DNA of 64,000 nt from Mobula hypostoma (Eukaryota), in contig NC_086107.1 in the NCBI RefSeq assembly GCF_963921235.1, positions 108,998,001 through 109,062,000 of the forward strand. The letters are read 5' to 3'. Within the stretch, counting starts at the first letter, position 1, and each line of letters starts with the position of its first letter. A program made the position numbers and the translations under genes. Shown piece after piece: positions 1-64,000 of this stretch. The notes beneath the pieces were generated by a model, which saw only the letters and a list, made by a program, of their open reading frames with translations, was not told the DNA's origin and made no database searches.

Positions 1-330
1 CCATTCTAACTGGACATCCCTCTATTTTGAAGTTGTGTCATCTGGCCTTAGACTCCCCCACCATAGGAACCATCCTCTCCACACTGAGGTCTTTCAACAT
101 TCGATAGGTTTCATTTGATATGGGGAAGGAAGGGTTACCTGGAGCCTACCGTATCTTTACCTTATCTCTACCCACATAACTTCATATACCTCAATCATGT
201 CCTCTCAAAAACTCCTCCGCTTCAGGGAAAACTGGCCCAACCTCTCCAGTCACTCCTCATAACTAAACTGTCCATCGCAAGCATGGTGAATCCTGGTGAA
301 TCTCCTCCGCACCCCGTGTTGAACTTCTAG
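1..330 (-). mobile_element. Degenerate CR1 LINE 3' fragments
   Basis: Reverse complement resembles the 3' coding end of the CR1 copies at 62576-63676 and 21510-21940 (tctggccttagactcccccaccataggaaccatcc; atggtgaatcctggtgaatctcctc). Confidence 0.65.
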
Positions 331-332
331 TC

Positions 333-1105
333 AAGATGGCGCCTGAGTACAATGCTCCTGCAGTTGCCATCTTCTGGATAGATCATGAAACCATCTTTTT
401 CACTTCTCTTATGTCTTTTACATTTGTTTTTCTTCTTAAATGTGATTCTGGAACTGCTGGAGCCTGTGATTTGCAGCTTGGAGATTGTTTGGGTGTTTCA
501 GCACTCTGCAGTCTCTTAGGGGATTCTGAAAGACAGAGGTAACATGTGGGAACCTCGTGGCAATAAGACTGCGAGCTGATGTTCAACTCCATTTCACCGA
601 CTAAAGCTTCCATTGTTTGCCAATTAAAGCAAATGAGGGAGATTGAAATGCTGGCTCCCTGCTGTTCTATTGCTGGTGAGATCACTCTGCTGCCAATGTG
701 GGGAAACTTCCCTTTTATTGCTGGGGGGTTCACTCTGCTCCTGGAGAGGGGAGACTGCACTTTTATTGCTGGTGAGACCGCTCTGCTACGGAAAGGGAGA
801 ATGTCGTCCAGGTTTTCTGCATTTTGGATGTGGACTTGGACTGTAGACTTTTATTCAGTCTTATGGTATTTTTTAACATTTTGTATTTTTCACTCGACCT
901 TTCTTGTTTTTTTATGTGCAGAGCAAGGGGATTTGTGGGTCGATGTGTGTGTTCTGTTTTTGTTTGTTTTTTGTATCGGGAGGAAGTGCTTGGGAGTTGA
1001 CGGTCGTGCTGTCGTTCTTTTATCTATTTTATTCTTGTGGCTATCTGGAGAAGAAGAATTTCAGAGTTGTACACTTTGATAATAAATGAACCTTTGAACC
1101 TTTGT
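333..1105 (+). mobile_element. Non-autonomous non-LTR retroelement with a Rex1-like 3' tail
   Basis: Starts AAGATGGCG, which can pair with gccatctt just downstream. T-rich 3' part ends ...tttgataataaatgaacctttgaacctttg, the same tail type as at 23930-24002 and 36390-36463. No coding homology recognised. Confidence 0.5.
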
Positions 1106-1149
1106 ACCCTCTCCAACACCTTTATAGTGTGGTGACATAGAGATCCCAC

Positions 1150-1862
1150 TCGAGGTGAACTCCTTGTGGTCGGAGCCAGAGGCACATATCAATGTAGTCA
1201 TAAAGAAGGCAAGACAGCGGCTATACTTCATTAGGAGTTTGAAGAGATTTGGCACGTCAACAAATACACTCAAAAACTTCTATTGATGTACCGTGGAGAG
1301 TATTCTGACAGGCTGCATCACTGTCTGGTATGGTGGGGGGGGGGTGGTGGTGTGGTGCTACTGCACAGGACTGAAAGAAGCTGCAGAGGGTTGTAAGTTT
1401 AGTCAGCTCCATCTTAGGTACTAGCCTATAAAGTACCCAGGACATCTTCAGGGAGCGGTGTCTCAGAAAGGCAGCGTCCATTATTAAGGACCCTCCAGCA
1501 TCAAGGGCATGCCCTTTTTTCACTGTTGCCATCAGGAAGGAGGTACAGAAGCCTGAAGGCACACACTCAGCGATTCAGGAACAGCTTCTTCCCCTCTGCC
1601 ATATGATTTCTGAATGGGCATTGAACCCATGAACACTACCTCACTTTTTTTAAATTTACAGTATTTTTGATTTTTGCATGTTTTTAATCTATTCAATATA
1701 CATATACTGTAATTGATTTACTTATTTATTTATTTATTATTATTATTTTTTTTTATTTTATTTCTTTTTTTTCTGTTCTAAGCTATGTATTGCATTGAAC
1801 TGCTGCTGCTAAGTTAACAAATTTCATGTCACATGCCGGTGATAGTAAACCTGATTCTGATC
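1150..1862 (+). mobile_element. Rex1/Babar LINE 3' fragment
   Basis: Translates AHINVVIKKARQRLYFIRSLKRFGTSTNTLKNFY*CTVESILTGCITVWYG, homologous to the C-terminus of the 3849-5525 element. Ends in ...aaacctgattctgat. Confidence 0.85.
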
Positions 1863-1979
1863 ATTTAAAAGAAGATCAGCTGGAATAACATCACCTTTAT
1901 TTGCCACATGTACATTGAAACATCGAAACACACAGTGACATGTGTCATTTGTGTCAAAAGCCGACACCGTCTGAGAGTT

Positions 1980-2260
1980 TTTTATTTAAAGGTACAGGGC
2001 GGAATGAGCCCTTCCGACCCTTTGAGCCCCAGCAACATCCCAACAATCTAATTTAACTGTAACCTAACCACAGGACAATCTGCAATGACCAATTAACCTA
2101 CCCAGTACATCTTTGCACTGCAGGAGGAAACCGGAAAACTCACTCATTCCACCGGGGAGGACTTACGGAGATTCCTTATGGAATGGCGCCGGAATTGAAC
2201 TCTGAACTCCAAAACTCCCCGAGCTGTAATATTGCCGCGCTAACCACTGCACTGCCGTGA
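1980..2260 (-). mobile_element. tRNA-derived V-SINE (HE1-like)
   Basis: Reverse complement has an A-box-like gcagtggttagc, a B-box gttcaattcc, and the V-domain-like ggtttcctcc...aggttaattggtcattg. Confidence 0.75.
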
Positions 2261-2424
2261 GAGGAGGCCACGCAACACCCACACCAGGACCACCACACTC
2301 AAAAATAGTTACTTTCCCCAAGCAGTAAGGCTGATCAGCACCTCCAACGCTAACAATCTGTGGCGGCAGAGGGATAGTGTTTGATGCAGGGACTCAACCC
2401 GAGATGTCTATCACTGTATTTCTT

Positions 2425-2682
2425 ACTTAGAGATACACAACAGAATAGACCCTTCCAGCCAGCAACCCCAGACAATGACTGATTTAACCCTGACCCAGTC
2501 ACAGGACAATTTACAATGAACAATTAACTTAACCCGTATGTCTTTGGACTGTGAGAGGAAACTGGAGCACCCATGGAAAACCCACGCGTTTCACAGGGAG
2601 GATGCACAGGGACTCCTTACAAAGGACACCGGAAATAAACTCTGAACTGTAACAGTGTTGTGCTAACCACTAGGCTACTGTC
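2425..2682 (-). mobile_element. V-SINE copy
   Basis: Same motifs as 1980-2260 (caattaac...tctttggactgtgagaggaaactggagcaccc...gctaaccacta). Confidence 0.7.
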
Positions 2683-2852
2683 GAACACGAGATGTGCTCG
2701 GGACCATGTGTCACCAGGGTTCCAGCACCAAAGTAGCATGCCCACAATTTACGAACCTTTCTGGAACGTGTGAGGAAAGCAGCTCCTCAGGAAGAAGACA
2801 GGACTCCAGACAGAGCTAACACCTGATTTACCGAAACCTTGGCTGTCATGTT

Positions 2853-2945
2853 TAAGCAACACACATCAAAGTTGCTGGTGAACGCAGCAGGCCAGGCAGC
2901 ATCTATAGGAAGAGGCGCAGTCGACGTTTCAGGCCGAGACCCTTT
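2853..2945 (-). mobile_element. Penelope pLTR fragment (truncated hammerhead half)
   Basis: cagtcgacgtttcaggccgagaccctt and the flanking sequence are the reverse complement of the pLTR at 32255-32390. The CUGANGA half is missing. Confidence 0.8.
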
Positions 2946-3114
2946 AAGCACGCCCCAATTGGCATGTTTGGGTGAAAGTAGCTCTTGACGCCAGGTTTAG
3001 CTGTCATTAATGCAAACTGTAGTGGCTGCGTCAACCACCGTTGGAGGGCAGGCCACTGGAGAAAATGGTGTGGCCTTGGCGGGGTGGAGGGCTGGGGAGG
3101 GAGGGGGTAAGATT

Positions 3115-3116
<2 letters not shown>

Positions 3117-3151
<35 letters not shown>

Positions 3152-3275
3152 AGGGAAAACGAGAGCAAGACAGAGAGAAACAGACAAACAAAGACAGACA
3201 GACAGATAGACAGATAGAGAGAGGCAGAGAGAGAGGCAGAGAGAGCAAGAGAATGAGGGACAGAGAGAAAGAGTG
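3117..3275. repeat. (TG)n microsatellite followed by a (GA/GACA)-rich tract
   Basis: Directly visible. Confidence 0.95.
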
Positions 3276-3282
3276 AAAATGT

Positions 3283-3848
3283 GGAATTGAATTTAGGAGC
3301 CGAAAGGTAAAGTTGCAGCTATATAGAACCCTGGTCAGACCCCACTTGGAGTACTGTGCTCAGTTCTGGTCACCTCACTACAGGAAGGATGTGGAAACCA
3401 TAAAAAGGGTGCAGAGGAGATTTACAAGGATGTTGCCTGGATTGGGGAGCATGCCTTAAGAAAACAGGTTGCATGAACTCGGCCTTTTCTCCTTGGAGTG
3501 GGGGAGGATGAGAGGTGACCTGATAGAGGTGTATAAGATGATGAGAGGCATTGATCATGTGGATAGTCAGAGGCTTTTTCCCAGGGCTGAAATGGTTGCC
3601 ACAAGAGGACACAGGTTTAAGGTGCTGGGGAGTAGGAACAGAGGAGATGTCAGAGGTAAGTTGTTTATGCAGAGCGTGGTGAGTGTGTGGAATGGGCTGC
3701 TGGCAACGGTGGTGGAGGCAGATACGATAGGGTCTTTTAAGAGACTTTTGGATAGGTACATGGAGCTTAGAAAAATAAAGGGCTGTGGGTAAGCTTAGTA
3801 ATTTCTAAGGTAGGGACATGTTCGGCATAGCTTTGTGGGCCGAAAGGT
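3283..3848 (+). mobile_element. CR1 LINE 3' fragment
   Basis: Encodes LQLYRTLVRPHLEYCAQFWSP...ELGLFSLEWGRMRGDLIEVYKMMRG...TRGHRFK, the CR1 ORF2 C-terminus, followed by a CR1 3' UTR. Confidence 0.92.
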
Positions 3849-5525
3849 TCTACGCAAGATTCGAACAGAAGAGGAGCATCCCACTCCCTCCAGATGAACC
3901 GGACCTGGTGGCATCGAGATTCATCATCACCGAGGAGGACCTTAGAAGGGCCTTCCTGAAGGTAAATCCAAGGAAGGCGACGGGCTCAGATGGCGTCCCA
4001 GGACGGGTTCTCCGGGCCTGTGCAAGCAAGCTAGCTGGAGTGTTTGCTGACATCTTCAACTGCTCCTTGCTTCAGTCTAAGATCCCCTCGTGTTTTGAGA
4101 AGGCAACGATAATCCCAGTGCCGAAAAAGAGCAAGGTGGCATGCCTGAATGACTATTGACCTGTGGCTCTGACATCAATTGCTATGAAGTGCTTCGAGAG
4201 ATTGGTTATGGCACACATCAACCACAGCCTACCGGTCAACCTCGACGCTTTGCAATTTGCCTATCGGAACACAGGTCAACGGCAGATGCTATCTCTCTGG
4301 CCCCACATTCCTCCTTAGAACACCTGGAGAATAAAGACGCATACGTAAGGCTCCTTTTCATTGACTACAGCTCTGCCTTTAATACCATCATTCCAAATAA
4401 ACTGATTCCCAAGCTCCGGAACCTGGGCCTTAGCACTCAGATCTTCAGCTGGATTTTCAACTTCCTCATAGACAGGACCCAGGCTGTAAAAATAGGGGAC
4501 AAGCTCTCATCTACAATCACTCTGAGCTCTGGTGCCCCACAAGGCTGTGTACTCAGCCCCTTGCTGTACTCACTGTACAGCCATGATTGTGTAGCCAAGT
4601 TTCCATCGAACTCAATATATAAGTTTGCTGATGACACAACAATTGTAGGCCATATCTCAGGTAATGATGAGTTTGAGTACGGAGAGGAAATTAAGAACCT
4701 GGTGGCATGGTGCGAAGACAATAACTTATCCCTTAATGTCAGCAAGATGAAGGAATTGGTTGTTGACTTCAGAAGAATTAGCGGACCACACGACCCAATT
4801 TACATTGGTGGTGCGCAAGTGGAACAGGTCAAAAGCTTTAAGTTCCTCGGGGTCAATATCACAATGACCTGACTTGGTCCAACCAAGCAGAGTCCACTGC
4901 CAAGAAGGCCCACCAGTGCCTTTACTTCCTGAGAAAATTAAAGGAATTTGGCCAGTCCCCTAAAACCCTCACTAATTTTTACAGATGCACTGTAGAAAGC
5001 ATTCTTCTAGGGTGCATCACAACCTGGTATGGAAGTTGTCCTGTCCAAGACCGGAAGAAGCTGCAGAAGATCGTGAACACGGCGCAGCACATCACACAAA
5101 CCAATCTTCCGTCCTTGGACTCACTTTACACCGCACGCTGTCGGAGCAGTGCTGCCAGGATAATCAAGGACACGACCCACCCAGCCAACACACTTTTCAT
5201 CCCTCTTCTCTCCGGGAGAAGGCTCAGGAGCCTGAAGGTTTGTACGGCCAGATTTTGGAACAGCTTCTTTCCAACTGTGATAAGACTGCTGAACGGATCC
5301 TGACCCGGATCTGGGCCGTACCCTCCAAATATCCGGACCTGCCTCTCGGTTTTTTTTTGCACTACCTTACTTTCCATTTTCTATTTTCTATTTATGATTT
5401 ATAAACTAAATTTTTAATATTTACTATTGATTTGTACTCCTGGGAGTGAGAAGTGCAGAATCAAATATCGCTGTGATGATTGTACATTCTAGTATCAATT
5501 GTTTGGTGACAATAACGTATAAAGT
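3849..5525 (+). mobile_element. Rex1/Babar LINE, 5'-truncated, RT region disrupted by stops/frameshifts
   Basis: ORFs 3818-4159, 4156-4872 and 5073-5303 give KATGSDGVPGRVL, PVPKK, LLFIDYSSAFNTI, GAPQGCVLSPLLYSLY, KFADDTT and FFPTVIRLLN. AT-rich 3' UTR follows. Confidence 0.93.
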
Positions 5526-5843
5526 ATTGTGCTGCAGGTTTTCTATGTTTCTATATTTCTATACATATTGGGTTGGATATTCTGTTAGCTGGGAGTGGGT
5601 GGCTCGGTGTGGGACTCCGTACTTGGTGTCTTGTACCTCTGGCAAGCGGAGGTATGGGTATCCAGGCTGTTCACAGCTCCTGGGGTCACAAACAAAAATC
5701 ATCCTCACCCAACAGACACCCATTGCCCTGGGCCAAGGAGTGTATAATCTGAAGTCAGAGGAGCTCCTTTCTCCTGGGTCTTCCAGTCACTTCTTTCCTC
5801 CCACAATGGCCTCAGTGCAAGCACTCACCTGACTAACTGCGTA

Positions 5844-6447
5844 CAGCGCTGTGCAAAAATCTTGGGCACGTATAGTATATAGCCAGGGTGTCTAAGACCT
5901 TTGCATAATGCTGTATTTGTCAATGTGGAATGGAGAGCGAGGTTGTAAACCTGACGGGAGCAATGGATGTTGGGAATGGTGAGGGTGGTGTGCTGTGGGA
6001 GGGGTGTTGGACGGGTGGCAGAGAAGGCATGTCAAGGGTTGGGGGGGGTGGGGTTGTGGGTGGCGCACAAGGAGACACACCAGCCCTGAGACACCAGGCA
6101 AGGTCATTTGATTCCAAACAATTGGTTTATTGATCATTACAGAATGTCTCTCTGGTGCTTCTCACTTCCCCTTTTCCCAACCATGATTCCCCTCTCCCTG
6201 CCCCCTTCCCACCCTCAGTCCACAACAGAGACCCATATCAGAATCAGCTTTATCACCACTCACATGTCATGAAATTTGGTTTTTTTTTGCGGCAGCACAT
6301 CCTATACATAAAATTACTACAGTACTGTCCCTGCACCTCTTCCTAGAGATGCTGCCTGGCCTGCTGCATTCACCAGCAACTTTTATGTGTGTTACAGTAC
6401 TGTCACCCTAGTTATGTGCATGTGTCTAAGACATTTCCACAGTTCTG
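5844..6447 (+). mobile_element. Composite Tc1/mariner-type MITE, copy 1
   Basis: TA-flanked ends cagcgctgtgcaaaa...cacagttctg. Palindromic mini-MITE-like units at both ends around a ~400-bp core shared with 14793-15313 and 28709-29195. Confidence 0.7.
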
Positions 6448-6769
6448 TAGCTTCATTCCTTTGTCCTGCATCTGGTTTTCTTCTCCCATCAGAAAAGAGG
6501 GAGAATCCCTTTCTCTCCATCTCCTCTCTACAAGAGTCAACTCATCACTCCATTCTCGCATGGCCACAGGTGCACATGGAGGTTTAAACTGTTGTTAATC
6601 AATCCCCACTGTCCCTTCCCTGCGAGTGTTTGGTGGGACAGGGCAGAAGGAACTTCACTCTGTACCTAGCCCACACTGCCCGTGTCCTGAGAGGGTGTAT
6701 TGGGATAGTGAGGAGGAAGGTCAAGTGATTGTAAGATGGGACAGTGTAAAGGGAGGTACACCCTGTATC

Positions 6770-6972
6770 CAAGCAACACACACAAAATGCTGCAGGAAAT
6801 CAACAGGCCAGGCAGCATCTACGGAAAAAGGTACAGTCGATATTTTGGGGTTTGGCCTGAAACGTCGACTGTACTCTTTTCCACAGATGCTGCCTGGCCT
6901 GCTGAGATCCTCCAGCATTTTGTGTGTGTTGCTTGGATTTCCAGCACTTACAGATTTTCTCTTGTTTGTGAT
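6770..6972. mobile_element. Inverted Penelope pLTR pair (fold-back)
   Basis: caagcaacacacacaaaatgctg...cagcattttgtgtgtgttgcttg arms. The centre contains ggcctgaaacgtcgactg. Confidence 0.8.
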
Positions 6973-7041
6973 TGGATTGCTGCACTCTAACCCATATCGT
7001 TCCTGCCTTTGGAAATGCATAATGGGACAATATGGAGGGAG

Positions 7042-7318
7042 TGTTGTGTATTTAATATTTCAATAATATTTGAGTTATATATATATATATCTCGATTGAC
7101 TAAGACTTTTGCATAATGTTGAAATATTATTGAAATAATATTGACTAAATACTTAATTGTGGGTTATATGTAAAAAATACATGAATTCTATATGTCATCA
7201 CACTACCATGTGAAACATGTGCACTTTGGTTAAAGTAAACACAAAGCTACACTCACACTTTGTACTCCCATGCCTTCGTTTGAATTAGTTTAATATTTTA
7301 AAGTTACAATACATATCA
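7042..7318. mobile_element. Solo LTR-like element (277 bp) with a 5-bp TSD
   Basis: TG...CA ends and GGGAG on both sides (7037-7041, 7319-7323). A homologue lies at 16291-16598. Confidence 0.75.
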
Positions 7319-7469
7319 GGGAGATTTACTCTGCATCTAACCATGTTACTCCTAACCAGGGAGTGTTTGGTGGGAGCATTCATGGAGATTTACTCAGTAT
7401 CTAACCCTTGTTTTCCCTTCCTGGGGTGGTGTAGAGGAAACTTTTGTCTGCATCCAACCAGCCTCAGGT

Positions 7470-7860
7470 AGTTCAAAGTACATTTATTATCAAAGTATGT
7501 ATACATTATACAACCTTGAGGTTTGCCTCCTTACAGGCAGCCACAAAACAAGAAACCCAAAAGAACCCATGAAACAGAACAAAGACCGTCAAACACCCAA
7601 TGTGCAGAGAAAAACGAAATCGTGCAAAGAATGAACGCAAGCAAGTACCGTTCTGAACTGAAGCCCACAAAGAGAGTCCGTCCGCAGACCCTCAGTTCAG
7701 TGCAGAGCCGAGTAAACGTCGTGGAGCAGAAAACTGAACTGGCCTGTCCCTCGCCTCAGGCCCCGACACCCTGACCTTTTCAATCTGTCCAAACATCGAG
7801 GTTCAGTTGCTTCGGTACACCCTGGGGCCTGGACCCCTTCGACCCCCACCTCAATTCGGC
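7470..7860 (-). mobile_element. Non-autonomous retroelement with a Rex1-like tail
   Basis: Begins gttcaaagtacatttattatcaaagta (reverse-complement tail). Homologous to 12153-12785. Confidence 0.6.
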
Positions 7861-8519
7861 GAATGAAGAGGACGCAACTCTAATTTCTGTCTCCCTTGTT
7901 AAACACAGAAACTTTAACAATGAACGTCAAGTAGAAATGTAATGGAAAACATTAGAACAACTGACATCAAAGAAGTTAGTTTAATCTTCGAGAGTACTAT
8001 CCGAAATAAAGTTTCTTCTATACTACAATATCTGAGGAAGAGTAAGGTGCCTGGGCTTCCTATCTCACCCTCTCTGATCACTGTTCTGTGGTACTGTTAA
8101 CCTTTAGGGCAGTCAAATTCATCCTCTGAAGATGATTTCACTCTCAAAGATACTAACCGTTCTGTAGTTCTTTGATGAGATTATCTGGAATCAAATACTG
8201 AAACTATCGACCTATTGTAAAACCCATCTAGTTCAATGTGTGCTGCAGAGAAGGAACTCTCAGATATCTAACATATAATTACAGTCTTCCCATGTCTTTT
8301 GTTAATATTCAACCCCCTTCTCTCCATCTGTTGTCCAACAAGAGTACTTGTAAACTGAAATTACATTCGCTCTGAAATGTTAAACTTGTGTTAAAAATGA
8401 CTATTAAGGCCAAATGTGTCTATACTTCATGGTATTTTGTATTGTATAATCTTTGGGGGTTTTATAATATCTTGGGTTATTTGAAAAATGAATCTCAGAG
8501 TAGTATATGGTGATATATG

Positions 8520-9073
8520 CACTCAGTGTCTACTTTACTATGTACCTCCTGTACCTAATAAAGTGGCCACTGAGTGGATGTGGTCTTTTGCTGTTGTAGC
8601 CCATCCACTTCAAGGTTTGACATGCTGCGCATTCAGAGATGCTCTTCCGCACACCACTGATGGTTATATGAGTGTCTTGCCTTCCTGTCAGCTTGAACCA
8701 GTCAGCCCGTTCCCCTCTGACCGCTCTCATTCACCAGGCATTTTCGCCTGCTGAACCGCTGCTCGCTGGATGTTTTTTTTTGTTTCTCCCACCATTCTCT
8801 GTAAACTCTAGAGAATGATGTTTGTGAAAATCTCAACAGATCAGCAGTTTCTGAGATACTCAATCCACCCTATCTGGCACCAACAGTCATTCCACGGTCA
8901 AAGTCATTTAGATCACAGTTCGTCACCATTCCAATCTTTAGTCTGAACAACTGAGCCTCTTGACCATGGCTGCATGCTTTTATACATTGAGTTGCTGCCA
9001 TGTGATTGGCTGATTAGATATTTGTGCTAACGAGCAGGTGTACAGGTGTACCTAATAAAATGGCCACTGAGTG
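8520..9073 (-). mobile_element. Tc1-like deletion derivative
   Basis: TIR sequence cactcagtggccactttattaggtac (reverse complement at 8571-8596 and 9048-9073). The interior is homologous to the transposase N-terminus at 34168-34515 and 45376-45902. Confidence 0.8.
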
Positions 9074-9804
9074 CCATATTGACGCATCACTCAAAAACCT
9101 TTCCCATGCAGGCTTGAACAGCTCACAAAAGTCTGCTCTTCACCATCAACTTAAGAGACAACAAGGGGTGCAAAAAGCAAACACTGGTCTTGCCAGCAAT
9201 TCCACATTTTGAAAATAAAATTTAAAAATGTTCTCATCATCATCTTCCTTTGTGCTCCAGTATATCTTAAAATCAAGCCATACAACTAACTCCAGACTTC
9301 AGTGTATATTAATAATCAAGGCCACTTATTTAACTTGCCATGCAAATATGTGCGTAATCATCGAATTTAATTAAAATATCATTAACACTCGCATAACACT
9401 GTGAAATAAAATATAATTTAGTGCAATCAGTCAAAAAGAAATCAAGGCCTCTGAACAAAACAACACAGATTTCAGGGTGAAAGGCTACATAATCTGAAGT
9501 GTGTCTGCAGGGCACATCAGAAACAGAAAAGGCCATTCGGCCCTTCAATCCTGTTCCATCATCCAATATGATCTTTCACTTCAGAGCTCCCTTCATGCAC
9601 TAATCTCATATCTCTTAGTAATGATGGTTATCTTGAATGTTCGCAGCAACTAAGTCTCTACTGTCCTCTTAGGAATAGAACTTCAAGTCCTCGCACCCCT
9701 CTTTTCTCCTCTACTTAGTGTGGAATGCTTGACCCTTTATTTTAAGATAATGTCTTCTGGTTTCAGATACTCTCTGCCATGAGAAACACTTTCCCAACAC
9801 CTAA

Positions 9805-10520
9805 CTTCAAAGTTCAAAGTAACTTTTATTGTCAAAGTACATTTATCTCTCCATATACAACCCTGAGATTCATTTTCCTGCAGGCATACTCAAGCAATCT
9901 GTAGAATAGTAACTATAACAGGATCAATGAAAGATCAACCAGAGTGCAGAAGACAACAAACTGTGCAAATATAAATGAATATCTGTAAACAATGAGAAAG
10001 TGAGATGAAGATTCATTGAAGGTGAGTCCATTGGTTGTGGAAACATTTCAATGATGGGGCAAGTGACTGTAGTTATTTCCTTTTGTTCAAGAGCCTGATG
10101 GTTGAGGGGTAAAAACTGATCTTGAACCTGGTGGTGGAAGTCCTGAGGCTCTTGTACCTTCTACCTGATGGCAGAAGCGAGCAGCGACCATGGCCTGGGT
10201 GGTGGGGATTTCTGGTGATAGATTCTGCTTTCCTGCAACGATGCTCCGTGTAGATGTGCTCAACAGTTGGGAGGGTTTTACCTGTGATGCACTGGGTTAA
10301 ATCCACTATCTTTTGTAGGATTTTCCATTCAAATGCATTGGTGTTTCCATACCAGCTGGTCAATATACTCTTCACTGCACATCTATAGAAGTTTGTCAAA
10401 GTTTTAGATGCTGTGCCAATCCTCTGCGGAGACCTGGGTGGTGAGGATCTCTGATAATGGATGCTGCTTTCCTGAACAATGTTTCATGTAGATGTGCCCA
10501 ATGGTTGGGAGGGCTTTGCC
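9805..10520 (-). mobile_element. Rex1/Babar 3' fragment(s) with a (TTTGAA)n tail
   Basis: ORF 10073-10399 gives NFYRCAVKSILTSWYG...LLPSGRRYKSLRTSTTRFKISFYPSTIRLLN. Confidence 0.85.
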
Positions 10521-10989
10521 TTTGTCGAGGTCCTTTAAGAGTTTTGTGCTCTTTAGAGAGCCATGCACCACAAAGGCAGGGAGGGACTTCAGCCCATTGA
10601 CAATCAAGCACTTATCTACACAAATTCGCTTTTTCTGTTACATTCCCTGTCCACTCCAAACATTTCACCTTCATGCACCTACATTGGTGCAATCAACCCA
10701 CCAACAGGCACATTTTATTTTCATTAAGAGATACAGCAGGGTAACAGGTTCTTCCAACCCAATGAGCCCAATTACATCCATGTGACCAACTAACCATCTT
10801 TGGAATGTGGGAGGAAACCAGAGCACCCAGTGGAAACCTACATGGTCACAGAGAGACCATACAAACTCCTTCCAGGTAGCAGTGGAAATTAACCCAAGCT
10901 GGCACAGTAATGGCATTAAGCTATATGTTTACACATCATCTTACCTTCTTCTAACCTCCAGACAGTGTACAGGACCAGTCTGTGGAGCT

Positions 10990-11600
10990 ATGGAGAGGGT
11001 GCAGAAGAGGTTTGTCAGGATGCTGGCTGGATTAGTGGGTATGTGGGACAGGCTGGACAAACTTGGGTTGTTTTATCTGGAGCGGCAGAGACTGAGGGTA
11101 CACCTGATAGAAGTTTATAAAGACTAAGAGGGAGATAGATAGAGGTATCTTTCTTCCCAGGGTCAAAATGTCTACAGGGCATGCATTTAAGGTGGTGGGG
11201 GGGGGTGCGGAGGAGGAAAGCCCGAAGAAGGAGTGCAGGATAGGTTAAGGTCATAGAGTCATAGAAAAGTACAGCATACAACCAGGCCCTTCAGCCCATC
11301 TAGTCCATGCCGAAACCATTTGAACTGCCTACTCCCATCGATCTGAACCAGGGCCATAGCTTCCCGTACCCCTGTAATCCTTGTTACCAGACTTTTTATA
11401 CAGAGAGTGGTGGGTGCCTGGAATGTGTTGCCAGGGATGGTGGTGGAAGCGGATAAGACAGAGGTGCTTAAGAGGCTCCTAGAGAGGCACTTGAATATGC
11501 TGAAGATGGAGGGATATGGACTATGTTCAGGCGAAGTGTCAAGGTATCATTAGGTAAATTAGTTCACACAACATTGTGGGCCAAATGGCCTGTTTCTTTA
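10990..11600 (+). mobile_element. CR1 3' fragment, interrupted by an antisense CR1 3' end (~11247-11385)
   Basis: Encodes MERVQKRFVRMLAGL...DKLGLFYLERQRLR. The inner segment begins catagagtcatagaaaag, a reverse-complement CR1 tail. Confidence 0.75.
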
Positions 11601-12152
11601 CTATATTCTCTCTCTCTCTCTCTCCCTCTCTCTCTGTCTCGCTCTCTCACATGATAACCCCCTATTACAGGAATCAAATCAACCTGGTGAACATGTGTCA
11701 TGCTCCAACTAACACAAGTACGCCCTTTTTTCAGTTGACTAGTCTTGTGTGCAATATTCCTGGTGCTGTATCAAGGCACAGTACCTCTTCAGTGAGGCAT
11801 CTTAATTCCTGGGGTCCAAATCTCGGATAATAAAAGCCAATATATTGTTCACCTTGCTAATTGTACTTATATATTAACTCAGAACATAGATACCCAGACT
11901 TTTCAAAATTTCTTTCCATTTTTAAACTTTCCCACCAAAGTGGATGGCTTCACAATTTCCACATTAAGTTAAAAGATCAGCTTTATTTATCACACATACG
12001 TTGAAATAGAAGTGAAATGCATCATTTGCATCAATGACCAACACAATCCGTGGTTGTGCTGGGGGCAGCCTGCAAGCGTTGCCACGTTTCTGGCGCCAAC
12101 ATCGCATGCCCACAACTTACTAACCCATAGGTCTTTGGAACGTGGTAGGAAA

Positions 12153-12785
12153 GTTCAAAGTTCAAAGTACATTTATTGTCAAAGTATGTATACATTACAC
12201 AGCCTTGAGATTCGTCTCCTTACAGGCAGTCACGAAACAAAGAAACCTTAAAGAACCCATGAGAAAGAATGAAGGCCATCAAACATCCAATGTGCAGAGA
12301 AAAAAGAAATTATGCAAACAATAAATGCAAGCAAATAGGGTTCTGAAATGGTCCACAGAGAGAGACTGTCCACAGAGCCTTAGTTAAGTACAGGGCTGAG
12401 TAAACATCGCAACATTATACAACCTTGGGGTTCATCTCCTTACAGACGGCCACGAAACAAAGAAGCCCAAAGGATCCCAAAAAAAAGACCGTCGAATGTG
12501 CAGAGAAAAAAAAGCACAACATGCTCATAAAAAAGACCGTTGAACGCCCAATGTGCAGAAAAAAAAAACGCAAGCAAATAGTGTTCTGAACTGAAGTCAG
12601 CAAGAGAGTCCCGAAGTTCAGCGCAGAGTAAACCTCGTGGAGCAGCAATCTGAAGTGGCCCGTCCCTCACCTCAGGCCCCAACACCTTCACTTTCTTAAC
12701 CTGGCCCGGCGCCTAAACTGACATCCAACCACTGGGTTCAATCACCTCGATACACTCTGAGGCCTGAATCTCGCACCTGAAACCG
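12153..12785 (-). mobile_element. Non-autonomous retroelement (7470-7860 family) with an internal partial tandem duplication
   Basis: gttcaaagttcaaagtac tail. The block cattatacaaccttg...cttacag...cacgaaacaaagaa occurs twice (~12193 and ~12413). Confidence 0.6.
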
Positions 12786-13249
12786 GGGCAGCCAAGGGAA
12801 ACGCACGAGGTCAATGGGGAGAACGTACAAACTCCTTACGGATAATTAGGAATTAAATCCTGATCGCTAGCAATGTAAAACGTTACACTAGCCCCCACGT
12901 TACTGTTTGCATTAACATTAAAGATAACGATCTGTCATCACAGTGTTGAGTATCAGTTTTAGTTTAAAAGGAAGGGCTGGATACACACAAGAGATTCTGC
13001 AAATGCTAGAAATCTTGAGTACACACACAAAATGCTGGAGGAACTCAGCATGTTCAGCAGCTTCTGTAGCATTCCTGGATGGTTTGCTCAAACCTGGGTG
13101 AAGGGAAAGAAACATGGTACTGGAGCATAAAATCGACAAAAAAGGTGCCTGGAATGAAAGCAATTAGCCTCAAACTGACCTCAGCGTTTCCCCAATTCCA
13201 AACACTTTAACAGCAGAATAAATTTTGTAAAATATCGTCTTTCATATTC

Positions 13250-13910
13250 ACAAGAGATTCTGAAGATGCTGGAAATCCAGAGTCACAGACGTGAACGGCT
13301 ATAGGAACTCAGGCAGCACCGATGGAAAGGTACAAAGAGATGACGTTTTGGGGCGAGACCCTCCATTCAGGCCTGACCTGATGAAGGGTCTCAGCTTGAA
13401 ACATCGACTATTTAATTTTAATTCCATTTCCCATTCCTATTCCAGCACGGCGGTCCATGGCCTCCTCTTGTGCCAAGATGAGGCCACCCTAGGGTTGGAG
13501 GAGCAACACTCTGTGTCCCATCTGGGTAGGCCTCAACCTGATGGCATGAATATTGATTTCTCTTTCCAATAAAAAAATCCCTCCCCCCCCTCCCCTATTC
13601 CCCACTCTGGCCTTTAACCTGCTCTCACCTGCCTATCACCTTCCCCGGGTCTCCTCCTCCTTCCCCTTCTCCCATGGTCCACTCTCTGCTCTTATCAGAT
13701 TCCTTCCTCTTAAGTCCTTGACTTTTCCCGTCCACCTGGCATCACCTATCACCTTCCAGCTAACCTCGTTCCCCTCTCCCCCTCACCTTTTTATTCTGGC
13801 ATCTTCCCCCTACCTTTACAGTCCCGAGAAAGGGCCTCAGCCCGAAACGTCGACTGTCAATTCCTGACCTGCTGAGTTCCTCCAGCATTTAGTGCGTATG
13901 TTGCTTTGGA
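13250..13910 (+). mobile_element. Penelope-like element remnant: inverted pLTR, hammerhead motif, GIY-YIG C-terminus, pyrimidine tract, pLTR
   Basis: ORF 13291-13572 ends FNSISHSYSSTAVHGLLLCQDEATLGLEEQH...LGRPQPDGMNIDFS, homologous to 56751-57077. ctgatgaagggtctcagcttgaaacatcgac at 13378. Confidence 0.85.
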
Positions 13911-13912
13911 CC

Positions 13913-14210
13913 TGCGTGGGCATGTGGCCAAGTGGTTAAAGCATTGGACTAGCGACCTGAAGGTTGTGAGTTCGAGCCCCAGCCAAGGCAACGTGTGTTG
14001 TGTCCTTCAGCAAGGCACTTAATCACACATTGCCCTGTGACGACACTGGTGCCAAGCTGTATGGGTCCTAATGCCCTTCCCTTGGACAACATTGGTGTCA
14101 TGGAGAGGGGAGACTTGCAGCATGGGCAACTGCTGGTCTTCCATACAACCTTGCCCAGTGAAGACTTTCCAGGCGCAGATCCATGGTCTCACAAGACTAA
14201 CGGATGCCTT
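13913..14210 (+). mobile_element. tRNA-headed SINE (family 2, CORE-like centre)
   Basis: A-box tggccaagtgg, B-box gagttcgagcc, central gtgtccttcagcaaggcacttaa. Copies at 37148-37455 and 58463-58745. Confidence 0.85.
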
Positions 14211-14792
14211 TACTTTATGCTTTAGGCTTCCAACATCTGTAGACTTCCTCGTGTTTATAAACTCCTCCTTGGCAGGGCTGAGTTACTGAACCAAATCCAT
14301 TGGCCCTCATTCACCAGGCGTCTTGGGTTAAAATTAGCCCCATTGGCACCTCAGCGAGACTTCATTCAGAGATTTTCAGCTGGCAATTGGCACACAGGTT
14401 ATTAGATACCCTGGCATATCTCCAGAGCACATTGCTTGGCGCTTCCAAGATATACATTTCAAAAAATCCAGGTTGTTCTATCATGCGGAAAACAGTGGAA
14501 AGTCGATTTGTTTCCATTTAAGTGCTGAGTTCAATTAGAGGTTAATATCAATCTGTTAGACGTGAGTAAACACTAGATGAGATCTTATTTCGCGCTCTGT
14601 AAAGGGGTAGCTGGTGGTGCTGCTCCTTAAAGGTTCAGTGTTCGATCCTAATCTCAGGTACTGTTTTCGGAGAGGTTGCACGATCTCCATGTAGTTGTGA
14701 GGATTTCCATGGAGTTCTCCGTTCTCCTCCCACATCCCAAAACCATGCAGGTTGGTAGATTTATTCTGCTGCTGTAAATTGCCCCTAATGTA

Positions 14793-15313
14793 CAGTCCTG
14801 TGCAAGGGTCTCAGCCAGATATATATAGCTAGGGTGCCTGAGACTTCTGCACGGGACTGTATTTGTCAGTGTAGAGCGGAGAGCGAGTTTGTAAATCTGG
14901 CGGGAGCAAAGGATGTTGGGAGTGGTGAGGGTGGAGTGCCGCGGGAGGGGGTGTGGACAAGGTGGTCGAGAAGGAGTGCCAGGGCCGGGAGGCACGGGTG
15001 GCGAGGGTACAGAAACACCCAGCCCTGGCACAAGAGGCAAGGTCATTTGATTCAAATAAACAATTAGTTCATTGATAGTTACAGAATGTCTCTCTGGTAC
15101 TTCCCTCTCCCGTCCCCTTTCCCAAACACAATTCCCCTCTCCTTGGACCCTTCCCACTCTCAGTCCACAATAGACACCCACATCACTCACATAGGTCATG
15201 AAATTTGTTCCTTTTTTGGTGACAGCAGTACAGTGCAATACATAAAATTACTAAAGTCTTAGGCACCCTAGCTATATATTTATATATATGCCCAGAGCTT
15301 TCACACAGTACTG
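14793..15313 (+). mobile_element. Composite Tc1/mariner-type MITE, copy 2
   Basis: TA|cagtcctgtgcaa...cacagtactg|TA with the same core as 5844-6447. Confidence 0.75.
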
Positions 15314-15377
15314 TAGGTGAGTGATAGAATCTGTGTGTGGGGTGGGTGAGATAGGATACAAGGAAATAAGAGGGAGA

Positions 15378-16155
15378 ATAGAAACATAGAAACATAGAAA
15401 CATAGAAAATAGGTGCAGGAGTAGGCCATTCGGCCCTTCGAGCCTGCACCGCCATTTATTATGATCATGGCTGATCATCCAACTCAGAACCCAGCCTTCC
15501 CTCCATACCCCCTGACCCCTGTAGCCACAAGGGCCATATCTAACTTCCTTTTAAACATAGCTAATGAACTGGCCTCAACAGTTTGCTGTGGCAGAGAATT
15601 CCACAGATTCACCACTCTCTGTGTGAAGAAGTTTTTCCTAATCTCGGTCCTAAAAGGCTTCCCCTCTATCCTCAAACTGTAGCCCCTCGTTCTGGACTTC
15701 CCCAACATCGGGAACAATCTTCCCGCATCTAGCCTGTCCAATCCCTTTAGGATCTTATACGTTTCAATCAGATCCCCCCTCAATCTTCTAAATTCCAACG
15801 AGTACAAGCCCAGTTCATCCAGTCTTTCTTCATATGAAAGACCTGCCATCCCAGGAATCAATCTGGTGAACCTTCTTTGTACTCCCTCTATGGCAAGGCT
15901 GTCTTTCCTCAGATTAGAGGACCAAAACTGCACACAATACTCCAGGTGTGGTCTCACCAAGGCCTTGTACAACTGCAGTAGTACCTCCCTGCTCCTGTAC
16001 TCGAATCCTCTCGCTATAAATGCCAGCATATCGTTCGCCTTTTTCACCGCCTGCTGTACCTGCATGCCCACTTTCAATGACTGGTGTATAATGACACCCA
16101 GGTCTCGTTGCACCTCCCCTTTTCCTAATCGGCCACCATTCAGATAATAATCTGT
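15378..16155 (-). mobile_element. Young CR1 LINE 3' portion
   Basis: Uninterrupted ORF 15484-16113 is almost identical to the C-terminus of ORF 62576-63676. (TTTCTATG)n tail. Confidence 0.95.
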
Positions 16156-16290
16156 TAGAATTGATGGGATTGATCTGAGAATCAGTATAGACTCTATGGG
16201 CCAAATAGCCTCTTTCTTAGTTCAAGATTCAAGATTGAAGATTGTTTATCGCCATTCTTCAGTACACAAGGGTAAATAGAATACAAAATG

Positions 16291-16598
16291 TGTTCTGTAT
16301 TTGATATTTCAATAATATTTGAGTGTATACATATATGTGTGCGTGTGTGTGTGTGTACATATATAGATAGATAGACATAGATATATAGTTTGATTAAGCA
16401 TTTTAAGCACTCTCATTCATTTAAATAATTCATTATGGGTTATATGTAAAAATATGTTAATTTCACACAGTACATCATCACGCTACCATGTGATGTGACC
16501 GCGCCTCGCTTGAAGTAAAGGCGAAGTTACACCCGCATTCCCCGATGCTTGTGTTCTCCTTGAAATAATTCAACATTTTGGAGTTTCAAAGCATAACA
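16291..16598. mobile_element. Solo LTR-like element, homologous to 7042-7318
   Basis: tgttctgtatttgatatttcaataatatt...gcataaca ends. Inserted in an antisense Rex1-type tail; no clear TSD. Confidence 0.65.
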
Positions 16599-17354
16599 CT
16601 CCGCATCTGATGCAGCATTTAAAATCACACAATAAGCCCAAAGAATTCAATTTTTAAAAACTTTAAATAAAGCACATTATAAAGGCCATTCAATAAAACA
16701 CAAGGTACAAGGAATTGTTATATACATGGATTGTATGTACATAAAGTGATGACGGTAGGGGATGTGTGCGGTGGTGGGGGGGTGGGTTAGTGGGTGGAGT
16801 TGTTGATCAGCTTGCCTCGCTTGGCGGAAAGTAACTGTTTTTGAGTCTGGTTGTCCTGGTGAGGACACTGCATAAACTCCTCCCTGATGGGAGTGGGACA
16901 AACAGTCTATGTGAGCAGGGTGGGTGGGAGCCTTCATAATATCGCTTTTTTTTAACTGTGAGAAATATGAAAATGAGGTAAGTCATCGCAGATATTCCAC
17001 GTCTGGCAATCTCTGCTGCGGAGGAGGTTAGACTTTCCTGAGCAAGCTACATAAAGACTCTGAAAATAAAAATATTTAATATTTTCATCAATCTAACGGC
17101 CTCTTAAATGCTATTATCGTATCTACTTCCACCACCACCCCCAGCAGCTTGTTCCTGGTACCTGCCACTCTCTGTAAAGATCTTGCCCCACGTAAAATCT
17201 GATAAGAAGTCCCAGTCTAGAACGTCAATAGCTCAGTCCTGATGAAGTGTCTCAGCATGTGAAATGTCAAATGTTTATTCCCCTTCACAGATGCTGCCTG
17301 ACTTGCAGAGTTGCTCCAGCATTTGCTCGGTGTTTCTCCCTCAAACTTCCCCTT

Positions 17355-17640
17355 CTCATCAAGGTAGCGTAGCGGTTCGTGCGATGCCATTGCAGCTCTG
17401 GTTAGCGGAGTTCAGGGTTCAATCCCAGCATCGTCGTGAGCAGTCTCTGCACACCGTCCACGTGCAATGCACGAAAATGCTCCGGGTTCCTCCCACAGTC
17501 CAAAGACGCACACAATAGGTTAATTTGTCCCGTGGTTGGGTTAGGGTTAGACATGTCTTTCTGGGGTTGCTGGGAAATATGGCTGAAAGGACCAGATGAG
17601 CCTATTCTGTGCGGTATCTCCAAATAAAATAAAATTAAAT
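17355..17640 (+). mobile_element. V-SINE copy
   Basis: gtagcgtagcggtt A-box-like, gttcaatccc B-box, tcctcccacagtccaaagacg...taggttaattt. Confidence 0.7.
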
Positions 17641-18674
17641 TAATATCTTCTAGTATTGTCATTTCTATCCTCAGAGAAAGGTACTATTGGGGAAATAATG
17701 ATCTATCGTCATTGGGCAAAAATACTACAGGGCAAGGAACCCAATACAGACGAAGGACTTGAAACACAGGTCTACCCTGATGAACAGACAGGAAGGAGTG
17801 AATGGCTTCTTCCTGATCCCACTTTCCACCTGTTCCCAGAGCAAAATATTCCTATTCATAATGATCACTCACTCAATAAATTGCTTAGTTCATAGTTCGG
17901 GATGTAAGATATGAATCATCCCCAGCAATCTTTGCGTTCTGTCCCAGTCAACACATTGCATTCTGGGAGGTTCATCCCCACAAGCTTCTACACACATTGC
18001 ATTCTGGGAAGTCTGCTCCTGCTCTCAGTTAAACCAAGATTCTGTATCCATGATTAAGTGGAAATCAACAGGGATTTAAACAAAGCTATTTAATTTGACA
18101 TGATTGAGATAAAAAAAAATAGGAAATGATAAGTAAATGTGTTAGGGCATATTCTGGAGCTAGGATATGTTATGCATATTAATTTCAGCAGCAACCAATC
18201 TTCAGATTTAAATATGGATTGTAGATTGAATTTAAAACGCAGCTCTGAACAAAAGCCTCCCTGGAACTGCAGACTGGGGTTGATTACAAACCGGGAAACA
18301 CCCATGAACTTGATGTTTGCATATCAGGGAGAGTGGCAGTGGGGATTAACATCTATTTTGCATGTCTGAAGTGTGGCTTTGAAGAAAGATGTGTTTGAAA
18401 ACTATATATAATCTAAAGGAAGCTTTGTAGATACATTGTAACAATACAATTTTCCTGCTGTTAACTTTGATCTTTATCATATAAAAATGTCATGTAATAT
18501 TTGGTCCAGGTGGCCCCCTTCTTAAAGAGTGTCTCAATAAGATGCCTGCTGCTCATGTTTGCTGAATAAAACACTTCTATATCCAGTAGCCTCAGTGACT
18601 TTGTTCATGCTAGGACAAGTGCCCTTCTGTCCCAGGGATGCACTGACTGAGTGGAGAACTTCCAATGGATTGAG

Positions 18675-19255
18675 AAGCAACACACTCAAGATGCTGGAGG
18701 AACTCAGCAAGTCAGGCAGCACTTATGGAGGGGGACATTAGGACCAAACTTATGCTGGAGAAGCAACTCCTCACATTCAATCTGGGTAGCATTTTGGTAT
18801 AAACATTGATTTCCCTAACCAGGCTAAAAACTTCCATTTCTCTCTTTTTCTTCTCTCCATTCTGATGACCCTCTCTCTCCTTCCCTTCCTCTCACCTGCC
18901 CATCACCTCCCTTTGGTTCCCCTCCTCCTTCCCTTTCTCCTATGGTCCACTCTCCTCTCTTATTAGATCCCTTCTCCTTCTGTCCTTTACCTCTCCCGCC
19001 CATCCCCTCACAGATTCTTGCTTCATGCACCCCCTTCCCCCTCACCAGGTCTCATCTATCACCTGCCAGCTTGTACTCCTTCCCCTTCCTCCCACCTTTT
19101 TATTCTGGCTTCTACCCTCTTCCTTCCAATGAAGGCTCTTGGCTTGAGATGTTGACTGTTTACTGCCTTCCATAGACGCTGCCTGACCTGCTGAGTTCCT
19201 CCAGCATTTTGTGTGTGTTGCTCTGCATTTCCAGCGCCAGTAGAGTCTCTTCTGT
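18675..19255 (+). mobile_element. Penelope remnant bounded by inverted pLTR segments
   Basis: agcaacacac...atgctggaggaactcagca at the left and its reverse complement at ~19190-19222. Degenerate LEKQLLTFNLGS, a pyrimidine tract and a decayed hammerhead at ~19125-19160. Confidence 0.75.
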
Positions 19256-20777
19256 AATGGGTTGAGGAGATTTCAAAGTGCTCTATTACTTATTGACTCA
19301 GAATTTTTAAATCTAGTAAAGAAATTAGGTTTCATAGAGAGATACAGCTCATAAAAAGGTCATTAGGCCCTTGCTTCCCGATGACAAAGGGCAGAGATCA
19401 AAAGAAATGGAGACATTTGAGCATTTCGTAATGGAGGCATTGTGGGACAGGCTCCAGTGTGGAACTGTGAAGATGGGTGAATGGGTGCTGGGATCAGAAA
19501 TGGCCTTTTTGGTGTTTGGAAGGTGAAATAGATGGTGTAAAGTTTCCATCTGTTTTTCACGATAATCCATGGGGTTTGTCTGATTCATGCTGTGAGGATA
19601 CCAACATGCCAAAGCAATAAATTGTTTCCGAATTGGGCTTATTATCTCTGGCATATGTTGTGAAATTTTCTGTTTTGCCGCAGTAGTACTGGGCAAAACA
19701 AAATATACTGTAAGTTACAGTAATGTATATGTATGGGTGGTGAGCGCCTCAATGATGGCTGCCACCTTTTTGAGACATCACCTTTTGAAAATGTCCTCAG
19801 TGGCGGGGAGGCCAGTGGCCACCATGGAGCTGGCTCAGTTTACAACTCTCTGCGCCTTCATCCAATCCTCATCCAACCAGAAAGAGGGAAAAAAAACCCT
19901 GTTGGTGGAGCAAAGTTGAGTGTCAGCAATTAGCAGGTAACAGACAGGATCCTATTGTCAGCCTAGATCCAGTACAGAAGCACAAAGCCATCAGTGCCAC
20001 TGGATGGAAGCCTGACATGCCACCGCACCAGGTTCAAGGTCAGCTACTTCCCTTCAACCATTCAATTCCTGAGCCAACCTGCACATTCCTATTGACTACC
20101 GCAGTAAAATAGTACTGTGACCTCTTTAATACATTCACACTACAATGGAGTTCATTTTCTGCTCTAATTATGCACCTCCTTATGTAATTTCTGTCATTGA
20201 TTTATGATTTTTTTAATGGATATTTAGTATCTGAAGCTGCTGCACCATAAGGTTTTGAAAGCACCTGTGCATATGGCAATAATCCTAACTTTGCCTTTGG
20301 CCCATACTGGTACCACACAGACTACTGTAGCTGAAGAGAGCAGGACTACTCACGTCCATACGCAAGTCATTCTACAGACGCGCGTCAGAGAGCATCCTAA
20401 CAAACTGCACATCACTGCACCGTACGGAAACCGCACTGCGTCAGACAGGTAGGCTCTACAACGGCAAGTCAAAACTGCCCAACGCATCACCTGCCTTCAA
20501 GGACGTACAGTATATACAGAAAGGCGCTGGGAAAGGGCCAGTGACATCATGAACTACCCCATCTACCCTGCTCATGGACTGTTTGTCCCGCTTCCATCAG
20601 GGAGGAGGCTATGTAGCATCTGCACCGGGACAACCAGACTCAAAAGCAGTTACTTTCCCCAAGCTGTAAAGTTGATCAACACCTTCACCCACTAACCCAC
20701 ACGTCCACACCCCCCATCGCCACTACTTTAATCATTTCCTGTCAGAGTCACCTTATGTACAGACACTCCTGTGCCTA

Positions 20778-20857
20778 CAGAGGTTCCCAACCTGGAGCCC
20801 ACCAACCCCTCTGCAAATGGTAGGGGTCCATGGCATAAAAAAGGTTGGAAACCCCTG
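20778..20857. mobile_element. hAT-type MITE (~80 bp)
   Basis: TIRs cagaggttcccaacc / ggttggaaacccctg. Second copy at 60073-60152. The 8-bp TSD is not recognisable. Confidence 0.65.
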
Positions 20858-21433
20858 TCCCTAACATCATCTTATGGACATACAATCAACCTATGTATAT
20901 AAGCTATCTTATGTATTGGGTTCTTTATCTTATTGTACTTTTTGTGCTGCATCAGATCTGAAGAAACAATTATTTTGTTCTCCTTTACCCTTGTGTACAG
21001 GAAATGACATGAAGTAATCTTGAACCTTGGCTCTTGAAGACGTTGATTTCGACACTAAGACAGTCACAGGACACCCTGCAGCTAATATATTACTCCTGAA
21101 ATGTTGCTGTAATGAGGGAGATTTGACAACCAATTCAAGCCCCACTAGCTGCAACCTTTCTATAAACGTCATTGGTGGCGAGGGTGGTTGAGTAATGGAA
21201 CGAGCTGCCAGAAGGTGCTGAGATACGTCGTGAGTGGTGTAACCTATGGGGTCATCAGGTCTTTCCACATCAGACACTCTCCCCCAGGCAACCCAGCCAG
21301 GGCTTATCAGATCCTGGCTTGTGTCCCAGCAGCACTTGTCCACGGGTCACAACTTCTCTTTTTGAACTGAGACTACCTGATTGAACTGAGCTCAGACGGG
21401 GGCAATACTGTAGCTGTACAACTTGCTTACCAC

Positions 21434-21497
21434 TGTAGCACCCCTGGCCAGCCTCGGGGTCACTCGGCTCGCTGTCGTCTAGGGAAACCCCCTTACA
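21434..21497 (-). mobile_element. 64-bp miniature solo LTR with a 4-bp TSD (CCAC)
   Basis: TGTA...TACA ends and CCAC on both sides. The sequence matches the two ends of the 44518-45210 LTR. Confidence 0.8.
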
Positions 21498-21504
21498 CCA
21501 CAAT

Positions 21505-21942
21505 ACCATAAGACCATGAGATATAGGAGCAGAAGTAGGCCATTCAGCCCATCAAGTCTGCTCCACCTTTCAATCATGGGCTGATCCAATTCTTCCAGTC
21601 GTCCCTACTCCCCTGCCTTCTCCCCATACCCTTTGATGCCCTGGCTAATCAAGAACCTATCTATCTGCCTTAAGTACACCCAATGACTTGGCCTCCACAG
21701 CCACTCATGGCAACAAATTCCACAGGTTTATCACTCTCTGACTAAAGTAATTTCTCTGCATCTCAGTTCTAAATGGACATCCTTCAATCCTGAAGTCATG
21801 CCCTCTTGTCCTAGACTCCACTACCATGGGAAATAACTTTGCCATATCTAATCTGTTCAGGCCTTTCAACATTCGGAATGTTTCTATGAGATCCCCCCTC
21901 ATTCTCCTGAACTCCAGGGAATACAGCCCAAGAGCTGCCAGT
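21505..21942 (-). mobile_element. CR1 3' fragment
   Basis: ORF 21705-21998 gives LGLYSLEFRRMRGDLIETFRMLKGL...RTRGHDFRI. Confidence 0.9.
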
Positions 21943-22117
21943 CGAAACCTACCCCCTTGTACCTGGTTAATGTTTACAAAGATTTGTGGTTTAGTCATTA
22001 CACTATTGCATAAGTATTGCTGCCATCTGCTCTTTCACCTTGGCCTTAATCAGGTCAGTCATCCAGGAAGCCTACTTCCTTCAATTCTGAGGTTTGCTAT
22101 TAGTGTATCTACAACTT

Positions 22118-22617
22118 CAGTCCAGTTCTGGTCGCCTCACTCTAGGAAGGATGTGGAAGCATTGGAAAGGGTACAGAGGAGATTTACCAGGGTGCTGCCT
22201 GGTTTAGAGAGTATGCATTATGATCAGAGATTAAGGGAGCTAGGGCTTTACTCTCTGGAGAGAAGGAGGATGAGAGGAGACATGATAGAGGTGTACAAGA
22301 TAATAAGAGGAATAGATAGAGTGGACAGCCAGCGCCTCTTCCCCAGGGCACCACTGCTCAATACAAGAGGACATGGCTTTAAGGTAAGGGGTGGGAAGTT
22401 CAAGGGGGACATTAGAGGAAGGTTTTTTACTCAGAGTGGTTGGTACGTGGAATGCACTGCCTGAGTCAGATACACTAGTGAAATTTAAGAGACTACTAGA
22501 CAGGTATATGGAGGAACTTAAAGTGGGGGGTTATATGGGAGGCCGGGTTTGAGGGTCAGCACAACATTGTGGGCCGAAGGGCCTGTACTGTGCTGTATTG
22601 TTCTATGTTCTATGTTA
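22118..22617 (+). mobile_element. CR1 3' fragment
   Basis: Encodes VQFWSPHSRKDVEALERVQRRFTRVLPGL...TRGHGFKV. (TTCTATG)n tail. Confidence 0.92.
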
Positions 22618-23179
22618 TAGAAGTAGGGTCACAGACTGATTAGTTGACACAAGTTGGAGACCCAAGTAGATCAAGTACGTTTCAAAAGTATAGAGGAAAC
22701 ATAGCAATTGTACATATACAGAGCCTTTGAATACAAAAGATTAAGATTAAATATGTCTCAACCACACAAATAAACCTCAATCCATAGCCAGCGGGAGGCT
22801 TGCTCAGCAGCCTCTGTGACAGTGCTGATGGCTCTTTGCTGTCTCCATAATGCCAACTAGGCTCTGCAGAGTGAGCAGCCAGCAAAACATCTAAAGCCCA
22901 CCTCTACAGGCTCATATTGTGCCTTCCATCTCTGTCTCTGGCACTGTTCTACCAGCTCCTTTCTTACGCTCAAGCACCTCCTCAATCCAATCTTCCCAAG
23001 GCACGTCAGTTCCACCACGACCACCTGCTTCGGGGTTTCTGACAGAACGACCGTGTCAGGCTCCTGAACCAGCATGGATAACTTCACTCACCTCAACACT
23101 GATTTCACATCCTCTGGACTCACATTCAAGGACTGCACAACTCACATTCTCAATATTATTTCTTATTTAGTTATTCATT

Positions 23180-23805
23180 CGGAATGGCGCGCGGCCATTC
23201 CGAATGAATATCAATATGTGTAACTAAGGGTGCCGTGCACAATCCTGATTTGATGGAGACAGCTGTGAGAAGCACGGAGGAACACCTGGAGAAACTTCTG
23301 AAATGCCCGCTTCGCTGCTGCCGCTACTGTGCGATCGAGAATCTCCGGAGACGAAGACCCCAAATCCTCGGCTTTGCGCATCACCTGTTGCCGGGGCCGG
23401 GGTCGAAACACTCGGCAGAGATGGTGCTCGGTGCTCGGTGTCAGAGGGCTGGTTGGAGGCTCAGAGTTCTTCTGACGGACTCAGAGTTGGACTGTGGTCG
23501 GATGCTTCCAGGATGCTGCATCGGCAAGTTGGCGGTGCTGGAGGTTTACCATCCGCGTGAGATGATGAGACTTTCGAGAGACTCTGAGACTTTTACTGTG
23601 CCATGGTCTGTTCTTATTAAATTACAGTATTGCTTTGAACTGTTGTAACTATATGTTATAATTATGTGGTTTTTGTTAGTTTTTAAGTCGGTTTGTCATG
23701 TGTTTTCATGATATCATTCTGGAAAAACATTTTTATCATTTCTTAATGCATGCATTACTAAATGGCAATAAAAGGGGACTGCGTGTCCTCATAATCATAA
23801 TCATA
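23180..23805 (+). mobile_element. ~650-bp non-autonomous retroelement, family X, copy 1 (inserted in a Rex1 3' UTR)
   Basis: Homologous to 46971-47596 and 48573-49255. 3' end aataaaaggggactgcgtgtcctc followed by ataatc repeats. Confidence 0.75.
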
Positions 23806-25043
23806 TCTATTCATTTCTCTGCACAGTTTGTCATCTTTTGCACATTGGTTGTTTGTCTGTCTTTGGCTGTGGGCAATTTTTCATTGACTCTAACGGGTTT
23901 CTTCGTATCTATTGTGAATGCCCACAAGAAAATGAATCTCCAGGTTGTGTATGGTGATTTATACGTACTTTGATAATAAACTTATTTGAACTTTGAACTT
24001 TGGATAGGTACATGAGGGAAGGAGTCTCGAAGGATAGGGGTTGAATGCAGGCAGTTGCAAGTAGCTAGGTGGAAAAGGGTCAGCATGAAATCGTTGGGCT
24101 GAAGGGCCCGCATCGATGCTGTATTGCTCTATATCTATGACACTATGACTCTACGGTTGAGGAATTATAACTGCCCTCCACAGACCACTGGGAGCATCTC
24201 CCTTGCCCTCCCACAGAGCAGAGGACGTGAAATATTTGGCAGCCACGTGAGACAGAATCAATCACTTCACCTCCCCTCCACCTTCCGGCCAATGCTTCGC
24301 CTGTGGGACGCATGGAGATGGGGTGACACTGTGCACCTGACTCCCTCCCAGCGTGGAGACAGTACCGTGCGCTATTGGGCACAGGACGCGTGGAAGGCTG
24401 TGAAGGGAAAGTCAAGTTTCACCATCACACAAGCACCAGAATGATAACTGACAACCGCCATATGGTGCTAGCAAGCTTCCTGCGTAGGGCCCCCCGTTCA
24501 TTTAAATCATTCCTTTGCCCCCTTCTGCCTCTTGTCATTTGCTTCTGTCATTATGCGGCGCTCTCTGGCAGTTCCTGTCACTCCTTGTTTCCCTGCCTGT
24601 CTGCCGAGTGTCTGCCTGTCTCATCTGTGATTCAAATCACGCTGCCAACCCCATTGCACGCCCACAAGTCTCCCTCCGTGACTCACAGACACCACGCCCT
24701 GTTGGGCCTGCTGACTGGATGGCCACTGCTTTCACCGCGGACATCCCTCCACCCCCTCGTCTCCGGGAGCCCGTTCTTTTCATCAGTTCTCGTCCACGTG
24801 CCTGGACCAGCCCCCCCCCCCACCCCCCGTTCAAACAGCAGGTGGTTATCCGTAGGAATTTTCCGCAGACAACAATTCAGGGCCCACGGCAGCCTCGTCG
24901 TAGGACGGGATGAGTTTCTGTTTCATCAGTTAACTGAGCTGACGGGGGGTCTTTCACCGTCTGGTACACACTGGGAGCTCACAGCAGTCAGCTCATAGAA
25001 CCTTCAATCAATGTCACACCCCCACACACTCAAAAACACAGGA

Positions 25044-25077
<34 letters not shown>

Positions 25078-25278
25078 ACACAGCAACATGCACAAAATGC
25101 TGGAGGAATTCAGCAGGTCAAGTAGCATCTATGGAAATTAATAAACTGTCTGCATTTTGGACCAAGACCCCACAGACACATGCATGCATACATACGTACA
25201 CACACAAACACACATGCTTGCGTAAGTAAAGACTCACAAATGCACATACACACACACACGCGCGCACGCACACACATA

Positions 25279-26680
25279 TTCTGGAGTGGTTGCAGAGGAC
25301 TGAAAAATTGCAAACGTCACTCCATTCTTTAAGAAGGGAAGGAAGCAGGAGAAAGGAAATTATAGGCCAGTTAGCCTGACTTCAGTGGTTGGGAAGATGT
25401 TGGAGTCCATTATTAAGGATGAGGTTTCAGGGTACTTGGAGATGCATGATAAAATAGACCAAAATTTCCTTAAAGGGAAATCTGTCTGACAAATCTGTTG
25501 GAATTCTTTGAGGAAGTAACAGGCAGGATAGACAAAGGAGAGTCAGTGAATGTTGTTTTTTGTGAAGAAAAAGAATTTCAGGATGTATATTATATACATT
25601 TCTCTGACATTAAATGTACCTATTGAAACCTATTGGATCTTCTGAGCCTTTTGAAAAGATGCCAAACATAAGCCCATGGGAAAGACACTAGCATGGATAG
25701 AATATTGGCTGGCTGCAAGAGGCAAATAGTGGGGATAAAGGGAGCCTATTCTGGTTGGCCGCCAGTTACAAGTGGGATCAGTATTGGGACCGTTTCTCTT
25801 TACGTTTTTTGTCCGCGATTTGGACGGCAGAATTATGGCTGTGTTTGCAGATGATAAAAAGATAGGTGGAGGGGCAGGTAATGTTCAGGAAGCAGGAAGT
25901 CTGCAGGAGGACTTGGGCAGATTGGGCGAATGGGCAAAGAGGTGGAAGAGGGAATAGACTGCAGGGAAGTGTATGGTCAAGGAATAAAGGTATAGACTAT
26001 TTTCTAAACACGGAGAAAATTCAAAAATCAGAGGTGCAAAAGGACTTTTGAATCCTTGTGCAGGGTTCCCTAAAGTTTAACTTGCAGGTTGAATCAGTGG
26101 TGAGGAAAGCAAATGCAATGTTAGCATTCATTTCAAGAGGACTAGAATATAAAAGCAAGGATGTGTTGCTGAGTGATTGGTTAGACCAAATTATGGGCCC
26201 CTTATCTAAGAAAAGGTGTGCTGGCATTGGAGAAGCTCCAGAGGAGTTTCACAAAAATGATTCTGGGAATGAAAGTGTTAACACATAAGGAACTTTTGGG
26301 CCTGAATAACTGGAGTTTAGAAGAATGAGGGGAGATCTCATTGAAATCTATCAAATACTGAAAATGTGTATATGGAGAGAATGCTCCCCATAGTGAGTGA
26401 GTCTTGGGCCAGCCTCAGAACAGAGGGATGTCCATTTAGGACAGAGCTGAGAAGGAATTTCTTTAGCCAGAGGGCAGTGAACTTGTAGAATTTGTTGCCA
26501 TAGGGAGCTGTGGAAGCCAAGTCATTGAGCATGTTCAAAGGAAAGGTTGAAAGGTTCCTGATTAGTTTGGGTGCCAAAGGTTACTGAAAGAAAGCTGGAG
26601 AATGAGGTTGAGAGCGATAATAAATCAGCCGTGATGGAACGACAGAGCAGAAGCAATGGGCCGAGTCTAATTCTGTTTCT
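25279..26680 (+). mobile_element. Degenerate CR1 LINE (RT region to 3' UTR)
   Basis: Encodes ANVTPFFKKG...NYRPVSLTSVVGKMLE, GSVLGPFLF, FADDKKIGG and KANAMLAFISRG, with many indels. Confidence 0.9.
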
Positions 26681-26689
26681 ACATCGTGT

Positions 26690-27092
26690 GGGGTGGCTAG
26701 ATGGAGATATATCTCTAGCAAAGGAGGTGTAAGGTGCTCTTTCCCTCTACTAGCCTGCAGGTCACCTTTGGACAAGGTGTAGCACCTGCTTAGCCCCTCA
26801 ATCAGGGTCACATGAAGCCACGGGAGCAGGTGGTGGACGGTCATATGAGCAGCTGGTGCATATCACAAGTGCAGGTTATGTGACCACTGACGCTAGGCAG
26901 ACAATCTTTGAAGAGTATTGATAATGGCTGGGGTCGCCCGTCTTGTAAAGGCACTGCCCAGGCAAAGGCAATGGCAAACCACTTCTGTAGAAAAATGTCC
27001 CAATAGGAGTCATAGTCATGGATAGAGGAAAGAGTAAGCAGATTAAATACAGATGGAAGACCATGATCGCTCACCTCATACAACATGGCACA
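26690..27092 (+). mobile_element. RTE (BovB-like)-derived non-autonomous element
   Basis: Contains aaggcaatggcaaaccacttctgta (BovB/Sauria-type signature, from recall) and ends RWKTMIAHLIQHGT followed by a (GAT)n tail. Confidence 0.6.
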
Positions 27093-27190
27093 TTGATGAT
27101 GGTGATGATGATAATAATGATGACGATGATGAGGATGATGGTGATGATGATGATGATGATGATAATGATGGTGATGATAGTGATGATGTC
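27093..27190. repeat. (GAT)n microsatellite (element tail)
   Basis: Directly visible. Confidence 0.95.
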
Positions 27191-27264
27191 TTATGGTTTT
27201 ATGGACAACCTACCTATGTGCTGTGGATACAAGAGATACGGAACATCCTACGGCCAGTGGCTCA

Positions 27265-27835
27265 TCTCCCAAACACCCAAAACTTACTTGGCAAATACAA
27301 GGTACAGGTCAGGAGCGTGGTGAAACACTGTACTTAACTATATGAGTGAAATTCTAACAACTCTCTAGAAGTTCAACATCATCCAGGATGGAACAACCCA
27401 CTTGATTAGCATTCCGTCTACCCGTCACCCCCCTCCCCAACCCCACAAGCATTCACTCCCTCCATTTCTGGTCACAGTGACGGTCATGTACACTGTCTAC
27501 AAAATGCTCTACAGTCACTCACCCACACAGCAGCACACCAGTCCATGGACTCTGCCACCAGGAAGGTCAGAGGCACATGGAAAGTCCACTTCCCACTGAC
27601 TGCCTCCAAGTCGCACACAGTCCGGAACTGGAAAGACAACACCATCATTGTGGGATGGCTCCTCCAAGTTGCACACAGTACAGAAATGGAAATATGACAC
27701 ATTTCCTTCATCATTCTGGGGTTTAAATACAGGAACAACCTCCCCAGAAGCACCTACTGCAGTTCAAAATGGCTGCTCGCCTTCCCAAGGGGTGGGCCAT
27801 AAATGGAGCCTATCTACCTTGAATAAATAACAAAA
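27265..27835 (+). mobile_element. Old CR1/L2-class LINE 3' fragment
   Basis: Encodes YKVQVRSVVKH (a YKAQVRSVMEY-type motif). The 3' end gggccataaatgg...tgaataaataacaaaaa resembles 9130-9225. Confidence 0.55.
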
Positions 27836-28708
27836 ATCTCCTTTAACAAAATCAAGAGTATATCTCTTTTCATCCGTTTCTCCCCACTCATGACAATTAT
27901 GTACACTCAATAAAACAACCACCTCTAATTAACGAAAGATAGAAGGATGAAGTTATAAACTCTACTCTGATCTCTGACCAGAAATCAAAACACCTGATTC
28001 TCTGCAAAACTCCTCTAATCCCTGGATTCTTCAAAGTCCTGGACTGTGAGTCTGAGTAATCTCGTTAAATATCATTGGTATCAGAGAAAAAGAATATATA
28101 AAGCACAACTGAGGAATGGAGATGAGGCGTGTGATGAAAGGGCTGTATTTTTATGAGGACTGTGCTCGCGGTGAGTAAGTGGTATCCGGTTTGCCTCTGA
28201 CTCTCAATATTCCACTATTCATATATTCCACCGTCCCTTTCATTCTCTGCACCCCTATTCACAACAGGAAAAAAAAAGGATTAAAATAGCCCGGGTCAGA
28301 AATAGTTGCAATTAGAATTTCAATTGCAAGTTCATGAAAATTCGATGTCTTTTTCAAGTGCAAAACAGGTTTTGTATCTCGACTAAAGGGCCCTGATATC
28401 CAGAGGTGTGCACATGTGTTTGTGAGTCTCTGGTATGCCTGAATGTATACGTGCATAGCTGTTCGTGTATTTACATGTGGGCGATGCAGGCTTACCCCTG
28501 CGCATCGGAGTATCTGTGCATATGTGTTTGCATCTGTGTAAGGGTTTGTGTGGCTCTCTGTGCCTGCGTTTACATGTTTGTACATGCATGTATATTCTTG
28601 TATATAATTCTGTGTGTTCATATGTTTATGGATGTATGTAAGTGTCTATTCATGCTAGAACATATATGTGTCTGTCTGTTCAGGTATCTGCCTTGTATGA
28701 TTTGTATA

Positions 28709-29195
28709 CAGAACTGTGCAAAAGTCTTAGGGATATATATATAGCTAGGGTGCCTAACACTTTTGCTCAGTACTGTAGTAGTTTTATGTATTGCACCGTA
28801 CTGCTGCAAAAAAGAACAAATTTCATGACATATGTGAGTGATGATAAACCTGATTCTGATACGGGTCTCTATTGTGGACTGAGAGTGGGAAGGGGGCAGG
28901 GAGAGGAGAATCACAGTTGGGAAAAGGGGAAGGGAGAGGAGAGGGAGCGGGAAGCACCAGAGAGACATTCTGTAATGATCAATAAACCAACTGTTTGGAA
29001 TCAGATGACCTTGCCCGGTGTCTCAGGACTGGGTGTGTCTGCACCCACGCCACCCACCGCACCCTCCCAATGCCCCTGGCACTTCTCTGCCTCTTAACCC
29101 ACACCCTCCCACAGTGCTCCTCCTTCGCCATTCCCAACATCCTTTGCTCCCGCCCGATTTACAAATTTGCCCTCTGTTCCACATTGACAATGCAG
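28709..29195 (-). mobile_element. Composite Tc1-type MITE, copy 3 (one end lost)
   Basis: cagaactgtgcaaaagtcttag...ctaacacttttgctcagtactg palindrome plus the reverse-complement core. Confidence 0.7.
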
Positions 29196-29409
29196 TGCGG
29201 TTCATTCGTGGCAACAGCATATCTGAGTATAACTGTTTTTCAGCTGTGTGTGTGTGTGTGTGCGAGAGAGAGAGATATTGCTCACACACACAGAGTTCTT
29301 GGATGTTCGAGAATGATTTTCCACAAAGAGTTAAAAGGCAACTCAGAACCTCAGATGGAGACACAGAAATGCTGGGATCGACCACACTTAGCACAAAAGG
29401 CCACATAAA

Positions 29410-29980
29410 AATAGAATGTAATGGCGAGGCTTTAAAGGCATTGGTCCAACCATACTTGGAGTACTGTGAGCAGTTTTGTGCCCCTTATCTAAGAGAAGAT
29501 GTTCTGGCATCAGGGAGGTTTACGACATCCATTAAACACTGCTCACACATTAGAGAAAGTGTTAATGTGTGAGGAGCATTTAATGGATCTGGGACTGTAT
29601 TCACTGGAGATTGGAAGAATGAGGGGGGGGGGATCTTTTTGAAACCTACCAAATGCTGAAAGGCCAAGGTAGAGTGGACCTGCAGAGGATCTTTTCATTA
29701 GTGGGAGAGTCTGTGACCAGCGGGCACAGCCTCAGAGTAGGAGGATGTCCCCCTTAGAGCAGAGATGAGGAGGAATTTCTTCAGTCAGAGAGTGGTGAAT
29801 CCGTGGAATTTTTTTGCCAAAGGTGGCTGTGGAGGCCAAGTCATTGGGTATATCTAAAGCGGTGGATAATAGGTTCTTGATTAGTCAAGGAGAAGGCAGG
29901 AAAGCTGGGTTGAGAGGGCAAATAAATCAGCCATGATTGAGTAGCAGAGCAGAGTTGATGGACCAAATAATTCTGCTCTT
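29410..29980 (+). mobile_element. Degenerate CR1 3' fragment
   Basis: Encodes KALVQPYLEYCEQFCAPYLREDVLA, followed by a CR1 3' UTR (aaatcagccatgattga). Confidence 0.8.
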
Positions 29981-30427
29981 AATCCCAGTCATGGCTTTGA
30001 CCACTCACTTAGACTCTAGTTTGCACCTGACTCGGAGTTCATCCTCGTTCTGCACTCTGGACTCTCGGCTGATGTTCCAATCTAGTGAGTGAACATCAAG
30101 ATTTCCAGACGATTGGATGTGATATTCAGAAACACTTTACTGTTTGTAGGAGACTTCTATCTCAATTTTTGGTTAACGCTACTGCCCTGGCATTGAAGAG
30201 CAAGGATGTAATGCTCAGGCTTCATAAGGCACTGGTGAGGCATCACTTGTGAGCAGTTTTGAGCCCCTTATCCAAAAAAGAGTGTACTGACACTGGAGAA
30301 GATCCAAAGACAGTTCACAAAAATGATCCCAGGATTAAAGGGCTTCTCATGTGAGGACCAACTGATGGGCTTCTACTCACTGGAATTCAGAAGAATGAAG
30401 GGATATCTCATTGAAAACTATCAAATG

Positions 30428-30564
30428 TAATGAAAACCAATTTCCCCCGGGATCAATAAAGTATGACTATGACTATGACTATGACGATGACTATGACTAT
30501 GACAATGACAATGACGATGACTATGACGATGACTATGACTATGACGATGACAATGACAATGACA

Positions 30565-30599
<35 letters not shown>

Positions 30600-30660
30600 A
30601 ATGACGATGACTATGACGATGACTATGACTATGACGATAACGATGACGATGACGATGACT
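30428..30660 (+). repeat. Rex1-type 3' stub with an expanded (ATGACN)n hexamer tail
   Basis: aatgaaaaccaatttcccccgggatcaataaagta matches 33854-33888. About 200 bp of ATGACT/ATGACG/ATGACA follow. Confidence 0.85.
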
Positions 30661-30791
30661 AGATGAACTGGAAGAAGTTGCCCTCTGGTGCCACCTTTAG
30701 CTCCTCCCGGCAAAGGAGCACAGATGGTTTATCATTTTCTATTCTGATAAAGTAGATTGATGTAAAATGGAGTGTGTGCTCTTCAATTTCC

Positions 30792-31108
30792 TCCAAGAGG
30801 ACTGCAACCTAGACATAGGGTTTGGAGGCTTGCGTGCCTCAACGACCTGGAGAGCGATATTGACTGGAGTCAGGGCCCTGTGCTATGGCTCTTGGTGGGA
30901 TCACCACACAGGTCAAAGGGTAAAGGTTAGGCTGAGAGTGTGGTCTACTGGTTCTCCAGGTTCAAGGGTTCAACTCAAGACTAATAACCCTGACTGGTAA
31001 AATAAAATTGGAACGGAAGCAGCAACAAAGAATCCTTCTATAGCTGTATGTGGAAGGGATGGAGGACTTTCATTGCTGCCCTAACTGCTAGTGGTCAGTA
31101 AGGTAAGG
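30792..31108 (+). mobile_element. Bipartite RTE-derived non-autonomous element (5' UTR fused to 3' end)
   Basis: ggcttgcgtgcctcaacgacc (Expander/Rex3-like 5' UTR) joined to tggaggactttcattgctgccct (WRTFIAAL). Copy at 40583-40957. Confidence 0.65.
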
Positions 31109-31334
31109 ATAATGGTTCCAATACCTCTCTCGGTGTTGTAGCCGGGCTCCGTTTCTTATCTCCCGGTTACATAGTAGTGTGCAGATTATACACAACCAGC
31201 TCAGCCCAGCTCTGCCAGTGTAAACCTCCTCTGCCTAAGGACCCATTGGGAAGACACTGTCAGATAATATTATTCTTACATTATGTGTCGTGACCTAACA
31301 TATCAATGCTTTTCAAATGATCTTACCCACTGAA

Positions 31335-31937
31335 TTAGCAATCATTTCAAGAGGTTTGAAGTATAAAAGCAAGGATGTGACGCTGAAGCTTTATAAGTCA
31401 CTGGTTAGGCCGTACTTGGAGCATTGTGAGCAGTTTTGGGCCACACTTCTAAGAAAAGATGTGCTGGCATTAGAAAGAGTTCACAAGAATGATCCCGTGA
31501 ATGAAAGGGTTAATGTATGAGGAGAGTTTGATGGTTCTGGGCCTGTACTCACTGGGTTTTTAGAAGAATGTCAGGGGCCCTCATTGAAATCTATTGAATG
31601 CAGAAAAGCCTAGATAGATTGGATGTGGAGAGGATGCTTCCGATAGTGAGGGAGTCTGGGACCAGAGGGCACAGCCTCAGAATAGAGGGACGTCCTTTTA
31701 GAAAAAAGAAGAGGAGGAGTTTCTCAATCCAGAGGGTGGTGAATCTGTAAAAAATCATTGCCACCGATGGCTGTGGAGGCCAAGTTATTGGGTATATTTA
31801 GTAAAGGCAACAAACATTACAGGGAGAAGACAAGGGAATGGAGTTGAGAGGGATAATAAATCAGCCATGACGGAATGGTGGAGCTGATTCGATGGGTTGA
31901 ATGGCCTAATTCTGCTCCTATGTCTTATGGTTTTATG
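31335..31937 (+). mobile_element. CR1 3' fragment
   Basis: Encodes ISRGLKYKSKDVTLKLYKSLVRPYLEHCEQFW. Tail tcttatggttttatg. Confidence 0.88.
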
Positions 31938-32198
31938 AATTAATCCTGAGTTGGTGTTATTTTCAGATGGTTCTGTGATAAAGCCAAGTCACTCACTGCC
32001 CTGTGTTGACTGTCAATGTGAAAACAATGGCATTCACTCCATTAAGGGTGTGAAGGGTCTCGGCCCGAAATGTTGATTATTTGCTCTAGCGCTTTCAGTG
32101 TGTTCCTTCCCAGTTCTAGGAAAGGGTTTTCCAATTAACCCCAGTCACTTGTTCTTCATGAACGCAGCAGGCCAGGCAGCATCTCAAGGAAGAGGTAC

Positions 32199-32234
32199 AG
32201 TCAACGTTTCAGGCCGAGACCCTTCGTCAGGACT
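32199..32234 (-). ncRNA. Minimal hammerhead motif on the opposite strand (GUU cleavage triplet)
   Basis: Reverse complement reads AGUC-CUGACGA-AGGGUCUCGGCCU-GAAA-C-GUU-GACU. Confidence 0.7.
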
Positions 32235-32254
32235 ACAGTCGACGTTAGTCCTGT

Positions 32255-32290
32255 AGTCCTGACGAAGGGTCTCGGCCTGAAACGTCGACT
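32255..32290 (+). ncRNA. Minimal type I hammerhead ribozyme motif (Penelope-type)
   Basis: AGUC-CUGACGA-A-GGG(UCUCGG)CCU-GAAA-C-GUC-GACU: complete core, stem I AGUC/GACU, palindromic ACGU stem III. Confidence 0.8.
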
Positions 32291-32544
32291 GTACCTCTTC
32301 CTAGAGATGCTGCCTCGCCTGCTGCATTCACCAGCAACTTTGATGTGTGTTGCTTGAATTTCCAGCATCTGCAGAATTCCTCGTGTTTACTTGTTCTTTA
32401 CCTACATCTCGCCAAATTTTTCACCTCAAGTTTCAGTCCTATCGTCTATGGAATTCATTGTTTAATCAGCCCAGTGATTCAAAGGCAGCTCAAATGAAAA
32501 GGACAATCACCTTTTCCTCAGTGTTAACAAATGAAAAGTGCTGG

Positions 32545-33230
32545 TCATTGACTTCAGAAAGGCGTGGTCCTGTCTACATCAAAGCTGCTGAGATTGAGAG
32601 GGGTGAAGGCTGCAAGTTCCTTGGTGTGAACATCACCAATCGACTGTCCTGCTCCAACCACGTTGACGTCACGACCAAGGAAGCCCACCAACACCTCTAC
32701 TCTCTCAGGAGGCTAAAGAAATTCAGCTTGACCCCGGTGACCCTGGCCAACTTTTATCGATGTACCATAGAAAGCATTCTGTCTGGACGTCCAACAGCTT
32801 TGTACGCGCGACTGCAAGAAACCAGAGGGAGCCGTGGACACACAGGAGCCAGCCTTCCCTCTATGGACTACACTTCTCACTGTCTCAGTCAACCAGCCAG
32901 CAGAATCAAAGACCCCAACCCATCCCGCACCTTCTCTCTTCTCCCGTCTCCCATCAGGCAGAAGATACAAAAGCCTGAAAGCTCGTATCACCAGACTCAA
33001 GGAGAGTTTCTGTCTCATGGTCATCAGGCTCTTGAACAGACCTCGACAACATGGAATCCTGGCCCGATAATCGACCTCGTTATGATCTTGCATTTTATTG
33101 ATTCCCTGTAGCTGTTGCACTTTATTCTGCATTGTTACTGTTTTTACCTTGTTCTAGCTCAATGCATTGTGTAATGATTTGATCTGTATGAACAATAAGC
33201 AAGACAAGCATTTCACTATATCTTACGGTA
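32545..33230 (+). mobile_element. Rex1/Babar 3' fragment
   Basis: Encodes CKFLGVNITNRLSCSNHVDVTTKEAHQHLYSLRRLKKF...NFYRCTIESILSG and LPSGRRYKSLKARITRLKESF. Confidence 0.88.
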
Positions 33231-33482
33231 CGTGCAGGCAGGAGGCACAGGAGATGGCAACTCTCTAAGTACACGAAACGGCAAGACCATAGTTCCAAGC
33301 CTAATGTTTGGGGTCCAGTCATCGGCAAGTCCAGAGTCAAGACCTGGACTTCAGGGTCCTAATTCATCATCATTGGCAAACCGTTTCCTCGACACCAGAG
33401 AATGAAGCCCAAGGGTCGATCAAAAGCCCTGAGTCAGTGAGTCCACCGGGAAAGACGAAGCCCATTACGGCTTCCAGACCAT

Positions 33483-33905
33483 TCAGGCTGACCGGAAATG
33501 CACTGAGAGTGGTAAGCATAAAGGGGTTGGGTGCTTACTGTTCTGGTTAACAACAGATGGTGCAATCCGGGTCATATTACAATCGAGGAACGTGTTTGTA
33601 GACCGGATATTGAACTTTTTACTGTTGGACTTCGGCCATATTCCACCGAGATACAACACTGGGCGGCACGGGAGGTCGTTCCTGCCTGTGGCCATCGACC
33701 TTTGCAGCTCCTCCCATGGAGGGTCAGACACCCTGAGCCAATAGACTGGTCCTGGACTTATTTTCCATCTGGCATAGTTTGCATATTGTTGTTTGATTGT
33801 TTGTGGTTTTTGTATTGCTATATTTATGCTCTGTTCTTGGTTGGTGCGGCTGTAATGAAACCCAATTTCCCTCGGGATCAATAAAGTACTTCTATCTATC
33901 TATCA
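33483..33905 (+). mobile_element. Internally deleted Rex1/Babar derivative (endonuclease segment fused to 3' end)
   Basis: VLVNNRWCNPGHITIEERVCRPDIELFTVGLRPY (APE-domain-like) runs directly into RSFLPVAI-type C-terminal sequence and a 3' UTR with a (CTAT)n tail. Confidence 0.7.
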
Positions 33906-34167
33906 TTGCCTGTGAATCAGTGAGACCACTGGAGGCTGGAGGCCGGAGACGGCCTGACCAGGGGATTGGAAGACCTTGCACGTGCACGGATGGGAGGAAA
34001 GGGGAATGTTTTTCAGTCGCTGTGTTCTGCGTTGTTCTGCCGAGCATTGTGGGCATGCTATGTTGTCACTGGAATGAATGGCGACACTAGTGGGATGACC
34101 CCAGCGCACCCTTAAGTTGTGTTAGTGCTAACACAAATGACGCATTTCACTGTTATCTTTCAATAAA

Positions 34168-34515
34168 CACTCAGTGGCCACTTTATTAGGTACACCTATA
34201 CTGCTCATTGATGCAAATATCTAATCAGCTAATCACGTGATGCATAAAAGTATGCCAACATGGTCAAGAGGTTCAGTTGTTGTTCAGACCAAACATCAGA
34301 AAGGGGATGAAATGTGATCTAAGCGACTTTGACTGTGGAATGATTGTTGGTGCCAGACGGGGTGGTTTGAGTATCTCAGATTCGGCTGATTTCCTGGGAT
34401 TTTCACCCACAACAGTCCCTAGAGTTTACAGAGAATGATGTGTAGAAAAAAACCATCCAGTTCTGGGGACAAAAAAGCTTTGTTATTGAGAGAAGTCAGT
34501 GGAGAATGGCCAGGC
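34168..34515 (+). mobile_element. Tc1-like element, left TIR and transposase N-terminus
   Basis: TIR cactcagtggccactttattaggtac. Encodes KCDLSDFDCGMIVGARRGGLSISDSADFLGFSPTTVPRVYRE (paired-like HTH). Confidence 0.85.
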
Positions 34516-35054
34516 AGAAGAGCAACATGTATATAAAATCAATGGCTCTCATACCCCATGGATCAAGTATCCAAATGAATGCCTTCCGCGGATTCCATAG
34601 CTTTAGCTGGTGAGGAGATGGTAGGGGAGCCGGGAGCTTAGGAAAATCCCCGTATTAAAGGCCAGAGTATTTTGTTGCCACCACACAACATCAGATCTGA
34701 AAGAAACCACGAAGCAAGAGACAAGTAGAATTATATCAATGCCTCCTCTCAGTGACATGACAGACTTTGAAAGCTGGTAAAGGGAATTCTCGGAAAAGAT
34801 TTGGAATAAAGCTATCATGCTGAGAGGCCTGTCTTCTGAACCCATCACCAGTGACACCTATTCAGTTACTCTGTCTTTGATAGGGATGAGTTCTCCCTAA
34901 TTGTTCCCAGGACTCCTCTGTCATTTAGCTTCCCCCAGGAGGCCATGTCTTCAGGGGTCTTCAAATGAGTAGGACAGGATCTGGGGATTCCCATTCTTTT
35001 TACCCCATCCCACAGTCTGGCCTTAAATCAACCAAAATTTCTACTCGGATTTCT

Positions 35055-35740
35055 AGGATCTCCCAGTGGCCACACATTTTAATTCCACGTCAGGATCTCC
35101 CAGTGGCCACATATTTTAATTCCACGTCCCATTCCCATTCTGATATGTCCATCCACGGCCTCCTCTACTGTCAAGATGAAGCCACACTCAGGTTGGAGGA
35201 ACAACACCTTATATTCCATCTGGGTAGCCTCCAACCCGATGGCATGAACATTGACTTCTCTAACTTCTGCTAATGCCCCACCTCCCCTTCGTACCCCATC
35301 CCTTATTTATCTATTTATTTATTTATTTATTTATTTTCTTTTCCCCTTTTTTCTCTCTTTTTTCTCCTTGTGTCCCTCTCACTATAACTCCTTGCCCATC
35401 CTCTGGGTTTTCCCCTCCCCTTTCTTTCTCCCTAAGCCTCCCGTCCCATGATCCTCTCCCTTCTCCAGCCTCGTGTCCCTTTTGCCAATCACCTGTCCAG
35501 CTCTTGGCTCCATCCCTCCCCCTCCTGCCTTCTCCTATCATTTCGGATCTCCCCTCCCCTTCCCATTTTCAAATCTCTTACTAGCTCTTCTTTCAGTTAG
35601 TCCTGACGAAAGGTCTCAGCCCAAAACGTCGACTGTACCTCTTCCTAGAGATGCTGCCTGGCCTGCTGCGTTCACCAGCATTCTTTGTGTATGTTGCTTG
35701 ATTTTCAAGCATCCGCAGATTTCCTCGTGTTTGCGTTTCA
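35055..35740 (+). mobile_element. Penelope 3' fragment (GIY-YIG C-terminus, pyrimidine tract, pLTR with a mutated hammerhead)
   Basis: Encodes QDLPVATYFNSTSHSHSDMSIHGLLYCQDEATLRLEEQHLIFHLGSLQPDGMNIDFSNF. agtcctgacgaaaggtctcagcccaaaacgtcgact has GAAA changed to AAAA. A ~37-bp tandem duplication lies at the 5' end. Confidence 0.88.
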
Positions 35741-35942
35741 AAATTTCTACGCACTGTTTCCCCTCCCCACCACTGCCCTGTTTTGGAGGACAGAGTTTGA
35801 GATTCCCAGCAATGAAAGCACACAGAACATTGCAGCACGATACAGGCCCTTTGGCCCACATCGTTGTGCAGACCTTTTAACCTACTCTAAGATCAATCTA
35901 ACCTTTTCCTCCTATATATCCCTCCATACCTCCTATATATCA

Positions 35943-36980
35943 CTTCAACAGGTAGTGGATTCAGCTCAGTCCATCATGGGTAAATCCCTCCCAACTATTG
36001 AACACATTGACATGAAATGCTCTGGTAGGAAAGCAGCAACTGTAATCAGTGTTTCCTCACCACACAGGCCACGATCTCTTCTCTCTGCTGCCATCAGATA
36101 CAGGGGCCTCAGGACTCGCACCACCAGGTTCAGGAACAGTAACTACCCCTCAACCATCAGACTCTTGAACAAAAGAGGACAACTACACTCACTTGCCCCA
36201 TCATTGAGATATTCCCACAGCCAATGATCTCACTTTAAGGACTCTTTCTCTCATTATCTTGTGTTTTCATTATTTATTGCCATTTATTTATATTTGCACT
36301 TGCACAGTTTATGGTCTTCTGCACTGGTTGATCTTTCATTGATCTTGTTAAAGTTACTATTCTATAGTTTTGCTGAGTATGCCAGCAGGAAAATTAATCT
36401 CAGGGTTGTAAATGGTGACATATATGTACTTTGATAATAAAATTTACTTTGAACTTTGAACTTTTATCTACCATCCATGCGCCTGCCTATGTTTCTTAAA
36501 TGTCTCTAACGTACCTGCCTGCAGCAAAACCCCGACAATGTTTGAAATTCAAAGTAGATTCATTATCAAAGTACACATATGTCACCATATACAACCCTGA
36601 GATTCATTTTCTTGCGGGCATTCACATAAAACAAAGAAATATAATAAAGTAAACGAAAAACTCATGATACAATATGTGACAGGCAACCAGCATGCAAAAG
36701 AAGGTTCAGGAGTCTGATGGTTGAAGAGTAATAACTGTTCCTGAACCTGGTGGTGCAGGACCTGAGGCTCCTGTACCTCCTTCCCCAAGACAGCAGTGAG
36801 AAGAAGGCATGGCCTGGATGGTGGGGGTCCTTGATGATGGATGTTGCATTCCTTGTAGATGTGCTCAGTGGTGGAGAGGGCTTTGTCTGTGATGCACTGG
36901 GCTGCATCTTCCACCTTTTGTAGACTTTAACGTTCTTGGGCATTGGTGTTTCCATACCAGGCTGTGATGCAACCATTCCA
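35943..36980. mobile_element. Two Rex1/Babar 3' fragments, tail to tail (+ 35943-36463; - ~36545-36980)
   Basis: Encode QQVVDSAQSIMGKSLPTIEHI...TTRFRNSNYPSTIRLLN (+) and SIIKDPHHPGHAFFSLLSWGRRYRSL (-). Confidence 0.82.
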
Positions 36981-37147
36981 CCCACCCACCACTGTCTGTA
37001 TCAAAATCTTACCTCTAACATTCCCCGCATGCTTTCTCTAATCATCTGAAAAGTATTTATTTTATTTTATTGAGATACTGGCCCTTCCAGCCCTTCGAAC
37101 CAAACTGCCCTGCAATCCCCAATTTAACCCTGGCCTAATCACAGGAC

Positions 37148-37455
37148 TGTGGTGCATGGTCAAGTGGTTAAGGCGTCGGTCTAGTGATCAGAAGGTCCTG
37201 AGTTCGAGCCCCAGCTGAGGCAGCGTGTTGTGTGCTTGAGCAAGGCACTTAACCACACAGTGCTCTGCGACGACACTGGTGCCAAGCTGTATCGGCCCTA
37301 GTGCCCTTCCCTTGGACAACAGCGGTGGTGTGGAGAGGGGAGACTTGTAGCATGGGCAACTACTGGTCTTCCATACAACCTCGCCCAGTCCTGCGCCCTG
37401 GAAACCTTCCGAGGCGCAAATCCATGGTCTCATGAGACTAAGAGATGCCTGTTAT
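37148..37455 (+). mobile_element. tRNA-headed SINE (family 2) nested in an antisense V-SINE (~37055-37657)
   Basis: A/B boxes present. Flanked by taatcacaggac / taatcacgggac (12-bp TSD, 1 mismatch). Confidence 0.85.
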
Positions 37456-38183
37456 TAATCACGGGACAGTTTACAATGACCAATTAATCTACCAACCAGT
37501 ACGCCTTTGGACTGTGAGAGGCAACCGGAGCACCCGGAAGAAACCCACACGGTCACGGGGAGAAAGTACAAATTCCTTACAGGCAGCGACGGAAATTGAA
37601 CTCTGGTCACCTGTACAGTAAAGCGTTGTGCTAACCGATATGCTGCTGTTCCGCCCATAATGGCTTCCCGTATTTGTCATTTCTGCCCTGGGAAAAAGTC
37701 TCTGGCTATACACTTGATCTCTGCATCTTATCATCTTGTACACCTCCGTGTCTAATCTCAGTCTCTGTATGAACGGCGAATGATCAGAACCTGCTGATAA
37801 GCAGCCGATGAGTCTCTGGTCACTTTGGGTCGGTAGTCCCATGGAGAACTGTGATCATTATACTAGAAGCAAAGCTTAGCAAGTCTATACGTTATGTTGC
37901 AGTTGTACAAGACACTGGTGAGGCCACATTTGGAATATTGTGTTCAGTTTGGGTCGCGCTGTCGTAGGAAAGGTGCCACTAAGCTGGTAGGAGCTCAGAG
38001 GACATCTGTGAGGATATTGCGAAGGCTCAAAGGACTGAGTTATGGGGAGAGGTTGAGCATATTGGGACATTATTCTTAGCAATCTGGGAAAATAAGGGAC
38101 AATCTTACAGTGACATCAAGAATCATCGGGACATAGAACCAGAATCAGAATCAGGTTTAATATCATTGACAGATGCCATTTTC

Positions 38184-38206
38184 TATATATATATATATAT
38201 ATAAAG

Positions 38207-38249
<43 letters not shown>

Positions 38250-38361
38250 CATGGGGAGAACATATGAACTCTCTACAGGCAGTGGTGGGACATCTGTTGG
38301 TGGGGGAAGGAATTATTGATGTTTCTGGTCTTGATGCAGAGTTTAGGCAGTTCCTTCACAG

Positions 38362-38452
<91 letters not shown>

Positions 38453-38477
38453 ACACACACATACACACACACATACA

Positions 38478-38509
<32 letters not shown>

Positions 38510-38552
38510 TACACACATACACACACACACACACACACACATACACACACAC
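38184..38552. repeat. (AT)n and (CA)n microsatellites (38184-38245; 38364-38552)
   Basis: Directly visible. Confidence 0.97.
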
Positions 38553-39777
38553 AGATCCTCCAGCAGATCGCTTGCTCATTTATTTTTTATTTCGAGATAC
38601 AGTAACCAACCTTTCCTGCCCAATGAGCCCACGCTGTCCAATTACACCCAAGTGACCAGTTGTGCCTTTGGACTGTGGGAGGAAATCAGAGCACCCGGAG
38701 GAAACCCACGCGGTCACGGGCAACAGCAGGAACCGAACCCTTGTTGCTGGCGCTGAAGAGCATTGCGTGAACCACCACACCACCCGTGCCATCCCCAACA
38801 CGAGGCCTCTGATTACGAGTGGTGGGTTGGCAGCCAACTCTCTTCACAGAATGGACATTCCTCCTGATTGCTTGCAATCAGGACACGACACCACTGGGAC
38901 CAAGGCCGCTGATCCCATCCCTCCTGTGCAAGCTCTTTAAAAGGCACTTCGCATCGCCTCCCTTTCCTACCTTTCCTCTTTGAAAAATCAAGTTTCACAG
39001 CTATTAATTATCCACACTAAATCCTAGCCCTTGGACTCCCTGATGATACTGAACCTTTACCGAATTCTTGTAATGATGGCTGGGAACTTAGCCTTCAGGG
39101 AGCCTTATTCCCCAATCTTGTTAATTGGTTGCCATGGAGATGCTGCCTGCCACTGGCTTTCCCTTACACTTTGTGGATTGCTCAGACGTTCAGGCTGAGC
39201 GCAGCAAATTCCATCTGATTCCCGCTGCCCCGTGGGATACGAGCCACCGCGCTCCCGAGAGCAGCTTTCAGCGGAGTGAGCAGTTGACGCATTGAGTGCA
39301 ACATAAAGATTGATATGAACCCAATGCTCCGAGCGGCTCTGCATGCCAGACTCTGAAATCTCAGTGCGTCCCACCTTGCCCATCGATACTTGCAACGTGG
39401 CACTCGCTTTGCACTTCCCGTCACGGCCTTCCTCTCTGGAAATTAGAAATTAGAATAGCGCAGCAAAGTAGCGGCAAGCGCAATTCCTTTACAGCACCAG
39501 CGATCACCGATTGGAGCTTGATTCCCGCCGTTGTCTGTAACGAGTTTGTACGTCCTTTCCGTGACCGCGCAGGGCTTCGCCGAGTGTTCCAGCTTCCTCC
39601 CACGTTCCAAAGACATACGGGTTAGGGTTAGTAAGTTGTGGGCATGCAATGTTGGCTGCCCCCTGGGGACAATCCTCGGACTGTGTTGGTCGTTTGCACA
39701 AAATGATGCATTTCACTGTATGTTTCGATGTTTTCAAGGGTTTCAAACCGCATTCGATATCAGAGTATGTATCCAGT

Positions 39778-40026
39778 CAGTCAGTCAGTGGGTGCTGTCC
39801 CGAATCTGGGGTTGGCTGCTATGCACCTCCATCTTCCTCGATCTTGCGACAGCACCGAGTACAGCCCCTCCTCCAGTTTGTTCTTGCTGGCCGCCTTGGC
39901 ACTGCCCGCTGCCGCCCCCACCGAACTCGGCCCTTCCTTAGGCGGAGGCCTTGGGCAGGTCCAGGCACACGGTGCAGCGCCCAAGTTCATCATGTCTCTT
40001 CTAACTATGTGCATAGCATACGATTC
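39778..40026 (-). mobile_element. 5'-truncated RTE-clade LINE 3' end with a 13-bp TSD, carrying a captured gene fragment
   Basis: TSD gtatgtatccagt at 39765-39777 and 40027-40039. Minus-strand peptide HIVRRDMMNLG...QDRGRWRCIAANP and an (ACTG)n tail. Confidence 0.75.
39849..39978 (-). pseudogene. ZFTRAF1: Circularly permuted 130-bp fragment of the ZFTRAF1/CYHR1 coding sequence
   Basis: Minus strand encodes [11 protein letters not shown] first, then in another frame [31 protein letters not shown]. Joining end to start restores [22 protein letters not shown]; the vertebrate ZFTRAF1/CYHR1 motif as I recall it is [26 protein letters not shown]. Confidence 0.8.
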
Positions 40027-40582
40027 GTATGTATCCAGTACACAGCCTGAAAATCATACTCTTCACAGACATCCATGAAACAAACCCTGTAGAATGATAG
40101 AAACATCAAGTCCCCCCCTCTCCCCTCCCTTCGCACAAGCAGCAGAAAAGCATCAACCCATCTGTGTCAATAGAAACTCCAGCACCCCCCCCACCCAACC
40201 ATGCAGACAGCAGCGGAAAAGCACCAAAGAGTCATTGACCCAGAGTCCATCGGACTACAGTCCACAAACCAGCACTACCATATCTCAGACAGGTCCCTCT
40301 CACCAGCGAGGGAGATATCGCTCCTGTAACGATGAGAGCACGAGACCAGCAGCTCGCTGATCTGACTTTACAATCTTCAATATCGTTTCTCCAAGCACAC
40401 TACCCCTCCCCGCCCCCCATAAGGCTAATCTTGAATCTCTTTTTTTCAATGTTGCATTAAAATTAGGGTTGGGTGTTTATGATACAAAACCATCAGGCAA
40501 CGGAATGGGACAGGTATTTCAAAAAGGCTTTTGGACGGGTAAGTGGATAGGAAAGGCTATGAACGATATGAGCCAAGCACAC

Positions 40583-40957
40583 CTCCAAGAGGACCACAAC
40601 TTTGCCATCGTTTGGAGCTTGCGTGCCTCAGCGACCTGGACAGCTATGTTGGCTGGAGTCAGGGCTTTAAGCTTTGGCTCTTGGTAGGGTCACCCACGCC
40701 GAACAGGTCAAAGGGTAGAGGCCAGTCCTCAGAGGTTCAGCTCAGGGCTAACAACCCCTGACTGGTCAAGCAAAATTGTTACGGAAGCAGCAATGAAGTG
40801 TGACGGTATTCCTGAGTCTCCACCCGGGACTTGTGCGGCTGACAGTAGTGAAAATGGAGAGGAAGCTGACACGATGAAGGAAGCCGTGAACACTGCCAGA
40901 GACGGAGGACTTTCATTACTGCCCTAAACGCCAAAGGTGTAACAAGCAAATGAGCAA
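40583..40957 (+). mobile_element. Bipartite RTE-derived non-autonomous element, copy 2
   Basis: Homologous to 30792-31108. Confidence 0.65.
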
Positions 40958-41457
40958 AGGAAGTCCCAAACTGAGCCACATGCGTCTTACCTGAGATAAA
41001 AATCTTGGTTGGAATGGGTCAATATGATTCTGACAACCCAAACTGTTCCACACAATCATACTCTGCATGATTACCTTTATGAGTCACTTGTACATGAAAA
41101 CATACAGCAAAATGCACCATCTGCATCAACAACCAGTGCAGTCCAAGGATTGTGCTGGGCACAGCCGCGTGTGTCTCCATGCTTCTGGCACCAACACAGC
41201 ATGCCCACAACTTCCTAGCCCTAACCCTAACCCGTACGTCTTTGATACATGGGAGGAAACAAGGGCACCTGGAGAAAGCCCTCACTGTCACGGGGAGTAT
41301 GAGCAAACTCCTTACAGACGGCAGTGAGAATTGAAGCCCAGTCACAATCACTGGCGCTGTAGAGTATTACGCTAACCACTTCGCCACCGTGCCACATCAG
41401 GCTGACCTGAGAGCATGTGATGTGACTGTGTAGAGGGAAATTTAGTATGTATGTAGG

Positions 41458-43833
41458 CAGCACTGTCCCTCTGACAGTGTGACACTCCCTCAGTACTGTC
41501 CCTCTGATAGTGGGGCACTCCTTCAGTGTGACGCTCCCTCGGTACCGTCCCTCCGACAGTGTGACGCTCCCTCGGTACTGTCCCTCTGATAGTGGGGCAC
41601 TCCTTCAGCACTGTCCCTCTGACAGTGAGACACTCCCTCAGTACCGTCCCTCTGATAGTGGGGCACTCCTTCAGTACTGTCCCTCTGACAGTGAGACACT
41701 CCCTCGGTACTGTCCATCTGACAGTGAGACACTCCCTCAGTACCGTCCCTCTGACAGTGTGACACTCCCTCGGTACCGTCCCTCTGACTGTGACACTCCC
41801 TCGGTACTGTCCCTTTGACAGTGTGACACTCCCTCAGTACCGTCCCTCTGATAGTGGGGCACTCCTTCAGTACTGTCCCTCTGACAGTGTGACACTCCCT
41901 CAGTACCGTCCCTCTGATAGTGGGGCACTCCTTCAGTGAGACACTCCCTCGGTACTGTCCCTCCGATAGTGTGACACTCCCTCGATACTGTCCCTCTGAC
42001 AGTGTGACACTCCCTCAGTACCGTCCCTCAGACAGTGTGACACTCCCTCAGTACTGTCCCTCCGACAGTGTGACACTCCCTCAGTACCGTCTCTCAGACA
42101 GTGTGACACTCCCTCAGTACCGTCCCTCAGACAGTGTGACACTCCCTCAGTACTGTCCCTCCCACAGTGTGACACTCCCTCAGTACCGTCTCTCAGACAG
42201 TGTGACACTCCGGCAGTACCGTCCCTCCGACAGTGTGACACTCCCTCGGTACCGTCCCTCCGACAGTGAGACACTCCCTCGGTACCGTCCCTCCGACAGT
42301 GTGACACTCCCTCGGTACCGTCCCTCCGACAGTGAGACACTCCCTCGGTACCGTCCCTCCGACAGTGTGACACTCCCTCGGTACCGTCCCTCCGACAGTG
42401 AGACACTCCCTCGGTACCGTCCCTCCGACAGTGAGACACTCCCTCGGTACCGTCCCTCCGACAGTGAGACACTCCCTCGGTACCGTCCCTCCGACAGTGA
42501 GACACTCCCTCGGTACCGTCCCTCCGACAGTGAGACACTCCCTCGGTACCGTCCCTCCGACAGTGTGACACTCCCTCGGTGCCGTCCCTCCGACAGTGTG
42601 ACACTCCCTCGGTACCGTCCCTCCGACAGTGTGACACTCCCTCGGTGCCGTCCCTCCGACAGTGAGACACTCCCTCGGTACCGTCCCTCCGACAGTGAGA
42701 CGCTCCCTCAGTACCGTCCCTCCGACAGTGTTACACTCCCTCGGTACCGTCCCTCCGACAGTGAGACGCTCCCTCAGTACCGTCCCTCCGACAGTGTTAC
42801 ACTCCCTCGGTACCGTCCCTCTGACAGTGAGACGCTCCCTCAGTACCGTCCCTCCGACAGTGAGACGCTCCCTCGGTACCGTCCCTCTGACAGTGAGACG
42901 CTCCCTCCGTACCGTCCCTCCGACAGCGTGACGCTCCCTCGGTACCGTCCCTCCGACAGTGAGACGCTCCCTCCGTACTGTCCCTCTGACAGCGTCACGC
43001 TCCCTCGGTACTGTCCCTCCGACAGTGAGACGCTCCCTCAGTACTGTCCCTCTGACAGTGTGACACTCCCTCGGTACTGTCCCTCCGATAGTGAGACACT
43101 CCCTCGGTACTGTCCCTCTGACAGTGTGACACTCCCTCGGTACTGTCCCTCCGACAGTGAGACACTCCCTCAGTACCGTCCCTCTGACAGTGTTACACTC
43201 CCTCGGTACCGTCCCTCCGACAGTGAGACACTCCCTCAGTACCGTCCCTCTGACAGTGTTACACTCCCTCGGTACCGTCCCTCTGACAGTGAGACACTCC
43301 CTCCGTACCGTCCCTCCGACAGCGTGACACTCCCTCGGTACCGTCCCTCCGACAGTGAGACACTCCCTCGGTACTGTCCCTCCGACAGTGTGACACTCCC
43401 TCGGTACCGTCCCTCTGACAGTGAGACACTCCCTCGGTACCGTCCCTCCGACAGTGAGACACTCCCTCCGTACCGTCCCTCCGACAGCGTGACACTCCCT
43501 CGGTACCGTCCCTCCGACAGTGAGACACTCCCTCGGTACCGTCCCTCTGACAGTGTGACGCTCCCTCGGTACTGTCCCTCTGACAGTGAGACGCTCCCTC
43601 AGTACTGTCCCTCCGACAGTGAGACGCTCCCTCAGTACTGTCCCTCTGACAGTGTGACACTCCCTCAGTACCGTCCCTCTGACAGTGTGACACTCCCTCA
43701 GTACTGTCCCTCCGATAGTGAGACAATCCCTCAGTACTGTCCCTCTGACAGTGTGACACTCCCTCAGTACTGTCCCTCCGACAGTGAGACACTCCCTCAG
43801 TACTGTCCCTCTGACAGTGTGACACTCCCTCAG
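41458..43833 (+). repeat. 33-bp minisatellite array A (~72 units)
   Basis: Unit approx. cagtgWgacactccctcRgtacYgtccctcYga. Gives an 11-aa periodic pseudo-ORF (SDSETLPRYRP). Confidence 0.97.
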
Positions 43834-44517
43834 TCCCACCAGCAGAAATGCTTGTCCATGTGTCTCCAAAACTTATGAATTTTTTGCCACTGATCAAGAG
43901 TTTATTGGTTTCAGTCAGTGTCATACAGAAAACTTTGCAGCAATTAAGGAAGAGAGCAAGAAACTAGATTCTAACAGGTTTGCTCTTTGAAAGAACTTAC
44001 CTGACTGCAATAAGCCAAAATACTCTCCAGAATATTACTATTCTACAATTAATGGATTTGTAGATATTGCTGGAGTTATGCAGCTTGCAAACTGGCCCTT
44101 GAGATCACCTCATCCATATTAACCAAAATCCCTACATCAGCTAATCTGATTTGCCTGCGTTTGGTCAAATCTGTCTGAGCATTTCATATCTGTCTGGCAG
44201 GAGATACAGGAACACCTTTGCCAAGGTGGTTAGACAAAAAAAAAACAGCTTCTTCTCGAGGGATGTTTTGCAGCTGAATAATGCTGCAGCCCGGCTTGCT
44301 GATGCCCTTTGAGTGTTATGGACTATAAAAGTCACTTGTATTCTGTAAACGTAGGAATTTTATTTATTTATTTATGTTTAGTTAAACGGTACTGCATTCA
44401 TTACAAATATTTTTGCATGGACCAGCGTAGCACTGCAATCTCATTGGTTTGAGCAATGGTAATACAGTTCTATCCTATTTTATTCTGTATACTTGTCCAA
44501 GTACCTTTTTAAACGTT

Positions 44518-45210
44518 TGTATTCCCCCGGCCACCCTCAGGGTCGCTCGGCTCGCTGTCGTCTAGGGAAACAGTCTCGGCCCCGCCAAACTGGATAATTA
44601 GTTTGTGTGGATGCTGTGTGATGTACCCCACCCCGCCCAAATAACAGACAATACACCAGATGCAATTAAATGATTTACAGTTTATAGATATTACTGGAAC
44701 TATATAATTAAGAAAGAATAAAATATAAAAGGAAAATAAAAGGTGCCACACTTATCAAAGTTCAATCTCTTCGTGCACAAAACAGTTGGAGCTCAAGGAC
44801 CTTCTTCTTCACCCTGCGACCCCCTTGGACCACCTCGACCGGTCGCCTGGGACCAACAACAGTGGTCGACCAGACGCTCCACACGAGTCCGTCTCCGTCT
44901 CCTTGCTGAACGCCCTCCTCGGGGTCCAACCCCGTTAGCGGACTTACAGCACCTGGTCCATCCTCTGTCTCGGTCTCCCGCCTTCTGCCCCAAAACCCCG
45001 CGCATACAGTATCTTCAAATACACCAAAAACATAACAACTATCCCAATTGGTTAATAACATATTTCTTATCACACTCTAAACCAAAACAAGCTGCTAGCG
45101 CAAACTTTCTCAGCGTTTAACACAACAAAGTCGCATTCCCCACATTAACATAACAAAGATGCCATTTTAATTAGCCTCCGCAGTAACATAAAAGTCGAAA
45201 CTCCCTTACA
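44518..45210 (-). mobile_element. Solo LTR (693 bp) with a 4-bp TSD (CGTT)
   Basis: TGTA...TACA ends and CGTT at 44514-44517 and 45211-45214. The 4-bp TSD fits Gypsy or class I ERV. Strand inferred from a TGTAAGG-type start. Confidence 0.82.
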
Positions 45211-45375
45211 CGTTGTAATTACACCCACCTCTATCACCTCCCCTGGTAGTTTATGCCAGATTCCCACCACTCTCCGTATGATCTTCTGAAAGTATGCTCC
45301 TCCTACCTTTAACCTATGCCCTCTGGTGTCAGATTTCCCAACCTAAAATAAAGACTGTGACTCCTACCCTATCCA

Positions 45376-45902
45376 CACTCAGTGGCCACTTTGTTAGGTG
45401 CACCTGTACACCAGCTCATTAATGCAAATATCTAATCAGCCAATCACATGTCGCAACTCAATGCTTGAAAGCACGCAGACATGGTCAAGAGGTTCAGCTG
45501 CTGTTCAGACCAAACATCTAGAATGGGGAGGAAATGCGATCGAAGTGACTGACTGTCTGATGATTGTTGGTGCCAGACAGAGTGGTCTGAGTATCTTAGA
45601 AGTTGCTGATTTCCTGGGATTTTTACGCACAACAAGAGTTTACAGAGAATGGTGCAAAAAACTAAAAACATCCAGTGAGCAGCAGCTCTGTGGGCGAAAA
45701 CGCCTTGTTAATGAGAGAGGTCAGAGGAGAATGGACAGACTGGTTCAAGCTGACAGTAACTCAAATAACCACATGTTACAACAGTGGTGCCCAAAGGAGC
45801 ATCTCTGAATGCACATCATGTCAAACCTTGAAGAGGATGCACTACAGCAGCAGAAGATCGCGAACGTACACTCAGTGGCCACTTTATTAGGTACACTGAG
45901 TG
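45376..45902 (+). mobile_element. Tc1-like deletion derivative
   Basis: Left TIR, then MIVGARQSGLSILEVADFLGFLRTTRVYREWCKK...RGQRRMDRLVQAD, then a second direct TIR copy ending actgagtg|TA. Confidence 0.85.
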
Positions 45903-46249
45903 TATGTCCCTCATAGTTTATAAACCTCCAGCAAGTCATCCCTCAACCTCCTTCACTCCAGGGAAAACTGAGCTCTGTTCTAGAGAGGCGGGCACACGGA
46001 AGACAGAGAACGGTCGAAGTGAAATAGAAACAAGGGGAAATGCGGCTGCGTCGATTCAGAATTGACTTGCCCATAGAAGGCAGAGGATGGAAGTAGATGG
46101 ACCATATACTGTCTGGAGTCCGATGACCAGTAGGCTTGATTTTAAGGTGACTGGAGATAAATACAGGGGAAATATCAGAGGTAAGTTTTTTACACAGAGA
46201 ATGGTGGGTGCATGGAACATGTTCCAGGGTGGTGGTAGAGATAGGTAGG

Positions 46250-46968
46250 TGTGTAGTGGAGAGTGTATTAGTTGGCTCCATTGCAGCCTGGTGTGGAAAC
46301 AGCAATACTTTTGAAAGGAAAATCCTATGAAAGTGGAGTCGGCTCAGTACATCACAAGTAAAGCCGTCCCAACCATTGATCACATCTACATAAGACGCTG
46401 TCACAGGAAAGCAGCATCTATTATCAGGGACCCCCACTACCCAAGTCACATTCTCTTCTCACTGCTGCTGTCAGGTAGAATACAACTTGGAATTCTTACT
46501 CTTCACAGACATCCACAAAACAGAAAACCCCGAACAACGAATGACAGAAAAATGTTAGAACTCCAAAGCCCACCCCCCCTCCTCTCACGCACAAGCAGCA
46601 GCAAAGCATCGACCCTCGCCTCCCCCCCACTTGTCCAGCATGAACACCACCAGGTTCAACAACAGTTACTACCCCACAACCATCAAGCTCTTGAATAAAA
46701 GGGGATGACTACACTCACTTGCCCATTCATTGAAATGTTCCCACAACCAATGATCTCACTTCAAGGACTCTTTATCCCATTATCTCATTTTCTCGTTATT
46801 TATCGCTATTTATTTATATTTGCATTTGCACAGTTTGTTGTCTTCTGCACTCTGGTTGATCTTTCATTGATCCTGTTATAGTTACTATTCTAAAGATTTG
46901 CTGAGTATGCCCGCAGGAAAATGAATCTCAGGGTTCTGTATGGTGACATATATGTACTTTGATAATCT
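46250..46968 (+). mobile_element. Rex1/Babar 3' fragment with an internal insertion
   Basis: Encodes VESAQYITSKAVPTIDHIYIRRCHRKAASIIRDPHYPSHILFSLLLSGR. 3' UTR as at 36190-36440. Confidence 0.8.
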
Positions 46969-46970
46969 AT

Positions 46971-47596
46971 TTTAGATTATGAGGACACGCAGTCCTCTTT
47001 TATTGTCATTTAGTAATGCATGCATTAAGAAATGAGACAATATTTCCTCCAGTGTGATATCACAAAACACAGGACAAACCAATACTGAAAAAACCGACAA
47101 AACCACATAATTATAACATATAGTTACAACAGTGCAACAATACCATAACTTGATGAAGAAGTCCATGAGCACAGTAAAAGTTCAAAGCCTCTGAAATGTC
47201 CCACATCTCACGCAGACGGGAGAAGGAAGAAAAACTCTCCCTGCCATGCCCAACCACAGTCCGTCTCTGAGTCATCCGAAAACTTCGAGCCTCCGAATCA
47301 GCTCTCCGACACCGAGTACTGAGCGCCATCTCTGTCCGAACGATTCGCCCTCAATCTCGGTCGCCAACAGCAGGCAACGCCGGGGATTTTGAGGCCTACC
47401 CTCCGGAAGATTCCCGACCACGCAGTAACGACAGCAGCGAACGAGCGTTTCAGAAATTTCTCCAGATGTCCCTCTGTGCTTTCACGTCTGCCTCCATCAA
47501 ATCAGAATTGTCCACGGCCCCTAATTAACGGATACGATATCATTTTTCACCGGAGGGCTGCGCACGCGCAGCGCGCTGCTATCTCTCCTCCCGCCT
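46971..47596 (-). mobile_element. Family X non-autonomous retroelement, copy 2
   Basis: Reverse complement of the 23180-23805 family. Confidence 0.75.
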
Positions 47597-48572
47597 CTTC
47601 TTTGAACTTCTAGCTTTCTACATTACAGACTTTTAAGAAACTCTTAGATAGGCGCAGGGATGATAGAAGAATGGAGGACTATATAGGAGGGAGGGGTTAG
47701 ACTAAGTAGTAGGGTCAGTACAACATTAATAGACCAAAGAGCCTGTGCTGTGCTGCAGTATTCCGTGTTCGATGTTCTTAAATCTTAATGATGACTATGA
47801 ACCAAAAGGTGCTCAAAACACGCAACGAGTCAGGCAGTACCTGAAGATAGAAAAAAATCAGTGTTAATATTTCAGCTGATAGCTCTTCGTCGGAACTTCT
47901 GTCTCTCTCTGCAGGTTCCGCCACAGCTGCTGAAACTTCCCTGCCTGGTTTTATTCATGATCCAGCTTTCCGGCTGCTCCATATTCCATCATTTTTCTTC
48001 CCAACAATTGAAATTCTCCTCCGGCCAACAAACTCCCTGCGGCAATGAAGGCAATTGATAGAGACAAGATTAGAGAAATTAATTTCCTGCAACCTCTTCC
48101 TCTGATTGTTTTGAACAGGTGACAAAGTTAGTTAAAGAATGAAAATTCTATCAGGTTCCCAAGCCTGGGAAGATTCTGCAGTCATCAGCAAGTCCTGACA
48201 AAAGCCTGACTTCCAAAGTTGCCGGAAGGAAAGTGAGACGGATTATAGAGAATCGAGAGCTTTGTTCTCTACATAATTGTGGCTCGCAGATCAAATGGGA
48301 GATAGAATTCTTCTCACATTAATCTCTGTTATTCCAAATTAACACAACTGTTTTAAGGTGAAAGAGTGGCAGTGTAAATCAATTTGTTCATAACCTAGCA
48401 ACAATACAGATTTCAACACAAAAGAAAACCACAGATGCTAGAAGTCTGAAATATATGAAAAACCGAAAATACTCAGCAGGTCAGGCAGCATCCGTGAACA
48501 GAGAAACGTTTCAAGTTCTACAGACAGCCCATTCACTTTCAGATCAAACATGAGGTGCTGAACAGATGTACA

Positions 48573-49255
48573 TTAGATTAGATTAAGAGGACACGCAGTC
48601 CTCTTTTATTGTCATTTAGTAATGCATGCATTAAGAAATGATACAATTTGTTCCTCCAGAATGATATCACAGAAACACAAGACAAACCAAGACTAAAAAA
48701 AACTGACAAAAACAACATAATTATAACAGATAGTTACAACAGTGCAAAGCAATACCGTAATTTGATGAAGAACAGGTCATGGGCACAGTAAAAAGTCTCC
48801 AAGTCTCTTGAAAGTCTCATCATCTCACGCAGACGGTTGAAGGGAGAAACTCTCCCTGCCATGAGCTTCCAGCGCCGCAAACTTGCCGATGCAGCATCCT
48901 GGAAGCACCCGACCACAGTCCGACTCTGAGTCCGTCCGAAAACTTTGAGCCTCCGACCAGCTCTCCGACACCGAGCACCGAGCACCATCTCTGCCGAGCG
49001 CTTCGACCCCGGCCCCGGCAACAGGCAGCAGGCAAAGCTGAGGATTTGGGGCCTTCCCCTCCGGAGATTCTCGATCGCACAGTAATAGCGGCAGCGAAGC
49101 GGGAATTTCAGAAGTTTCTCCAGATGTTCCTCCGTGCTTCTCACGTCTGTCTCCATCAAATCAGGATTGTGCACGGCCCCCTAGTTAACACATATGATAT
49201 CATTTCGGAGCAGCCGCGTGCGCTGCGTCGCCCCGCCATCTTCTCCTCCCCTCCC
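48573..49255 (-). mobile_element. Family X non-autonomous retroelement, copy 3 (most complete; 5' GAAGATGGCG)
   Basis: Homology to copies 1 and 2, with a (TAATC)n tail. Confidence 0.78.
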
Positions 49256-49339
49256 CTCCTCCAAGGGAGGATTGCAAGACGCTTCTGTAGGACAGTTGTA
49301 GTGTTATAACGGAGCGCTGCACCGTCAGACAGACAGAGC

Positions 49340-51624
49340 TGAGGGAGTGTCACACTGTCAGAGGGACAGTACTGAGGGAGTGTCACACTGTCAGAGGGAC
49401 AGTACTGAGGGAGTGTCATACTGTCGGAGGGACAGTACTGAGGGAGTGTCTCACTGTCAGAGGGATAGTACTGAGGGAGCGTCTCACTGTCAGAGGGACG
49501 GTACCGAGGGAGTGTCTCACTGTCAGAGGGACAGTACTGAGGGAGTGTCTCACTGTCAGAGGGATAGTACCGAGGGAGTGTCTCACTGTCGGAGGGACAG
49601 TAGTGAGGGAGTGTCTCACTGTCAGAGGGACAGTACCGAGGGAGTGTCTCACTGTCAGAGGGATAGTACTGAGGGAGTGTCTCACTGTCAGAGGGATAGT
49701 ACCGAGGGAGTGTCTCACTGTCGGAGGGACAGTACTGAGGGAGTGTCTCACTGTCAGAGGGATAGTACTGAGGGAGCGTCTCACTGTCAGAGGGACGGTA
49801 CCGAGGGAGTGTCTCACTGTCAGAGGGACAGTACTGAGGGAGTGTCTCACCGTCAGAGGGATAGTACCGAGGGAGTGTCTCACTGTCGGAGGGACAGTAG
49901 TGAGGGAGTGTCTCACTGTCAGAGGGACAGTACCGAGGGAGTGTCTCACTGTCAGAGGGATAGTACTGAGGGAGTGTCATACTGTCGGAGGGACAGTACT
50001 GAGGGAGTGTCTCACTGTCGGAGGGACAGTACTGAGGGAGTGTCACACTGTCAGAGGGACAGTACTGAGGGAGTGTCACACTGTCAGAGGGATAGTACTG
50101 AGGGAGCGTTTCACTGTCAGAGGGACGGTACCGAGGGAGTGTCTCACTGTCAGAGGGACAGTACTGAGGGAGTGTCTCACTGTCAGAGGGATAGTACCGA
50201 GGGAGTGTCTCACTGTCGGAGGGACAGTAGTGAGGGAGTGTCTCACTGTCAGAGGGACAGTACCGAGGGAGTGTCTCACTGTCAGAGGGATAGTACTGAG
50301 GGAGTGTCTCACTGTCAGAGGGATAGTACCGAGGGAGTGTCTCACTGTCGGAGGGACAGTAGTGAGGGAGTGTCTCACTGTCAGAGGGATAGTACTGAGG
50401 GAGTGTCTCACTGTCAGAGGGACAGTACTGAGGGAGTGTCTCACTGTCAGAGGGACAGTACTGAGGGAGTGTCTCACTGTCAGAGGGATAGTACTGAGGG
50501 AGCGTGTCTCACTGTCAGAGGGACAGTACCGAGGGAGTGTCTCACTGTCAGAGGGACAGTACTGAGGGAGTGTCTCACTGTCAGAGGGACAGTACTGAGG
50601 GAGTGTCACACTGTCAGAGGGACAGTAGTGAGGGAGTGTTTCACTGTCAGAGGGACAGTACCGAGGGAGTGTCTCACTGTCAGAGGGATAGTACTGAGGG
50701 AGTGTCTCACTGTCAGAGGGATAGTACCGAGGGAGTGTCTCACTGTCGGAGGGACAGTAGTGAGGGAGTGTCTCACTGTCAGAGGGATAGTACTGAGGGA
50801 GTGTCTCACTGTCAGAGGGATAGTACCGAGGGAGTGTCTCACTGTCAGAGGGACAGTACTGAGGGAGTGTCTCACCGTCAGAGGGATAGTACCGAGGGAG
50901 TGTCTCACTGTCAGAGGGACAGTACCGAGGGAGTGTCTCACTGTCAGAGGGATAGTACTGAGGGAGTGTCTCACTGTCAGAGGGACAGTACTGAGGGAGT
51001 GTCTCACTGTCGGAGGGACAGTACTGAGGGAGTGTCTCACTGTCAGAGGGACAGTACTGAGGGAGTGTCTCACTGTCAGAGGGACAGTACTGAGGGAGTG
51101 TCTCACTGTCAGAGGGACAGTACTGAGGGAGTGTCTCACTGTCAGAGGGACAGTACTGAGGGAGTGTCTCACTGTCGGAGGGACAGTACTGAGGGAGTGT
51201 CTCACTGTCGGAGGGACAGTACTGAGGGAGTGTCACACTGTCAGAGGGACGGTACTGAGGGAGTGTCTCACTGTGGAAGGGATAGTACTGAGGGAGTGTC
51301 TCACTGTCAGAGGGACAGTACTGAGGGAGTGTCTCACTGTGGGAGGTTCAGTACTGAGGGAGTGTCTCACTGTCGGAGGGACAGTACTGAGGGAGTGTCT
51401 CACTGTCTGAGGGACGGTACCGAGGGAGTGTCACACTGTCAGAGGGACGGTACTGAGGGAGTGTCTCACTGTGGGAGGTTCAGTACTGAGGGAGTGTCTC
51501 ACTGTCAGAGGGACAGTACTGAGGGAGTGTCACACTGTCTGAGGGACAGTACCGAGGGAGTGTCTCACTGTCAGAGGGACAGTACTGAGGGAGTGTCTCA
51601 CTGTCAGAGGGACAGTACTGAGGG
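49340..51624 (-). repeat. 33-bp minisatellite array B (~69 units), inverted relative to array A
   Basis: Unit gagggagtgtctcactgtcagagggacagtact is the reverse complement of the array A unit. Confidence 0.97.
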
Positions 51625-51784
51625 ATGCCATAGAAATAGTTATACCTAAGGAACGCTATTTCATGATGAAAGTGCTGTAATCTTGTAGCTGTCAGCCTGT
51701 TTCACTGTAAAATAACATCTGCTGTTTTAGCGACCACTCTCTATTTTGCAGAGGAGCAGGTGATCTCTTCCTACATCATTCATC

Positions 51785-53362
51785 ATTACAAGACCATATG
51801 ACCATAAGATGTTGGTAAAGTGCAGGACATTCAGCCCAGTCGAGTCTACCCTGCCATTCCATCGTGGCTGATTTATTTTCCCACTCAACCCCATTCTCCT
51901 GCCTTGATCCACATTGTTTGACACCCTTGCTAATGATGAACTCATCAACCAACATTTTAATTGTACACGACGGCTTGGCCTCCACAGCCATCTTTGGCAA
52001 TGAATTCCACATTAAGCACCCTCTGGTTAAAGATATTCCCTCTCATCTCTGTTCTAAAGGAAAGTCCTTCTATGCACGTCCTAGCCTCCTCCCCTTCATT
52101 GACACATTTTCTCTGTGCTCACCCTGTCTAAATCTTTCAATATTCATTAGATATCGGTAGATTATCCCCTAGCAACGCATAATTACTTGTTTTCTCAGTC
52201 TTATTTATGGAAACTTTAGAACATAGAGCACAGAACATAGAAATCTACAGCACCTAACAGGCCCTTCGGCCCGCAATGTTGTACCGACCATGTAACCTAC
52301 TCTGGAAACTGCCTAGAATTTCCCTAGCACATAGCCCTCTATTTTTCTAAGCTCCATGTACCTATCTAAGAGGCTCTTAAAAGACTCTATTATATCCGCC
52401 TCCAACACCGTTGCCGGCAGTGCATTCCACACACCCAACACTCCCTGTGTGAAAAACTTACCCCTGTCATCCCCTCAGTACCTATTTCCAAGCACCTTAA
52501 AACTAGCCCCCCCCCCCCTTGTGTTAGCCACTTCAGCCCAGGGAAAAAGCCTCTGGCTATCCACATGATCAATGCCTCTCATCATCTTATACACCTCTGT
52601 CAGGTCACCTCTCATCCTCCGTTGCTCCAAGGAGAAAAGGCCAAATTCACTCAACCTATTCTCACAAGGTACACTCTCCAAGCCAGGCAACATCCTTATA
52701 AATCTCCTCTGCACTCTCTCTATAGTTTCCACATCCTACCTGTAGTGAGGTGATTAGAACTGAAAACAGTTACTCCAAGTGGGGTAACATTAGCTGTAAC
52801 ATTACCTCATGGCTCTTGAACTCAATCCCACAGTTGATGAATGCCAACATACCATACGCCTTCTTAACAACACTGTCAACCTGCACAGCAGCTTTGAGTG
52901 TCCTTTGGACACGGACCCCAAGATCTCTCAGATCCTCCACACTGCCAAGAGTCTTGCCATTAATATTACATTCTGTCTTCAAATTACACCTACCACAATG
53001 AACCACTTCACACTTATCTTGGTTGAACTCCATCTGCCACTCTCAGCCCAGTTCTGCATCCTACTGATATCCCACTGTAACCTCTGACAACCCTCTAGAC
53101 TGTCCACAACACCCCCAACCTTTGTGTCATCAGTAAACTCACTAACCCACCCTTCTACGTCCTCATCCCGGTCATTTATAAAAATCACAAAGAGGAGGGG
53201 TCACAGAACCCATCCCTGCACACCACCACTGGTCACCGACCTCCATACAAAATACGAATCATCTACAACCACTCTTTGCCTTCTGTCGGCAAGCCAATAC
53301 TGGATCCACAAAGCAAGGTCTCCTTGGGTCCCATGCCTCCCTACTTTCTGAAGGGGCCTTGC
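51785..53362 (-). mobile_element. Two CR1 3' fragments (51785-~52170; ~52215-53362)
   Basis: Encode IFINDRDEDVEGWVSEFTDDTKVGG, FNQDKCEVVHCG and ERVQRRFIRMLPGL...MRGDLTEVYK. CR1 tails present. Confidence 0.9.
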
Positions 53363-53934
53363 ATGGCTTTCTGTGCAGAGTATGGCAGCTGTTTTCCCCA
53401 CATATCAGCAATGTCTTCAACAGTGTTCTGCAGATGTCAATAATAATAAATAATGGCTCCGTCTGTCTAAGTAGACAATGGATGCGCCCGGTTCTCCGGG
53501 GCGCAGACCTGGGCAATGAATATGGAGATCCTGGGCTGCCCAGACATCAAGATCCCCCTCTCGGCCTCGCGGATCTGGTCCAAAGGAGTAAAGGCAAAGC
53601 AGTACATTGGCATCAGCCTGGCTGCAGGAGCTGCCCGGAGGTGACGTGATATGTCATCCAACCGCCTTCGGGGCTCCACTCCGGATTTGTGCAGGGTTTA
53701 CTCCTCAGCCTTCGCTTCTCCTGAAGATACCCACAAGGCAGTGGGATCCGTAACCCTGGATAGGGGCCCATACCGGGTACTGTCAGCCGGAGCCAGCTGA
53801 GCCCGGGACTCGTGTGAGGCAGGGTCGTCACACCCTGTAGTAGTGACATATGGACCCACTACCCACTACCCAGATGTCAAAGAGCTTTGGAAACATCATG
53901 AGATTTGTGAGAGTTACCACAAGGGAAGTTTTTC

Positions 53935-54065
53935 TACATAGAACACGGAACATAGTACACAGAACATGGAATATAGAACATGGAACACAGAACACAGAAC
54001 ATAGAACATTGAACATGGAACAGAGAACACAGAATAGTACAGCTCAGAACAGCTCCTTTGGCACA
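53935..54065 (-). repeat. Expanded degenerate 7-bp CR1 tail repeat (AGAACAY)n
   Basis: catagaacacggaacatagtacacagaacatgg... next to a CR1 3'-end remnant. Confidence 0.75.
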
Positions 54066-54514
54066 TGATGTTGTCCCAACCCATTAACCCACTCCAAGAT
54101 CCATGTAACACTGCCCTGCACATAGCCCTCCATTTTCCTTTCAAGATTCAAGACATTCGTGATCATCCATGGAAGCAGTGGCAGAAAAGGCAGAGAAGGA
54201 GGGGGATGGAGAGAGAATTCCATCATCTATGTGGCTTCAAGGTCTTTAAGAGAGAACCAGGACCAGAATGTCATTTATTATCACTAACGACTGTATTGAA
54301 ATTTGTTGCTTAAAGGGGAGAGGCGAACAGGGGATTCAGAAAGCTTCTGGAGAAGATTCCCTGCTTTTGGAAAACACAATAAAGTCATGACATTTAAGAT
54401 GACTGGGGTCAAACAAGTCATTGAGTACTCAGATGCAGTAGGACTGATACCAATTCAATGTGAGGAACAGAATCTCACAGACTGCCTGTGTAGTCCACTA
54501 CCCAACAGCATGAC

Positions 54515-55030
54515 AACTGGATTCTTCAACTTTGGTAACTTGTTCCCCCGCTTTCCCTTTCCTCCCTCTTCCTGATCCACCCAGTTCCCCCAACACCCAT
54601 TCGCTGGTCTCTTCCCCTCTTCCATTCATTCCGTCTCCCCATCATCCCACTGGGTCTCCTCCCCCCAGTGTTCCCATCCACACACACCACCTCCCTTTGC
54701 TGGCTCCATCATTTGCAGTCAGATTTCACCATCCAATTGTCTTTCACACCTCCACCTATCACCTCCCAGCCTCCATCGCTCTCCTCCATCTGCTTATCAT
54801 CCGTGCCACCTGGATCCATCAATAACTTGCCAGATCTTTCTCCGCCTCATCCCCTCACCTCTGAATCCTGATTACCTCCCCTCTCTTTATCACTCCTGAT
54901 GAAGGGTCTTGACCCGAAACATCAACTATGCATTTCCTTCCACAGATACTGCCTGACCCTTGGAGTTCCTTCAGCACTTTGTTTCTTTGTTGCTTCAGAT
55001 TCCAGCATCCACAGTCTACTGCATCTCCAG
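54515..55030 (+). mobile_element. Penelope 3' end with a hammerhead-like core
   Basis: Pyrimidine tract, then CUGAUGA-A-GGGUC(UU)GACCC-GAAA-C-AUC at 54896-54923, then pLTR. Confidence 0.7.
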
Positions 55031-55347
55031 CAATACTTGTTGCCCAAACTGGGAGGAATTGAGTTCAAGAGCCACGAGGTAATGATGCATCTCCACAAAT
55101 CTCTGGTTAGGCCACATTTGGAGCATTCGGGTCCCCTCATTATAGGAGTGACGAGGAAACGAGAGACTTCTCCCCAGGGCAGAAATGACTAATACGAGGG
55201 GGCATAATTAGCACGACACTATTACAGCTCAGGACATCAGAGTTCAGAGTTCAATTCCAGCAAGTTTGTGCGTTCCTTCCCGTGTGCGGAGAGGTTTCCT
55301 CATACTGGTTAGTAGGTTAATTGGTCTTTATAGATTATTCCCTGATT

Positions 55348-55751
55348 CAACATTTCCATAGGATGTAACTTGACTTTTTCCAAATCCTTCTTATTAACTT
55401 AAAATATATGAATAGAGGAGCGGAGTTGACGACATTACTGAATGTATTCGATTTAAGATATTAGTCCAGCCTTGTTTTGTTCCATTTGCTTTCTTTTTGG
55501 GTTTAGTATTTAGTTTTTTTTTGTTTTTTTCTGGGGGTTTTCTTTGCATTTTTTTTTTCTTTTTATTTCTTTTTTCTTTATGATTAACTATATTAAGAGT
55601 TTGGAAGTCTATTACACCTATATTATTTGAAGTCTTTTTTGTACATGTTTATCAGCAATAAGATCATTCCAATCTCTTTGTATCAATATTGTTATTCTGT
55701 TTATAATTTTGGAAAATTAATAAAAAGATTTAAAAAGAAAGAAAAAAGAAA
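55348..55751 (+). mobile_element. L1-like 3' end with a 16-bp TSD, nested in a V-SINE (~55210-55785)
   Basis: TSD agattattccctgatt at 55332-55347 and 55752-55767. T-rich 3' UTR, AATAAA and an A-rich tail. Confidence 0.78.
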
Positions 55752-55787
55752 AGATTATTCCCTGATTAGGCTAGGGTTAAACTGATG

Positions 55788-57420
55788 GGGGCCTCCGCTA
55801 CTTCTTGGATAATAGACCTCACCAGTTCCCCACCACCACTACCCTCCTCTGGTTGGCGGAACTGGTTCTCACACTTAATAACTTCTCTTTTGGCTCTTCC
55901 CACTTTCTTCAGACTACAGGTGTGGCTATGGGAACTCGCAAGGGACTCAGCTATGCCTGCCTCTTCGTTGGTTATGTGGAACAGTCTGTGCTCCAAACCT
56001 ATTCTGGTACTGCTCCCCAACTTTTCCTTTGGTACATTGGCGACTACATTGGTGCTGCTTCCTGCACCCATGCTGAGCTCGTCAATTTCATCGACTTTAC
56101 CTCAAACTTTCACCAGCCCTCAAATTCACTTGGTCTATCTCTGACACTTCTCTCCCCTTTCTCGATGTCTCGGTCTCCATCTCTGGAGACAGACTGTCCA
56201 CTGACATCTTCTACAAGCCCACTGACTCTCATAACTACCTCGACTATACCTCTTCCCACCCCGCCACATGCAAAAATGCCATTCCCTATTCCCAGTTCCT
56301 CAGTCTCCACCGTATCTGCTCCAAGGATGAGGTTTTCCGTGCCAGCACATCTCAAATGTCCTCTTTCTTTAAGGACCGTGGTTTCCCTTCTACCGTCATC
56401 AATGATGCCCTCACCCACATCTCCTCCATTTCCCATACTTCGGCCCTCACCCCAACCACAACAGGGACAGAGTTCCCCTTGTCCTCACCTACCAGCCCAC
56501 CAGCCCCCGGATCCAGCACATTACCCTCCGCAACTTCCGCCACCTTCAACAGGACCCCACCACTACGCACATCTTTCCCTCTCCACCCCTCTCCGCCTTC
56601 CGCAGGGATCGATCCCTCCGCGACTCCCTGATCCACACGTCCCTCCCCACTGATCACCCACCTGGCACTTATCCCTGTAAGCGTAAGTGCTACACCTGTC
56701 CCTACACCTCCTCTCTTGCCACCATTCAGGACCCTAAACAGTCCTTCCAGGTGAGGCAACACTTCACTTGTGAGTCTGTTGGGGTCATCTATTGCATCCG
56801 GTGCTCCCGGTGCGGCCTCCTCTACATCGGTGAAACCCGACGCAGACTGGGGGACCGCTTCGTCGAGCACCTCCACTCCGTCCGCCACAACAGACAGGAT
56901 CTCCCAGTAGCCACCCACTTCAACTCTGCTTCCCATTCCCATTCAGATATGTCCATACATGGCCTCCTCTACTGCCATGATGAGGCTAAACTCAGGTTGG
57001 AGGAGCAACACCTCATATACCGTCTAGGTAGTCTCCAGCCCCTTGGTATGAACATAGAATTCTCCAACTTCCGGTAATTCCCTCCCCCTCCCTTCCTCTA
57101 TCCCTATTTCACTCTACCCCCTCCTCCAGCTCCCTCATGGTTCCGCCTCCTCCTTCTACTACCCATTGTTTTCAGGGCTATGACGTCATTGCTTCCCCTC
57201 CCCCACCCCTTTGTCTTTCTAATTACTGGTCTATCAACTGAAGCTACAAGCATTCTTCAAATCCTTCCCCATCTTTCATTCTTCAGTCCTGACGAAGGGT
57301 TCCGGCCCGAAACGTCGACTCATCGTTTCTGACTGATGCTGCCTGACCTGCTGAGTTCATCCAGCCTACTGAAAGTGTTGCTTTGATCTCTTACAGCATC
57401 TGCAGATTATTTTGTGTTTA
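55788..57420 (+). mobile_element. Penelope-like element (Neptune-type), 5'-truncated: RT C-terminal half, GIY-YIG endonuclease, pLTR
   Basis: Encodes LVLTLNNFSF...QTTGVAMGT...YACLFVG...WYIGDYIG (YIDD mutated) and VIYCIRCSRCGLLYIGETRRRLGDRFVEH (GIY-YIG). Frameshifts present. Confidence 0.92.
57285..57320 (+). ncRNA. Minimal type I hammerhead ribozyme motif in the Penelope pLTR
   Basis: AGUC-CUGACGA-A-GGG(UUCCGG)CCC-GAAA-C-GUC-GACU. Predicted cleavage after C57316. Confidence 0.85.
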
Positions 57421-58462
57421 AATTGATGGAGTGCTGGGCAGTGTGGTTCGAAGGGCGGGAAGAGACCGGTTCCACGTTGTAAATCTAAATAAATAAGTAA
57501 TAATTTTAAGGCGACTGGAATGAGGTGTAGGGGTGATGTCAGAGAGTGGTGGGTGTGTGGAACACGGTACTGGTGGTCCAGTGGTGTTTCTAGAGGCAGA
57601 TGCTGTAGGAACATTTAAAATACTCTTAGATGGGCACATGGATGAAAGAAAACTGGAGGACTATGTGGGAGGGGAGGGTTAGATTGTTGTTAGTGTAGGT
57701 TAAAAGGTCAGCACAACATCGTGGACTAAAGGGCCCCTGTACTGTGATATAACGTTTAAACCAGTCGTCAACATCAAACCTACTGCATTCCGCAGAGGAG
57801 AGGGTAGATCCCATTCAGATCTCATGCCAACAGTTCCACTTCACTTCAGCTGCACAGGTTCAGTGCTGAGGTTCCTCGGAGTGCTGATAAATGTCAAAGA
57901 TGTAAAATAAACCGTAGCAACGGGAAATGCTGGCAGCCGGGGTGAGACGGGAGCGTAGCTGGTTCTTACAGCTGACCTCGGCCGGTTGTCACTCAAAGCC
58001 GCGCACCCAGCGTGCCCCCTCTCCCGCTGCTCTCGGCAGGCGTCCTGACAACCTGTCAGAGGCAGCGGCCTCACTTGGGCAGCTTGAAGCGGGGATCAGG
58101 TGTGAAGCAGCTTCTAACGAGAGCGCAGGTACGCTGCCGAGCTCGAGAGGCTCCCAAAGGGTCCAGATTCACACTGCCCAATGACACAACCTGTCAGAGC
58201 CTCGGCGACTGCAATCAAAACTGATATACCACAGGAGAAGCGAAACAAGTTAATTATAAAAGGAGGTGATGTTATCAGCTGAGTTCTGACATTGCCAATA
58301 CAATCAATCTCCCTTAAACTTGTTTAGACACACAGCTCAAATTCAGCGGCATTATTATGATTGTTATGTCACCATTCTCCATTACGTTTTAAGAAATCTT
58401 TATAAACATGAAACAAAACTTCACAATACATGGTTTTCTGGTAGCTGTGCTGCATTTATTGT

Positions 58463-58745
58463 GTGGGCACGTGGCCAAGTGGTTAAGGCATTGGAGGTCA
58501 TGAGTTCGAGCCCCAGCCGAGGCAACGTGTTGTGTCCTTGAGCAAGACACTTAATCACATATTGCTCTGTGACGACACTGGTGCCAAGCTGTATGGGTCC
58601 TAATGCCCTTCCCTTGGACAACATTGGTGGCGTGGAGAGGGGAGGCTTGCAGCATGGGCAACTGCCAGTCTTCCATACAACCTTGCCCTGGAGAGTGAAG
58701 ACTTTCCAGGCGCAGATCCATAATCTCGCAAGACTAACAGATGCT
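58463..58745 (+). mobile_element. tRNA-headed SINE (family 2)
   Basis: Homologous to 13913-14210. Confidence 0.85.
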
Positions 58746-58749
58746 GCAT

Positions 58750-59712
58750 TTGTACTGGAATTTAAAGACAAGGATGTAATGCTGAGGCTTTATAAAGTAC
58801 TGGTGAGGCCTCGTGGAGCATTTGTGGCCCCTTATCTAAGAAAGGACGTGCTGACATGGGTTGAAAGGAGGTTCATGAAGATGATTCTGGGTTTGAAAGG
58901 CTTGTCATATGAAGAGCGTTTGATGGTTCTAGGGCCTCTACTCGCTGGAATTCAGAAGAGTGAGGGGTGACCTCATTGAAACCTATCGAATGCTGAAAGG
59001 TCTCGATAGAGTGGATGTGGAGAGGATGGTTCCTATGGTGGGGGTGTCTAAGATCAGCCTCAGAATAGAGGGGCAGCCTTTTAGAATGGAAATCAGAAGG
59101 AATTTCTTCAGCTAAATAGTGGTGAATCTGATGAATCCATTGCCACAAGTGGCTGTGGAGGCCAAGTCACTGGGTATTCTTAAGGCGGAGGTTGTTGGGT
59201 TTTTGATTAGTCAGGGCATGAAGGGATATAAGGAGAAGGCAGGAGACTAGGTCTGAGAGGGATAATGGATCAGCCATGATGAAATGGCAGAGCAGACCCA
59301 AATCAAACCAAATCAAATCAAGTTTAATTATCATTCAAACCATAGCTGAATGAGACAGCATTCCTCTGGGGCCAATGTGAAACATTCAAAATAGCAACCA
59401 AACATTCAAAAATAGCAAGTAACATAATTCAAAATATTGGAATATTTAGTCCAAGACCCTGAGCGACAATGTCCAGCAATCAATGGTACAATCTCCAAGC
59501 AGTGTACAGACACAAGCAATCCAGCCTGTCATTCCACCACTCGAACACAGGGGGGCAGCACTGACATGCGTCCCTCACCTAGTCTGTAACAACAGGCAAG
59601 CCAAAGGCTTGAGGTCTAGTTCTCACTACAACTGAGGATACATAGCTCCCTTGCCGACTGTTCCACGATGGGCCAAATGGCCTAATTCTGCTCATATCTT
59701 ATGGTCTTATAT
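58750..59712 (+). mobile_element. CR1 3' fragment with an unclassified antisense insertion (~59300-59665) in its 3' UTR
   Basis: Encodes EFKDKDVMLRLYKVLVRP...GLKGLSYEERL. The UTR is split between cagcagaccc and gatgggccaaatggcctaattctg. Confidence 0.82.
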
Positions 59713-60072
59713 ATGACTCATTTCCTTTCAGTCTACTGCCAAGAAGAAATGGAATCCTAGTGCAAATAGGATACCAATTGGATGCTATGCCACTTGCAAC
59801 ATGGAGGTCACGGGGTTACTGCAGTGGTCTGAGGCTGAAGTGTGTCATTCAGGCAGAGAATGTGAAGTTTAACTCTTGAACTGTATCACTGCTCCATCCA
59901 ACTTGGGTTTCCATGATGGACAGTGCAGTCGGACTAACGACCTGCCCAACGACGACAGAAACAAAATGGTGGATTGAGAAGGTGAAAGAACGTCGACAAA
60001 GAATAATGCTTATGCAACAAAAATCCAGAGCAAATACTTCCCCACTAGGGACTTTGATTGGATAGTATAAAA

Positions 60073-60152
60073 CAGGGGTTCCCAACCAGGTGTCCACAGA
60101 CTCCTTGCTTAATGGTATTGGTCCATGGCATAAAAAAAGTTGGGAACCCTTG
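60073..60152. mobile_element. hAT-type MITE, copy 2
   Basis: caggggttcccaacc...gttgggaacccttg. Confidence 0.65.
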
Positions 60153-60764
60153 GGGTAGAGAGAGATTGACTCTGCAACATTTCAGTGTCATTGGCTCAGG
60201 GTCATCTGACTGATCAATAACATCTTCTTATTGGCTCCGATCCAAGGGCTGCACAATTTCATGCCTTAGATGACTTCTTTCATTCTCTTCGACTCTGGTT
60301 CAAACCAATCAAACCAGATCACTTGGACATTGGGCCGAGATAACAAGATTAGTTTCCGCAAAACTGTCACTCTACACAATACACAGCTTATCTGAGAATG
60401 TTCTCAGGTTGAGCAGGTCAATAGCAGAAACTCCTTGTGCCCAAGGATTAGATTATCCCAGAGCAAGAATCAGTTCTCAAACAGTTCACAAGATGGAGGT
60501 TGCAGAGCAACTTCACAAAATGGCAGCCTCCATTCCTCTGACCTCATGGCGAGAACAAAGACAGTTAGTCTGCTGGCCTCCACTGTCCTTAATTCATTCG
60601 ACTTCTCTGATTTGTGGACTGTAGTTCTTTATCCCCTGTCCTGGGAGTGTTTGATGGGACAGTGCAGTGGGAGATTGACTATATAATTAACTACTCATTT
60701 CACTGAACTGGTGGATTTTGATGGGGTAAGGAACTAGGTTTGTACAGACACTCCCTCTGAGGAT

Positions 60765-61130
60765 CATCACCTCGGCATTGTGGAGAGACTTATGAATTCC
60801 TGAGATCCAGAGAGCGAAGCCGCCTGGAGCTTAGCTCCTGGTAGGGTCGCCCGTGGCGGTAAGATCAAGGAGGAGGTTCCAGACAAAGAGAGACCCAACC
60901 AAGACCTCTCAACGGTGGAATTTTCAGAAGATACATGTGGCAGTGAAGACACAGGAAGGCTGCAGCAGTTGTCTTGCACCAGGGACTGCTTGATGGCTGT
61001 CCGTGCATCAGCCTCCCAACATTGAACAAAGTCACACACAGGCGTTCTCTCATTGAGGTAATCCCAGATTCAGTCTTGCAGTAAAGGGGGTAGGATTGTG
61101 CCCAGACAGCCTCTACAGCCACCTGAGGTC
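60765..61130 (+). mobile_element. RTE (Expander/Rex3-like) 5' UTR fragment
   Basis: agcttagctcctggtagggtcgcccgtggcggtaagatcaaggaggaggttccagacaaagag resembles RTE 5' UTRs and the 5' parts of 30792 and 40583. Confidence 0.55.
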
Positions 61131-61179
61131 CCACCGATGGACAACCCCTCAGGAGAAGGTCACACTCAATCCAAGTGAC

Positions 61180-61470
61180 TTATTTATTAATTGAGATACA
61201 GTGCAGAACAGGCCCTTCCAGCCCTTTGAGCCGTGCTGACCAGTGATCCCCCAATTTAACCCTAGTTTCATCACCAATTAACCTACCAATCAGTACATCT
61301 TTGGAACGTGGGTAGAAACCAGAGCACCCGGAGGAAACCCACGCGGCCACGGGGAGAATGTACGAACTCCTCACAGGCAGTGGCGGGAATTGAAACCGGG
61401 TCGCTGGTACTGTAAAGCGTCGTGCTGGCCACTACGGTACCGCACTGCGCTAATCACACTACTACTGTGC
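61180..61470 (-). mobile_element. V-SINE copy
   Basis: Same motifs as 1980-2260. Further copies at about 10715-10925, 14600-14790, 38580-38790, 39455-39730 and 41070-41395. Confidence 0.75.
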
Positions 61471-61634
61471 AGGACACTAATCTAACGAGGGCTGGGTGAT
61501 TGTTGGAACAACTGGGTAGATCAAGTGGAGAGTGGAAATGAGACGGGGGTGGGGGAGCAGTTTACCTGAAGCTGAAGTATTCAAATGCATTGACTAAAAG
61601 AAGAATTCATGTTCTTTTCAACCTTGGGTTGTAC

Positions 61635-61860
61635 TCCTGATCTTGAGCAGCAGGAAACATCGACTGTTTCTTCCCCTCCATAGAAATTCCTTGAGGATTT
61701 TAGCCCAAAATGTCAACTGTTTCTTCCCCTCCATAGAAATTCCTTGAGGGTCTCTGTCAGAAATGTCGACTGTTTATTCTTTGACTGACCTGCTGAGTTC
61801 CACCAGCATTTTTGTGTGTTCCTCAGGATTTCCAGCATCTCCTGAATATCTTGTGTTTAC
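61635..61860 (+). mobile_element. Penelope pLTR with three tandem 53-bp degenerate hammerhead-derived units
   Basis: actgttt recurs at 61663, 61716 and 61769, preceded by gaaacatcg, aaaatgtca and gaaatgtcg. pLTR tail follows. Confidence 0.65.
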
Positions 61861-62423
61861 TCCTGTGCCTGATGATTTCCGCCCAGGCAGTAATTAAAGG
61901 AGCATTAATGTAGCCTTCCCATTTGTGAATCATCTTGATATCTCCTATTTCTGGTAAACTGCCCCCTCTCTGTCCTTTTTCTCCCATAAACTGCTCTCTC
62001 TCTCTCTCTGTCCCTTTGCCTCCAGTTTTTCCAACACTCTCCCTCAACCCTATTAATATGTTTCCTTTTCCTCCTCTACCCTCTCCATTTGCCCATCGCC
62101 TACACACTCCACCCACTGGTTCTCTCTTCCTCCCACCTCCCTCACTTGAAGCCATGCTTCATCTCCCTCTCCTATCAGGTTCCTCCCTCTGTGACCCACT
62201 GCCTCCTCCACTACTCTGGATTTATACTCTTCCAGTATCTTGTCCATTGCCTTTCATTAACTCAGCCTGCCTCAGCGCAATTTTATACGTAATGGATTGT
62301 GTGCCCTTTTCTGTGTAGATACTGTCGAAACTATTGAGAACAAAAGCAGCTAATTATACTTGGACTTTATAAATCCCTGAGCGTCATGTGCAGACCGTTT
62401 AACAAACTACTCGCCCAAGGATT

Positions 62424-63950
62424 CTTTCTTTCTTTTTCAATCTTTTTATTAATTTCAAAATATAGAGACAAAACATAGCAATAATACAGATAGTAGGAGA
62501 TATATTGTTACACTGAAAAAAAGTAATTGTAAAGTCAAATAGTGTAAATTAACAAAGCTCCCTATCATGTAGAACTTGTATTTGGATTTTCAAAAGGCTT
62601 TTGACAAGGTCCCACACAGGAGATTAGTGTGCAAACTTAAAGCACACGGTATTGGGGGTAAGGTATTGGTGTGGGTGGAGAATTGGTTAGCAGACAGGAA
62701 GCAAAGAGTGGGAATAAACGGGACCTTTTCAGAATGGCAGGCGGTGACTAGTGGGGTACCGCAAGGCTCAGTGCTGGGACCCCAGTTGTTTACAATATAT
62801 ATTAATGACTTGGATGAGGGAATTAAATGCAGCATCTCCAAGTTTGCGGATGACACAAAGCTGGGTGGCAGTGTTAGCGGTGAGGAGGATGCTAGGAGGA
62901 TGCAGGGTGACTTGGATAGGTTGGGTGAGTGGGCAAACTCATGGCAGATGCAATTTAATGTGGATAAATGTGAAGTTATCCACTTTGGTGGCAAAAATAG
63001 GAAAACAGATTATTATCTGAATGGTGGCCGATTAGGAAAAGGGGAGGTGCAACGAGACCTGGGTGTCATTATACACCAGTCATTGAAAGTGGGCATGCAG
63101 GTACAGCAGGCGGTGAAAAAGGCGAATGGTATGCTGGCATTTATAGCGAGAGGATTCGAGTACAGGAGCAGGGAGGTACTGCTGCAGTTGTACAAGGCCT
63201 TGGTGAGACCACACCTGGAGTATTGTGTGCAGTTTTGGTCCCCTAATCTGAGGAAAGACATCTTTGCCATAGAGGGAGTACAAAGAAGGTTCACCAGATT
63301 GATTCCTGGGATGGCAGGTCTTTCATATGAAGAAAGACTGGATGAACTGGGCTTGTACTCGTTGGAATTTAGAAGATTGAGGGGGGATCTGATTGAAACG
63401 TATAAGATCCTAAAGGGATTGGACAGGCTAGATGCGGGAAGATTGTTCCCGATGTTGGGGAGGTCTAGAACGAGGGGTCACAGTTTGAGGATAGAGGGGA
63501 AGCCTTTTGGGACCGAGGTTAGGAAAAACTTCTTCACACAGAGAGTGGTGAATCTGTGGAATTCTCTGCCACAGCAAACTGTTGAGGCCAGTTCATTAGC
63601 TATGTTTAAAAGGAAGTTAGATATGGCCCTTGTGGCTACAGGGGTCAGGGGGTATGGAGGGAAGGCTGGGTTCTGAGTTGGATGATCAGCCATGATCATA
63701 ATAAATGGCGGTGCAGGCTCGAAGGGCCGAATGGCCTACTCCTGCACCTATTTTCTATGTTTCTATGTTTAACTAACAACGGATAATACAAAGCAAAAAA
63801 AACTGGAAAAAAAATCATGAAAAAGAAAAAAAACAAAACAAAAAAGAAACAAACCTCATCCCCAAAGAAAAACAAAATTAATCAACTAAACTAAAAGACT
63901 TGGGCAAAACTAACAACTTAAAAATGGAAAAGAAGAAAACCTCAGTGTCG
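62424..63950 (-). mobile_element. L1-like 3' end with a 15-bp TSD, interrupted by a CR1
   Basis: TSD actcgcccaaggatt at 62409-62423 and 63951-63965. Antisense A-rich tail and AATAAA at the left end. Confidence 0.75.
62576..63770 (+). mobile_element. Young CR1 LINE, 5'-truncated, with an uninterrupted 366-aa RT reading frame
   Basis: Encodes YLDFQKAFDKVPH, GVPQGSVLGPQLF, KFADDTKLGG and RPHLEYCVQFW. 3' tail tttctatgtttctatg. Confidence 0.96.
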
Positions 63951-64000
63951 ACTCGCCCAAGGATTTAAGATTCAACTTTGTTTATCACCTGTACATTGAA

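Follow-up and report, generated by a model that had tools for sequence, protein, structure and literature searches.

The genome of Mobula hypostoma carries a family of about 10^3 SINE-like retroposons, all the examined members of which are built around a module of 178 nt taken from the first coding exon of the gene ZFTRAF1. The module is an exact circular permutation of its source: the two halves of the exon piece stand in swapped order, joined where the end of the piece meets its own beginning. The family ends in a tail held in common with an RTE-like LINE, and the donor gene is still present, so that the history of the module can be read against its origin. We judge, with a probability of about 0.6, that the capture took place once, at the level of RNA and at the birth of the family: a closed 178-nt RNA from ZFTRAF1 exon 1 would have been copied a single time, and the resulting chimera then amplified.

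One copy of the family lies on the minus strand of the window (the whole stretch of DNA that was analysed, 64,000 nt), where it occupies 40026-39778 with (ACTG)n at its end, as read directly (Table 1). An earlier sequence-only reading of this stretch described a 13-nt TSD, an (ACTG)n end and a GC-rich segment at 39978-39849, and all three are there in the sequence as described. As for the first four bases (ACTG) of the TSD's 5' copy, they may just as well be counted, at the 3' copy, as part of the tail repeat. The GC content of the segment is 63% in a local profile, and ZFTRAF1 coding stretches can be read within it in two different frames; its second half shares the reading frame of the LINE's C-terminus, and the ZFTRAF1 piece has no TSD around itself, both as the earlier reading had it. 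The length of 130 nt given there is right for the window copy but not for the full module of 178 nt, for 48 nt are absent from the window copy between 39926 and 39925. Positions 269-571 of a full copy (L016), used as a BLASTN query, correspond to window positions 40029-39775. The window copy is a passive fossil, a truncated and worn member of a multi-copy SINE-like family rather than a private insertion.

Table 1. Features of the retroposon copy in the window (positions of the window; full-copy and exon-1 extract numbering within the descriptions)
Feature	Positions	Strand	Basis
TSD, 5' copy, ACTGGATACATAC, 13 nt	40027..40039	-	read directly
SINE-like body remnant, 48 nt, 5'-truncated (about 272-319 of the 580-nt full copy)	39979..40026	-	BLASTN with full copy L016; alignment of 30 copies
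ZFTRAF1 piece B (exon-1 extract 437-476), downstream of piece A in the gene	39939..39978	-	BLASTN against own gene, 97.5% over 40 nt
ZFTRAF1 piece A (exon-1 extract 299-436, ..EGPSS...KLEE(R>G)LYSVL), minus 48 nt	39849..39938	-	sequence comparison with gene and full copies
RTE-like LINE-derived tail, last 22 codons ..QDR(G)RWRCIAANPRFGTAPTD, stop codon within (ACTG)n	39778..39848	-	SINE/LINE comparison
TSD, 3' copy, ACTGGATACATAC, 13 nt	39765..39777	-	read directly

The window has repeats of other kinds as well. A short telomere-like motif (CTAACC CTAACC, minus strand) lies at about 39620-39632, in the flank downstream of the element, and long (AC)n/(CA)n microsatellites lie at 38211-38245 (17.5 units) and 38364-38553 (95 units). 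A satellite array of about 70 units of 33 bp (consensus CAGTGTGACACTCCCTCGGTACCGTCCCTCCGA) extends over 41524-43834; it is C-rich, with a strong negative GC skew, and has higher-order periods of 66 and 99.

When a translated family copy was put to a search for longer proteins, the sole matches were to ZFTRAF1, from sawfish and two skates. The sawfish match has an E-value of 2.8e-10 in a search of 5.8 billion proteins, and the two sequences align pairwise at 68% over 53 residues. The assignment to ZFTRAF1, made in the earlier reading, is borne out by these matches and by the match to exon 1 of the animal's own gene. There is one ZFTRAF1 gene in the genome of Mobula hypostoma, on contig C5, with four exon matches, the first coding exon being at locus L034. 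Exon 1 ends at the donor CAG/GTACAG, and exon 2 starts after ..cag/ with TGC ACG AAT...

The comparison with the donor was made by BLASTN of a 541-nt extract of exon 1 against element copies, and positions in the exon are given below in the numbering of that extract. Extract 299-436 matches element 392-529 (132/138 identical, 96%, E 2e-61), and extract 437-476 matches element 352-391 (39/40 identical, 97.5%, E 9e-15), values at which chance may be discounted. The two pieces abut with neither gap nor overlap both in the gene (436/437) and in the element (391/392), on the same strand and in swapped order. The module is therefore an exact circular permutation, closed at 476/299 and opened at 436/437, of a piece lying within one exon, just as the sequence-only reading had predicted from a single copy. 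That reading placed the closure at 39943/39942, but the match to the exon extends 4 nt further, and the joint in the window copy is at 39939/39938 (..CCTA/AGGAAGG..). It was correct in placing both ends of the closure inside exon 1: the 3' side is 4 nt before the donor CAG/GTACAG, and the 5' side falls within codon ~49.

The earlier reading also called for a look at the donor locus for microhomology at the closure. There is none, 0 nt being shared at the circle joint (gene ..GTCTA/CCAGGT versus ..GCTGG/AGGAAG), and neither microhomology nor extra bases are to be found at any of the three joints of the module. Such joints fit end-to-end template jumping and DNA end joining equally. The content of the module is purely exonic and in sense orientation; its GC content is 71% and its ratio of observed to expected CpG is 0.91.

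In an alignment of seven sequences, the ZFTRAF1 exon of Mobula hypostoma is colinear with the orthologues of sawfish, skate, catshark and elephant fish, and the element has the lineage-specific residues and the indel pattern of the animal's own gene, which are absent from the other cartilaginous-fish orthologues. On both grounds, the donor was evidently the ZFTRAF1 gene of this same lineage.

The structure is by no means confined to the window. A search of the whole genome with the DNA of the window copy gave 1297 first-look candidates, and the best 40 of the 1297, those that were scored, span the whole GC-rich segment without exception (query <=48 to >=261). A protein search of the genome gave 102 scored matches, all of them element copies (98) or exons of ZFTRAF1 itself (4). 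The 22-mer over the closure joint has 221 exact occurrences in the genome, its reversed control 0; a diagnostic 26-mer of the module (one letter off the gene) occurs at 790 places, the gene included, if up to 2 mismatches are allowed. The sequence-only reading took the segment for a private capture into this one LINE copy, a view that does not survive the copy count: the copies are many, and the piece is family-wide.

Nor does the order of the two pieces vary. In 43/43 examined loci (41 distinct places), the 437-476 piece precedes, on the same strand, the piece ending at 436, and the BLAST boundaries are exactly 436/437 in 30 of the 43; the other 13 show 1-2 nt of CpG decay or are among five loci picked for a changed seam. 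The native colinear joint (436/437, as a 26-mer with <=2 mismatches) occurs once in 3.5 Gb, in the ZFTRAF1 gene itself, from which it follows that there are neither colinear retrocopies nor multi-turn copies. Since the joints are identical in all copies and the native joint is confined to the gene, the permutation is family-wide and evidently arose once. Two loci with one and the same 1-nt seam variant, L073 (C12:196974254) and L074 (C12:197075163), lie about 100 kb apart in opposite orientation, and their BLAST statistics are identical; both probably belong to an inverted segmental duplication and do not stand for two insertions.

Taken site by site, the majority of 28 full copies departs from the gene at 3/178 positions, and the copies differ from that majority by a mean of 4.9% (2.2% at non-CpG and 14.3% at CpG positions) in a sample skewed to well-preserved copies. 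At extract position 473, 3 nt before the closure joint, the gene has T where 23 of 26 family copies have C. On the divergence figures, one capture was followed by amplification to about 10^3 copies, and the amplification is of no great age. An insert-less form, with body end and tail start within 14 nt of each other, was found at 0 places by exact-pattern search of the genome. The body end is followed by something other than the module at 5 places, all of them small-deletion variants that still have the ZFTRAF1 piece. Searches by exact pattern could miss a precursor that is diverged or very low in copy number. The earlier proposal that the segment replaces a few host codons is not demonstrable, no insert-less form having been found in the genome with which to compare it.

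Full copies of the element are about 580 nt long and have a common 5' end. From 5' to 3', they consist of a head of about 185 nt, an A-rich linker, a body of about 130 nt, the 178-nt ZFTRAF1 module and a 74-nt tail that ends in (ACTG)n. Like SINEs, the elements are short, multi-copy (790 to ~1300) and non-autonomous, with a 3' end shared with a LINE and, in the window copy, a TSD. They are called SINE-like here because no head derived from a small RNA was found: Rfam gave no match at E<=1 for three full loci, and head or body alone gave sub-threshold noise. A small-RNA origin of head or body (tRNA, 5S, 7SL or other) was rejected on that result, and an origin of either from the ZFTRAF1 locus was rejected as well, as the four exon loci gave no match at E<=1.

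Within the head, the first ~115 nt form a near-perfect inverted repeat with a stem of about 50 bp (L016:1236-1349; likewise in other full copies). The head is predicted to fold into a hairpin with an MFE of -110 kcal/mol for 188 nt (z -7.2), and 0/200 shuffles were as good. The inverted repeat could be the product of snap-back reverse transcription, or it could be a functional 5' structure.

The 48 nt lost from the window copy coincide with the strongest hairpin predicted for the exon RNA (extract 306-365), and the deletion (39925/39926) lies between short CGAG repeats. Seven other copies (L002-L006, L008, L009) have different deletions in the same stretch of the module; these were retrieved by their likeness to the deleted window copy, so the sample is biased to deletions and gives no frequency. 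The deletions at 306-365 look like repeated skipping of the stable hairpin that the folding model predicts.

A frame of 122 codons runs over body, gene piece and tail, its length being exactly 122 in 40 of 98 element rows (counted by hand). No homologues of similar length were found for the 126-aa frame of the element. The 122-codon frame is read as neutral survival in a young family rather than as coding.

The tail also occurs apart from the module. It is preceded by something other than the last bases of the module at 83 places, and at 78 of these the bases upstream are the same GAG; these tail copies belong to a LINE with an ORF ending in ..GKRERGRQRTTWYDNVRQWTGLSYAEARKRAQDRRRWRCIAANPGFGTAPTD and a stop within the (ACTG)n tail. 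The architecture of the LINE was taken from one 4-kb copy, L088, which is degenerate and whose 5' end is inferred. In this copy, an Exo_endo_phos frame (1071-1640, E 2.7e-7) is followed directly by an RVT_1 frame (1641-3416, E 8.5e-35), there is no ORF1, and the element extends from about 1065 to 3914, or about 2.85 kb. The ORF of the LINE ends in ..GTAPTD with its TGA inside (ACTG)n, leaving essentially no 3' UTR (L043-L072, L088:3841-3914). RTE elements are described (PMC2887409) as about 3 kb long with a single ORF for AP-endonuclease and reverse transcriptase and no ORF1. A 3' UTR of extreme shortness, composed of simple repeats, is likewise a mark of this clade. By its architecture alone, the partner may be called an RTE-like LINE. 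Beside this copy, on the minus strand (L088:261-1340), lies what is left of another LINE endonuclease frame, which suggests nested or adjacent insertions.

The SINE-like element and the LINE have only their last 74 nt in common, at 89-98.6% identity, and the homology begins at the first base after the ZFTRAF1 module. Head and body show no significant similarity to the LINE by BLASTN, and their local-alignment scores are at or below the means of shuffled sequences. A LINE origin of the body was considered because of a resemblance seen by eye (YAMHLVRRD.. versus YAGHLLRGG..) and rejected, BLASTN giving nothing and the local-alignment score falling below the shuffle mean. Since only the 74-nt tail is LINE-like, and since homology starts right after the module, the module, judged from these comparisons, interrupts no LINE but sits exactly at the boundary between body and tail of a chimeric retroposon. 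The interrupted RTE 3' end seen by the sequence-only reading must accordingly be given up, for the 48 nt upstream of the segment (39979-40026) have no detectable LINE similarity. The spread of the SINE-like element is best explained by mobilisation, presumably by the RTE-like LINE acting through the common 74-nt 3' tail.

How might a permuted piece of exon have come to occupy this boundary? According to the reading preferred here, the RTE reverse transcriptase, primed on LINE RNA, would have left that template after its last 74 nt and switched onto a closed 178-nt RNA from ZFTRAF1 exon 1. There it would have made exactly one turn, stopping at the start of its own product, before it took up a further RNA, the source of the body; amplification of the chimera to about 10^3 copies would have come afterwards. 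As template, a covalent circle would do, and so would one re-nicked at 436/437 or a nicked, end-apposed structured fragment; all of them lead to the same product. A pseudo-circle closed by a stem was considered and rejected, since in none of the four extracts folded does the MFE structure pair the sequence around 299 with that around 476.

An origin at the level of RNA is favoured by the sense orientation of the module, which is what one expects of chimeras made by template switching or ligation, and by its content, which is exonic throughout and stops 4 nt short of the exon-1 donor. It is favoured also by the position of the piece, with LINE homology starting right after it and a body without LINE similarity before it, by the failure to find an insert-less precursor and by the patchwork nature of the element, composed as it is of hairpin head, A-rich linker, body, gene piece and LINE tail. 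Against this reading, the closure is off the splice sites, and the canonical back-splice joint (..CTACCAG joined to GAAGGG..) has 0 matches in the genome with <=1 mismatch. Moreover, the size, GC content, CpG ratio and 5'-exon origin of the piece fit microDNA or eccDNA, no multi-turn (rolling-circle) copy exists, and the minimum-energy folds keep positions 299 and 476 apart.

A more specific version, in which an RTE enzyme went exactly once round a small, non-spliceosomal RNA circle from the first exon and then jumped on, can be put forward only tentatively, as a possibility with the odds against it. If it is true, the family testifies from nature that tiny circles of exonic RNA can be copied by LINE enzymes, which halt at their own start instead of rolling, and that the one-turn product of an RNA circle can found a whole new SINE family.

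Perhaps the circle was one of DNA. Unlikely as we consider this, it is the weightiest of the alternatives: a 178-bp microcircle from exon 1, reopened at 436/437, would have been joined into a germline DSB of an older retroposon master copy, part of the master being deleted, and the altered master would then have been amplified. Any linearised circle yields an exact one-turn permutation, the closure is away from splice sites, the piece has no TSD of its own, and its 178 bp, 71% GC, CpG ratio of 0.91 and 5'-exon origin resemble microDNA, or nucleosome-sized germline eccDNA, as these are characterised in the literature. The closure, however, lacks microhomology, and insert-less older copies were not found. 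The scheme also needs an insertion into an active master together with a deletion ending exactly where LINE homology begins, and it makes coincidences of the sense orientation and of an exonic content that ends 4 nt from the donor. The sequence-only reading preferred eccDNA to a back-spliced circRNA. It is right to the extent that the canonical back-splice is absent, but the sense orientation, the boundary at the LINE tail and the lack of a precursor favour an RNA-level event.

The origin at the level of RNA embraces a case that is decidedly less likely still, that of a spliceosomal circRNA in which the exon-1 donor was back-spliced to a cryptic AG acceptor (CTGGAG/GAAGGG) and CC was later lost. 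The 3' end of the piece is, after all, just 4 nt from the donor, there is an AG at the 5' side of the joint, and the observed ..CTA-AG-GAAGGG differs from the predicted ..CTACCAG-GAAGGG in the missing CC only; retrocopies derived from circular RNA are known, furthermore, in mammals (PMC4897178). But the predicted joint is the very one that has no match in the genome at <=1 mismatch, an extra deletion of 2 nt is required, and first exons normally have no upstream acceptor. No ZFTRAF1 isoform entering exon 1 at the joint was seen among 120 listed proteins, seven of which were aligned.

It is very improbable that there was no circle at all and that the piece was captured in linear form from a tandemly duplicated donor allele or pseudogene, or as two separate captures that happen to abut. 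A 178-nt stretch of a tandem duplicate would likewise look permuted, but that its two ends should hit equivalent bases is a matter of chance (about 1 in 178), the genome has no duplicate and no second copy of the colinear joint, and the present ZFTRAF1 gene is single and colinear. Private capture by one LINE copy after its integration, or an error of assembly, has nothing to commend it beyond the look of a single copy and can hardly be entertained, given that hundreds of places on many contigs show the same structure and that the TSD encloses the whole element, piece included.

The family offers a clean and multiply replicated natural case of circle-derived sequence within a mobile element, and since the donor gene is still present, its joints can be read base by base. 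It bears on how SINEs are assembled, by serial template switches or ligations, and on whether small circular nucleic acids re-enter germline genomes. There are practical consequences as well. About 10^3 permuted fragments of a ZFTRAF1 exon give spurious matches to gene models, and transcripts that contain the module will mimic intra-exonic ZFTRAF1 'back-splice' reads in circular-RNA pipelines for this species.

The open-access literature that was searched has no element of this kind, nor any microDNA reintegrated into a mobile element in the germline and then amplified, a course of events that to our knowledge has not been described. MicroDNA and small eccDNA are characterised as circles of 100-400 bp, GC-rich, from 5' exons or CpG islands, with short direct-repeat microhomology at the joint. 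The module is like them in size range, GC-richness and origin from a 5'-exon CpG island and unlike them in having no microhomology at its closure. The SVA_F1 subfamily reportedly is a composite non-autonomous retroposon that acquired and spread the GC-rich exon 1 of MAST2. There, the gene piece is colinear, lies at the 5' end and was acquired by splicing, whereas here it is a permuted internal module.

In the chimeras made by L1 (U6/L1 and other RNA/L1), the 3' part of a LINE has a cellular RNA attached to it in sense orientation, TSDs enclose the chimera, and formation is ascribed to template switching or RNA ligation (bioRxiv 10.1101/2025.02.02.635956). The present element is put together in the same way, with a gene piece in the same orientation that directly abuts a LINE 3' segment and TSDs around the whole. 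Those chimeras, however, are mostly one-off, contain linear RNAs and are made by L1, while the one described here has an RTE-like partner, a permuted piece and the form of a propagating family.

There is a likeness also to the circRNA-derived pseudogenes of mouse and human, among which mouse circRFWD2 gave 33 copies, with flanking retrotransposon sequence (Dong et al. 2016, PMC4897178). Both are genomic retrocopies whose non-colinear joint betrays a circular template. In those pseudogenes, however, the joint is a back-splice junction between exons, whereas here both ends lie in one exon and the back-splice joint is absent; and here exactly one turn has become a fixed part of a SINE-like family, LINE-tailed and about 10^3 copies strong. 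The present case is set apart by an intra-exonic closure away from splice sites, one exact turn, an RTE-like partner and the fixation of the module in a family of that size.
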